Notes under the pieces: model-generated
The model's database searches: none
What the model saw: the letters and a program-made list of their open reading frames with translations, nothing else
What the model was told of the DNA's origin: nothing
Origin: Eledone cirrhosa
Taxonomy: Eukaryota
Length of the DNA stretch: 64,000 nucleotides
NCBI GenBank assembly: GCA_964016885.1
Contig: OZ024743.1
Coordinates: forward strand, 193,998,001-194,062,000
Reading direction: 5' to 3'
Part shown: piece after piece, positions 1 to 64,000 of the stretch
How the letters are laid out: each line of letters starts with the position of its first letter
Numbering within the stretch: the stretch's first letter is position 1
Translations under genes and position numbers: made by a program

Positions 1-60
1 GAAAGCAACTGGTGCGTGTGTTTCTTATTGGCAACATGACCCTCCCAAAGCATAACAATA
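1..60 (+). mobile_element. 3' end of a PLE pseudo-LTR (same family as 59048-62090), running into (TA)n
   Basis: ggtgcgtgtgtttcttattggcaacatgaccctcccaaagcataacaa closely matches 62043-62090 and the reverse complement of about 59108-59157. Confidence 0.8.
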
Positions 61-70
61 TATATATATA

Positions 71-136
<66 letters not shown>

Positions 137-315
137 ATGTATATATATATAAATATATATATATAAAGATATATATATATAAGCATAGATATATTTAATT
201 TGCCGGGAATTCAACAAATTTATTTATTATAACAGATTCAAAGCACTGAACAGGTTTCCTGGAGTATAATATCAATAATATTAATAAATGGAAACTATAT
301 TTATAAAACAATATT

Positions 316-379
316 TATTTTATTATATATATTTCAAGGGTACCAAAAATATTTTGGTACGCTCTCATCAGATAAAATA
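316..379 (-). ncRNA. Type I hammerhead ribozyme
   Basis: Minus strand: tattttat-CTGATGA-gagcgtaccaaaa..tttggtacccTT-GAAA-tatat-ATA-ataaaata; helices I and II pair, helix III is minimal and palindromic. Confidence 0.8.
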
Positions 380-825
380 CAAAATGTGTTTTATAAATAG
401 TGACATACCCGATAAACCAGACCTTATACTATTTGGATAGTGAAAGAAAAAGAGAAAAATTTCAAATCTATAGGATGGATATGCAAATGAAGTAGGGTGC
501 AAGTAGATTAGGGTGCCACATTTTTGGATTAGTATTCTACCACTTCAACACATTTTTAATTTTTAAATCTACTTGCACCCTAATAATAATGTTAGCCTAT
601 TTTTCATTCTGCTTCTTCATCTTCTTCTTTTATAAAGTATTCTAATAATTATTTAAATTTACCTAGCGTCTACATATAACTATTTTTTCAGTCTACGCTT
701 CTACTTCATTTGCATATCCATCCTAAAGATTTAAATATTTCTCTTTTTCTTTCACTATCCAAATAGAACCTGAACCAATAAGGTATGGTTTATCGGGTGT
801 GTGACTATTTATAAAACACATTTTG

Positions 826-889
826 TATTTTATCTGATGAGTGCGTACCAAAGTTTTTTTGGTACCCTTGAAATATATATAATAAAATA
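826..889 (+). ncRNA. Type I hammerhead ribozyme
   Basis: tattttat CTGATGA gtgcgtaccaaag..tttggtaccctt GAAA tatat ATA ataaaata. Confidence 0.8.
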
Positions 890-962
890 AATATGGTTTT
901 ATAAATATAGTTTCCATTTATTAATATCATTGATAAAGATATATATGTATATATATATAAAG

Positions 963-7304
<6,342 letters not shown>

Positions 7305-7305
<1 letters not shown>

Positions 7306-7540
7306 TGAAAATTGCAAACTTGACTGTCACCACACATTATGAACCTGAAGATTGCGAAAGCAAGAAAGTACTTGTTCAATTAACACTTAACATTTAATAT
7401 TCTACCATACTATTCCATTCTAATAAATTTTAAAGGATTGTAAATAAAACTAGTAAATCAGACAAAGCTGGAATTCCTTTTATTAATATAATCTTCTATA
7501 CACAATCATACACATCCGTGTATATTTTTCTATCTCTCTC
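7305..7540 (+). mobile_element. Solo pLTR of the PLE at 7911-9655, with HHR at 7340-7378
   Basis: tgaac CTGAAGA ttgc gaaa gcaa GAAA g ta CTT gttca; similar to 9460-9655 and 34309-34540. Confidence 0.8.
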
Positions 7541-7553
7541 TCTATATATATAA

Positions 7554-7651
<98 letters not shown>

Positions 7652-7662
7652 ATATATATATT

Positions 7663-7795
7663 TATTCTTTGCCTAAACTTTAATCTGATATTTTAATAAA
7701 TAGTTGCTCTACGGTTCTTATATATCTGATATATATTTATCCTTATCGAGCCCTCTTTGGATTTTAGTCTTCAAATTTATTATTATTACTAAAGA
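7663..7795 (+). mobile_element. 3' fragment of a (TA)n-inserted short element (family also at 12528-12685, 35022-35242 and 53845-53923)
   Basis: Shared sequence cttaaactttaatctg...gctctacggttcttata...ggattttagtcttcaaatttattattattac. Confidence 0.65.
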
Positions 7796-7806
7796 TATAT
7801 ATATAT

Positions 7807-7859
<53 letters not shown>

Positions 7860-7884
7860 TATATAAATATATATATATATAAAG

Positions 7885-7915
<31 letters not shown>

Positions 7916-8029
7916 TAAGAGGAATTCCAACTTTGTCTGATTTACTCGTTTTATTTACAATCCTTTAATATATAAATAATGGTATTATAATGAAATAGTA
8001 AGATAGAATATTAAATTCTAAGTGTTAAT

Positions 8030-8068
8030 TGAACAAGTACTTTCATGCTTTCGCAATCTTCAGGTTCA
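8030..8068 (-). ncRNA. Minimal type I hammerhead in the PLE pLTR
   Basis: tgaac CTGAAGA ttgc gaaa gcat GAAA g ta CTT gttca. Confidence 0.8.
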
Positions 8069-8417
8069 TGATATGTGGTGACAGACGAGTTTGCAATTTT
8101 CAACTGTAATGAGATGGGTATACAGAGAAAAGTGGCTCCAGAATGCAAAGCTCTGTAAACTGTATTTCGACCAATCAGTGTGTAGTTTCACTGAATTACT
8201 ACAGCTGATTGGTTTAAGCGTCACGGCTGGTTGAGCATGCTAACGACCAATAGTCATACCCAACGTATCAATTGTTTTGCTTTTTGAAATGATGAAAATA
8301 GCATTTTCTATTAATCATCACCATCAACATCACTTTTATTATTATTATTATTGTTTTTGTTGTTGTTGTTAGTGGTCGTGGTCATAGTGGTAGTAGAAGT
8401 AATACCCCTAGGCGTTA

Positions 8418-9452
8418 TTATTGTTCATTTAGCTTGGGTTTGAACTTATCAATAAAATTCTTTTCTTTGATTTTTCTCTTGATTTCACTTGGGCTGTGTA
8501 ATTTGTAGAATGGGAATATTATAAATATTCCCTGACCACATGTTGCCAGGTGGCCGCTTAGGGGTATCTGACGGACATTTGGGTCTCTGATTTGTTGACG
8601 GTGTACCCGTGCACATTCCGATAGTGCATTTCCAGTTTGGCCGACATATAGTTCTTCACAATTCGGGCATTTAATGCAGTAAATTAGATTTCTGCTTTTG
8701 CAGTTCATATTTGCATTTGGGAATATTTTTCCAGTTTTTGTTTTCATATATTGACCGGCGTGTATGGATTGACATGTGCCGCATCGATTATCATTGCATT
8801 TAGATACAGTGAATGATTGGTCCTTGTTGTTAAGGTCAAACTTTGCTTTTGTTAGCAATTGCTTCAAATTTTTTGGCTGTCTTTTACTAAGAGTCAAAGA
8901 TCGATCTGTGATTAAGCCTTTTAATTCATTACTTTGAGCAATGATCGGTAGGTTTGCTTTGGCAGTGTTGAATATATTCTGGTGACATGGTTTGTGTGTC
9001 ATTATAAATGGTATGACCAGTTCTTGGTTTCTTCTTCCTTGGGTTGTTCTAAGTTGTTGTATAGGTATTTTTATAGCCCGCTGTATGCCATTTTCTATAA
9101 GTAGAGATGGGTATTTTTGTTTGAGCAAAAATTCTCTTAGTTCTGTTAGGCGTTTGTACCTGGTATTCGTATCTTCTACAATGGTACAAATTCTTCTGGC
9201 TAGGCAGTATGGGATGTTGCGTTTTGTATGAGGTGGATGGCACGACTTAAAATTCAGATATTGATGGGTGTCTGTGTGTTTATAATATATATCCGTGGTA
9301 ATGGTGGTGTCGTTTTTGATTATCATTATATCTAGGAATGGTAATTTGGTCCTACTCATCTCTTTTGTGAATTGGAGAGATGGGTGTAGGTTATTCAGGA
9401 GGATATTGAACTCATCCAGAGTATCTAGAGATTCTGTCCAGATGATGAAACA
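8418..9452 (-). pseudogene. PLE polyprotein, C-terminal part: RT motif 5-7 remnant, thumb, Cys linker, GIY-YIG endonuclease
   Basis: CFIIW (just after the missing YxDD), LPFLDIMI, TDIYYKHTDTHQYL, KCNDNRCGTC, NLIYCIKC..LYVGQTG..R..H, final PKLN. Confidence 0.9.
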
Positions 9453-9666
9453 GAAGATGAAGATTGCGAAAGCATGAAAGTACTTGTTCAATTAACACTT
9501 AGAATTTAATATTCTATCATACTATTTCATTATAATACCATTATATATATTTTAAAGGATTGTAAATAAAACGAGTAAATCAGACAAAGTTGGAATTCCT
9601 CTTATTAATATAATCTTCTATACACAATCATACACACCCGTGTATATTTACCTATCTATATCTATA

Positions 9667-9727
<61 letters not shown>

Positions 9728-9845
9728 ATATATATATATATAACGATATATATAAAGATATATATATATATATATAAAGATATATATATATATAAAGATA
9801 TAAATATAAAGATATATATATATAGAAAGATATATATATATATAT

Positions 9846-9879
<34 letters not shown>

Positions 9880-10204
9880 TTATATATATATATATATATA
9901 TCTTTATATATATATATTTATATGTGTGTGTGTATATATATATGAAGATATACTTATATATAAATATATGTAAGAATATTTTCGAAACAGCGAGTGGGTT
10001 TGAAATTATTTGAAATGTAATCTATCGCCGTATTTTGACTAAAGAAATTAAAGAAATTATTTAGCCTGATAGTCGGGTTAAGAACCCTCGGAGAAATGGA
10101 AAAAGATGAGTATTGACGTATATAAAGATATATAAAGAAAAAAAGATGAAATCGAAAATGCAACTGGAGTCTTATTTTTTAAAAAATATATATATTTATT
10201 TGGT

Positions 10205-10245
10205 TCCTCTACCGGTTTCGCAGTTTTTCTGCTTTTCAAAAGTAG
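10205..10245 (-). ncRNA. Hammerhead with variant UUGAAAA core
   Basis: ctt TTGAAAA gcag aaaaa ctgc GAAA c cg GTA gag. Confidence 0.6.
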
Positions 10246-10641
10246 AGTTGAGATGGAGGGTCTGTGGTTTTTCTCAAATCTGGTTGGTCTTTGAATGTTA
10301 CTTGTTTTATATGGAAAAAAGTGGCTCGAAACGCCAGCTTTTTAGAGAAGTAATTTGATTGGTTGGTCAATAAGTATAATAAATCTCGCGCCAGTTCGCG
10401 TTACAAAGTTCTTCAAACAGGGGGGGGGGGGGCTCAGTTTGCTTTTTCATATATGAGTGTTTGAATTTCTTTTTACTTAAAAAAAGGGGCTCACGAAGGC
10501 TTTTGTTTTAAATAAATGTAATTTGATTGGTTATAAATGAAATTATCGCTGTCACGTGAACAAGTTCATTAAATTTCACGCCCGTATTTGGGAATTTATT
10601 TTGTAGCCTTTTAGAGAATTTTATGACAAACAAAAGATAAT

Positions 10642-10826
10642 TTTTCTACTTTAGGCACAAGGCCAGCAATTACCCAGCTCATTACTGGTACTTTATTTTA
10701 TCGACCCCGTAAGGATGAAAGGCAAAGTTAACCTCGGCGGGATTTGAACTCAGAGTGTAAAGGGACGTAACTATGCTAGAAAGCATGGCGTCCAACCCTC
10801 TACCGATACTGCCAATTCACCGCCCT
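10642..10826 (-). mobile_element. tRNA-derived SINE with 18-bp target-site duplication
   Basis: A box TGGCAGTATCGG and B box GAGTTCAAATCC on the minus strand; TSD tgacaaacaaaagataat at 10624-10641 and 10827-10844. Confidence 0.85.
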
Positions 10827-11928
10827 TGACAAACAAAAGATAATGGTCAAAAGAAATGGGATGGTAGAATTGAACTGGTTCAGTGAATATAGCAGGTTGT
10901 TTTTTCATATATGAGTGAAGTTTGGTTGGTTGATGTAGTCACGTGAATAAGTATATCAGCTTTCGCGTAAGTTTGTTTGAATTTCTTTTTACTTTAAAAA
11001 AAGTGGCTCACGAAGGCGTTTTTTTTAATAAATATAATTTGATCGGTTATAAATGAATTTATGGCTGTCACGTAAACAAGTTCATTAAATTTCGCGCCCG
11101 TATTTGGGAATTTATTTTGTAGCCTTTTAGAGAATTTTATGACAAGCAAAAGATAATGGTCAAAAGAAATGGGATGGGAGAATTGTTCTGGTTCAGTGAA
11201 TATGGTTGGTTCGCTGGGGTGTCAGAATTCAGATTTTCTATTGAAATAAATAAAGTAAAGATATGTATGTTTATTTGTGTGCTTGTGTGTGTGTGTGTGT
11301 ATATAGGAATATGATTCTATTAGTAGAAATGGGGGAGGGAGTTGTGTGTGTGTGTGTGTATATATGGGTGTTATGTGTGTGTGTTTGTGTGGGAGTAAGT
11401 TAAAATGGAGAGAATCTATATATTTTGTGTGTGTGTATATGTGTGTAGGAAAGTGATTCTATTAGTAGAAATGGGGAGGGCGTTGTGTGTGTGGGGGGTG
11501 GGGGGGGGGGGGTGTTATGTGTGTGTATGGGTGTTATGTGTGTGTGGGAGTATGGTTAGCATGTTAAGATGAAAAGAATATATATATTGTGTGTGTGTGT
11601 AGGTGTGTGCGTGTGTAGGAAAATGATTCCGTCAGTAGGAATATTTTTGAATGAACATATTTTCCTTACTTATTCGTATTTGTTCTGTTGTATTGTCAGC
11701 GCAAATGTATGTTAAGGTTTATTTAGTTCGGGTTTTTATTTTCTAAAGTAGGTGTTATGTGTGTGTGTATGTGTCTGTTTGGATGGTTAGCATATTATGG
11801 TGTTGACATAATGTATATTAAACCATATTTAATGCTGGTCTATATTTTTGAATAAACATATTTTCCGTATTTATTCGTATTTGTTCTGTTGTATTGTCAG
11901 CGCAAAGGTAAAATGGGAAGACTTGGAA

Positions 11929-11984
<56 letters not shown>

Positions 11985-11985
11985 A

Positions 11986-12035
<50 letters not shown>

Positions 12036-12040
<5 letters not shown>

Positions 12041-12510
12041 GAATTGGTGCTCTGAAATAGCGATATATACATGAATATATATATAGTATATTTGGCAATA
12101 TACTGTATGCTTAATTAAAAACATTTTGAAGACCTTGCGCTATTATTTTAAAGTAGTGACTATGTCACTTACTTCTTTTTTCAACAAACAAATGGAGATA
12201 AGCTGACAGATCAGTTTCACACTGTTGGTGATCATCAGAGCTTAGCACTCGCCGATGCCTGTTGAAAATTATAGATGCTGGATTCTTATAGAATTCCAGT
12301 AATAATCAGGAACTGATTATACAGAGCGATTGCCGGTCCCCCAAAAAATAAAATTAGAATTGGTGCTCTGAAATAGCGATGTATACATGAATATATATAT
12401 AGTATATTTGGCAATATACTGTATGCTTAATTAAAAACATTTTGAACACCTTGCACTATTATTTTAAAGTAGTGACTATGTCACTTACTTCTGTTTTCAA
12501 CAAAAGAAGT
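12036..12510 (-). mobile_element. Retrozyme-like element, 316-bp unit, about 1.5 copies; relative of the 310-bp family
   Basis: Direct repeat with period 316; shares gctctgaaatagcgatatata, aacattttgaagacct and gagcg.ttgccggtcc with the 310-bp unit. Confidence 0.8.
12198..12244 (-). ncRNA. Type I hammerhead ribozyme
   Basis: taagct CTGATGA tcac caaca gtgt GAAA c tgatct GTC agctta. Confidence 0.8.
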
Positions 12511-12968
12511 GACATATATATGAGTTTCAGAAGATCCCGTTAAGGGTGAAAGCAGCGATTCTTTGCTTAAACTTTAATCTGTTATTTTAATGAATATTTG
12601 CTCTACGGTTCTTATATATTTGATATATATCTATCCTTATCGAGCCTTCTTTGGATTTTAGTCTTCAAATTTATTATTATTACTATATATATATATATAT
12701 ATAAGCAGAAGGGATATTCAATTTGTTGGTAATTCAACAAATATAAATGTTTATAACTGATTCAGTGCACTCGACAAGTTTTCTGGATATTTTCAATGAT
12801 ATTAAATAAATGGAAACTATATTTATAAAATCATATTTATTCTATTATATGTATTTCAAGGGTACCACTATCCAAGGAAAACATGAACCGTTAACGTATT
12901 TACCTTTTATTTTAAATTTTAATGACAGAATCATGCACCACTCAACGAGATGATTTGCATCTACCTCT

Positions 12969-13004
<36 letters not shown>

Positions 13005-13096
13005 AGAGAGAGAGGGAGAGGTAGATGCAAATCATCTCGTTGAGTGGTGCATGATTCTGTCATGCGTATATGCTTGTGTGATGGATGTGCATGTGT

Positions 13097-13159
<63 letters not shown>

Positions 13160-13210
13160 TATGTAAAGTATCGTCTTCCTGTCTTCCTTCGGGTTCCTAT
13201 ACCTGTATAC

Positions 13211-13252
<42 letters not shown>

Positions 13253-14009
13253 GTATAGGTTATGTGTCCACGTATGTTTCTGTTTGCACAGATCTAAAAG
13301 CTGTCCTTCATTATGTTATATCTCTTTATATTCAATGACTTAGGCGTTCGACAAATAGAACTCGATAAAATAAGTAGGAAATAAATAGTTTGGTTGATAT
13401 GATAGATTGAGCTATTGAATCCATACCCTATCATGGCTACAGTACAATAACTAAAACTAGTAAAAGAAGAGTTAAATTCTAAAAGAATACAAACATATGC
13501 ATATTCATATACATAGAGAATAGCATATTGCCACGAAATAAAACAACATCCTTTATGAAAATTTACTGAAATGAGTTGATAACGTATAAAATTTATTTGA
13601 AAATCATTGCAGAAAATTTATAGCAATCAAGAACATTGACGAGATAGTGTGCAATATTTAATGAATATAAAGAACCAAAACAATATTGTTTCGTATAAAA
13701 CACGTGATGTTTAACAAATGTCTATAGAAATGTTGGATTGTAAGAAGCTTTACGAAGAGTAGTGATTTAACATTCTGCAATTGTATTGAGCGCTGTAAAA
13801 TAATTGATGGCCGATGTGTGTAAAGGTTAATTAAAGAGAATACTGCTGAGAAGGACAATGACAGAACTAAGTCAAATACATACAAATAACAGCATGGAAC
13901 CTAATTTAGTCTTTTGTATACATTGTAGAATCGAAAGAAATATTTTAATTGTCAAGATGGTTTTCATTCCTTTTATAATGGCGTTAGAAATATGGCAAAA
14001 CTCTGCTGA

Positions 14010-14330
14010 TTTGGTAAGCTGGTGGTAGTATGTAGTCCCAATGTAGTGTCTCTATGGTTGTATTACAGATGGAAGTCTTCTGTTAGGATAGTAGAACAAA
14101 GTAGAATAGTGGCTTGTGCTGGTAGTAGTATGTAGTCCCAAAGTAGTGTCTGTATGGCTGTATTACAAATGGAAGTTTTCTGTTAGAATAGTAGAACAAA
14201 ATAGTACAGTGGCAATGTAATAGTATTAGTATACAGTCCCAATGTAGTATATGTATGGTTGTATTACAGATGGAAGTATTCTGTTAGGTAGTAGATCAAA
14301 ATAGTATAGTGGCAGTGTACTATAATATTC
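14010..14330. repeat. Degenerate minisatellite, about 100-bp unit, about 3 copies
   Basis: gtagtcccaatgtagtgtc..gtattacagatggaagt..ctgttag..gtagaacaaa repeated. Confidence 0.7.
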
Positions 14331-14534
14331 CATAGTGAAGAATTCTTATTAGTTATTTCAGACATTTGATACATATTATTTGCTATGTCTTCATCATATT
14401 CATTTGTAAAAGTTTTAAAAAATCATATAACTACATGATCAGTTAAATGTAAACTTTCCATAAACAAACGAAAACATTATGACGATATATCTCTGTTGTT
14501 GCTGTTGTTGCTACTTCTGTTGATAATAATAATG

Positions 14535-14990
14535 ATTTCTAGTATAGGCACAACGCAAGTAATTTTGGGGGAGGGGAAAGTCAATTAAATCGACCCCAGT
14601 GCGTGACTGGTGCTTTATTTTATCGACCCCGTAAGGAGGAAAGGCAAAGCTAACTTCGGCAGTAATTGAACTCAGAACGCAAAGAACCGTAACTCGATGC
14701 CATAAAGCATATTGTCCGACGCTCTACCGATACTGCCAATCCACCACCCTTATAGTAGTAGTAATCGTAATAATGATTTCAACTATAGGTACAAGGCCAG
14801 CAATTTAGGGGAGGGGGAAAATCGATTATATCGTCCCAGTGTATTACTGGTGCTTTATTTTATCGACCCCGTAAGGATGAAAGGCAAAGCTAACCCTCGG
14901 CAGGATTCAAACTCAGAATGTAAAGGGCCGTAACTCTATGTCGCGAAGCAGGGTATCTGACGCTCAACCGATTCTGCCAATCCACCACCC
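14535..14990 (-). mobile_element. Two adjacent tRNA-derived SINEs
   Basis: Each has tttattttatcgaccccgtaaggatgaaaggcaaag and a tRNA-like head with A/B boxes on the minus strand. Confidence 0.85.
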
Positions 14991-17429
14991 TCGTAATAAT
15001 AATAACAACAAAATTCATAATATTAATAGGAATAATTATAATGTAGATATACTGTAGTAGAGTAGTATGAACACTGTCAGGTAATTCTAAAAGGTTGATA
15101 TGAAAATATTGCGTTTAAGATTTATAGGAATGGAAAGGAAAGATGGCAGAATCTCGGCGTATGGATGTGATCCATTAATGTATTGAAGATTACATAAAGT
15201 GTTTGATTCAATGTTGTGAGGATAGAAGATAATATAATGAAAGGAAGACCAACTATATCTCTCTTTCTATACATATACTGTATATCTATAGATATTGTAT
15301 AAGAAAACATGTTTAGACTTGCTGTTAAGATTGTTCTGACGGTTAAAACCCACGTTAATGGAACTACGTGATCAGCAACTGGAATGTCACAACAATTTAG
15401 TTCTCCCTAAGAATTTCCCCAGGCACAGTGTACTTGTAGTCCCACATTAACTTTTCTCAGTCATATGCAGATATCCTCGAGACTAGTATAGCTGAATTCA
15501 ATGTACAGTTTATATATATAGTCGGCTATGTTCAGAATGTGCTGATGTATTGACGAATAAAAAGAAATATAGAAAACAAGAGAAAAGCAACTGTTGTTAG
15601 TTATAGATTACACTACACAGCATATGACATAATACATTTAATGCTTATATATATTATACATAAGTGTTTATATATATATAGTATATATATATATTATATG
15701 TATATTATATTTATATTATATATATAGTGAAACATGCACTCTCACACACACACACACTCACACACTCTCACACACACACACACACATATATATGTAGAAA
15801 CATATATATGACGCATACCTCCCACTATATTGATACCAATAGACATGAATGTTTCCACACAACTTCCTTCTCTGAAGAAGTAAAAGAATAAAACACAATT
15901 GTATTTGAAGTAAACTGTAAATAATTTTTTTCCTCAATTTACAAAGGATATTTTCAACAATAAGAATATAGAAAACTAGAAGTAAGAAAACTCTTTATAG
16001 CTAGAAATAAGCACATAAACATTTTATATTGTTCGTTTATACTTTATGTGGTTTACTTAAGTTTATTTACATTTTATCGTCTTCATATTTCTATGCCGTT
16101 AGTGCAAAAACCAAAAAAGAAAACCCCCAAAACAACAAAAAGAAAAAAACAACAACAAAAAATGCCTTCTAAATTGAGAATTTTGGAATTTTGGAATTAT
16201 CTCCACTTTATTTCTAACTCTTTTCTATTCCATCCATCTCCTACTGACGAAAGGATGTTACCAGGATACATCAATGTTTAGGTATACAATAATGTATTCT
16301 ATTGTTCCATATTCTATACAGAGCTTCTACTTTACACAAATATGACAGTTAAAGAAAATCCATTTTGGACTTTTTTAATCTGATAAAATTGTACATATAC
16401 CAGAACACTAAGTGAAGCTCAAAAAGTAAAATTTGAGAATTAAAGATAACATAATATTCCTTAAAATTTACAACTTTAAAACTAAAATTTCGCATTTGAA
16501 TTGATATTATATCACAGTAAAGTGACAAACGATATCAAACAAACAGAAAAGTGAGAACCGAAAACAACATGCAAATACACAACTTTATTCACTTATGCAA
16601 TCATAGTTTCATTAGCAATATTAAATATAAAGTGTAAAATAAGCAAAGTTCATTTGAACAATATACACTGTGATGTTTACAAATTTCTCAATTATTTCTT
16701 ATGAAAAAAATAATTAAAAAATATTTGTTTAGGAGAAGTCTACACGAACCAACAACGAGTTACTGATAGTTATTTTATCAACTCCTTAAGTAAGGAAGGC
16801 AAACCCCCATCTTGATGGGATTTCGTTTGAGGAGCATAAAGTATTACATTAAAATAAAGCATCTACTATTCTTGAGTTTCCTGTATTATATTCATTAAGT
16901 TGTAATAAACTGTTATCTCTCCTTACTATCGAGATGTGAGTGTAATTTGCAGAGGTGTGAAACTATTAGGAAGATTTAGCATTAAGTTCTGCCAATTTAT
17001 TCGACAAATAGTGGATGTAAAACGTTTATAGCTATCATTAAAGCTGTTAGCTACTTAGGAGATACTGTCAAAGTTGGAAACAATTTCTGAAAGTGAGGAT
17101 CTACAGAGAATCGTTGATACCAAATACTATAGTCAATCAACGATAATAAGTTTCCCTTTATGTGTTACAACATTACATACTGTTTCTAAGAGATTATTAC
17201 AACAATTAAATTTATCGTTTTCTTGTTTTTATTTAATGAGTGGTGTCATTTCCTATTTATGTCTGCATATATTGGGACAAGAAATAAAATATCGAATACT
17301 TATCTACTTACAAATATAAAGCCTCGGAAGATAGGTTCCTAGTTTAGAATGTCAGAGATCTTAAGAAATACTAGCATAATGTTACCATAACAAAAATTGT
17401 ACAAATTACATAACATAATACTTATAATG

Positions 17430-17620
17430 GTTTCTCCGTTGTGAAGAAGTGGGAAGTCGCTTACATCGAAGCCAGTATGTTACTGGAACTTGATTTTATC
17501 AACCCCGGAAGGGTAAAAGGAAAAGTTGACCATGACGGATTTGAACTCAGAATGTTAAGAGTTGGAGTAAATATCGTATAACGTTTTATCCAATACTCTA
17601 CCAATTCTGCCAAACCTCCA
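17430..17620 (-). mobile_element. tRNA-derived SINE, diverged
   Basis: ttttatcaaccccggaagggtaaaagg..ggatttgaactcagaat. Confidence 0.7.
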
Positions 17621-17739
17621 GTGTCGACCTTATCCATACAATGGTAAATACATTAGATTGGGAAGGTCGATGACCTGTAGTTTAAAAGACCAATATACGA
17701 CAGCCGTCTAGGGAATGGAATATATTAAAATATTGCTCT

Positions 17740-18111
17740 TCATTTGGTCATTCTCTCCCCTCTCTTCCCTCTCTCTTTTCCCCCTCTCTCCCCATCCCCC
17801 TCCCTCTCTACCTACCTATCAATCAATCTATCTATTAGTTTATCAGTCTGTCTGTCTTTCTGCCTATATTTTCGTCCGTCTGTCTGTCCATCTGACTGTC
17901 TGTCTGTCTATCTATCTACCTATCTATCTATATCTCTACCTACCAACCAACCTACCCACCTACTTACCTACCTACTTAACTACCTATCTACCTACCCACC
18001 TTCCTATCAATTGTCTGTTTCTCTCTCTCTCTATCTATCTATCTATCTCTCTACCTACCTACCTGTCGGTCTGTTTGTAGGTCTCTCTGTCTGTCTGTTT
18101 CTCTGACTCCT

Positions 18112-18190
<79 letters not shown>

Positions 18191-18232
18191 GTCTCTCTCT
18201 CTCTATCTATCCATTTATCTATCTATCTATCT
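17740..18232. repeat. Compound (CT)n/(CTAT)n/(CCTA)n microsatellite
   Basis: Visible simple repeats. Confidence 0.9.
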
Positions 18233-18504
18233 AGTACTGATTCGCTGCCTACCACACGGTTTTAAGACTGTAGCTAGAAATGTAAACATCCGGCTGACTT
18301 TGTGACATTGTGAAAAGAAGATAAATTATTGATCAAGGAATCCTTAGGGAGATCGTTCAGCTCTCGCTGGCATCTGAGAGTTCCATGGTTTGATTCCTCG
18401 CGGGGGGCGTATGTGAACATTTTCCCGTCTCCAGATGTATTTTACCCAATTAAAAAACAAAAACAAGCTATTATTTATAGTGATTATCTATTATTATAAC
18501 AACT

Positions 18505-18725
18505 AGGGTGGTGGAATTAGCAAAATCGGTAGAGCATCGGACCACATGCTTAGCAGCATAGAGCTACGGCCCTATATGTTCTGAGTTCAAATCCCACCGA
18601 GGTTAGCTTTGCCTTTCATCCTTTTGGGGTCGATAAAATAAAACACCAATAATGCACTGGAGTCGATTTAATTGACTTTCCCTCTCACCAAATTGCTGGC
18701 CTTGTGTCTATAGTAGAAATCATTA
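18505..18725 (+). mobile_element. tRNA-derived SINE
   Basis: tagcaaaatcgg A box, gagttcaaatccc B box, gcctttcatccttttggggtcgataaaata. Confidence 0.85.
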
Positions 18726-18739
18726 TATCAACCACGATA

Positions 18740-18960
18740 TTCCATCAGAAGACGGAAGGTAAATATGACAGACAATCTCGCTATCTTCGTTTGGCTGTTT
18801 GTGCCTACTCTTAACTATGGCCATGGATTTTAGTTGGTCGTGTTTTGGGGATCTAGCTGGATCGTCAATGGGGTGTGTCTGTAGGACTACTTGGAAGGCG
18901 CGTCTGAAGATACTGACCCCCAAGGCCCTCCCAGAATATGTGGCTAAGAAGAAGAAGAAC
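18740..18960 (+). mobile_element. 3' end fragment of an RTE-type LINE with (AAG)n tail
   Basis: Similar to 46920-47230; ends in aagaagaagaag. Confidence 0.5.
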
Positions 18961-19089
18961 GAAAAAAACAATACAGGGGAAAATGGAAAAAAAATACATG
19001 TGAGTATTCAGTCAGCCATTTTGGAGATTTGCTGGTCAATGGGTATTTTAAGCGTTAGAGAAGTTTAAGAAGGGAGGTAATATATATAT

Positions 19090-19380
19090 ATAATTATCAA
19101 TAATATTAATAAATGGAAACTATATTTAAAAAACCATATTTATTTTATTATATATATTTCAAGGGTACTAAAAAAAACTTTGGTACGCACTCATCAGATA
19201 AAATAAAAATTTGTTTTATAAATAGTCACTATTTATAAAACAAATTTTTATTTTATCTGATGAGTGCGTACCAAAGTTTTTTTTAGTACCCTTGAAATAT
19301 ATATAATAAAATAAATATGGTTTTTTAAATATAGTTTCCATTTACACGATAAACCAGACCTTATCGGTTCAAGTTCAATT
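19090..19380. mobile_element. Fold-back of the family A pLTR; HHRs at 19141-19205 (-) and 19249-19313 (+)
   Basis: Palindrome with arms of about 117 bp centred at 19227; CTGATGA/GAAA cores on both arms. Confidence 0.85.
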
Positions 19381-19449
19381 AAATATCTCTTTGCTTATAT
19401 ATATATATATGTATATATATATATACATACTTATATATATATATGTATG

Positions 19450-19501
<52 letters not shown>

Positions 19502-19833
19502 ATATGGGATAGCAAGTTATCGTTATCCAGTTAGAGGTTGTGAGTACTCTGTATTGTTGGTAGTTTTAATGTACGGCGTTGTTTGACTCAACAAGATGTT
19601 TCCATATTTAGGTAGCGAGTTTGCGAGAATTCCCATGCAGGTTATACTTGGAGTAATAATAGTGAAAGATTGAAGAATATCATGGTCGGCTGTACAAAAA
19701 TGGTTTTATTTCAGGTATTAACAATTGTTTCATTGATCAGGTGACTCTAAATGCCGCTAATCACTCGAAGTTGCGTCCCTCGACATTAAATACAGTGTTC
19801 ACTTCTGATCAAATCATGCTATTTTTCAATCTT

Positions 19834-19881
<48 letters not shown>

Positions 19882-19995
19882 GGAGGTGAGTTTTATTGTA
19901 GTACAATAAAGCAATGCAGATATCGGATAAGAAGCACTCTACAGTATGTAGGACTGGAGTATACATGATATATAAGAACAAAAGATGGTTAAAAG

Positions 19996-20371
19996 AGTTC
20001 AAAATAAAGATACCAGTTAAATTAGTCAATTGGGATGAATCGGATGCTCCCATTGTGATGTCGAAGTTGTTAGAGGTATCGGCTCTGGTCCAATATTCGT
20101 TGTTGAACTCTAGGATGGTTTTACGTGCGGTGAGAATGATGTGAAGTTCATCTGTGGTGATGTCAGAATATTTAAGTGAGAAAGATAGAGCATTATTGAG
20201 AAGTGAAGGCGAAATGGAGGAATAGTAGTTGGCAATATCAAATTGAACAAATTTTAGTTTGTTTTTATTATTCAATTTGTTGAACCAGCTAATCACTTCA
20301 GAAGTACCAAACCATAAATTGAGGTTCAAAGAAGAGCAATTAGAACGAACCTGTGGGATAATTCTATCCAA
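19996..20371 (-). pseudogene. Inverted upstream part of the PLE reverse transcriptase (motifs 3-4)
   Basis: FVQFDIANYYSSIS...NFDITMGASDSSQLT; overlaps in sequence with the start of the plus-strand ORF. Confidence 0.85.
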
Positions 20372-20391
20372 GATGCAACTTCGACATCACA

Positions 20392-21807
20392 ATGGGAGCA
20401 TCCGATTCATCCCAATTGACTGATTTAATTGGTATCTTTATTTTGAACTCTTTGAGTCGGAAAATTCCTCAACTTCGCGGTGGAATTTATCGTGACGATG
20501 GACTCTTTACTATCTTAAATTGCAATATAGTTAACCTTAATATTATTAAGAACAATATACGTAATCTCTTTAACCAACATAACCTAAAAATTGAATTTGA
20601 TAACAGTATCAAACTAGCTAATTTCTTGGATGTATCTCTTAATCTTGACACTGGCCTATATTACCCTTACCATAAAAACAATGAGAACCTAAATTATGTT
20701 AACTTTAAATCTAACCATCCTACTAATATCAAGAATGCTATAGTTAGTAATATTGGAAACAGAATATCTAACATATCTTCTAATAAAAACATCTTTGATG
20801 CTAACGCCAATTACTATAATAACGCGCTTTCTAAAGCCGGCTATCCTGATAAAATCAAATATAGTAAAGAAACAAATTCTAGAAGAAATTACAGTAGAAT
20901 AATTAATCATGATCATTCCAATAACTTTCATAAAAGACCTAGATACAAAAACATAATCTGGTATAATGCTCCTTTCTCCATCTCTATTAATAACAATATT
21001 CCTAAATTATTCTTTAGTGCCTTAAATAAATGCTTCCCTCCCTCACATATCTATAGTAAAATATTTAACAAACATACCATAAAATTTTCTTATTCTACAT
21101 CATCCAACATTTCCAACATTATCTCTAAACACAACAATAAAATACTAAATACTAAATCTCTTCCTTCCAACACTGAATTTCATAATAATAGTACTCCCGA
21201 CGTCATTGTAAACCCTAGGCTAATTTCTGCAAACCCAAATACAACGTCAAACACAACTTCGCTAAATGTTCATAATCCCATTCTAAATCAAGAAACTATT
21301 ATTCCTATCGCAAACAACTTCTCCAATCCAATTCCTTCTATAGATAACACTAGGTCACTCATTAATAATCTCTCTAATTGCAATTGCCCTATTAAAAATA
21401 AATGTCCTCTCAACAACCATTGTCTTGATAAAAACTTAATTTACGAATGTAAAGTTATAACTGACACCAATTCCTTCACCTATTTTGGCTCCACTTCCAC
21501 CTCTTTTAAAGCTCGTCTTTATAACCATCATTCGTCTTTTAAATACAAACTTAAAAGAACCAACACGGCTCTCTCAGAACTCATATGGTCCTTGAAATAC
21601 AAAAACATTAAATATAGCATCTTTTGGAAGAAGGTTTCTTCGGCGTCTCCATACTTGAACAGTTCTCTATCTAAAATCTGCAATCTCTGTCTAAATGAAA
21701 AATTTACCATTATCTCTAATCGAGATTCTATAATAAATAGACGCACTGACTTGTTTTCTATCTGCTTACATAAATTCCATAAAACATTTCACAAAGTATA
21801 CAGCTAA
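20392..21807 (+). pseudogene. PLE RT (C-terminal half) + GIY-YIG endonuclease; 5'-truncated but stop-free
   Basis: MGASDS, IYRDDGL, NFLDVSLNL, SNHP, CNCPIKNKCPL, LIYECKV..YFGST..FKARLYNH, CNLCLNEK. Confidence 0.9.
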
Positions 21808-22772
21808 TATTCAATTCTTTATCAATTTAGAATCTTTTTCTCAAAGGCACATATATATACACTTCTTTTAAAAATATACCCATCTTTCTACCTTATATCA
21901 AAGGTTATTATACATTCTATAATACTTGTTTACTCATTACTCTTACTCTATATCACCTTGTAAAAATCCTCCGTAAACATATACATTTTTTTGACGCTAG
22001 ATTATTCATCCTCAATTCATTATTCTTTTCTCCCTATCATCTAACTCATTATTCTCAATACATATTAACATTTTCTTTTTTCTTCGCACATATTATCAAA
22101 TCCTTCAATATACAAACCTTAACTTTACATTATTTTTCTCTTCGTTAATTTTCAAATTCTATAATACTTGTTTACTCTTTCTACATCACCCATATTTATC
22201 ACTTCCTTTTCTTCTCTTCTAATATCTAACCCCTAATCTGTACCTTTTCTCACTCTTGCCTAACATAGAATCAATTATTACATAATACAACACATTCTTA
22301 CTCTATATCACCTTGTAAAAATCCTTCGTAAACATATACATTTTTTTGACGTTAAATTATTCATCCTCAATTCATTATTCTTTCCTCCCTATCATCTAAC
22401 TCATTATTCTCAATACATATTAACTCCTTCTTTTTCTTCGCACATATTTTTCTCTTCGTTAATTTTCAAATTCTTTTAATTTATACATTATCTTCCAACG
22501 GTTTTCAACCTCTCTATGTAAAACAATATATCTTTCTCAGTTATAAAAACTATCTCTCTCTCTATCACCCATCTCTCCTCCTATCTCATCCTTCCTCATT
22601 ATACTCCTCCCTCTCCACCTACACTCTCATCTCCTTCTTTTTTTTCACCCCCCCCCCCTCTAAATAAAATATTTTTTCCAATATCACACATCAATCTAAA
22701 ACTACTTCTCATATGTTGATTTAAAACTGAACTATCCACAAGTGTTTTTTAACCTTCATATCATGTCCTCCT

Positions 22773-22841
22773 GTTTTATCTGATGAAAACACAAATATTA
22801 TTGCATGATGATATTTGTTTTTGAAATGCGCATAATAAAAT
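22773..22841 (+). ncRNA. Type I hammerhead in the Naiad-like pLTR
   Basis: gttttat CTGATGA aaacacaaatattatt..gatgatatttgtttt GAAA tgcgc ATA ataaaat. Confidence 0.8.
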
Positions 22842-22870
22842 ACATGGAACTCTTTTAACCATCTTTTGTT

Positions 22871-22922
<52 letters not shown>

Positions 22923-22929
<7 letters not shown>

Positions 22930-23522
22930 GATATAAATATTCCAGTAGGTACTAAGCACCCACGGAAATATACATGGTGTCTATAAGAGTTGTTGTTCAA
23001 TGGTACTAATTTGAGATACCAGAACTATAAAAATGAGCGGAACAAGCAAACATTAAACAATCTTTTAAATAAATTAAAATACGATTTAAATATTCAGCTG
23101 TTCTAGTGCTGTGACCGACGGTTTACGAGAATTTCCACTGGAAAGAATCAGCTCTTCAGACAGCTCTTTCCCTACCACAGGGCACAAAGCCTCGTAGCTA
23201 GTAAATATATTCTGCTCGATACATGAGGTCAGGCCGTTAAAGTGACCCACACATAAATAGGCCGTAAGAAAAAGCGGGAATTATAGACTTGTTGATATTT
23301 CATGCTACTAAAAATAGCAGCACAATACAATATTTGTTTCTCTACATAGAAGGAGAATACATATAAATGATATAAATATCCCAGTAGGTACTAAGTACCC
23401 ACGGAAATATACATGGTGTCTATACCAGTCGTTGTTCAATGGTACTAATTTGAGATACCAGAACTATAAAAATGAGCGGTACAAGCAAAAATTAAACAAT
23501 CTTTTAAATAAATTAAAATACG
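22923..23522 (-). mobile_element. Retrozyme-like element, 439-bp unit, about 1.4 copies; HHR-like motif at 23108-23165
   Basis: Direct repeat with period 439; gctgt CTGAAGA ... GTAAA c cgtcg GTC acagc on the minus strand. Confidence 0.7.
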
Positions 23523-23809
23523 GGTTAGCAACGGCCAAATGAGCATTAGACATTTGTTCGTTATTTCACCAACATCAATCTATTTCCAAAATAAGGTCTA
23601 TCTCTCATCCGGTCAAGTTGTCGCGTGCATTCATGCATGGAAGACTGTCTGCCTGTCTTCCACTGCCATATTTGCTTGAAGCGTTCGGTAGACAATAAGT
23701 CATACTTAGGATTCGCTGTTTTTGACAGGTAGTAAGTAGGGACGGTAACAGTTTGGACATGAAAGACAAGCCAAATACGGACTTACACACGTTTCTCTGG
23801 CACGCATGT

Positions 23810-23894
23810 ACTCATACAGATCTCTACATATACTTATATACACACATATACATACTCGTATACACATACATACACACACATACATACACATACC

Positions 23895-23960
<66 letters not shown>

Positions 23961-23974
23961 CACACACATACATG

Positions 23975-24039
<65 letters not shown>

Positions 24040-24067
24040 ATGCATACATATACACACACACACACAC

Positions 24068-24132
<65 letters not shown>

Positions 24133-24311
24133 AATATATATATACATATATACATCCACGCACATACCTATACAAAAATATGTAAATATACATAGGTGCT
24201 CGGACAAATACTCATACAGACAAGCACCCATACGTATACTAACTAACACATACAATACCTACATATCTGGCACCCACAACCACCCGTATATTCATACGTA
24301 CACTTTCATAT

Positions 24312-24403
<92 letters not shown>

Positions 24404-24570
24404 GTATATATACACATACATATTCATGTATACGTACCCACATACACACATTTATATATACACATACACCCACATATATATACCTATACACATATATATA
24501 CACATACGCATACACACACATACACACACACACACATATATACACACATATATATATATATACATATACA
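23810..24570. repeat. (CA)n/(TA)n compound microsatellite
   Basis: Visible simple repeats. Confidence 0.9.
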
Positions 24571-25182
24571 TGGTGGCTGCCAACTCGTTTTCGAGTACGG
24601 CCACTACTTTATATCCATGTAGGAGAACCCCTACCGATGCGCTGAACGAGTGTGACTTTTTAGTCCAGCCAGCGACTTGAAAACTCTGGTACAAACACTA
24701 CACTTGTGACAATTACTGACACATAGTGCTGGGCCCATGGTACCATGTGACGACAAGTGCAGAGAGATCTCCAGATATAAAGCAATGCCTGTGCGGTGAA
24801 GCTTTTATAGTGAGCAAAGGCACTGCACAAAGCCAGTCCCACTCTCTTAACCAAGATGATATTTACCAAAAAGAAGAACAAGTCAACATCATTGGATACC
24901 ATCAGGGTTGCAGGTGTTATATCAGAGTTTTCCTTCTCCTAGAATTCTGCCTTGACAAAGGCTAAGGGGTCATCTCTCCCGGTGATTTTGGATGGCCATT
25001 GACTCTTAAGAGCTCCTTTGCCCTTTGACAGGTTTTGTTTTTAGTCCTGCAGGATGTCCAAAGTCACCCTCCTCACCAAGAAACCTTGGTGGGGTTGCCA
25101 GTTTAGTCGCCAACGACCCGACCATGGGACAGGTTGTACTGGGATACATGTTACCAGTAGCACCAACTGGTGACCTGACATA
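24570..25182 (-). mobile_element. RTE-type non-LTR element 5' region or derivative
   Basis: Homologous to 42626-43148; contains tctaggagaaggaaaactctga, recalled as typical of RTE 5' regions. Confidence 0.55.
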
Positions 25183-25478
25183 GGGAACGGTTCGTTTTCT
25201 AGGCGGGACGCCGCTCTGCGACCTGCGGACACCGCGCGCCATCCAGCCTGACGGGAACGGGTCGCGACGACGGATCGAAGGGGAAGTGCGTCCGATGCCG
25301 GCACCCCGCGAATCGTAACGCCGGCGAGGCGGTCGGCGGTCGACTCGTCGAAACGAGAGACCGCCGCCGACGCGATCGCCGACGACGACGGCGCCTTAAA
25401 ACAGCAGCGGACTGAGTCCCCTCGCGATCGCGGTGAATACTATAAGAATAAAGGAACGAAGAGTCAGTGTTGCATCAT

Positions 25479-25482
<4 letters not shown>
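25183..25482 (+). mobile_element. GC/CpG-rich LTR-like fragment ending AATAAA...TAACA at (TA)n
   Basis: Abrupt GC-rich island; the terminal 45 bp is repeated inverted at 25551-25596. Confidence 0.4.
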
Positions 25483-25554
<72 letters not shown>

Positions 25555-25674
25555 ATGATGCAACACTGACTCTTCGTTCCTTTATTCTTATAGTATTATA
25601 CTCTGCTCTGCGCGAGCATCGAGTGCTCACCCGGCATACCGCCTATGGACACAATTTTCTTGCACCTATACACC

Positions 25675-25744
<70 letters not shown>

Positions 25745-25746
<2 letters not shown>

Positions 25747-25942
25747 ACAAACAAATTGTGGTAAGGAACCAGATGGACCATAACGCACCAGAGTACTCAA
25801 TATTTAGAGTAGTAGAGTGGGAAATAGGAAAAAGTATGACCCCGACGTCAGAGCTCAAGCCGTTTCGACGGCTATTTCTGGAGTCCAGAAATAGCCGTCG
25901 AAACGGCTTGAGCTCTGCCGTCGGGGTCATACTTTTTCCTAT
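25745..25942. mobile_element. Fold-back fragment of HHR family C (3' half of the ribozyme duplicated)
   Basis: Palindrome centred at 25883; the arms carry gccgtc GAAA cggcttgagctc..GTC ggggtc. Confidence 0.75.
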
Positions 25943-25948
25943 ATATGT

Positions 25949-26034
<86 letters not shown>

Positions 26035-26040
<6 letters not shown>

Positions 26041-26600
26041 AATTAGTATATCTACCAACATATATATATACAGATGCATACCTATGCTAGCAAATATATA
26101 GGTTTTGTCTTAGTAACTTTGTGGTTTAATGCAAGGGGATGCAGAACAATTATATGAAAGACGTAAAATAAGAAAATTATAAAAATTAACTTACTTACTA
26201 AAATTTTACTCCAACTAATTACTTTCTGAAAGAGAATAAACATGGTTTCCGAATGGAACAACGTGGAGAATACCTTTCGTCATCTGGAAGTCAATTCTCA
26301 GCTAAGTTCCCAGGCAATGCGTGGCCACAGGGAACTTATACAAAAATAATTCAGTGGATGGAAAAAAGCAAGCGAGGACTAAATTCCAAGACATTGAAAA
26401 GATCCCTGCCTACATGGTCGGTGGCAAATTCAAAAGAATCAATCACGTGACATCGAGGTTAATCAGTGAGGAGTGGGGTGTTAAGAAGACAGTAGCCGAA
26501 CTATTACTATGAACTATAGTAGTAGTTTTGGCAAATTTTTGCTCAACAAAATAATTTGGAGATAATTATAAAGAATTAGTATATCTACCAACATATATAT
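26035..26600 (-). mobile_element. Old terminally redundant element (533-bp unit) with degenerate HHR at 26238-26290
   Basis: taaagaattagtatatctaccaaca repeated at period 533; CAGATGA cgaa..ttcg GAAA ccatg on the minus strand. Confidence 0.5.
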
Positions 26601-26727
26601 ATATGAATATAGACATAGAATATTCGAAAATATTCTGTATGTTTATAATAAACATTTTGAAGACCTAATCGCTATAGAATAGAATACGTCACGTATTACA
26701 ATTAGATTCTCGGTAAAAGCAAGGGAA

Positions 26728-26770
26728 GTAATCTACGCGTTTCATTCTTATTAGAAATCTTCAGGACTAC
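26728..26770 (-). ncRNA. Type I hammerhead (first of 8 minus-strand copies, spaced 310 bp)
   Basis: gtagtc CTGAAGA tttct aata agaat GAAA c gc GTA gattac. Confidence 0.88.
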
Positions 26771-29389
26771 ATATCCAGTGCTTTTATCGAGAATGACACA
26801 GCTAGAGACTTATAGAATACTTAGCTGTGTACAGAAACTGGTTTGAAAGAGCGGTTGCCGGTCCGGCAGAAATTAGAAATTGGAATAAATGCTCTGAAAT
26901 AGCGATATATATGTGAATATAGACATAGAATATTCGAAAATATTCTGTATGTTTATAATAAACATTTTGAAGACCTAATCGCTATAGAATAGAATACGTC
27001 ACGTATTACAATTAGATTCTCGATAAAAGCAAGGGAAGTAATCTACGCGTTTCATTCTTATTAGAAATCTTCAGGACTACATATCCAGTGCTTTTATCGA
27101 GAATGACACAGCTAGAGACTTATAGAATACTTAGCTGTGTACAGAAACTGGTTTGAAAGAGCGGTTGCCGGTCCGGCAGAAATTAGAAATAGGAATAAAT
27201 GCTCTGAAATAGCGATATATATGTGAATATAGACATAGAATATTCGAAAATATTCTGTATGTTTATAATAAACATTTTGAAGACCTAATCGCTATAGAAT
27301 AGAATACGTCACGTATTACAATTAGATTCTCGATAAAAGCAAGGGAAGTAATCTACGCGTTTCATTCTTATTAGAAATCTTCAGGACTACATATCCAGTG
27401 CTTTTATCGAGAATGACACAGCTAGAGACTTATAGAATACTTAGCTGTGTACAGAAACTGGTTTGAAAGAGCGGTTGCCGGTCCGGCAGAAATTAGAAAT
27501 TGGAATAAATGCTCTGAAATAGCGATATATATGTGAATATAGACATAGAATATTCGAAAATATTCTGTATGTTTATAATAAACATTTTGAAGACCTAATC
27601 GCTATAGAATAGAATACGTCACGTATTACAATTAGATTCTCGATAAAAGCAGGGGAAGTAATCTACGCGTTTCATTCTTATTAGAAATCTTCAGGACTAC
27701 ATATCCAGTGCTTTTATCGAGAATGACACAGCTAGAGACTTATAGAATACTTAGCTGTGTACAGAAACTGGTTTGAAAGAGCGGTTGCCGGTCCGGCAGA
27801 AATTAGAAATTGGAATAAATGCTCTGAAATAGCGATATATATGTGAATATAGACATAGAATATTCGAAAATATTCTGTATGTTTATAATAAACATTTTGA
27901 AGACCTAATCGCTATAGAATAGAATACGTCACGTATTACAATTAGATTCTCGATAAAAGCAAGGGAAGTAATCTACGCGTTTCATTCTTATTAGAAATCT
28001 TCAGGACTACATATCCAGTGCTTTTATCGAGAATGACACAGCTAGAGACTTATAGAATACTTAGCTGTGTACAGAAACTGGTTTGAAAGAGCGGTTGCCG
28101 GTCCGGCAGAAATTAGAAATTGGAATAAATGCTCTGAAATAGCGATATATATGTGAATATAGACATAGAATATTCGAAAATATTCTGTATGTTTATAATA
28201 AACATTTTGAAGACCTAATCGCTATAGAATAGAATACGTCACGTATTACAATTAGATTCTCGATAAAAGCAAGGGAAGTAATCTACGCGTTTCATTCTTA
28301 TTAGAAATCTTCAGGACTACATATCCAGTGCTTTTATCGAGAATGACACAGCTAGAGACTTATAGAATACTTAGCTGTGTACAGAAACTGGTTTGAAAGA
28401 GCGGTTGCCGGTCCGGCAGAAATTAGAAATTGGAATAAATGCTCTGAAATAGCGATATATATGTGAATATAGACATAGAATATTCGAAAATATTCTGTAT
28501 GTTTATAATAAACATTTTGAAGACCTAATCGCTATAGAATAGAATACGTCACGTATTACAATTAGATTCTCGATAAAAGCAAGGGAAGTAATCTACGCGT
28601 TTCATTCTTATTAGAAATCTTCAGGACTACATATCCAGTGCTTTTATCGAGAATGACACAGCTAGAGACTTATAGAATACTTAGCTGTGTACAGAAACTG
28701 GTTTGAAAGAGCGGTTGCCGGTCCGGCAGAAATTAGAAATTGGAATAAATGCTCTGAAATAGCGATATATATGTGAATATAGACATAGAATATTCGAAAA
28801 TATTCTGTATGTTTATAATAAACATTTTGAAGACCTAATCGCTATAGAATAGAATACGTCACGTATTACAATTAGATTCTCGATAAAAGCAAGGGAAGTA
28901 ATCTACGCGTTTCATTCTTATTAGAAATCTTCAGGACTACATATCCAGTGCTTTTATCGAGAATGACACAGCTAGAGACTTATAGAATACTTAGCTGTGT
29001 ACAGAAACTGGTTTGAAAGAGCGGTTGCCGGTCCGGCAGAAATTAGAAATTGGAATAAATGCTCTGAAATAGCGATATATATGTGAATATAGACATAGAA
29101 TATTCGAAAATATTCTGTATGTTTATAATAAACATTTTGAAGACCTAATCGCTATAGAATAGAATCGCTATTCTATAGCGATTAGGTCTTCAAAATGTTT
29201 ATTATAAACATACAGAATATTTTCGAATATTCTATGTCTATATTCACATATATATCGCTATTTCAGAGCATTTATTCCAATTTCTAATTTCTGCCGGACC
29301 GGCAACCGCTCTTTCAAACCAGTTTCTGTACACAGCTAAGTATTCTATAAGTCTCTAGCTGTGTCATTCTCGATAAAAGCACTGGATAT

Positions 29390-29432
29390 GTAGTCCTGAA
29401 GATTTCTAATAAGAATGAAACGCGTAGATTAC
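29390..29432 (+). ncRNA. Type I hammerhead (first of 5 plus-strand copies, spaced 310 bp)
   Basis: gtagtc CTGAAGA tttctaataagaat GAAA cgc GTA gattac. Confidence 0.88.
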
Positions 29433-30829
29433 TTCCCTTGCTTTTATCGAGAATCTAATTGTAATACGTGACGTATTCTATTCTATAGCGATTAGGTCTT
29501 CAAAATGTTTATTATAAACATACAGAATATTTTCGAATATTCTATGTCTATATTCACATATATATCGCTATTTCAGAGCATTTATTCCAATTTCTAATTT
29601 CTGCCGGACCGGCAACCGCTCTTTCAAACCAGTTTCTGTACACAGCTAAGTATTCTATAAGTCTCTAGCTGTGTCATTCTCGATAAAAGCACTGGATATG
29701 TAGTCCTGAAGATTTCTAATAAGAATGAAACGCGTAGATTACTTCCCTTGCTTTTATCGAGAATCTAATTGTAATACGTGACGTATTCTATTCTATAGCG
29801 ATTAGGTCTTCAAAATGTTTATTATAAACATACAGAATATTTTCGAATATTCTATGTCTATATTCACATATATATCGCTATTTCAGAGCATTTATTCCAA
29901 TTTCTAATTTCTGCCGGACCGGCAACCGCTCTTTCAAACCAGTTTCTGTACACAGCTAAGTATTCTATAAGTCTCTAGCTGTGTCATTCTCGATAAAAGC
30001 ACTGGATATGTAGTCCTGAAGATTTCTAATAAGAATGAAACGCGTAGATTACTTCCCTTGCTTTTATCGAGAATCTAATTGTAATACGTGACGTATTCTA
30101 TTCTATAGCGATTAGGTCTTCAAAATGTTTATTATAAACATACAGAATATTTTCGAATATTCTATGTCTATATTCACATATATATCGCTATTTCAGAGCA
30201 TTTATTCCAATTTCTAATTTCTGCCGGACCGGCAACCGCTCTTTCAAACCAGTTTCTGTACACAGCTAAGTATTCTATAAGTCTCTAGCTGTGTCATTCT
30301 CGATAAAAGCACTGGATATGTAGTCCTGAAGATTTCTAATAAGAATGAAACGCGTAGATTACTTCCCTTGCTTTTATCGAGAATCTAATTGTAATACGTG
30401 ACGTATTCTATTCTATAGCGATTAGGTCTTCAAAATGTTTATTATAAACATACAGAATATTTTCGAATATTCTATGTCTATATTCACATATATATCGCTA
30501 TTTCAGAGCATTTATTCCAATTTCTAATTTCTGCCGGACCGGCAACCGCTCTTTCAAACCAGTTTCTGTACACAGCTAAGTATTCTATAAGTCTCTAGCT
30601 GTGTCATTCTCGATAAAAGCACTGGATATGTAGTCCTGAAGATTTCTAATAAGAATGAAACGCGTAGATTACTTCCCTTGCTTTTATCGAGAATCTAATT
30701 GTAATACGTGACGTATTCTATTCTATAGCGATTAGGTCTTCAAAATGTTTATTATAAACATACAGAATATTTTCGAATATTCTATGTCTATATTCACATA
30801 TATATCGCTATTTCAGAGCATTTATTCCA

Positions 30830-30861
<32 letters not shown>

Positions 30862-30864
<3 letters not shown>

Positions 30865-31423
30865 AACAAGTAAGACCCCGACCGCTGAGCTCAAGCCGTT
30901 TCGACGGCTAATTCTGGACTGAATGAAAATTTATTCTGGTATTTAAATAGCCGAGCTCATCAAGGGGTAATTCCATATATGGTCAAAGAGATAATCACCA
31001 GGATTGGTCACATCACAAGTTAGTAGTAAATCTGTGATGGCAAAATGGTGGGGGAAGGGGTAGCTGAACCTGCCGGTAGGAGTAAAAGGGAGAGGGGGTG
31101 GAGTAGACCCATTCATGCGTTGGTATTGCCGGCTACAGCTGGGTGTGAGGTCAAAGAAGATTCTGGGGAGGGGGAGGGGGAGGAAGTCGAAACGGTAAGT
31201 AGAACAATGAGGGTAAAACTATAAAAGTACTGAGAGAGAAAAAAAAAATAAGCAAAGTGATCGCGCCAAGAATACATAAAAAATGGGTAAGAATCGTGAC
31301 GTAGCAGCGGTCAGGTTACAAAGAATATGATTAGTTGCTTACGGCTGATGGCCTTTTGCTAGAAAGCGCAGCACAATACAGCCAAAATTGTATCTCAACC
31401 TAAGGGAGATATTATATATAAAG

Positions 31424-31464
<41 letters not shown>

Positions 31465-31590
31465 TGTTTTGCAACGGGTCACTCTGTGGCTCAATGAAGA
31501 GTTAATAAATTAAATAATCAGAGCTATATATCATAAAACATGTCTATAGAATCACCAGATAAAATGATTCTATAGACATCTTTTATGATA
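30862..31590 (-). mobile_element. HHR family C element; distal half homologous to the 664-bp unit
   Basis: HHR at 30875-30968; gttgcttacggc..gctagaaagcgcagc..tctcaacct..atgaaga.ttaataaattaaa.aatcagagc shared with the 664-bp unit. Confidence 0.75.
30875..30968 (-). ncRNA. Type I hammerhead with extended helices II and III (U3 variant)
   Basis: acccc TTGATGA gctcggcta...tagccgtc GAAA cggcttgagctcagcg GTC ggggt. Confidence 0.65.
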
Positions 31591-31675
<85 letters not shown>

Positions 31676-31859
31676 CGAAGGAAATGTGGTAAGGAACCAG
31701 GTGGACCATAACGCACCAAACTACTCAATACTTGAGGTAGTAGAGTGGGTAATAGGAACCAGTAAGACCCCGACAGCTGAGCTCAAGCCGTTTCGACGGC
31801 TAATTCTGAGAATTAGCCGTCGAAACGGCTTGAGCTCAGCTGTCGGGGTCTTACTGGTT

Positions 31860-31862
<3 letters not shown>
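31676..31862. mobile_element. Second fold-back fragment of HHR family C
   Basis: Palindrome centred at 31808; homologous to 25745-25942. Confidence 0.75.
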
Positions 31863-31895
<33 letters not shown>

Positions 31896-31897
31896 AA

Positions 31898-32774
31898 GAT
31901 TAAATAAATGGAAACTATATTTATAAAACCATATTTATTTTATTATATATATTTCAAGGGTACCAAAGGACTTTGGTACGCTTTCTTCAGATAAAATACA
32001 AAGTTTGTTTTATAAATAGAGATATACTCAGGAAAAACCTTATCAGTTGGATATTCTCTGGATAGTGGAAATGTATTAGGGATTTTTCAAACTTATTGGT
32101 GAATATGCAAATGAATATGTAAATAATTGCAAAACTATCATTTATTTAAACGACTATGGAGAGAGAGAAGAGAGAAGAGAGAAGAGAAGAAGGACAAAAT
32201 AGTGTGAGAGAGAGAAGAAGGAAAAAAGCGAAGATGAATAAAAAAAACTCATATAACGTTAATTTGAGGGAAATATATTCGAACAATTATCTATGTATTT
32301 TATGTAAATAAATATGTATTTGAAATTGAGAAAGATTTAAAATTAAATTAAATTAAATTAAATTAAATTAACTGAGTTAAGTAAGACTATTTATATTTAT
32401 ATTTATAATGAAAAAACTCAGGTTTTATTTATTTATTTGTTAGTGTGAGACTATTTAGTTAAAATAAGTATGGATGTTTAAGATACATTTAGCCAGAATC
32501 AGTTAGTGGTTATTAATCTATTAAAAAACTTTTTAATCTTGAGAAAAATTTTGAAAAAATCTTTGAGGAAATAAAAAAAAATCTTTTAAAGAAAATAATT
32601 TTTTAAGAGATAAGTAATTTTTAAAGAAATAAAAAAAAAATTATTATCCTTTTAATAACACATTATTAAGATATATATTTACATATATACATAGATAATT
32701 GTTCGATATTTCCCTCAAATTAACGTTATATGATTTTTTTTTTATTCATCTTCGCTTTTTTCCTTCTTCTCTCC

Positions 32775-32840
<66 letters not shown>

Positions 32841-33245
32841 ATTTTGTCCTTCTTCTCTTCTCTCTTCTCTCTCTCCATAGTCGTTTAAATAAACGGTTGT
32901 TTTACAATTATTTACATATTCATTTGCATATTCACCCATAAGCTTGAAAAATCCCTAATACATTTCCACTATCCAGAGAATATGCAACTGATAAGGTATG
33001 ATTTTCATGGGTATGTCTCTATTTATTAAAACAAACTTTGTATTTTATTTGAAGAAAGCGTACCAAAGTCTTTTGGTACCCTTGAAATATATATAATAAA
33101 ATAAATATGGTTTTATAAATATAGTTTCCATTTATTTAATATCATTGAATATTTACTCCAGGAAACTGCTGAGTGCTCTAAATCAGTTATACATATTTAT
33201 ATTTATATTTGTCGGATTTCCAACAAATTAAGTACCTCTTCTACT
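31898..33245. mobile_element. Inverted pair of family A modules; HHRs at 31936-31998 (-) and 33041-33103 (+)
   Basis: About 31898-32290 is the reverse complement of about 32690-33138; CTGAAGA and TTGAAGA cores. Confidence 0.8.
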
Positions 33246-33257
33246 TATATTTATATA

Positions 33258-34020
33258 TATAAACATGTAAGTCCAAAGAATCATTAGATAAAATATATAC
33301 AGTATTTCCTCTCCCTATCAGTATAAATTAACCGCACAAAAAATCATTTAAACGAGGCTATAATATTAAATGTGCTTATGAAGAAATAATAGACAAATGA
33401 TACACATTCCTTTCCGCGATGTACAACCATATGAGATTTACCTAGTATTTCTCCTAGCCTGTAGAAATTGACTAGACAAATAGTTAACTACACGGAATTA
33501 GGTACAACATTGAATTTAGAAGAATAAATGCACATAAATATTACCAAAATTCTCATCGTCTCTACCAACCGGTGGTTTCGTTCCACTTTTTGGATATATC
33601 CGGTCTTGCATCCACGAGGTTCGGAACTCATCAGGAGATATCCCATACTGGACAAGGATTCTTCTACCATGATCCCCCACAGAAATGAATTCAAAATGGC
33701 TAAGAACCATCACGTGGCCAGTGGTCAAGGCAGAAAGTTTGTGACTGGTGCATGTCGGCGAGTAGGCTGGTTGCTAGAAAGCGCAGCCGACTACTGCCTA
33801 AAGTTTTACTCAATCTTACGGGAGTATATATTAAATTCAAAGGGTATATATATATAAATTAGACAAAGTTATAGATACATATATGCGTGTGGCAACCATT
33901 CACGGTGTGGCTCAATGAAGAATTAATTAAATAATTAATCAGAGCAATTTATAAAAATGTAAGTCCAAAGAATCATTAGATAAAATATATACAGTATTTC
34001 CTCTCCCAATCAGTATAAAT
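33258..34020 (-). mobile_element. Retrozyme-like element, 692-bp unit, about 1.1 copies; diverged relative of the 664-bp unit
   Basis: Terminal direct repeat with period 692; colinear similarity to the 664-bp unit. Confidence 0.8.
33558..33639 (-). ncRNA. Type I hammerhead with long helix II
   Basis: atctc CTGATGA gttcc....ggaac GAAA cca ccggt tg GTA gagac. Confidence 0.85.
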
Positions 34021-34046
34021 ATATATATATCTACATATATTTATTC

Positions 34047-34113
<67 letters not shown>

Positions 34114-34119
<6 letters not shown>

Positions 34120-34540
34120 TAAGAGGAATTCCAACTTTGTCTGATTTACTCGTTTTATTTACAATCCTTTAAAATATATATAATATGGTATTATAATGAA
34201 ATAGTATGATAGAATATTAAATTCTAAGTGTTAATTGAACAAGTACTTTCATGCTTTCGCAATCTGCAGGTTCATGATATGTGGTGACAGTCGAGTTTGC
34301 AATTTTCAACTCGACTGTCACCACATATCATGAACCTGAAGATTGCGAAAGCATGAAAGTACTTGTTCAATTAACACTTAGAATTTAATATTCTATCATA
34401 CTATTTCATTATAATACCATATTATATATATTTTAAAGGATTGTAAATAAAACGAGTAAATCAGACAAAGTTGGAATTCCTCTTATTAATATAATCTTCT
34501 ATACACAATCATACACACCCGTGTATATTTACCTATCTAT
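34114..34540. mobile_element. Head-to-head pair of pLTRs of the 7911 PLE, without an ORF; HHRs at 34236-34274 (-, mutated CTGCAGA) and 34331-34369 (+)
   Basis: Arms nearly identical to 7911-8103 and 9460-9655; centre at about 34303. Confidence 0.88.
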
Positions 34541-34561
34541 ATATATATATATATATATATA

Positions 34562-34783
34562 TGATGGACGATCGACTTTCGTCAAATCGGACCGAGGGAA
34601 TAATGTTTCCGTTGGTCTTTCCAATTGCTAATACTATCTATCGGTCGCAACTCCAGGTAGAAGGAGCAACGTGAAATAAAGTGTCTTGCTCAAGGACATA
34701 ACGCATCGCCTGGTCCAGGAATCGAACTCACAACCTTACGATCGTGAATCCGATTCTCTAACCACTCCGCCACACGCCTTCAC
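34562..34783 (-). mobile_element. Second tRNA-derived SINE family
   Basis: Minus strand: ggcgtgtggcggagtggttag (A box)..gagttcgattcc (B box)..gtccttgagcaagacact; near-identical copy at 55800-56020. Confidence 0.85.
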
Positions 34784-34929
34784 ATATATATATATATATA
34801 TACATACGGAATGACCAGTTCTATCCAGTGGTAAACCAACAAACCTAAATAAATACACACACATATATATATATATATATATAGTAATAATAATAAATTT
34901 GCTTAAACTTTAATCTGTTATTTTAATAA

Positions 34930-35017
<88 letters not shown>

Positions 35018-35021
35018 ATAT

Positions 35022-35237
35022 AGTAATAATAATAAATTTGAAGCCTAAAATCCAAAGAGGGCTCGATAAGGATAAATATATATCAAATATATAAGAACCG
35101 TAGAGCAAATATTTATTAAAATAACAGATTAAAGTTTAAGCCAAGAATCGCTGCTTTCACCCTTAACGGGATCTTCTGAAGATCCTGTTAAGGGTGAAAG
35201 CAGCGATTCTTTGCTTAAACTTTAATCTGTTATTTTA

Positions 35238-35242
<5 letters not shown>
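35022..35242. mobile_element. Fold-back short element with HHR-like remnant
   Basis: Palindrome centred at 35177 within CTGAAGA tcc.gttaagggt GAAA; no clean NUH triplet. Confidence 0.55.
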
Positions 35243-35278
<36 letters not shown>

Positions 35279-35376
35279 AAATTGAGGTTGGTAATGGCAC
35301 ATGGAATATATAAGAGACAGAATACTTTTTTGTGAAAAAACATAATTTTATAAGGTAAGGAAATAATAAAGGGTAT

Positions 35377-35427
35377 AAAAAATGACCGGTTTCGATGGGT
35401 CTGCAAAAGCCATCTTTTCAAATGTTG
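35377..35427 (-). ncRNA. Hammerhead with variant UUGAAAA core
   Basis: aacat TTGAAAA gatgg cttttgcagac ccatc GAAA c cg GTC atttt. Confidence 0.65.
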
Positions 35428-35674
35428 ATTAATATTAAGAAAAATTAATAATACGAAGAGTTAAAATTTGAGACTTGAAAATTCAAGTATAAAATTCATT
35501 GTGGGATTTCATAGCAGTTTTCATCTAGGTAGCAACAACAGGTTGACTGCTGTGTCCCTTTCTGGTAGTGAATGAGAAGTTATTTGGGGTGTGGGTTATT
35601 TTATAAAGGTCAGATTTAGCAATAGCCAGCTGCTGGTCAGTGAGGGGGTGGAAGCAATATATATATATATATAA

Positions 35675-35884
35675 ATGAAGTAATTCCGTCGGAAAAGTCC
35701 AGGAAAAAAGAGTGCTCTGTGTAGGTAACAGAGCTTAATAGTTCTGTAATAAACAACATAAGGCAATTATTTCATTTGCCAGTGGTTTCTTAAAAGCAAA
35801 CAAATGTTGCTTTCAATCATCAGAATGAAAAAATCCTGGTGTATTTATTGGCATTGGATTTTAAAAACAAAAATATAATCTATA

Positions 35885-35915
<31 letters not shown>

Positions 35916-36172
35916 ATGTATGCGTGTATGTATATATATATATATGTATGTATATAATTGTGTGTGTGTGTGTTTGCATGTGTGTTTATTTTTCCTTTCC
36001 TTCTTCCTTTTCCAGCCTCACTTTCATATAGATTATATTTTTGTTTTTAAAATCCAATGCCAATAAATACACCACGATTTTTTCATTCTGATGATTGAAA
36101 GCAAAATTTGTTTGCTTTTAAGAAACCACTGGTAAATGAAATAATTGCCTTATGTTGTTTATTACATAACTA
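35675..36172. mobile_element. Inverted pair with a minimal HHR-like motif
   Basis: 35737-35886 is the reverse complement of 36025-36172; CTGATGA tt GAAA gcaa..ttgc TT. Confidence 0.6.
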
Positions 36173-36189
36173 TATATATATATATAGTT

Positions 36190-36264
<75 letters not shown>

Positions 36265-36433
36265 CATATATATATATATATTGGAAACTATGCTTCGTAG
36301 TATCGAGACATATCCGCGGATCTTGCGATTTCAGAGTCAGGTTTGATCATTTCATCGATTGTGCCTCGAGCTGGTCACCAGAGGAACGATTGTAATGTGT
36401 CTAATAAATCTTATTCGTCGCACCACTGATTCT

Positions 36434-36486
36434 CCGTTTCTTATGTGACACCCGTTTCTTATGTGACACCCGTTTCTTATGTGACA
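36434..36486. repeat. 18-bp tandem repeat x3 (ccgtttcttatgtgacac)
   Basis: Visible directly. Confidence 0.8.
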
Positions 36487-36493
36487 CACACAC

Positions 36494-36671
<178 letters not shown>

Positions 36672-39600
36672 TTAGTTCAGCCCAAGGCTTGTGAATGAAA
36701 TTAGGAAATCGGAAATCGTTTCGATTCCCGTTGCATTGATTGTACCTTAACTTCATGATCAATCACCCCGTGACTGTGGAATGCTCAGTCACTTGCATGC
36801 TAATTTCAAAAGCAGGCTGTTCCGTTATTTAAACAACTGGAATAATCCTTATTGAAACCGACGGAGGTCCATCCCCGCTACCTTCACATAAGATGTACGC
36901 TTTTGTGGTTTTGTATACATACACAAGTATTCAAATACACAAACATATTTCAATTATACTACGTATATATCTTGGTTTTAACATACATGGAGAAACAGGT
37001 GGATAGAATGTTTCATGTGTACAGTAAAATATCAACACTTTTTAAATTTCCATCGCATACATAAGGTTAGCAGCCGGCATTGAAGGGCAGCATAACTTCC
37101 GTTTTAATTTAAGTAAAACATAAATTATAATTTTTGTTTTATATTCATTTCCTTTCTCACCATATAATCCAGATAGGCTGTCACAAAATTTACAATGTCG
37201 ACTTAAAACGACACATTTTCAGTTCATAACAGAAGATAAAAACAACCACAACAGTAACCAAAAATAAAAAGAAATTGAAGCAGAAAAAGTTTATCCCGTT
37301 TTTTAAAATGATTAGTGAAGTGCAGCGACAAGGTGATGTTTCAGGTCATACAGAGGGCTTCAACAGGAAAATGCAATCTGTTAGGCAGTGCAAAATTTTG
37401 GCAGCGACTTCCTGAAGGAATTTATTTAAGAAATATTAGCAAACAGAGACCGGAAGTTGGCAATTTGACGACCGGATAAAAGCCATGAGTTGCCAGTTTA
37501 ACATTTTTTTTAGTGAAATTACAGTTTTATTTTTTCCTTATTGATTTTCTGCTTTCAAATATAGCAATTTGTGAAAGGAAAGAGTATAGTTGATTGAACA
37601 AACTCTCAGTATATATCTTCCATGAACTGATACTATTTTACCAACCCCAGTCGAATGTAACGCAAGTCGATACAGTAGAATTATAACTCATACACGAAAT
37701 ACGAAGCTCAATAATGTCATGCATTATACTGATTTTTTTCATGGAGGAGACGCACTTTTTTACTCCTCAAGATTGATGCCAAAATCCTCATAACCCGATT
37801 ACTCAGAATACAAATAATTGATACGGCAATAACATTTTATCCAAACTTATTTGTCCTAAATAAAAATTCTATTTATACAACGGCGCGTCTTATATTACGA
37901 AACATTCGGTGAATTGAATGGCAGAAGCGGTATAATGCCCATCTAAATGCTTTGCCGTCCTTAGTCATGGGATTTTTGTTCTGAATTCAAATGAATTCAG
38001 GATGTTTCTTTACTTTTCATATTACCTGATCGATGACTGTGTAATGATAGTTGTGTTATTTGGTTGGGTACAGTTTGAGTTTCGGGTTGTCACGTGATTT
38101 TGTTGGTGTTATAGATTATGTAGGCATATATGTTGTGTTATGTTATTGGATGTTATATTATTTAATTGTGATACTATAGAGTTTGTGGTTATTATAAAGA
38201 GTTTGCGTTGTGTGCAAAGTGTGTATTATTTGAGATGTGTTATTGAAGTGGAAGTGTATTCAGTTCCATCTATGTTATGCCCAGCAGGGCCATAATTTGA
38301 GCTGTGTGAAACATTATATTCTGGTTATGATGCTTTTGTACATGTTATTTTATCATACCTACTTCTGTAATTAATATAGGTCCTATTTTTAATTTATTGG
38401 TCAACATCCTAATTGTTCCAATTTAAAGATAAATTTAGCTGAATCCATAGTATACCGTTATTTGTTTCGGCTTTTCGGATTTTTACATTGTGAATTTATC
38501 TCTCCCTGAGGTCAACTTTGCCGAATAGGCGTACAGCTAAATTCGAAAAATGTTGTTTGCACTCTAGAGTGCCTGGAGCCGTATGTAATCAGAGTCGTGG
38601 AATGCAATATTCCTACCGAGGTAACTTCCCCACCTCACTTCTTTATTGGAAGCATCCCAATTCCTTGTATGGTAAATTTTGAACCACTTTTTATTTTGTA
38701 ATGTACTCAACATACGCAAGGCAATAAATTCACTAAAATGCAAGGAGGTTTTGAGAAGGGAAAAGGACAAGACATAGATAATATAATTCAAGGAGATAAA
38801 AGATGACGCTTGATATTGCCTTTGAAATTTTGCAAATTCTAGTGGCCAGGAAGAGAATTCTTTCCTCTTTCAACACATTGTACTATGAATGTCTTCCATC
38901 GTTATTGTATTCCTTGCGTGCAGATGCAGGTATGGCTGAGTTATTGGAAATGTTTACCTTGCAGTTATGAAGTCCGAGATTCGATTGATCTGCGTGTCTA
39001 ATCCTATAGCCTTGCGAATGAAATTGGGCAGACGGAAGATGTGTGAAAGTCCGTTCAACGGTTCAACCTGTAATTGAAAGAACCAGCCATTGTCAGACTG
39101 ATTCCTCTCGAGAATTATATTGTTGGTATTTATGTCTGTGGAATACTCAGTCACTCACACATTTATTCAACCAGTAAAACGTTTAGTTGGTCTAACAAAT
39201 GAATGCTTATCGTCGAATTTGACGGAGGACCCACTACGTGAAATTAGTTTTGAACCTTTCTGATTGAAACGTTTTGTATTAGAGGCATGGACCTTTGTCT
39301 CCAGTAAAGAAATAATAATTTTTATTTCGTGTCTATATCAAATATTTTCACTTGTTTACGCATTCATGCTTACTCTTTGTATTATTCCATCGAAACAGCA
39401 AGGGAAATCAAGCGTTTACGTCGCAATTCCTGCCAGAAATTTTGCACGATGAGTGCTAGCACTATTTTCAATCTTTTGATCTCATTTTCTCCTTTTAATA
39501 AGAGCGTGGTTTTGAAAAGAGATAGAAAAACTCTGGACTAGATGTCGTATAGTATTTATTTTCATATCTCTACCTCCAATTTTCCCTTTCCACCAAGGAC

Positions 39601-40666
39601 ATTGTTTTCAATCATTCTGAAACCGATGAAAACAAATATCAGTAATATGCTGGAGTTAATTCAGTTGATTGTGTGTTTCCTCCTATAATTATTAAAATTT
39701 TGTCTGGGGAAAAGAAATCATTATTGTTACGTTTTCAAACAAATCAATTTCTCCAGAAAAACTTGCTGGTTGTTACACTAAACGATAGATTCCGTGATGT
39801 TTATTCTTACTAGACAAACTCAGTATATATTATGACATTGGGTCACCGTGACATTTTACACTGGAGTTTCTTGTGAAATAATATTGTCTTATATATGAAT
39901 ACACAATGATTTGATAATTTAAAAACAATTGATAAAAAGAAGTGGGAAATAGACAGGAATTGGAAAAGAAGAATACATTATTAAAAAGACAATGAGTATT
40001 CAAGGAAGGAAGCGAACAAAACAAAACAAAAAAAAACCAACCTTTATCTTGCATTCTGAAACTATTCAAAACTTTCTGCGGAATGGAATGTGTATTTTGT
40101 TGTTGCTGTTGTTGTAGTTATTCCATTGCATGTTTGAAGTTATTTTGCTCTGTATCTCTGTTACATTTCCTAACCTCGGTCTATTTAATTTAACCAACCA
40201 AAATGGAAATAATCGAAATATTTTCAAAAGAAATAATTTTAAATGAATACATTAAGCAGTATGCCTGGAAGATGTTAGAACTTCATCTACTAATCTAATT
40301 TAAAACCAAATCGGAGAATGCCGAGTTAATAAAGTTATTTTCTGCATTTTTTTCTAATTTCTCTCATGATTGAATCCATAACTTTGTCAATTGAAAAGCT
40401 TGAAGATAGGATGAGAAGAATATGAGAGGATTAACTAAAATGGCCTTCATTCGTTTCATTGTTTGATCTTTTTTTTATGTCACCCAATTATAATCCGAAG
40501 GAATTTTAGTCTTTTTTCTTATCAATAATTTTTCATTACATTCTTGCATTGCAAATAATAGGAATGTGTTTGTCTTCGAAATTTAAAGTAACTGATTATT
40601 AAGGCTTCATGAAATGAATGAAGATTATAGTTGATCGATGCGTTTATAAACAGAAACAAAATCCTC

Positions 40667-40741
<75 letters not shown>

Positions 40742-40923
40742 CCGATCCATTTATCTATTTATCTACCTATCTATCTCTCTATCTAGCAATTTATCGGTCG
40801 ATCTATCTATCTATCGATCTAGCCATCAATCAATTTATTTATCTACCTATCTATTTATTTATCTATGTGGACACTTACATACACAAACACACACGTTTAT
40901 ATAAATGCCATTATACAAACACA

Positions 40924-40992
<69 letters not shown>

Positions 40993-42233
40993 GTAATGGA
41001 ATGCTATGCCTGTCGTTTGCTTGAGAACTGAGAACTAAGAACTACTTTGCTGCAGCCTTTCTCCAATAACAAATGGATCCGATTGTTGTATATAACGTCG
41101 TCTATTGAATGTTTTATATGAACCCTCTCCGCCACACTTCATATTGATGGAATAGAAAGAGAAACAGAGAAATAGTTTCCCCAATGCGAATTTCTCTAAA
41201 TTATTCCTTTCACGAGAATATATTGCATCATGTAAATATTACCATGGGATGCGGTTATCTCTATTTAATCTACGCAGTTTCCAGTGAAATTCTTTGTTCT
41301 TTGCTTTAGAACTAAGAAGGCAGTTTATCCAAGTGGATAAAAGCTATTTGTTTGTATACCACTGGGTAACGATGGAAAAATCAAGCTTTTTATGAATGCA
41401 TGTCGGTTGAGTATGACGGCTTGAATAGTCACGTGAGAATAAGAGAGAAGGCTTAATCAGCAAAAGGGAATATAATAACATGTTGCGTGAGCAGAGAGGA
41501 AACGAATGAAGGAAAACAATATCTATTCCTCTTACCTTTCTATTTGTTTTCCTCTGTATTTTTCTTCTTATTTCTTTACTAACTTGTTCTTTTCTTCTTA
41601 TTATTATTCTCTATTTTCCCCATGATATTCTGATGGTGTTTATTTCTTCTTTCTTATTCCATTCACCTTTCTTTTACGTTCCACTTTCTACCTTCTACCT
41701 TCTCGTTCTTTTCTCTATTTTCATTTCCGTCTCTTCTTCTTCTTCTTCTTCTTCTTCTTCTTCTTCTTGCTCTCTATTTCCTCCTTACTTTTCTTTCTCT
41801 ATGTGTTCTCTGAAAGTACTACTAAATTAAAGCCCGATTAACTGTAAAGAGAAAATTCGAATTAATCATGATAATCTGAACAATATGATTGGTGAGAATT
41901 CAATATTTCTTGCAAACTCTAGGCATTTAAGACGCAACAAAAAATATATGAAGCTGTCAAAAAATAGAGATATAAAAGTAAATAATTGCTTTGGTTCTAC
42001 ACTTTATCTAATCGCAGGTAAATATATCTCGTTTAAAATGACGCAAAACCATGACCGTTGGACAGGAAAGGCTTAACTATACACCCGAGTTTTGTTTATC
42101 CATTATATTCTTTCTTTATACATCACTGAATGACTGCACAGAAATAATGTGCGTGCTTTTCTAACAAAATATACAAATACTCTATGATGTTAATGTGTTG
42201 CTATTTTCAAATGTAGCTCTTAATATGTAATTA

Positions 42234-42275
<42 letters not shown>

Positions 42276-42625
42276 AAACATTTTGCTATATTTAAACGTA
42301 TCATTCTTTTTAAATGCTAAATTATTGTTGCTGTGGAGGCGCAGGTCAGCTTTGATCGATCAGATCTACAGCACGAAGGTAATCAGTTAAACGAGAGAGT
42401 GAAACGTACATGTCTCTTATTTCAGATGTATTATGCCTCCGCCATGCCTGTGATACCCCTGTTTACACCAACACAACTTATTAAATCGTATATGTAACAT
42501 GTTGTAACTCTTTCTACAGTCCAGTCGTTCCTTTTCTTTCATGCCACATTATATCTGATGGTCGGCAAATATATGATGAGTGATTTATACATATTTATGT
42601 ATGTAAGTAGGCATGTATGTATGTC

Positions 42626-43148
42626 ATGCCAAGTCGCTCTCGAGTGCTACTGGTAACATGTAACCCAGTACAACCTGTCTCATGGTCGAGTCGTCGGCGA
42701 TTAAACCGGCAACCCCACCAAGCTTGCTTGATGAGGAGGGGGATATTTGGACACCTTGCGGGATGAAATGCAAGACCTGGCAAAGGGCGGGGGAACTCAA
42801 CAGATTCACCGGCCATCCAAGTAGTACTTTTTTTTACCTGGGTGTGAAAGGCCCCCAGTTGCTACAACACCTTTCTAGGAGAGGGAAACTCTGAAACAAA
42901 AACCCTGCGGCTTGGGAAGCATCCGATGATGTTGGCAAGTTCTCCTTTTCGGGTAGTGTTTTCGATGCTCACAAAGTGGGACTGTTCGAGTGCAAGGCCT
43001 TTCCCCACTTAAAAAACCTTCAAAGCACAGCCATTGCTTGTTCAGGATATGTTGCAGGTTTGTGTGGCTGGCTGTAGCCTAAAGGTGCACCGTTTTCTGT
43101 AATCTGACAGGCGATTGCAATACTCTTAGCAGAGTTGGCAGCCATGAT
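42626..43148 (+). mobile_element. RTE-type non-LTR element 5' region or derivative within (TATG)n
   Basis: Homologous to the minus strand of 24900-25182; tctaggagagggaaactctga. Confidence 0.55.
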
Positions 43149-44857
43149 GTATGTATGAATGTAGGTAGGTATTATGTATATATATATATGCATTATGTAT
43201 GTATGTATGTATTATGCATGTATGTATGTGTGTATGTATGCATGTATTTTTTTTGTGGAGCGAGCAACTCCTAGTCTTCATGAAGACATCTCTCTAGGAG
43301 AGATATAAAACCTGCAACTTCGTTTGCATCCATTGATGTAGACCAGTTCTTCTTTTTGGGCAAATGCATTTAATGTTCAGCCTTTCGTCACTTAAAAAAG
43401 CTTCAAGCCTGATATTACTGGCCTTGTGCCTAGTTTAGAAACAGTGATTATTATTGTCGTTGTTTTTGGCGACCTTGTTATTTAGAGTTGCGCTTATAAG
43501 ATATTTTTATATCTCAGGCGATATTATCAGTGTTTTCGTGGGAGTATATTACATACTAATGGCAAGAATTATTGCAGTCTATACTAAATATTAATCACCG
43601 TATTAATAGATGTTTTACATGCTATTTCACATCTCTCTAATTAAGCCAATTGTATAAAGATATATTTTGTCAGAATCGTTATCTATCTCTTAAATGTTTT
43701 GAAGATTGCCTGATATTATCGCTGCCATAAAAAATATATATTGTTTTCTAGTCTAGTGGTGATTAAAATATTCAGAAAAAAATTTTGTTCATTCCAAAGT
43801 ATATATATGTGTGTATGTGTTTGTGTGTGTGTGTCCGTTTCTCTGTGCCTATGTGTATGTGTGTTGTGTATTCATAGCAATGCGGGAAATCAAAATTAAA
43901 AGCAATACAATTAAAATGAAATTCATTGCAAATGTCTCCCATTTTCAAATTAATATCTGAAAATATATTAAATTGTCTATCATACTTTTCGATTAAACTT
44001 TACACCTAACGCTCGAATATCTCAGTCTCTAGCTTTTGTAGATTAATTTATATACTCCATTTTGTTTCAAAAGTGTGTAGTCTACACTTACATGGAATCC
44101 ATACACACTTCATTTATTTTCGTATCGGCCGTGAATTAAAGCTACGAATCATTGAGGATTGATACCTTGTATCTATCAACAGCGATAATTACTTATCTAT
44201 GAATATCAGGGCACTAAAACCATATCACTGAATGCCTGTCTATTCACCAACATTACAAAGCTAAAATATTCTACTACTTATCAAGCGTAAACCTGTGGAT
44301 ATCTCTACAAAGAGCTCAACTTCCAATGCTGAAATTATCTCTTTGAGTCTATCAATCTCAGAGACTTCCACTAAGCAGCAAACCTTTTATAAAGGTTCAC
44401 CTTCAGAATTAGAAACTTGTTCAGAATTCGCTTCTCATTTGTATTTCACTTATGGACGTTATCATAGGATGATGACAACAAATATATTTATATCCACAGG
44501 AACACGCTATAATCACAGGTACATTTCCAAAACGCCTCATTTTACCACTATTTTATTTTACCATCAGTGTGGGAATATAACAATAACATAAATTCCTTTG
44601 ATACACTCATATTTCTGATTATCGTCACTTTCATTATAATCCATATGATACGATATAATACATAGTATATATATTCTTATGTATAATAAGCATGCATAAG
44701 CTTCACTATGAATGTTTTAAGCGGCGATCATATCACAGATATCTCAGTAGCAGACATGTGTTTCTGGATTTTTATCCATCACCAGTGACGTTTACTTACT
44801 CAGCATCTAGACAATATTAAGCTATAGCTTATATACGTTTTACTGGAGATATATAAT

Positions 44858-44965
44858 GATTTCTACTATAGGCACAATGTCATCAATTTTTTGGGGAGGG
44901 GAAAGTCAATTAATTCGACCCCAGCGCATTACTGGTGCTTTATTTTATCGACCAGTAAGGATGAA
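44858..44965 (-). mobile_element. SINE 3' fragment
   Basis: tttctactataggcacaa..ggggaggggaaagtcaattaattcgacccc..ttttatcgacc. Confidence 0.7.
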
Positions 44966-45344
44966 ATCTGGATATATACAATGCGAGCTTCGTTTGCTAG
45001 GATTAATTAGCAGTAGCACTAACTTAGTGTCATAATACTGTTTAATGGTTAGCACAGTAAGCAGTTTTACTAAATTAGCTATTGATATGGTAGGTGCGAG
45101 TTCGATTCCCACGGCTGATGCTGTCCACTTTATTCATCTACCGGGTTAGACTATGTACAACATATGCATTGAACTCTTAACTCAATATGAACAGTTTTAC
45201 TTCGTTTCACTTCATTTATTCTTTTACTTGTGTCGATGATTAGATTGTGGGCATTGTTTTGGTTGATTATATTGACCTCCAGATCTTATTTTATCGATCG
45301 CTATTTAGCCATACTGGTAAGACATAAATACAGACATAAATACT

Positions 45345-45496
45345 GATACTATCAACCGGTCGCAACTCCTGGCAGAAAAAGCAACGGGAAAGAAAGCGTC
45401 TTGCTCAAGGAAACAACGCATCGCCTGGCCCAGAATCGACCTCACATCCACACGATTATAAAGCTAACTCCCTATACACTAAGCCACGTGCCTTCA
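45345..45496 (-). mobile_element. SINE (second family), diverged
   Basis: gtcttgctcaaggaaacaacgcatcgcctgg..cactaagccacgtgccttca. Confidence 0.7.
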
Positions 45497-46919
45497 AAGG
45501 CACGTTATAGATTTAATTCCTAGATATTTCAACTTGTGATTCGTATCTGTATTAGCAGTCAAGCAAGATTAAATTTGATAGTGTTTGACTGAAAATTAGA
45601 AGCAGATTTTATTATGTGAGAATTCATTAAAAACTTGAAAGGTTGATCAGTGAAATATCAAATATGATGAGACAACGTTTATTATGTATATTTGGAAGTC
45701 AGAAACAATTATGTATATGAGGGAACGTTAAAAACTTATATGTTTCAAAACAAATTCACTTGCAATGATTTTCCAAAAGAAGAAGGTGAATAAGAAAACC
45801 GAGGAAGCTCAACAAATGTGTAAATTATTAAAATATCTCATTAAAATCTAATTTTTGCTTTAATGTTGTTTTATTTTTCAACAGTACTTTTATAACTTTA
45901 TGATATTTACTTTTTATTTATGTTGTAGATTAAATGTATCAACATATTTTCATGAAAGTTATCTTTGTAAGAGCAATTTTATATAAATATATATATAATA
46001 TGTAAATGACATCAGAGAAAATTTGTGAAAAGAACGAGAAGAAAAATTGAATATATGTATTAAGAGAAATTTTAACATTTTAAAAAATATATTGTAAGTA
46101 TTTTCTTTACGATAATAACAAATAATTTAAGGAAGGCAATGAAAATAATATTATTTTTGAAGCTATGCAGATATTAATGTGTCATATTTGCAATTGCAAT
46201 GCTTGTTTTGCTAACAGAAATCTGCAAGCAGTTACAGTAAACAGGGGAGGGGTCGTATGATTTTTTTTTCATAACAGCAGAATCGGTAAAGGAAGTATGA
46301 AATGTTAGCTCTTTAGAAGTATTATTATATCTAATAAGCATATTCTCTTACGACATATAGTGTAAATCGAAATACCTGGAATTAGAACTATGTAACTATT
46401 TTCGAAATATTGACTTTAATGAGAAAAAGAATAAGTGGGCAGAAGCATTAATCTGCAATGTTTTTAACATATTTGAAAAACATCTGGTTTATTGTAGAAA
46501 ACATATATGGTTGATAGTGGCTACATTAATTGATAATTTCAAATTGAAATATCGTAGGAGATAGTTTTTGTTTGTATTTCTAAACCAAACGAAAAAAATG
46601 CAGAAGATATATTCATTGGGGAGTTGATACTTGATTTATTCTATTTTGAAGTAATTAAAACGGTAAAATTATTACTGTACACTACTTCATCAGCAGTATG
46701 TAACTGCAGTAGCAGAGGTATACGACGGCAATAACAAGAAATTCTATGAAGAATAAGAAGCATAAGAAGTGAGAAGAGGAGGAGGGGGAAACATAATGCA
46801 AAGATGTTATAATTCAATTTTACAAATTTATGGAGAAATGTGTTAATGAAATCAATAATTATTATGAAACTAGATATTACATGTAGAACGAAGCGAATTT
46901 GTAACATATGATTTTAAAA

Positions 46920-47230
46920 TATAGAAACACCAGGTAGAGCCGCTACTTCTCCGAATTGAGAGACACAGCTCCGATACTATGGCCATGGGGTTATAATGTC
47001 TCAGGAAAGAATCACTAGATAGATTTTACGACCAAAACAAAACGGCAGAAGATCCAGGGGTAGCCCATGAGCAAGATGGTTGGATAACATTCATGAGCTC
47101 GGCTGGTCTCGCTTGGGGATTCAGCAGGATCAGTTGGAGACGCTTGCTTCTGACAGGACCCACTGGAAGGAGTGTTTGAGGACTCTGCCACCACGGCCCT
47201 CTCAGGAATGAGTGGCAGAAGAAGAGAAGA
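46920..47230 (+). mobile_element. 3' end fragment of an RTE-type LINE
   Basis: Encodes LRYYGH and DRTHWK, resembling the RTE C-terminal LRWxGH / DRxxW motifs; AAG-rich tail. Confidence 0.55.
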
Positions 47231-48429
47231 AACTATGAAGCATAGTTTGATGATAATTAATCGGTCACTAATCACTCCTGCTGAAAGTCGGAAAAAGAAT
47301 AAACTATTAACCAAATTCCACCTAAAATCAAACAATTAGCTGTAGTCCTGGCTAACTTAATCAACCACTTCTGTGTGCGTGTGTTGGACCTTCGTCGGTT
47401 CCGACGACGATTACTCCAGTTGTTAGAACAGCAGAACAGCTTGCTCGCGAACTTAACATGCAAGTGGCTGAGAACTCCAGGTTCAGCGTGACACAGTGTA
47501 TGTGATAAGGTTGATCCATTGAATTACAGGTATAACTCATTTTCGCCAGCTGAGTGAACTAGAGTAACGTGCATGAAATAAGAATCATTTTCACCACCGG
47601 GAATCGAACTCATGATCTTACGAGTGTAAGCCTTCATACACTACAAATTCTACATTTGTGGACAGATCATTTGCACTATAACAACATCTAATAGATTTGA
47701 GCTTGCACGCATGCCCTCACAAACAGATATAAATACACATTTCTAACAAGAACCCTGAAATATTAGCTTTAAAGCCAGAAATATATCTCCATTTACATAA
47801 GAGAAGTTTATGAAGACCTAATTTATTTACTACCATTATACCCCGCACCCCACCCCACTTTGAAAAGTATCATCAGTTATCAACGTTAGGTAAAGGCATG
47901 TACAATATATAAAATGTTCACTTCAAATTAAGAGAAAAACATCAGTGAATATTTCTCTATCGTATTTCATGTTTGACTTAACAGAATATTTCTGGGTTTA
48001 TATGTGGTTAACAGTTGAACCAAAAGGAAGATAAGAATAATTGAGGAAATAGCCTGAGAATTTCACATAACGTAGTATTTGAGAGGAGGTGCGATTTTTG
48101 CATGGATTATGTTGTGGAATTTCTAGACATATAAGACATATATCTTTTTCTTTCTTTCTTTATTTCTTTAGAAGGATTAAATTATTACGATTCTGGTCAT
48201 GCCAGCCAATCATAGTGGCTGTTACCCTAGTAGTATATTTAAAGGTATTTACAAGGAATGTCTGGAGTTAGTTGGCTATTTGCAGTTTCCTTACGTTCTA
48301 TGAAGTTCAAATTATTTAACATTATATATTTTTAGATATGAACTGAAATAAAACTCCATAAATTATCTGGAAAGATTATCCCGAATTTTGCAAATTTGCT
48401 TTAATTATAAATCTGTATAGAGCAGAAAA

Positions 48430-48590
48430 AGCGGCCAATTAGCAAAGTCATTAGAACGTCGGATAGACTATTTGTGACTTTCCTTCCGGCTCTCTGTTGT
48501 CTGAGTTCAAAACCCGCCGATGTCAACTTTGTCTTTCATCATTTCGAGGTAGATAAAACAATACCAGTTGAATAATGGTGTCGATTCTTT
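48430..48590 (+). mobile_element. tRNA-derived SINE, diverged
   Basis: ctgagttcaaaacccgccgatgtcaactttgtctttcatc. Confidence 0.65.
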
Positions 48591-48997
48591 CTTATATCTC
48601 TTTCTCACTTCCACTCCCCCTCTTCTCTGGAAGAAATCGACCTAGAGTCGGATGTGCGGGATGTGCTCCGCCATCTTTAATAAGCCCTAGACATGTTGTA
48701 AGTTACTACGGCACCGCTACGATTCCATCCGGATTTACTAGTACATACATATATACATAGAACAGTATCCCATAGTTGATGTTGTTTAAACTCAGAATTT
48801 TTTCAACAGAGAAGATTATAACCATCCTGGCATAACGAACCTAAGACTGCATTGTCTATCATGTCTTTCCTCATCAATGATGCTGTGGTGTGGTTTGAGT
48901 TTGATTGGACAGATACTTTATCAGATCGATTAATTGGATAGACAACATCTCTTTCGTGCAATCCAGTGTTACATTTATAGGTATTTAAAGAATAATT

Positions 48998-49173
48998 GTT
49001 TCTACATTTGGCACAAGGCCAGCAATTTACCAGTGCATTACTGGTACTTTATTTTATCGACCCCGCAACGAAGAAAGGCAAAGTTAACCTCAGCGGGATT
49101 TGAACTCAGAATGATAAGGACCAAAACTCTATACGTCAAAGCATGGCGTCTGACCCTCTACCGATACTGCCAA
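48998..49173 (-). mobile_element. tRNA-derived SINE
   Basis: Similar to 10642-10826. Confidence 0.8.
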
Positions 49174-49593
49174 AATAATAATATGCATGTATCCATGCCG
49201 TTTCCACCTACCCAATTTCATTCACAAAGCAAGGGTTGACCCGAGTCTTAAAGACGCTTACCCATGATGCCACATTGTTGGGTCGATCTCGTGTCCTAAC
49301 GATCTATACTAATTGAAAGTGAATATTATAATCAACTACTGCTCTTACCAGCTTACACCTCAAATATATGAACGTCTAGTAGTTTATTAACATATATCCT
49401 TTCGTTTACTCTTTTACTGGGGTTAATCATTGAACTGCGGCTATGCTGGAGCACCACCTCAAGGAATTTAGTACATTATTATTGACTCCCAGTAGATGAC
49501 TTTTTTTTTTTTAAGTCTGGTGCATAGTTTATCAAACCGCTAAGTTACGGGACATAAACGCAGTTACAAATATAAACACCCCCACACTTACAT

Positions 49594-49673
<80 letters not shown>

Positions 49674-50440
49674 ATATTTTTACAATGGGTTCTGTACTTT
49701 CCGTTTAAGACATAGTTCACCCTTAGGCTAACGTAGAAGACAGTTGCTCAAGATACAGTGGGAATGAACCCGAACCCACAAGGTTGTGCAAATACTTCAG
49801 TAAATGGTTACCTCATTACTAACCACATCATTTTACCATTCCCAAAACAAAACACAGCTATACCGGCAATTCAACCACTATAGTTACACATACAAACGTA
49901 GAAACCATTTCTGTATCATCTGAAAACCTTCGCATTCGGTAATTTTACTTTGCTATATAAATTTAAAACTGGTGGATACAACAGAAAGTTGTCTGAATAA
50001 ATGTTATTAGAGATATATTAGAGAGTTAACAGGTGCAGGTTGACTTTCTGATTTATGGATATTGAATGTGTTATTTCTTTTGCTACAGTTAGCATTTATC
50101 AAACAATTATAAATGACCGATATTTATCAAAGTAATCGAGGTATCAATACAGTTTGAAAGTAGATTAGCAAACAACAAAGCAACACCGGAAATTTGAACG
50201 TTACAATAATGTGGAAAACAAATTCATAAGCTACCAATTCCAACTTAATGACATTATCTGTAAACGACAGGAACTACTGACAAGAGACATTTAAAGCTCA
50301 GAAATAACTCTTATATAGGAACTAACCATGATAAATGAAAGACGTCATTAGTCGCGAAGGTGTACAAGAGTAAAGAGTAAGTTAAAGCGAAGAATGATAC
50401 GGCAAATGATGAAAGGTACGGCAGTTTTACTTATAATATT

Positions 50441-50625
50441 TGTTTCTATTTTTGGCACAAGGCCAGCAATTACCCAGTGCTTTATTAGTACTTTATTTTA
50501 TAGACCCACGTAAGGATGAAATGCAAAGTTAACCTCGACGGGATTTGAACTCAGAATGGCTAGGGTGGGAACTCTATGCGTCAAAGCATGGCGTCCGACC
50601 CTCTACCGATACTGCCAATCCACCA
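50441..50625 (-). mobile_element. tRNA-derived SINE
   Basis: Similar to 10642-10826. Confidence 0.8.
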
Positions 50626-51304
50626 ATAATATAAGGTTACTCTGCCGCCGGGGCCGCGAGGCGGCAAACACATGGACCCCTATTTGCTTATAATAGTGAG
50701 AGATGTGGAGAGTGACAGAGACAGAGGCAATGACAAAGGGGGTTTGATTCTATTATTTTAAGACCCTGTTACGAATTTTGTGAGTAAGTATGAGGGTATT
50801 TTCACCACCCCTTCCAAACCAACAACAACAATAACAAAGTGTTGCATTGTATGCCTGGATGGGCGGCAGTGTACGTGGTAGACCTACATCTCACCTCGTT
50901 CAACACCACCACTTGGCCATTGACAGCTGGTAACTCAGCTGTCGGCATTCGGGCCAGGTCTTCACTCTTAGAATAATTTCCTGCTCTAGTAGCTAGTGTG
51001 TTGAGCTCGCGAACATAAGGCCACTGGTTCTATTACTTGACCGGACTGCGTGTTGTGTCCTTGAGCATAACACTTCATTTTATGCTGCTTCATTTTATTC
51101 AACTGAAAAATGTATAGTACCAGCAGTACTGCCTAGGTACAGATACTAAAGAAAATTATTCGCTTCAGTCTCAGAGGCTCTGGGGAAAAGATCATCGGCG
51201 CTGATCTTCCGTACACATAATATTGATAACGCTTATACTAATTGTGACAATCTCCGAATAGGAGGTAAAATATTACACATTTTAACTTGACAGAGATCTA
51301 ATAA

Positions 51305-51520
51305 TTCTTTCTAATATTAGTACAAGCCCAGAAATTTGAGGGAAAGAGGAAGTCAAGTAAATCGACCTCGTACTTTACTGGTACCTTTCTTTTATCGACA
51401 CCGGAAGGATGCAAGGTAAAACATACCTTGGCAAAATTTGAACTCACAAAATAAAGGGCCGTCAGTAAATGTTAAAAAAGATATTCGTTCGGCGCTCTAA
51501 AAATTCTGCCAATCCATCGC
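51305..51520 (-). mobile_element. tRNA-derived SINE, diverged
   Basis: ttttatcgacaccggaaggatgcaagg..tttgaactca..ttctgccaatcca. Confidence 0.7.
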
Positions 51521-51667
51521 TCTTTCCGTATATATAGTATTAATAAAGCTGATACTAACACTCTAACGGAGACAGGGAGGGAGAGAGAGAGAGAGTGGGA
51601 GAGAGAGTGAGAGAGCGAGAGAGAGCGAGAGAGAGAGCGAGAGAGAGAGCGAGAGGGAGAGAGAGAG

Positions 51668-51699
<32 letters not shown>

Positions 51700-51703
<4 letters not shown>

Positions 51704-53822
51704 TGTCTTCTATCCGGCTAGCCTTTCCGACGGTGTACTGGGGTATGATGAATTGTTCTAGAATTTATGTAGGATGTGTAGAATTAGGTCACTTCCTGGG
51801 TTGGACAGCCACTTGTGGTAGCTTATGGTCAGATTTGTCATTGTGATAAGATGGCAAGGGAATCTTGCACTGGGCTAAGAAGAAGGATGTGTAGGGTGGG
51901 GGTTAGAAATAAGTAAGGGATAGAAATGGAGAAGAAGTGGTAGATGGGAGCATGAAACTAAAAGATGGAAGAGGTAGGGTGTAAGGCCATCTACACATAC
52001 GCACACATACAAATTACAAGAAAACAGATATATTTTAAAAAATTGAAACAAAAATTATTATAAATAAATAAATGAATAGATAAATTTCTATCTTGTATAG
52101 ACACACTAGCCAATCTCTATCCATCACTCTTCCTCTTCCTTCCCATCCTCCCCCTTAGTTCAAATACCGGGGCTTGTCCAGCCGCTTCCTCTTCGCACCG
52201 GTCGCCGTTCAGACCTCAGGCGTCCTCAGACCCCGTACTGTCGAGATCCTCCACAAAATCGTAACGTTAACAGCCCGTCTGAAGAAGGAGCTCACGAGGT
52301 GGGGTGGCTGTTCCAGCGGGTGACGCTGGCCATTGCCCGCGGAAATGCCTTGTCAGCTTTGTCCGTAGGGCGCAGCCAAAACACCACACCACCCTAGGAC
52401 CAGAGCGCATCATCCTCTCCCTTTTCCCTCCCTTTCTTCTGTGGCGCCAAAGTCCTTGCTTTTACTCTCCATCCTCTTTCATTTATGGCATTTACAGTCC
52501 TTTCCTCTCCTTTTCCATACAGCCAGATCTACCCTTCTCTACCCTTCACGCTTTTTCAAATTACTTAATTTTGTTTTCATCTTTCTTTTTCAGATTCCCT
52601 TGCCAGCTTATCACAATGACAAATCTGACCATAAGCTACTACAAATGGCTGTCCAACCCAGCAAGTGACCTAATTCTACACACCATCGTCTCTGCTGACA
52701 CCTTCGTTTATTTACTAAACATTCAGGACAGTGAGTAGACAAAACTTTTAAAGCGTCGGACTAGATGTTATATGTACATAAATATGTTTATACATACATA
52801 TGTATAAAACGCCAGCATCAACAATTCTATGTCAACATGAATGGACCTGTCATTTTTATCAAAAGACATTTTTTTCAAATTACACCCCGCCCGTCCCTTC
52901 AATCTATCTTATTTTTCATTCTTTCTTCCGATGAAGGACTAGCGTCCGAAACCTTAAGACCGTCTTCATGCTATTTCAAGCGTTAACCTAATATATTCCT
53001 TCCATAAACTGTAGTGATTGTGTTGTTATTTCAGTTTACCTTTTCGTCCGTCATTTCTGTTCTCCTAATCATTCTTCCCTACACGTTTCCGTCCTGGGTG
53101 TCCTTTTACATTATGGATCACAGGCCTCGCGCACCAGGACTGAACAAAGTCTGATTCACGGTCTTGGGTCCCATTCCCCTCTTGGACTCAACTCACCTCC
53201 CCAATTTCTCTAATACCCCGTTCATTATCAGACCCCTAGATTCCTATCGGTTTCTCTTGATCATTAACATCTTCTCTTACAACTAATACAGGCCGATTAT
53301 ATATGCTCACTCCACTTTTCTGTATACACACTGCTCTGTATACACACATACACACCTTTATATTCACATACTTTTGCTCATAGCTTCGTACTTACATGAA
53401 CACATACTCTTTTACTCACATATACACACACATTTCTTAGCTTCGCACGGACGTATAATGACACACACACATGCTTACGCACGTGCACAAGTATAGCTCT
53501 TTTTACAAAACGGTTTTTTTCCATTTCAGGTAGACGCGCTCCATCATCCATTTTTCTAAAAAATAAATCATACACAAAACTCCAGCACCAACAGTTTTGC
53601 AAGAGATGTCAACATGAAGGGACCTGTTGTTTTTATCTAAAGACATTTTTTCCACTTCCAACCCGCCCGTCCCCTCAATCCATCTTATTTCTCATTATTT
53701 CTTCTGATGTTAGACTAGCGTCCGAAATGTTAAGACCCTGTTCCTGCTATTTGAAGCGTTAACCTAAATATATTCCTTCGGTATACTGTACCGATTGTGT
53801 CGTTATTTCTGTTTACCTTTTA
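51700..53822. mobile_element. Old PLE-derived element: inverted segment plus two direct pLTR-like repeats (period 777) with decayed HHRs
   Basis: 51770-51865 is the reverse complement of 52593-52685; CCGATGAaggac tagc gtcc GAAA at about 52928 and CTGATGTtagactagcgtcc GAAA at about 53704. Confidence 0.55.
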
Positions 53823-53921
53823 CACACACACACATATATATATAGTAATAATAATAAATTTGAAGACTAAAATCCAGAGAGGGCTCGATAAGGATAAATA
53901 TATATCAGATATATAAGAACC

Positions 53922-54040
<119 letters not shown>

Positions 54041-55237
54041 GAGACGTATTTTAGTACTTTCGGTCTAATAAATTATACTGAAAAGGTATTGGTCAACTCG
54101 AGGCTATAGAAGAAGATACTTGCCCAGGCTGCAACGCAGCGGGACTGAACCACCCTCCCACACACTCTCTCTCACACATACACACTCACGCACAAACACA
54201 CAAACACACACATGGACACACATAGACACACAGACATACACACAGACAAACACACACATACACAGACACACATATGCCTAGATACGAAATGCAATTACCT
54301 ATGCCCGCGTTTGCGTGGTTTATTACCAGAAGTTTGGTTTCAAAAGCAGCCTATTTGCTTAAATGCTTTTCTATTTCTAATAAACACCCTCAACTTATAT
54401 GGCTATATATCTTCATCATAGATTGCAATGTAAATTGCGATTATAGTCTGATTGCCAGACATTAATGTCCTGTAGTAACATGAAGAAAGAAGAACAAGAA
54501 AGCATCTTTATAACATTTTTCTCTATCACTAAAATCTCAATTTATTTGTTAAACTATGGCTTTATTCAATAGGACTTTCTTTGAATACAACCAGTCACTG
54601 TTCCAAATGAGACTGCATTGTATTTATCTTTAATGCGTTTAAGTTGCTCATACCAATAATATTCAGAAGTCATTACAATTCCTAATTACCGTTACCAATT
54701 TCTCAATTGACTTAATATTAATGTCCTCAAATGAGATTTTTATTCGAATGATTTTCTCTGTAGAAATGATTTTCGCTGTAGTTTGTCTCATTCTTTTGTT
54801 TTACTAAAATTGCCTTCACATATTTCACAAACTTCGTCTTACTTCAGGGGGCTACAAAGAGCTGTCATTGCATTACTATATTTTTGCCTTTCTTTAATTA
54901 AGCTTCATTTACATTCAGCCTGATTATTCCACACCGGATATCCTTACATAATTTAATATTAATGACACACCTTCACGAAAAAAAAAAAAAAAATGGTCAA
55001 CGGATTGGCAGAATGATTTTTAAATTAGGCGCCTGACAAAATGCCACATTTTATTTGTTACAACCCTTTACGTTCTGAGTTCAAATCCCGGGGTTGATAA
55101 AATAACGTATTGGAGTCAATTTAATCGACTTTCCCCCTCCCCTTAGAATTTATTGGTATTATGTTTAAATTAGAAATCAATATTTATGTCCTCATAAGTG
55201 ATATATATATTCCAATGATTTTTTCCTGGAGTCATAC

Positions 55238-55452
55238 AGCGATGGTTGGCAGAATCAGTAGAGCGTCGGACAGCATGCTTTATGGCATAGGGTTAAACCC
55301 CTTTACTATCTGAGTTCAAATCCTGCCGAGCTTAGCTTTACCTTCCATCCTTACGGGGTCAATGAAATGAAGTACCAGTAATGCAATGGGGTCGAATTAA
55401 TCGACTTTCCCCTTCCCCAAAATTGTTGGCCTTGTGCCTAAATCAGAAACCA
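55238..55452 (+). mobile_element. tRNA-derived SINE (an internally deleted copy also at about 54995-55180)
   Basis: ttggcagaatcag A box, gagttcaaatcc B box, ccatccttacggggtc. Confidence 0.85.
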
Positions 55453-55799
55453 TTATTTTGTTTTACTAAAATCATTTTCACATATTTCCCCAAATCGGTC
55501 TTTTTTCTTGGGAGATGTGTATGTGTGTGTGTATGTGTGTGTGTATGTTGGGGCTATAAAGAGCTGTCATCACATTACTGTTTTTACTTTTCTTTAATTA
55601 GCCCTCATTCACACTTTGCCTCATCATCCCCATCAAGTATTCTTACCCACCATGAACAGAGACCTCCGAACATTTAACTAGAAATCAAACAATTTATTAT
55701 CCTGAGAATGAATGTGTGTTGTGTGTTAAATAAATATATACATATACATCAGATCCGGACACAAAGGAACCAAACTCCATTGTCTTTTAATATATATAT

Positions 55800-56018
55800 A
55801 GGAAGACGATCGACTTTCGTCAAATCGGACCGAGGGAACAATGTTTCCGTTGGTCTTTCCAATTGCTAATACTATCTATCGGTCGCAACTCCAGGTAGAA
55901 GGAGCAACGTGAAATAAAGTGTCTTGCCCAAGTACATAACGCATCGCCTGGTCCAGGAATCGAACTCACAACCTTACGATTGCGAATCCAATTCTCTAAC
56001 CACTCAGCCACACGCCTT

Positions 56019-56020
<2 letters not shown>
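55800..56020 (-). mobile_element. Second-family SINE
   Basis: Near-identical to 34562-34783. Confidence 0.85.
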
Positions 56021-56063
<43 letters not shown>

Positions 56064-56257
56064 TATGTATACGTACATACATATATCTATACAGACGTAC
56101 AGTAGTATGTATATATATATACATACATGCACATATATATATACATGTACGTATGGATTCACCGAACATTTATTATAATGCTCGGTGTGTTTGTAAACAA
56201 ACATCCCGAGAAATGAAATTTCGTTTCATTTTTTCCGTTTATATATATATATATATA

Positions 56258-58996
56258 TTGGAATAAATGCTCTGAAATAGCGATATATATGTGAATATAG
56301 ACATAGAATATTCGAAAATATTCTGTATGTTTATAATAAACATTTTGAAGACCTAATCGCTATAGAATAGAATACGTCACGTATTACAATTAGATTCTCG
56401 ATAAAAGCAAGGGAAGTAATCTACGCGTTTCATTCTTTTTAGAAATCATCAGGACTACATATCCAGTGCTTTTATCGAGAATGACACAGCTAGAGACTTA
56501 TAGAATACTTAGCTGTGTACAGGAACTGGTTTGAAAGAGCGGTTGCCGGTCCGGCAGAAATTAGAAATTGGAATAAATGCTCTGAAATAGCGATATATAT
56601 GTGAATATAGACATAGAATATTCGAAAATATTCTGTATGTTTATAATAAACATTTTGAAGACCTAATCGCTATAGAATAGAATACGTCACGTATTACAAT
56701 TAGATTCTCGATAAAAGCAAGGGAAGTAATCTACGCGTTTCATTCTTTTTAGAAATCATCAGGACTACATATCCAGTGCTTTTATCGAGAATGACACAGC
56801 TAGAGACTTATAGAATACTTAGCTGTGTACAGGAACTGGTTTGAAAGAGCGGTTGCCGGTCCGGCAGAAATTAGAAATTGGAATAAATGCTCTGAAATAG
56901 CGATATATATGTGAATATAGACATAGAATATTCGAAAATATTCTGTATGTTTATAATAAACATTTTGAAGACCTAATCGCTATAGAATAGAATACGTCAC
57001 GTATTACAATTAGATTCTCGATAAAAGCAAGGGAAGTAATCTACGCGTTTCATTCTTTTTAGAAATCATCAGGACTACATATCCAGTGCTTTTATCGAGA
57101 ATGACACAGCTAGAGACTTATAGAATACTTAGCTGTGTACAGGAACTGGTTTGAAAGAGCGGTTGCCGGTCCGGCAGAAATTAGAAATTGGAATAAATGC
57201 TCTGAAATAGCGATATATATGTGAATATAGACATAGAATATTCGAAAATATTCTGTATGTTTATAATAAACATTTTGAAGACCTAATCGCTATAGAATAG
57301 AATACGTCACGTATTACAATTAGATTCTCGATAAAAGCAAGGGAATCTAATTGTAATACGTGACGTATTCTATTCTATAGCGATTAGGTCTTCAAAATGT
57401 TTATTATAAACATACAGAATATTTTCGAATATTCTATGTCTATATTCACATATATATCGCTATTTCAGAGCATTTATTCCAATTTCTAATTTCTGCCGGA
57501 CCGGCAACCGCTCTTTCAAACCAGTTCCTGTACACAGCTAAGTATTCTATAAGTCTCTAGCTGTGTCATTCTCGATAAAAGCACTGGATATGTAGTCCTG
57601 ATGATTTCTAAAAAGAATGAAACGCGTAGATTACTTCCCTTGCTTTTATCGAGAATCTAATTGTAATACGTGACGTATTCTATTCTATAGCGATTAGGTC
57701 TTCAAAATGTTTATTATAAACATACAGAATATTTTCGAATATTCTATGTCTATATTCACATATATATCGCTATTTCAGAGCATTTATTCCAATTTCTAAT
57801 TTCTGCCGGACCGGCAACCGCTCTTTCAAACCAGTTCCTGTACACAGCTAAGTATTCTATAAGTCTCTAGCTGTGTCATTCTCGATAAAAGCACTGGATA
57901 TGTAGTCCTGATGATTTCTAAAAAGAATGAAACGCGTAGATTACTTCCCTTGCTTTTATCGAGAATCTAATTGTAATACGTGACGTATTCTATTCTATAG
58001 CGATTAGGTCTTCAAAATGTTTATTATAAACATACAGAATATTTTCGAATATTCTATGTCTATATTCACATATATATCGCTATTTCAGAGCATTTATTCC
58101 AATTTCTAATTTCTGCCGGACCGGCAACCGCTCTTTCAAACCAGTTCCTGTACACAGCTAAGTATTCTATAAGTCTCTAGCTGTGTCATTCTCGATAAAA
58201 GCACTGGATATGTAGTCCTGATGATTTCTAAAAAGAATGAAACGCGTAGATTACTTCCCTTGCTTTTATCGAGAATCTAATTGTAATACGTGACGTATTC
58301 TATTCTATAGCGATTAGGTCTTCAAAATGTTTATTATAAACATACAGAATATTTTCGAATATTCTATGTCTATATTCACATATATATCGCTATTTCAGAG
58401 CATTTATTCCAATTTCTAATTTCTGCCGGACCGGCAACCGCTCTTTCAAACCAGTTCCTGTACACAGCTAAGTATTCTATAAGTCTCTAGCTGTGTCATT
58501 CTCGATAAAAGCACTGGATATGTAGTCCTGATGATTTCTAAAAAGAATGAAACGCGTAGATTACTTCCCTTGCTTTTATCGAGAATCTAATTGTAATACG
58601 TGACGTATTCTATTCTATAGCGATTAGGTCTTCAAAATGTTTATTATAAACATACAGAATATTTTCGAATATTCTATGTCTATATTCACATATATATCGC
58701 TATTTCAGAGCATTTATTCCAATTTCTAATTTCTGCCGGACCGGCAACCGCTCTTTCAAACCAGTTCCTGTACACAGCTAAGTATTCTATAAGTCTCTAG
58801 CTGTGTCATTCTCGATAAAAGCACTGGATATGTAGTCCTGATGATTTCTAAAAAGAATGAAACGCGTAGATTACTTCCCTTGCTTTTATCGAGAATCTAA
58901 TTGTAATACGTGACGTATTCTATTCTATAGCGATTAGGTCTTCAAAATGTTTATTATAAACATACAGAATATTTTCGAATATTCTATGTCTATATT

Positions 58997-59001
<5 letters not shown>
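56258..59001. mobile_element. 310-bp retrozyme-like array 2: about 3.5 copies (HHR on -), inversion at about 57335, about 5.3 copies (HHR on +)
   Basis: Period 310; 8 hammerheads (56416, 56726, 57036 on -; 57592, 57902, 58212, 58522, 58832 on +); (TA)n flanks. Confidence 0.92.
57592..57634 (+). ncRNA. Type I hammerhead (representative of array 2)
   Basis: gtagtc CTGATGA tttct aaaa agaat GAAA c gc GTA gattac. Confidence 0.88.
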
Positions 59002-59051
<50 letters not shown>

Positions 59052-59259
59052 CGTTTCTGAATTTGTTTAGCAAGATTCTTTATCTGAAAACGTGTGTTGA
59101 AATCGATATTGTTATACTTTGGGAGGGTGATGTTGCCAATAAGATACACACGCACCATTTACTTTCACTTCAATTTATTATAATAAATTTATAAGTTTAG
59201 GAATTTATAAATTTCCGGTTGGTTGGTTGGTTCCACAACCAGATGGTTGTTTATATATT

Positions 59260-59302
59260 GTCAAAGTTCTTTCGTCACACATTTTGTGACCTCTTCAGTG
59301 AC
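59260..59302 (-). ncRNA. Type I hammerhead in pLTR
   Basis: gtca CTGAAGA ggtcaca aaatg tgtgac GAAA g aa CTT tgac. Confidence 0.8.
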
Positions 59303-59506
59303 TGGGGATTCTTTTCTTTGTTTTTTGTGCCTCTCCTTTGTTCTGTCCTACGCCATCTTGTTTGTGTGTGTGTGTTGTGTGCTTAGTTTGCGCATGTGTT
59401 ACATCCGGGTGTCTGTGTGTGTTTATATTCGTTTATTTATTTGTTTATTTACATGTTACTGGTTGGTTGTTTGTTCTAAGTGCGTGCGTGTTTTTTCATT
59501 TTGTCC

Positions 59507-61522
59507 TTAATTGTAAGTTGTGATGTAACTGTTCCACTCATGTTTTCTATTTAATTTTGGTTGTAATTCATTTATGATTATTGCCTCTGTGATTTGTCTA
59601 AACATTGCGTCTTTTCTGTTTGTAGATTCTATTTTTATTTCTATGTTCTCTAATTTACCCTTATGTTCTATTTTAGCATGTTGGTAGAGTACAGGTGATT
59701 CTTTACTATCTTGAAGGTCTCGCCAGTGTTCATTTATCCGTTCCCCTATACTACGAGCTGTCTCACCTATGTACACTATATTTTTATCTCTACATTGTCC
59801 TTCAGTACATCTTATGCTATATACTACATTTCTAGTTTTACAGTTAATATGGGGGCTTAATTTACAGATTATACATTTCTTATCTATACAGGGAGGTTTT
59901 TGAAAAGGGTATGTCTTGCTAATAAGTGTTTTTATGGAGGTACCTGGTCTTTCTACTATCTTAATATTGAGTTTATGTTTATCTAGGGCCCTTCTAAATT
60001 TGTAAGCTAATTCACCTCTAGGGGTTGTCTCGATGAACATTACACTCTGGTATTTATTGCTATCATACCATGAGTTTATTCTATTAGCCTTATTCCTAGT
60101 TCTTTCTATTCTATTCCAAAATTTGCTCCTATACAAGGGGCAGGTCCCATTTGTGTCATTATTTACCATTTTTTCCCATTTGGTTCTGGCTCCTCTATAC
60201 ACTCTGATTTTATCTCTTTGATTGTAACCAGAGAACTGCATACGGTGGGTGAAGTGTTGTATGTGTCTCTCTAGTTCTTCGGGGTTGCACATGCGGGACA
60301 CGTTTCTCATCACCCGTACCAAATCCGCAATCAGTATGTTGATTTTGGTATGGTCCGAAAAAGTTGAGTTTCGGTGGATCAGATATTTGGAAGATATGGG
60401 TTTGGCCTAATGGGAATGGAGGATTTGTTTTTTGTTATTAATGGTATCTAACCAGAGCTCTGTGTCTAGTACAGGTAATCGATGGTTGGGGTGTTTGCTT
60501 GGGTAGTCTATAGTAACTCTAATACTCTGGTGGATGGAGTTAGCTATTTGCTGGATGCTTTTCATTGTGTTTTTCTCTAATTCCTGACTGTTCTCTAGTG
60601 GGGCTGTTTTAACTACGATGTTTATATCATCAACGTAGCGGGAGTACATTATCAGGGTTAAGGGGTCTTCTAATTGTTCTTTAAGTTTAAGTTTAAGTTT
60701 ACTGTCCCACCATACCATGAATAGGTTAGCTATGTCGCCTGCAATGCTAACACCAATGGCTGCTCCCTCCTCTTGGGCATATGTTTTTCCATTAAATTTG
60801 AACATATGTTCCTTAAGGGTTAATTTTATGCTGGCCCCCACCGCATGTGCAATCATCTTCTTTAGTTCATCGTGGTTTTCGGGGGTCCGTATGGCTCTGG
60901 TCCACCCGTTCCATCTATCTGTGTGGATTTTCTTGGCCATTGAGGTAATGGTAGGTGGTCTGCCTCTTGCTGGTCTTGTAGGGCACAGGTTGCTAAGGTC
61001 ATATGTGTCTAGATAATTATTACTATAGGTAAGTTTAAGTAGGAGTCCCAGCTCACTGGTATCAATCCCAAGGAATTCAACATTGCTCTCACTGATCATT
61101 TATTTGCATTTCTCCACAGCAAAATCCACGTCAATAGATGGATACAGGGACACAACAGCCATACTACCTATTATGCAGTTTGTTAGATCCCTAGATCGGT
61201 TACTCTCGCCGATTCTGCTGAGGAGGTCCTCCGTGCTGTCACATACATCTGGGGACATTTCAATGATGGGGCGTATGATCAGGGAGAGGAAGTAGGACAG
61301 TCTGTAGTTACTAGCAATATTAGCTCCACAGACTGGCCGTGTTGGTGATCCTGTGACAGGGTCACTGCTCGTTTTATGGTCTTTTCGAAGCCCATATAAC
61401 GCTGGCACGTCATTGTTCCAGGCCTGGAAGTTGTTGGCAGTCCTTTTGTTGGGCTGCATTATATTTGTCCACATCATCATATGGGCATTGAGGGCTTTTT
61501 CTCTATCCTCATGCTCTTGTGG
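59507..61522 (-). pseudogene. PLE RT + GIY-YIG endonuclease with two in-frame premature stops (61100-61102 and 60407-60409)
   Basis: LYGLRKDHK..RPVCG, SLYPSID, GAAIG, YSRYVDDI, LPVLD, VVYSIRC..VYIGETARSIGERINEH, PKLN; the three listed ORFs are in the same frame. Confidence 0.9.
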
Positions 61523-61895
61523 GGAAAAGAATCATAAGGGTAAATTAGAAAACATAGAAATAAAAATAGAATCTACACACAGAAAAGACGCAATGTTTAG
61601 ACAAATCACAGAGGCAATAAACATAAATGAATTACAACCAAAATTAAATAGAAAACATGAGTGGAACAGCAACATCACAACTTACAATTAAGGACAAAAT
61701 GAAAAAACACGCACGCACATAGAACAATCAACCAACCAGTAACATGTAAATAAACAAATAAATAAACGAATATAAACACACACAGACACTCGGATGTAAC
61801 ACATGCGCAAACTAAGCACACAACACACACACAAAAACAAGATGGCGTAGGACAGAACAAAGGAGAGGCACAAAAAACAAAGAAAAGAATCCCCA

Positions 61896-61938
61896 GTCAC
61901 TGAAGAGGTCACAGAATGTGTGACGAAAGAACTTTGAC
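61896..61938 (+). ncRNA. Type I hammerhead in the inverted pLTR
   Basis: gtca CTGAAGA ggtcaca gaatg tgtgac GAAA g aa CTT tgac. Confidence 0.8.
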
Positions 61939-62085
61939 AATATATAAACAACCACCTGGTTGTGCGAACCAACCAACCAACCGGAAATTTATAAATTCCT
62001 AAATTTATAAATTTATTATAATAAATTGAAGTGAAAGTAAATGGTGCCTGTGTATCTTATTGGCAACATGACCCTCCCAAAGTAT

Positions 62086-62160
<75 letters not shown>

Positions 62161-62744
62161 TATATATTAAAAAACAATGGTAATAAATGAAACAAACAAA
62201 ACACAGGGGGCAATTTTACACATATATATTAGGTTCACTCTTAGAGGAAGTAGAAAAGGTTTCGATGTTTCGGACTGATGTCCTTCTTATATATTTATGT
62301 AAACAAAACATTAACACACAGGTAAATCATATCCGAAGCCACTTATAATAACTGCTATGCTTCAACAGTTTAGAAATTTTAAATCATGCGTCCATGATTT
62401 CCTACCACACCCATGATAATTTACGAGCAATGCTAAAAAGGTGACCAATGCGACGACATTAATATAATCATTCTGATTCTGAAAATGCTGCCGTAAAGGC
62501 CTCCATACTTTAAGACACAGAGATTTAGGAATGTTACTCTTCTACAATAAACAGAGTAAACACAAACAAAAATCGTCAATAAAAAATGACCAAACTAGAG
62601 TTCAGTTGTCATTTTTCAATATAACATATTTGAGATAAAAGCTGTTCTCTACATACACATGCATGCATACTCCCCCCCCCCATATATATATATATATATG
62701 TGCACGTGGCTTAGTGGTTAAAGAGTCAGATTTACAATATTGGG

Positions 62745-63363
62745 GTGAAAGTAGATGAAACGACCCCAGTGCATTACTGGTACTTTATGTTATCGACCCC
62801 GTAAGAAAGAAGGGCAAAGCTAACCTCGGCAGGATGTGAACTCAGATCGTATGGGGCGTAACCTTATGCTATAAAGCATTTGGTCCAACGCTCTACCAAT
62901 ACTGCCACCCACCGCCCTTCTACTATAGGCAAATGGCCAGTTATTTGGGGAGAGGGGAAAGACAATTAATTCGACTCCAGTGCATTACTGGTACTTTATT
63001 TTATCGACACCGTAAAGATGAAAGATAAAGTTAACCTCGGCGGCATTTCAACTCAGATCATAAAGGGCCGTAACTCTATGTTGCAAAGCATGGTGTCCGA
63101 CCCTCTACTGATACTGCTAATCCCCCGCCCTTTTCTTGCACTAAATAATAGTTTCTCATTTAGGCACAAGGCCAACAATTTGGGGAAGGCGAAAATCGAT
63201 TAAATCGACCCAGTGCGTGACTGGTATTTTATTTTATCGACCCAGTAAGAATGAAATGCAAAGCTAGCGTCGGCGGGATTTGAACTTAGAACGTAACGGG
63301 CCCTAACTCTATACTGCAAAGCATGGTGTCCGACGTTCAACCGATACTGCTAATCCACCACCC
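62745..63363 (-). mobile_element. Cluster of three tRNA-derived SINEs in the same orientation
   Basis: Three repeats of actggtactttattttatcgac..gaactcag..tactgc.a..c.ccgccct. Confidence 0.85.
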
Positions 63364-64000
63364 TTTTCTTGCACTGAATAATAAAAATACAAACATTTCA
63401 ACAAAGGGTAAGAAATCTGTTAAGCCATCATATGCTTAGGTCGAAATTTACCAGTGAAAAACCATGACTCCAATTCTATCGTTTAACACAACCCCCCCCC
63501 CCCCCGCGCTTCCTGTTCTCTGTAAAGGTTTATCTTTTTACCACATCTCCTATCGTTATTTTACAGTTACCGAGAATCGAATAACTACACATTTGTTTAA
63601 TTATTTACAACTTTAAAAAACTGAAACCATTTTTAATACGTTATAACTGGGTATAATGTTACTGTGTCTATAATACAATAACAAACATATTCGTTTGTAG
63701 CTTCACATTCGTCAGCATATTGCTTCATTATCGTCAACTATTTCACTATCTCTCACCTTTTAATAGCTTCAGGGTTAACGATATTTTTCTTCTAAGATTT
63801 CCAGAATTTGTTAGATTCTCACATGTTTAACACAACAGGTGGTTTAAAAACACTAGTTCTCAAACTAGGGAAAAACTCATTCAAGGAAAACTAAATGTAT
63901 ATTGGGAAATATAAGAATAAAAATATAATATATAATAATATATAAAATATATAATAATATATAAAAATGAAAATACTCGAACGGTATCGCAATATTTTTG

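What the first reader, a model, noticed from the sequence alone, without database searches (positions are those of the whole stretch)
26600..30832. Head-to-head hammerhead concatemer: footprint of twin rolling-circle reverse transcription of a 310-nt circular RNA
Seen: near-identical 310-bp units, each with a complete type I hammerhead, that reverse orientation once (arms cgctatagaatag / ctattctatagcg, 5-nt spacer at 29163-29167). Ribozyme-sense RNA therefore reads outward to TA tracts on both sides. Known: HHR tandem repeats (non-LTR retrozymes) self-process to circular RNAs and are thought to be mobilised by PLEs, and PLE insertions often carry an inverted pLTR. Inference: both target strands primed cDNA synthesis that went round the circle about 8 and 5 times, and the two cDNAs were then joined. 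I am not aware of this giant-palindrome retrozyme architecture being described.
Basis: partly seen in the sequence, partly recalled or inferred. Interest (0 to 1): 0.9.

Follow-up and report, generated by a model that had tools for sequence, protein, structure and literature searches.

The report
Two-armed ribozyme retrotransposon insertions, genome-wide
This is one of more than a thousand mirror-image insertions of a 310-base repeat carrying a hammerhead-ribozyme motif; each two-armed copy starts its arms at two different fixed sites, which likely records a borrowed Penelope-type enzyme copying a predicted RNA circle round and round from both cut DNA strands.

Summary
The window has a second such insertion (56257-59007). 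The genome has about 17,000 exact hammerhead cores and at least 1,100 insertion ends of each of two types. All 111 complete, classifiable two-arm insertions read outward and pair one 'short' end (unit position about 130-139) with one 'long' end (164-173): 0 short/short, 0 long/long. The gap equals the Penelope 'tail'. Either arm can be the longer one (54 vs 57). Inner joints fall uniformly round the unit and ignore the cleavage site, so this locus's 5-nt spacer is chance. Private variants fixed in every unit of both arms (24 in 21 of 81 loci) indicate a monomer bottleneck. Coding Penelope-like elements in the same window follow the same rule. Best reading: a non-LTR retrozyme inserted by twin target priming on a circular monomer. 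Not shown: the RNA, the circle, cleavage, the partner enzyme, or read support for this exact joint. Rare mosaics point to multimer templates or later conversion. The parts are known; the genome-wide footprint was not found in my literature searches.

The parts
26604..29165 (-). Left arm, 8.3 units. Outer end is the short (A) type, templated to unit position 130; inner end is at position 49. Position 1 = first nt after the GUA cleavage site.
29166..29167 (.). Joint: 2 extra nt between the two inner ends; unique in the assembly.
29168..30833 (+). Right arm, 5.4 units. Inner end at position 52; outer end is the long (B) type, position 167.
30797..30833 (+). Tail: unit positions 131-167, present at the right end and absent at the left end; same size as the PLE 30-40 nt tail.
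   Evidence: tail definition from passages
29384..29437 (+). First type I hammerhead motif of the right arm; predicted cleavage 29426|29427; repeats every 310 nt (5 copies).
28893..28946 (-). Innermost hammerhead motif of the left arm; predicted cleavage 28904|28903; 8 copies.
29427..29736 (+). One cleavage-to-cleavage monomer, the predicted circle. Self-paired, -72.5 kcal/mol, z -4.5, closed by helix I.
26593..26603 (.). Left target remnant, short AT tract.
30834..30862 (.). Right target TA tract.
56257..57345 (-). Second insertion, left arm, 3.5 units, long (B) end at position 165.
57343..59007 (+). Second insertion, right arm, 5.4 units, short (A) end. 3-nt microhomology joint; its own variants are fixed in all units of both arms.

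Best explanation
This is a non-LTR retrozyme insertion with two outward-reading arms, likely made when a Penelope-like reverse transcriptase/endonuclease cut both strands of a TA tract and copied a predicted 310-nt circular RNA from each cut end. SHOWN: head-to-head arms, TA flanks, one arm starting at unit position about 130-139 and the other at 164-173, random inner joints, units identical within a locus. INFERRED: (1) tandem transcripts self-cleave as double hammerheads and are ligated into circles; (2) a PLE protein, probably a dimer, binds positions about 60-200 and nicks both target strands; (3) one 3' end anneals to the AU tract at 132-139 and primes there, the other primes at 165-172 with 1-2 nt of homology; (4) both cDNAs roll round the circle, mean 1.4 kb, 8.3 and 5.4 turns here; (5) their free ends meet through 0-5 nt microhomology or a short insert and are filled in.
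For: Pairing: 111 of 111 complete classifiable insertions have one A and one B end (29 of 29 unanchored, 52 of 52 B-anchored, 24 of 24 A-anchored, 6 others). End patterns are about equally frequent genome-wide (1,100 B, 1,165 A; controls 0). Independence: A arm longer in 54, B arm longer in 57; single-arm insertions of either type exist. No stop at the cut site: 5 of 222 inner ends lie within 5 nt of it (7.2 expected) over 988 passes; 106 and 105 of 111 arms exceed what a cleaved linear monomer allows. Monomer bottleneck: 24 private variants fixed in all units of both arms in 21 of 81 loci, up to 24 of 24 units; 35 haplotypes, 26 seen once. Adjacent units of different haplotype number only 10 genome-wide in four pattern searches, against 16,997 cores. 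Arrays are born long: 11 loci of 8-24 units have no minor substitution, and length does not rise with divergence (rho -0.19, p 0.057). Annealed priming: target TA replaces C131 in 57 of the 87 A ends listed. PLE link: three coding PLE-type families in the window and fetched loci show the same polarity and short/long ends. In vitro, a PLE protein cuts and extends both strands from two start sites a tail apart (PMC11167929).
Against: No RNA, circle or cleavage data. No autonomous partner sharing the tail sequence was found in about 1.4 Mb of loci. Mosaic loci do not fit one pure monomer: L113, L096 and L151 switch haplotype in register from the outer ends; L127, L128, L147 and L149 near the centre; L087 and L123 differ between arms. 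L128's joint recurs in a pure donor-type locus (L167, one mismatch), suggesting later conversion. L059, L079, L058 and L145 show block-periodic variants, so DNA-level duplication or multimer circles occur. The older 317-nt subfamily breaks the pairing in 2 of 15 classifiable loci. Selection for RNA structure was borderline (5/43 vs 33/125 disruptive, p 0.057). Hammerhead cleavage was dispensable for PAc in vitro.
Confidence: 0.7

Rival explanations
1. Twin priming is right, but the template is an uncleaved linear multimer transcribed from an existing array; circles are a by-product.
For: Hammerhead cleavage was not needed in vitro and unprocessed RNA was the main substrate. In-register mosaics L113, L096, L151, and L079's variant shared by both arms, fit an ordered multimer.
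Against: It cannot fix a private variant across 10-24 units of both arms without a monomer step. Only 15 of 202 minor variants occur in both arms. No source array carrying L113's switch is in the assembly. There is no L1-type blocking: inner ends are not enriched at the other start site (5 and 5, 6.1 expected).
Confidence: 0.14
2. Short insertions were later expanded by unequal crossover or slippage (satellite model discussed by Li et al. 2026).
For: Block-periodic variants in L058, L059, L079 and L145; arms of 24-27+ units in L078, L100 and L145.
Against: Long arrays with no internal variation exist; length does not increase with divergence; repeated within-arm variants are only 9 sites. Both arms exceed one unit in 85 of 111; arm lengths are near exponential, mean 1.4 kb.
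Confidence: 0.07
3. One cDNA folds back or self-primes and the second arm is a copy of the first (self-priming model, PMC3846280).
For: This locus has a near-perfect palindrome. Centre-symmetric mosaics (L127, L128, L147, L149) would follow. Arm lengths correlate weakly (rho 0.29, p 0.002).
Against: A copy cannot exceed its template, yet each end type is longer about half the time. Joint offsets are uniform (KS p 0.41). Both outer ends are fixed. A-only and B-only insertions exist. In L087 neither arm is contained in the other.
Confidence: 0.05
4. The circle is DNA (an excised monomer) copied by a DNA polymerase or by the RT.
For: Genomic footprints cannot tell an RNA circle from a DNA circle.
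Against: Every unit carries a hammerhead; common helix I variants keep pairing. The monomer is strongly self-paired. Retrozyme RNA circles are documented in other animals.
Confidence: 0.02
5. Assembly or fold-back read artefact.
For: This exact joint was not shown in independent contigs.
Against: Flanks are not mirror copies (1 of 113 inverted matches, a 91% repeat). The ends differ by rule. An independent short-read assembly holds 11 other minus-to-plus joints of this unit (run X1). Older and unrelated families show the same layout.
Confidence: 0.02

Closest known systems
Non-LTR retrozymes (Cervera and de la Pena 2020, PMC7229834; passages and part 4 of 6 read; supplement not readable)
   Same: 170-400 nt tandem repeats with a type I hammerhead in each unit, low GC, self-paired monomer. 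The paper proposes a primed circle giving tandem cDNA through a PLE enzyme.
   Different: The text seen describes tandem copies only: no head-to-head arms, paired ends or bottleneck test. Fig. S9 was not seen. Its invertebrate motifs have a stable helix III; this one resembles the amphibian dimer type.
PLE insertion structure: inverted 5'-truncated copy plus 30-40 nt tail at one end (Craig 2021 PMC8557442 and Arkhipova 2013 PMC3846280; passages read)
   Same: Head-to-head layout, tail on one arm only, TA-microsatellite targets.
   Different: Those papers ascribe the layout to self-priming on an antisense template and the tail to endonuclease resolution. Here both arms are multi-unit and the statistics favour two target-primed cDNAs.
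PAc Poseidon in vitro (Frangieh 2024, PMC11167929; parts 1-2 of 4 read)
   Same: Both strands cut and extended; two internal start sites bounding the tail; predicted dimer; AT-rich targets.
   Different: They report no strand difference in start site and no primer-template homology, and did not pair sites within one event. Here each insertion uses one of each, and the short end shows AU-tract annealing.
Li et al. 2026 preprint 10.64898/2026.07.22.740005 (parts 1 and 3 of 5 read, plus term search)
   Same: Retrozymes as non-autonomous PLE derivatives.
   Different: No occurrence of head-to-head, palindrome or orientation; discusses local amplification by unequal crossover.
L1 twin priming (recalled, not read)
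   Same: Both target strands prime, giving the same minus-then-plus polarity and microhomology joints.
   Different: In L1 it is a minority event on a linear RNA with a variable second site. Here it is the norm, both sites are fixed, and no blocking is seen.

Membership tests
Non-LTR retrozyme | Tandem 150-450 nt units, each with a type I hammerhead | tested here: met
   (motif and helix pairing; no Rfam hit)
Non-LTR retrozyme | Non-coding, no LTR structure, dispersed multicopy | tested here: met
   No ORF of 120 aa or more in the arrays; 16,997 cores on many contigs
Non-LTR retrozyme | Highly self-paired monomer | tested here: met
   z -4.5, 0 of 100 shuffles as stable
Non-LTR retrozyme | Self-cleavage | not testable with these tools
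   Only a double-hammerhead fold was predicted
Non-LTR retrozyme | Expressed as circular RNA | not testable with these tools
   No run on record as RNA was available
PLE-mobilised element | Inverted second copy at the 5' side | tested here: met
   126 minus-plus vs 1 plus-minus adjacencies
PLE-mobilised element | 30-40 nt tail at one end only | tested here: met
   111 of 111; 35-42 nt from position 130, 26-33 nt from position 139
PLE-mobilised element | TA/AT-rich target | tested here: met
   TA-like on both sides in 96 of 111
PLE-mobilised element | Sequence homology to the pLTR of an autonomous PLE | tested here: inconclusive
   None found in about 1.4 Mb of a 3-Gb genome
Autonomous PLE | RT plus GIY-YIG ORF | tested here: not met
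   No ORF inside the element
Fold-back palindrome | Short loop, copy no longer than template | tested here: not met
   Uniform offsets; 54 vs 57

The most novel reading that the evidence does not exclude
Penelope-like elements integrate by obligatory twin priming: an RT dimer holds one RNA and assigns one of its two start sites to each cut target strand. On a ribozyme-made circle this becomes bidirectional rolling-circle reverse transcription, recorded in roughly 1,900 genomic palindromes. One mechanism would then explain the PLE tail, the inverted pLTR and retrozyme arrays. In rare loci both growing ends switch to a new circle together.
Probability: 0.55. Interest if true: 0.85.

Novelty: new variant of a known kind. 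Interest (0 to 1): 0.72.

Why it matters
How PLEs produce inverted copies and a one-sided tail is stated as open (PMC8557442), and rolling-circle reverse transcription of retrozyme circles is a proposal without direct genomic test in the papers I read. A very young family with about 17,000 units turns both questions into counts. It favours twin target priming over self-priming, and birth-length arrays over unequal crossover. It also gives a precise bench prediction: one start site per strand per event, and multi-unit cDNA from a circle. The family adds roughly 5 Mb of palindromic DNA to this genome (16,997 x 310).

Tried and rejected
Rfam at gathering score: no hit. Sequencing runs: no RNA holder listed, which is no evidence on expression. 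Raw-read run X24 laid 0 reads, no test. Independent support for this exact joint remains open. Earlier scan notes: nothing. Partner search by BLAST of the conserved core, relaxed hammerhead scan and tblastn: none found. Rejected: the joint lies near the RNA's cleaved 5' end, suggested by the two window loci but uniform in 111. Rejected: template jumping at the cut site, since ends are not enriched there and insertions at position 2 are subfamily-wide, not per unit. Not claimed: selection on the ribozyme (p 0.057). Conversion test on two centre-mosaic joints: one unique, one shared with L167, so unresolved. Literature searches found no description of head-to-head retrozyme concatemers. They cover open-licence PMC and bioRxiv only; older subscription PLE papers and two supplements were not seen and may bear on novelty.

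Full report
Observation. The window holds a 310-bp unit repeated 8.3 times on the minus strand (26595-29165) and 5.4 times on the plus strand (29168-30833). The arms are fully complementary with 5 nt between. Thirteen hammerhead cores read outward. Helix I pairs GUAGUC with GAUUAC, helix II has a U.U at its base, and helix III is minimal around a palindromic ACGCGT; two copies fold as a double hammerhead. Rfam gives no hit at gathering score. The cleavage-to-cleavage monomer is strongly self-paired, z -4.5. A second insertion at 56257-59007 has another joint and its own fixed variants. Positions below count from the first nt after the GUA site.

Genome-wide sample. The 3-Gb assembly holds 16,997 exact cores, 1,100 exact long ends and 1,165 exact short ends; reversed-pattern controls gave 0. 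I fetched 137 loci of up to 10 kb: 36 from an unanchored DNA search, 60 consecutive long-end hits on contig C1 with one already-held hit skipped, 34 short-end hits chosen because no exact long end was listed nearby, 6 mosaic picks and one junction match. Of 124 two-arm pairs, including the two window loci, I dropped 5 as duplicates or complex, 4 at edges or gaps and 4 with an end the script could not class, leaving 111. Three of those last four read as short/long.

Rule 1, polarity. Adjacent segments run minus-then-plus 126 times and plus-then-minus once, inside a complex locus. The unanchored core listing shows the same order in each cluster that has both strands. Flanks are not mirror images (1 of 113), so these are not fold-back reads. 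An independent short-read assembly holds 11 other such joints, though this locus's joint was not shown.

Rule 2, paired unequal ends. All 111 have one end near 130-139 and one at 164-173. Anchoring rules out one homo-class in each anchored set, so the real tests are 52 of 52 against long/long, 24 of 24 against short/short, and 29 of 29 unanchored. At the short end, target TA replaces C131 in 57 of the 87 ends listed, as expected if a TA primer annealed over the AU tract at 132-139. The long end shares only 1-2 nt with TA. The stretch between them has the size of the PLE tail. An older 317-nt subfamily conserves this region while its hammerhead has diverged; it keeps the rule in 13 of 15 classifiable loci, with one short/short and one long/long. 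Two unrelated hammerhead repeat families also run minus-then-plus with unequal ends in the few loci seen. Three coding PLE-type families do too; one ends at positions 395 and 451 of its 3' segment. Their Pfam hits are weak: GIY-YIG for one family, RVT_1 for another, none for the third.

Rule 3, independent arms. The short-end arm is longer in 54 loci and the long-end arm in 57. Lengths correlate weakly (rho 0.29). Inner ends are uniform round the unit, and offsets between them are uniform, so the 5-nt spacer here is chance. Joints are mostly 0-5 nt overlaps or short inserts. Single-arm insertions of both end types occur. This argues against the self-priming explanation of head-to-head PLE copies and for two target-primed cDNAs, as the PAc protein makes in vitro. 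PAc data did not pair start sites within an event; these loci do.

Template. A cleaved linear monomer allows at most about 0.4-0.55 unit per arm, and 106 and 105 of 111 arms exceed that. Arms cross the cut site 988 times, with 5 of 222 inner ends near it against 7.2 expected. Among 81 loci with both arms at least 1.2 units there are 35 haplotypes, and 24 variants seen in only one sampled locus are fixed in all units of both arms. Haplotype switches between neighbouring units number 10 genome-wide in four targeted searches. Eleven loci of 8-24 units have no minor substitution, and length does not rise with divergence. Long, uniform, locus-specific arrays need a monomer bottleneck plus repeated copying, which a closed circle supplies. 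This is inference: no RNA was examined.

Against. About nine mosaic loci do not fit one pure monomer. Some switch in register from the outer ends (L113, L096, L151), as an ordered multimer or a joint template swap would give. Others switch near the centre (L127, L128, L147, L149). L128's joint recurs in L167, a pure locus of the inner haplotype bar one site, which favours later ectopic conversion there; L147's joint is unique. Four long arms show block-periodic variants. Structure selection is borderline. No partner PLE with the same tail was found. Hammerhead cleavage was dispensable for PAc in vitro.

Comparison. It meets the testable retrozyme features and the structural signs of PLE mobilisation. 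Retrozymes, the circle-to-tandem-cDNA proposal, the inverted copy with a one-sided tail and the two start sites are published. Head-to-head retrozyme concatemers, strict end pairing as a count, and the bottleneck test were not found in searches, nor in the 2026 retrozyme preprint. Those searches miss subscription papers, one supplement was unreadable, and the preprint's supplements were not seen. L1 twin priming is recalled, not read.

Verdict. Real, abundant and mechanistically informative: a new variant of a known kind. Twin priming is about 0.9 likely, and twin priming on a circular RNA about 0.7. Interest 0.72.

Noticed in passing
window 59050-62093: PLE-type element (RT and GIY-YIG-like frames, broken) with a long minus arm and a short plus arm ending 56 nt apart. 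A hammerhead-like motif near 61897-61940 was read by eye.
   Followed up: partly
window 7901-9680 and 19878-22875: Two further PLE-type remnants, each minus-then-plus with unequal ends in TA tracts. The 19.9-kb one has an extra template switch in its short arm.
   Followed up: partly
window 12035-12510: Older 317-nt relative of the unit: different hammerhead, conserved positions about 57-200, 2,585 first-look candidates genome-wide.
   Followed up: yes
L034, L040, L071, L132 (about 470-490 nt) and L039, L051, L110 (466 nt): Two other hammerhead repeat families with the same layout. They share a tail-like motif with each other; one contains internal TA tracts that other elements insert into.
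   Followed up: partly
sequencing runs X1-X20: The unit is held at 0.54-0.86 of its words by 18 coded organism labels in 17 studies: close relatives, mixed samples or horizontal spread. Three were laid; a raw-read run of organism C laid none.
   Followed up: partly
L128 and L167: Identical joint and near-identical inner haplotype; palindrome centres may be repaired from ectopic copies.
   Followed up: partly
L078, L100, L145: Arms of 24-27+ units; L145 has block-repeated variants, suggesting secondary expansion.
   Followed up: no
window 25753-25940, 30863-30915, 31676-31862: Another TA-flanked repeat family containing a long internal inverted repeat.
   Followed up: no
window 26037-26070 and 26570-26600: A 30-nt direct repeat bounding the segment left of the insertion.
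   Followed up: no

Follow-up and report, generated by a model that had tools for sequence, protein, structure and literature searches.

Judged by its sequence, the palindromic array at positions 56257-59007 of the analysed window is a non-LTR retrozyme that inserted recently and bears the footprint of Penelope-like elements (PLEs). The window is a 64,000-nt stretch of the Eledone cirrhosa genome (assembly GCA_964016885.1, contig OZ024743.1, positions 193,998,001 to 194,062,000, forward strand). Such an array very probably arises in a single PLE-type insertion event, and it is nearly as probable that each event copies one template haplotype. The explanation that best accounts for the whole is a likely one: the two 3' ends of a staggered cut both prime at fixed sites, two in number, of one, probably circular, monomer RNA.

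This array (array 2) consists of head-to-head tandem arms of a 310-nt unit within (TA)n. Its features are as follows.

56240..56258: left (TA)n target flank
56257..57345, minus strand: left arm, 1089 nt, 3.51 units, 1089/1089 nt matching the reference unit; outer 3' end at site B (unit 2), inner 5' end truncated at unit 154
57328..57345, no strand: inversion junction, with a 3-nt overlap GAA (57343-57345) common to both arms
57328-57342: left-arm sequence past the start of the right arm, unmatched by the right arm
57343..59007, plus strand: right arm, 1665 nt, 5.37 units, 1665/1665 nt matching the reference unit; 5' truncation at unit 172; the 3' end, at site A (unit 279-286), runs into the TA tract
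57482..57791, plus strand: reference 310-nt unit, which defines unit positions
57568..57655, plus strand: predicted type I hammerhead fold with a long stem I extension, a 4-bp stem II, and a palindromic mini stem III
57598-57628 (unit 117-147), plus strand: hammerhead core, with predicted cleavage after 57628 (unit 147)
57908, 58218, 58528, and 58838, plus strand, and 57072, 56762, and 56452, minus strand: repeats of the hammerhead in array 2
57758..57800, plus strand: putative RT start zone of each unit, with site A at 57758-57767, the "tail" between, and site B at 57793-57800
59000..59049: right (TA)n target flank

An earlier note on this DNA described array 2 as a second palindromic array with an inversion point and GAA microhomology of its own, and the two arms indeed overlap by GAA. 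The "15-nt spacer" of that note contains no foreign DNA; it is the left arm running on. No target duplication is visible in array 2 because the pure TA flanks hide any. TA and CA microsatellites are abundant in the 3.0-Gb assembly to which the window belongs.

The first array of the window has the same organization.

26594..29165, minus strand: array 1 left arm, 8.29 units, ending at site A with a terminal C278T mismatch
29168..30833, plus strand: array 1 right arm, 5.38 units, ending at site B (unit 4)

Arrays 1 and 2 differ at three unit positions (46, 121, and 131), and the differences are fixed in 13/13 units of the former and 8/8 units of the latter. Array 1 has single-unit changes at 26713, 27191, and 27652, plus a terminal change at 26603. 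While the three SNPs are fixed throughout each array, as was claimed, they are not private to one array. The exact array-2 unit is present at nine other loci, and the three-variant haplotype of array 1 is fixed in six other arrays. These SNPs mark lineages of several loci, not single loci. Similarly, the two arrays share their two end zones (A and B) but not the exact bases, the outer ends being unit 277 and 4 in array 1 and unit 279-286 and 2 in array 2.

The unit is non-coding and has 34% GC, within the bounds of non-LTR retrozymes (about 150-1000 nt, low GC). An ORF scan of the array loci finds no long ORF inside the arrays, and the RT and GIY-YIG ORF of an autonomous PLE is lacking from the 310-nt unit. 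The hammerhead core exists in 8/8 full positions of array 2 and 13/13 of array 1. Stem I has six pairs plus the long extension. Folding of the 95-nt hammerhead region gives a z of -7.2 (0/200 shuffles are equally stable) and that of the circular monomer a z of -4.7. An Rfam scan at the gathering score gives no hits for the hammerhead of the unit; the call is therefore based on motif and folding. Stem II is closed by U.U in place of the G10.1-C11.1 pair, which is named as the usual one in PMC4209133, and cleavage may therefore be weak. In metazoan type I hammerheads, a short palindromic helix III is described as typical and dimeric cleavage is supposed (PMC4209133, in the part available). The sequence suggests that cleavage of the present hammerhead would be weak and dimer-dependent. 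Note that the subfamily changes G114A, A149G, and A113G preserve the pairing of stem I, which points to selection on RNA.

The family is dispersed and of high copy number, without LTR. Exact-pattern counts in the whole genome are 14,929 cores, 1,170 site-A ends, and 1,190 site-B ends. A total of 137 regions were fetched: 12 via DNA search, 80 around the first A ends on one contig (C1), 17 representing all C46T places beyond the window, eight core-bearing loci without the exact A pattern, and 20 B ends without the exact A pattern. Selection was on an exact A end for the 80 C1 regions and on a B end for the other 20, so that in both sets only the end opposite the selected one is counted. The counts leave out L043, a locus whose junction has three parts and whose outer ends are A and B; the second arrays of L057 (L058 again) and L066 (an apparent duplicate); arrays cut at a region end; and single-armed loci. 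From variant counts, the terminal 14-16 nt of each outer end and 12-35 nt of each inner end are excluded as well. Among the A-selected regions, 69/80 are two-armed and 11/80 are single-armed by BLAST. The median arm length is 3.5 units, and 71/214 arms have at least five units. Of 24 listed public sequencing runs, among which none from RNA was listed, eight were also examined. One has the same variants together with nine contigs that leave the unit at site A into TA; six of the eight have one unit contig each, with three haplotypes, although closed 310-nt contigs are equally expected from tandem DNA.

The geometry of the outer ends is nearly invariant. Site A is the TATATAT tract (unit 277-286) and site B lies just after ...TTCCAA, 20-40 nt apart; the middle motif of this zone is kept in diverged relatives. 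One A end and one B end are found in 107/109 complete two-armed loci, and A+A or B+B loci are absent among these 109. The total comprises 95/97 loci, including 27/28 found without selection on an end (window, DNA search, and C46T search) and 64/64 selected on the A end, and a further 12/12 selected on the B end, in which A is opposite. The two loci that are not A+B are older copies, in which the short arm reaches neither site. The rule holds also in an older subfamily that is about 95% identical. When end positions are tested for uniformity over the unit, they are thus clearly non-uniform, as is expected from the two defined registers that the earlier note proposed. These two registers match the "tail" and the two internal RT starts published for PLEs. 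The purified PLE enzyme is a predicted dimer that cuts and extends both strands, with two internal RT starts bounding the tail (PMC11167929, in the part available). The same note took it as a rule that the longer arm ends at TATATAT. This is chance: which arm is longer is random with respect to end type, the A arm being longer in 47/95 and 7/12, that is 54/107, loci.

TA flanks are found at nearly all outer ends, and the TA microhomology that had been assigned to one register is seen at both. In about half of the A ends, the last unit, and no other, has the T of the target in place of C278. At site B, the ends fall on AT/TA dinucleotides (unit 2, 4, 6, and 9). Both features are as a nicked (TA)n end loosely pairing with RNA would leave. 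At five impure targets, duplications can be read directly: 12, 14, 14, 15, and 15 bp (L123, L036, L142, L129, and L147, respectively), microhomology included.

The second line of evidence comes from variants that serve as marks of the template. In 71 young, informative loci, fixed variants always occur in both arms (25 distinct variants in 81 events) and never in one arm alone. After the addition of 20 more regions, the arms differ in 1/58 loci. In the C1 positional sample, which has 18 haplotypes among 49 loci, a comparison within and between loci had been set beforehand: the two arms differ in 1/49 loci, compared with 85% of 2,352 between-locus arm pairs. Single-unit changes amount to about 4.6 per 10,000 bases. 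Some loci speak against a single monomer template: in L153 a haplotype switch exists at unit 113 inside one arm and the arms differ, and L033 and L042 have one unit of foreign haplotype each. New variants can be fixed on top of a lineage. A273T, for example, is fixed in L124 (10/10 units) but missing from the six sister arrays. C46T, with 65 genomic matches, is fixed in seven arrays on one background and is a lone change in others. Also against a single monomer template, none of the 65 matches fits as the donor unit for C46T: in L123 the monomer that could be excised does not include the change, and L139 differs by a further fixed variant. Together with the A+B ends, the haplotypes shared by both arms support the view of the earlier note that each array is copied in one event from a single RNA variant.

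For the RNA-level steps, the enzyme, and the strand displacement we infer the following route. Tandem transcripts would self-cleave at unit 147, probably as dimers via the palindromic stem III, and the cleaved monomer would be ligated into a circle. A dimeric PLE protein would bind near unit 277-319 and nick the DNA strands 12-15 nt apart; its RT and endonuclease would be borrowed. One DNA 3' end would pair at A and the other at B, each through an AT microhomology of 1-9 nt. Both RT sites would then run round the circle with strand displacement, from 0.2 to more than 20 turns, and stop independently. Finally, the two cDNA ends would be joined by microhomology and the second strands filled in, and very long arms could later be extended via block duplication. 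The template was probably a covalent monomer circle. Retrozyme circles have been proposed as template for tandem cDNA synthesis by a PLE RT (PMC7229834 and PMC4209133, each in the part available), and the A+B rule and the one-template pattern fit such long-proposed rolling-circle reverse transcription as far as sequence can tell. More tentatively, and a little short of what we would call probable, the enzyme may be a dimeric Penelope RT whose two active sites sit 20-40 nt apart on one RNA circle, each extending one end of the staggered cut and chasing the other round. Were this so, one edited or mutated RNA would be fixed at once as up to 40 genomic copies, these arrays would represent in-genome evidence for rolling-circle retrotransposition, and the PLE tail would arise because each subunit has its own start site.

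The main rival to the circle is a linear multimer derived from a donor that is young and homogeneous. The two-ended PLE priming would be the same, but the template would be a long uncleaved linear multimer, or two RNAs from a homogeneous donor, with circles rare or absent. We consider this unlikely, although it has several points in its favor. Stems II and III of the unit are weak, uncleaved RNA is the main substrate of the purified PLE (PMC11167929), and 8/9 Xenopus retrozyme dimers stay uncleaved in vitro (bioRxiv 2026.07.22.740005), as given in the available parts of these two sources. A linear multimer predicts that unit-to-unit differences recur at the same rank in both arms. In 248 unit-lengths, two variants are common by rank (in L076 and L085, as fits a multimer), whereas 65 of the 67 non-uniform variants are not; because young donors are nearly homogeneous, this test is weaker than it appears. 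A multimer also has to account for at least 25 variants fixed across all units of both arms, almost without partly spread intermediates, and for arms of more than 20 units, which would need transcripts of over 6 kb. If two RNAs were used, arm-specific fixed variants are expected, whereas they are seen in 1/58 loci.

Another way to obtain the same one-haplotype arrays is for the RT to copy a single linear monomer cut by the ribozyme and, on reaching its 5' end, to jump back to its 3' end again and again, in a telomerase-like manner and without ligation. PLE RTs are relatives of telomerase (PMC8557442, in the part available), and fixed 1-nt insertions located 2 nt from the cut site are found in five loci. 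These insertions are, however, identical in all units and run in lineages, and they are therefore features of the template. The junction is seamless across units: the predicted ligation point has 2/5,661 deviating calls, with no excess over the 185/291,158 overall. Nor are inner ends piled up at the predicted cut site (2/170, compared with about six by chance). RT jumping is improbable.

It is still less probable that a short insertion later grew as a homogenised satellite, or that one arm is the fold-back of the other. Self-priming has been proposed for PLE palindromes (PMC3846280) and local amplification by unequal crossover for retrozymes (bioRxiv 2026.07.22.740005), in the parts of these sources available. 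The arm junctions argue against the former. Of 103 junctions, 70 show an overlap of 1 nt or more between the arms, 10 a direct abutment, and 23 inserted bases. In phase, the two inner ends lie within 20 nt of each other in 14/103, compared with 13.6 expected. Fold-back was rejected as the origin of one arm on this ground, and the chance-level phases imply that the arms are two independently truncated products. Either arm may be the longer. Inner ends in general are scattered, with mild non-uniformity (p = 0.011), and neither site is strongly avoided. As for satellite growth, the longest arms (L058, L080/L159, L126, and L149) show variant patterns duplicated in blocks, so satellite-type growth acts later. 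Partly spread variants are, however, confined to few loci, and the older-subfamily arrays L126 and L134 gather unshared changes and are not homogenised. Growth and fold-back are largely refuted as origin, with a role left as a secondary process in very long arms. The findings, including the target-site duplications and the lack of partly spread variants, favor a single insertion over gradual satellite growth as the source of these retrozyme arrays, as the earlier note had judged.

Equally improbable is a DNA circle as template (rolling-circle DNA replication) or an assembly artefact: a monomer circle of DNA would fix variants too and long palindromes may arise as artefacts in libraries, but the subfamily changes that keep stem I paired point to selection on RNA, the geometry agrees with RT-encoding PLEs, more than 100 loci have distinct unique flanks, A/B-specific ends, and target duplications, and the nine contigs leaving the unit at site A into TA come from an independent run.

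One-event insertion from a monomer circle, the reading preferred here, combines features of two known systems. Metazoan non-LTR retrozymes have, like the present family, an AT-rich non-coding unit of ~300 nt with one type I hammerhead each, and they exist in tandem, with thousands of units, a proposed circle, and a PLE partner (PMC7229834 and bioRxiv 10.64898/2026.07.22.740005, each in the part available). The 2026 preprint ties retrozymes to PLE termini and also invokes local amplification (bioRxiv 10.64898/2026.07.22.740005). As described in the available parts of these two sources, the published retrozymes form head-to-tail arrays only, whereas most loci of the present family are palindromes of two arms, in which the A+B ends are fixed, target duplications occur, and each event has a single haplotype. 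The available text of PMC7229834 makes no mention of inverted copies, target sites, or microsatellites. While expression and circles are shown for published retrozymes (PMC7229834 and bioRxiv 10.64898/2026.07.22.740005, in the same parts), the family described here is known from genomic DNA.

PLE insertions favor (TA)n and often have a 5'-truncated copy in inverted orientation together with a tail of 30-40 bp on one side (PMC8557442 and PMC3846280, each in the part available). EN+ PLEs (Penelope/Poseidon, Neptune, Hydra, and Naiad) resemble the present arrays in the head-to-head arrangement of that inverted copy (PMC8557442 and PMC3846280) and in the 30-40-nt tail at one end, (TA)n targeting, and cutting and extension of both strands (PMC8557442 and PMC11167929). 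The target duplications of rotifer PLE copies are 8-10 bp (as reported in the parts available of PMC8557442, PMC3846280, and PMC11167929), whereas those found here are 12-15 bp. In vitro, unprocessed RNA is the dominant PLE substrate, start sites are alike on both strands, and priming occurs without homology (PMC11167929, in the part available). In the present family, by contrast with the lack of strand difference reported there, one start site per strand is near-obligatory and short microhomology is used. Chlamys elements such as MRC1 are also non-coding PLE passengers with multicopy head-to-tail insertions; most of them lack hammerheads, prefer (CA)n or (C)n, and have a 3' end that resembles the autonomous partner (PMC8557442, in the part available). 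Compared with EN+ PLEs, the unit described here has no ORF and the body is a repeated monomer, with up to more than 20 turns per arm. A similar inversion is made by L1 twin priming, where both ends of the target cut prime first-strand cDNA, resulting in a head-to-head inversion joined by microhomology. The parts of such an inversion come from one linear RNA as short pieces that do not overlap, with a second start that varies. In the present arrays, the two starts have fixed positions 20-40 nt from each other, and the same sequence is recopied many times in either arm.

The class of the element and the PLE footprint are known; the mechanistic constraint is the added value. Both the PLE insertion mode and the movement of hammerhead repeats through RNA circles have been called unresolved (PMC8557442, PMC7229834, and PMC11167929, each in the part available). 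In the literature covered (main texts, with subscription journals thinly represented), two-armed retrozyme arrays and template haplotypes were not found, nor was a single start site for each strand or a single template for each event. The family represents more than 1,000 young natural events with variants that label the template. For the in vitro PLE system, it predicts that each strand starts at a single site, that both strands are copied from the same RNA, and that the circle is traversed many times.

RT + GIY-YIG ORFs, which a partner PLE would have, are plentiful in the genome, with 10,596 first-look GIY-YIG candidates. Three unit families were compared by low-stringency BLAST with masked loci, 30 GIY-YIG loci, and 16 long-ORF loci. 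Among the latter 46 loci of the 10,596 candidates, no ORF-linked terminus like the unit was found. The matches are other retrozyme-like copies and one short TA-inserted family, whose hammerhead core is similar in 26/28 nt and which is not ORF-linked. By a rough anchor count, one ORF-bearing PLE family has pairs of a short and a long end in 5/6 inverted pairs, and a third family (Z) has equal ends in 2/5 inverted pairs, one of them ORF-bearing.

Recurrent A-to-G changes are seen at paired positions of the unit: position 113 on five backgrounds, 167 on three, and 96 on two. A-to-I editing and selection for G.U pairs explain them equally, and they are a hint only. If the changes were A-to-I edits and the dimeric RT worked as suggested, RNA editing would be heritable by this route. 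Fixed A>G and T>C changes number 6 and 3 in a strict count, which is not significant; the share of A>G differs between fixed and single-unit variants with p = 0.035.

At one array elsewhere in the same assembly, L153 (G000:C1:61292161-61300160), position 113 of the 310-nt hammerhead-bearing unit is A in the four outer units of the left arm and G in its two inner units, and it is G in all seven units of the right arm. This pattern may be the result of a template switch, of editing during copying, or of later conversion between the arms. Another pattern is found in the regions L080 and L159 (G000:C1, ~97.46-97.48 Mb), where a single arm has probably ~45 units. Linked variants at unit positions 228 and 231 recur along this arm, which suggests that blocks of units were duplicated once the element had inserted. 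One-base insertions at unit position 149, two positions past the predicted cleavage site (after position 147), are found in L049, L089, L092, L100, and L109. These insertions are fixed across the units of each array and run in lineages.

The window also has a diverged relative of the unit, inverted pairs of element ends, coding remnants of Penelope-like elements (PLEs), and other tandem repeats:

8424-9440, minus strand: PLE RT/GIY-YIG coding fragment, 46% identity to the ORF of region L031
11641-11937, minus strand: PLE RT/GIY-YIG coding fragment, 79% identity to the L031 ORF
12045-12500, minus strand: diverged relative of the 310-nt unit, ~316-nt period, hammerhead core at 12238
14018-14318: degenerate tandem repeat, period 100, 3 copies
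14527-14991: degenerate tandem repeat, period 241, 1.9 copies
35023-35240: two ends (one long, one short) of an ORF-bearing PLE family, together forming a short palindrome inserted into (TA)n
35660-36170: inverted pair of hammerhead-bearing ends with TA flanks, minus-strand core at 35823, plus-strand core at 36088
59735-60841, minus strand: PLE RT/GIY-YIG coding fragment, 24% identity to the L031 ORF

The diverged relative at 12045-12500 retains the motif between site A (the internal TATA tract, unit 277-286) and site B (20-40 nt further on), and its own site B is the terminus, lying in (TA)n. Its 5' side abuts the inverted end of another PLE family; the composite is either a chimeric two-armed insertion or a set of nested insertions. 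The insertion at 35023-35240 has the same terminus as that flanking the ORFs in L036 and L121. In the inverted pair at 35660-36170, the arms are separated by unrelated sequence. The three coding fragments represent at least three families.

Related sequences are also found at other loci. In a short TA-inserted family (L203, L207, L213, and others), the hammerhead core matches that of the 310-nt unit at 26 of 28 nt, and most of the inverted pairs combine a short end with a long one. No ORF was found in linkage with this family. A remote match to unit 199-313 (67% over 115 nt, E 7e-6) exists in L123 (~1900-2010, minus strand), where it does not belong to an array, and this part of the unit appears to correspond to the RT start region.

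The unit is present in public sequencing runs carrying 18 different organism labels, and runs X1, X3, X4, X5, X8, X9, and X16 were compared with window 57520-57829. Its occurrence under other labels may reflect cross-contamination, close relatives, or horizontal spread. Six examined runs with six labels each have one near-identical unit contig of a single haplotype, which sometimes differs from the commonest genomic one.
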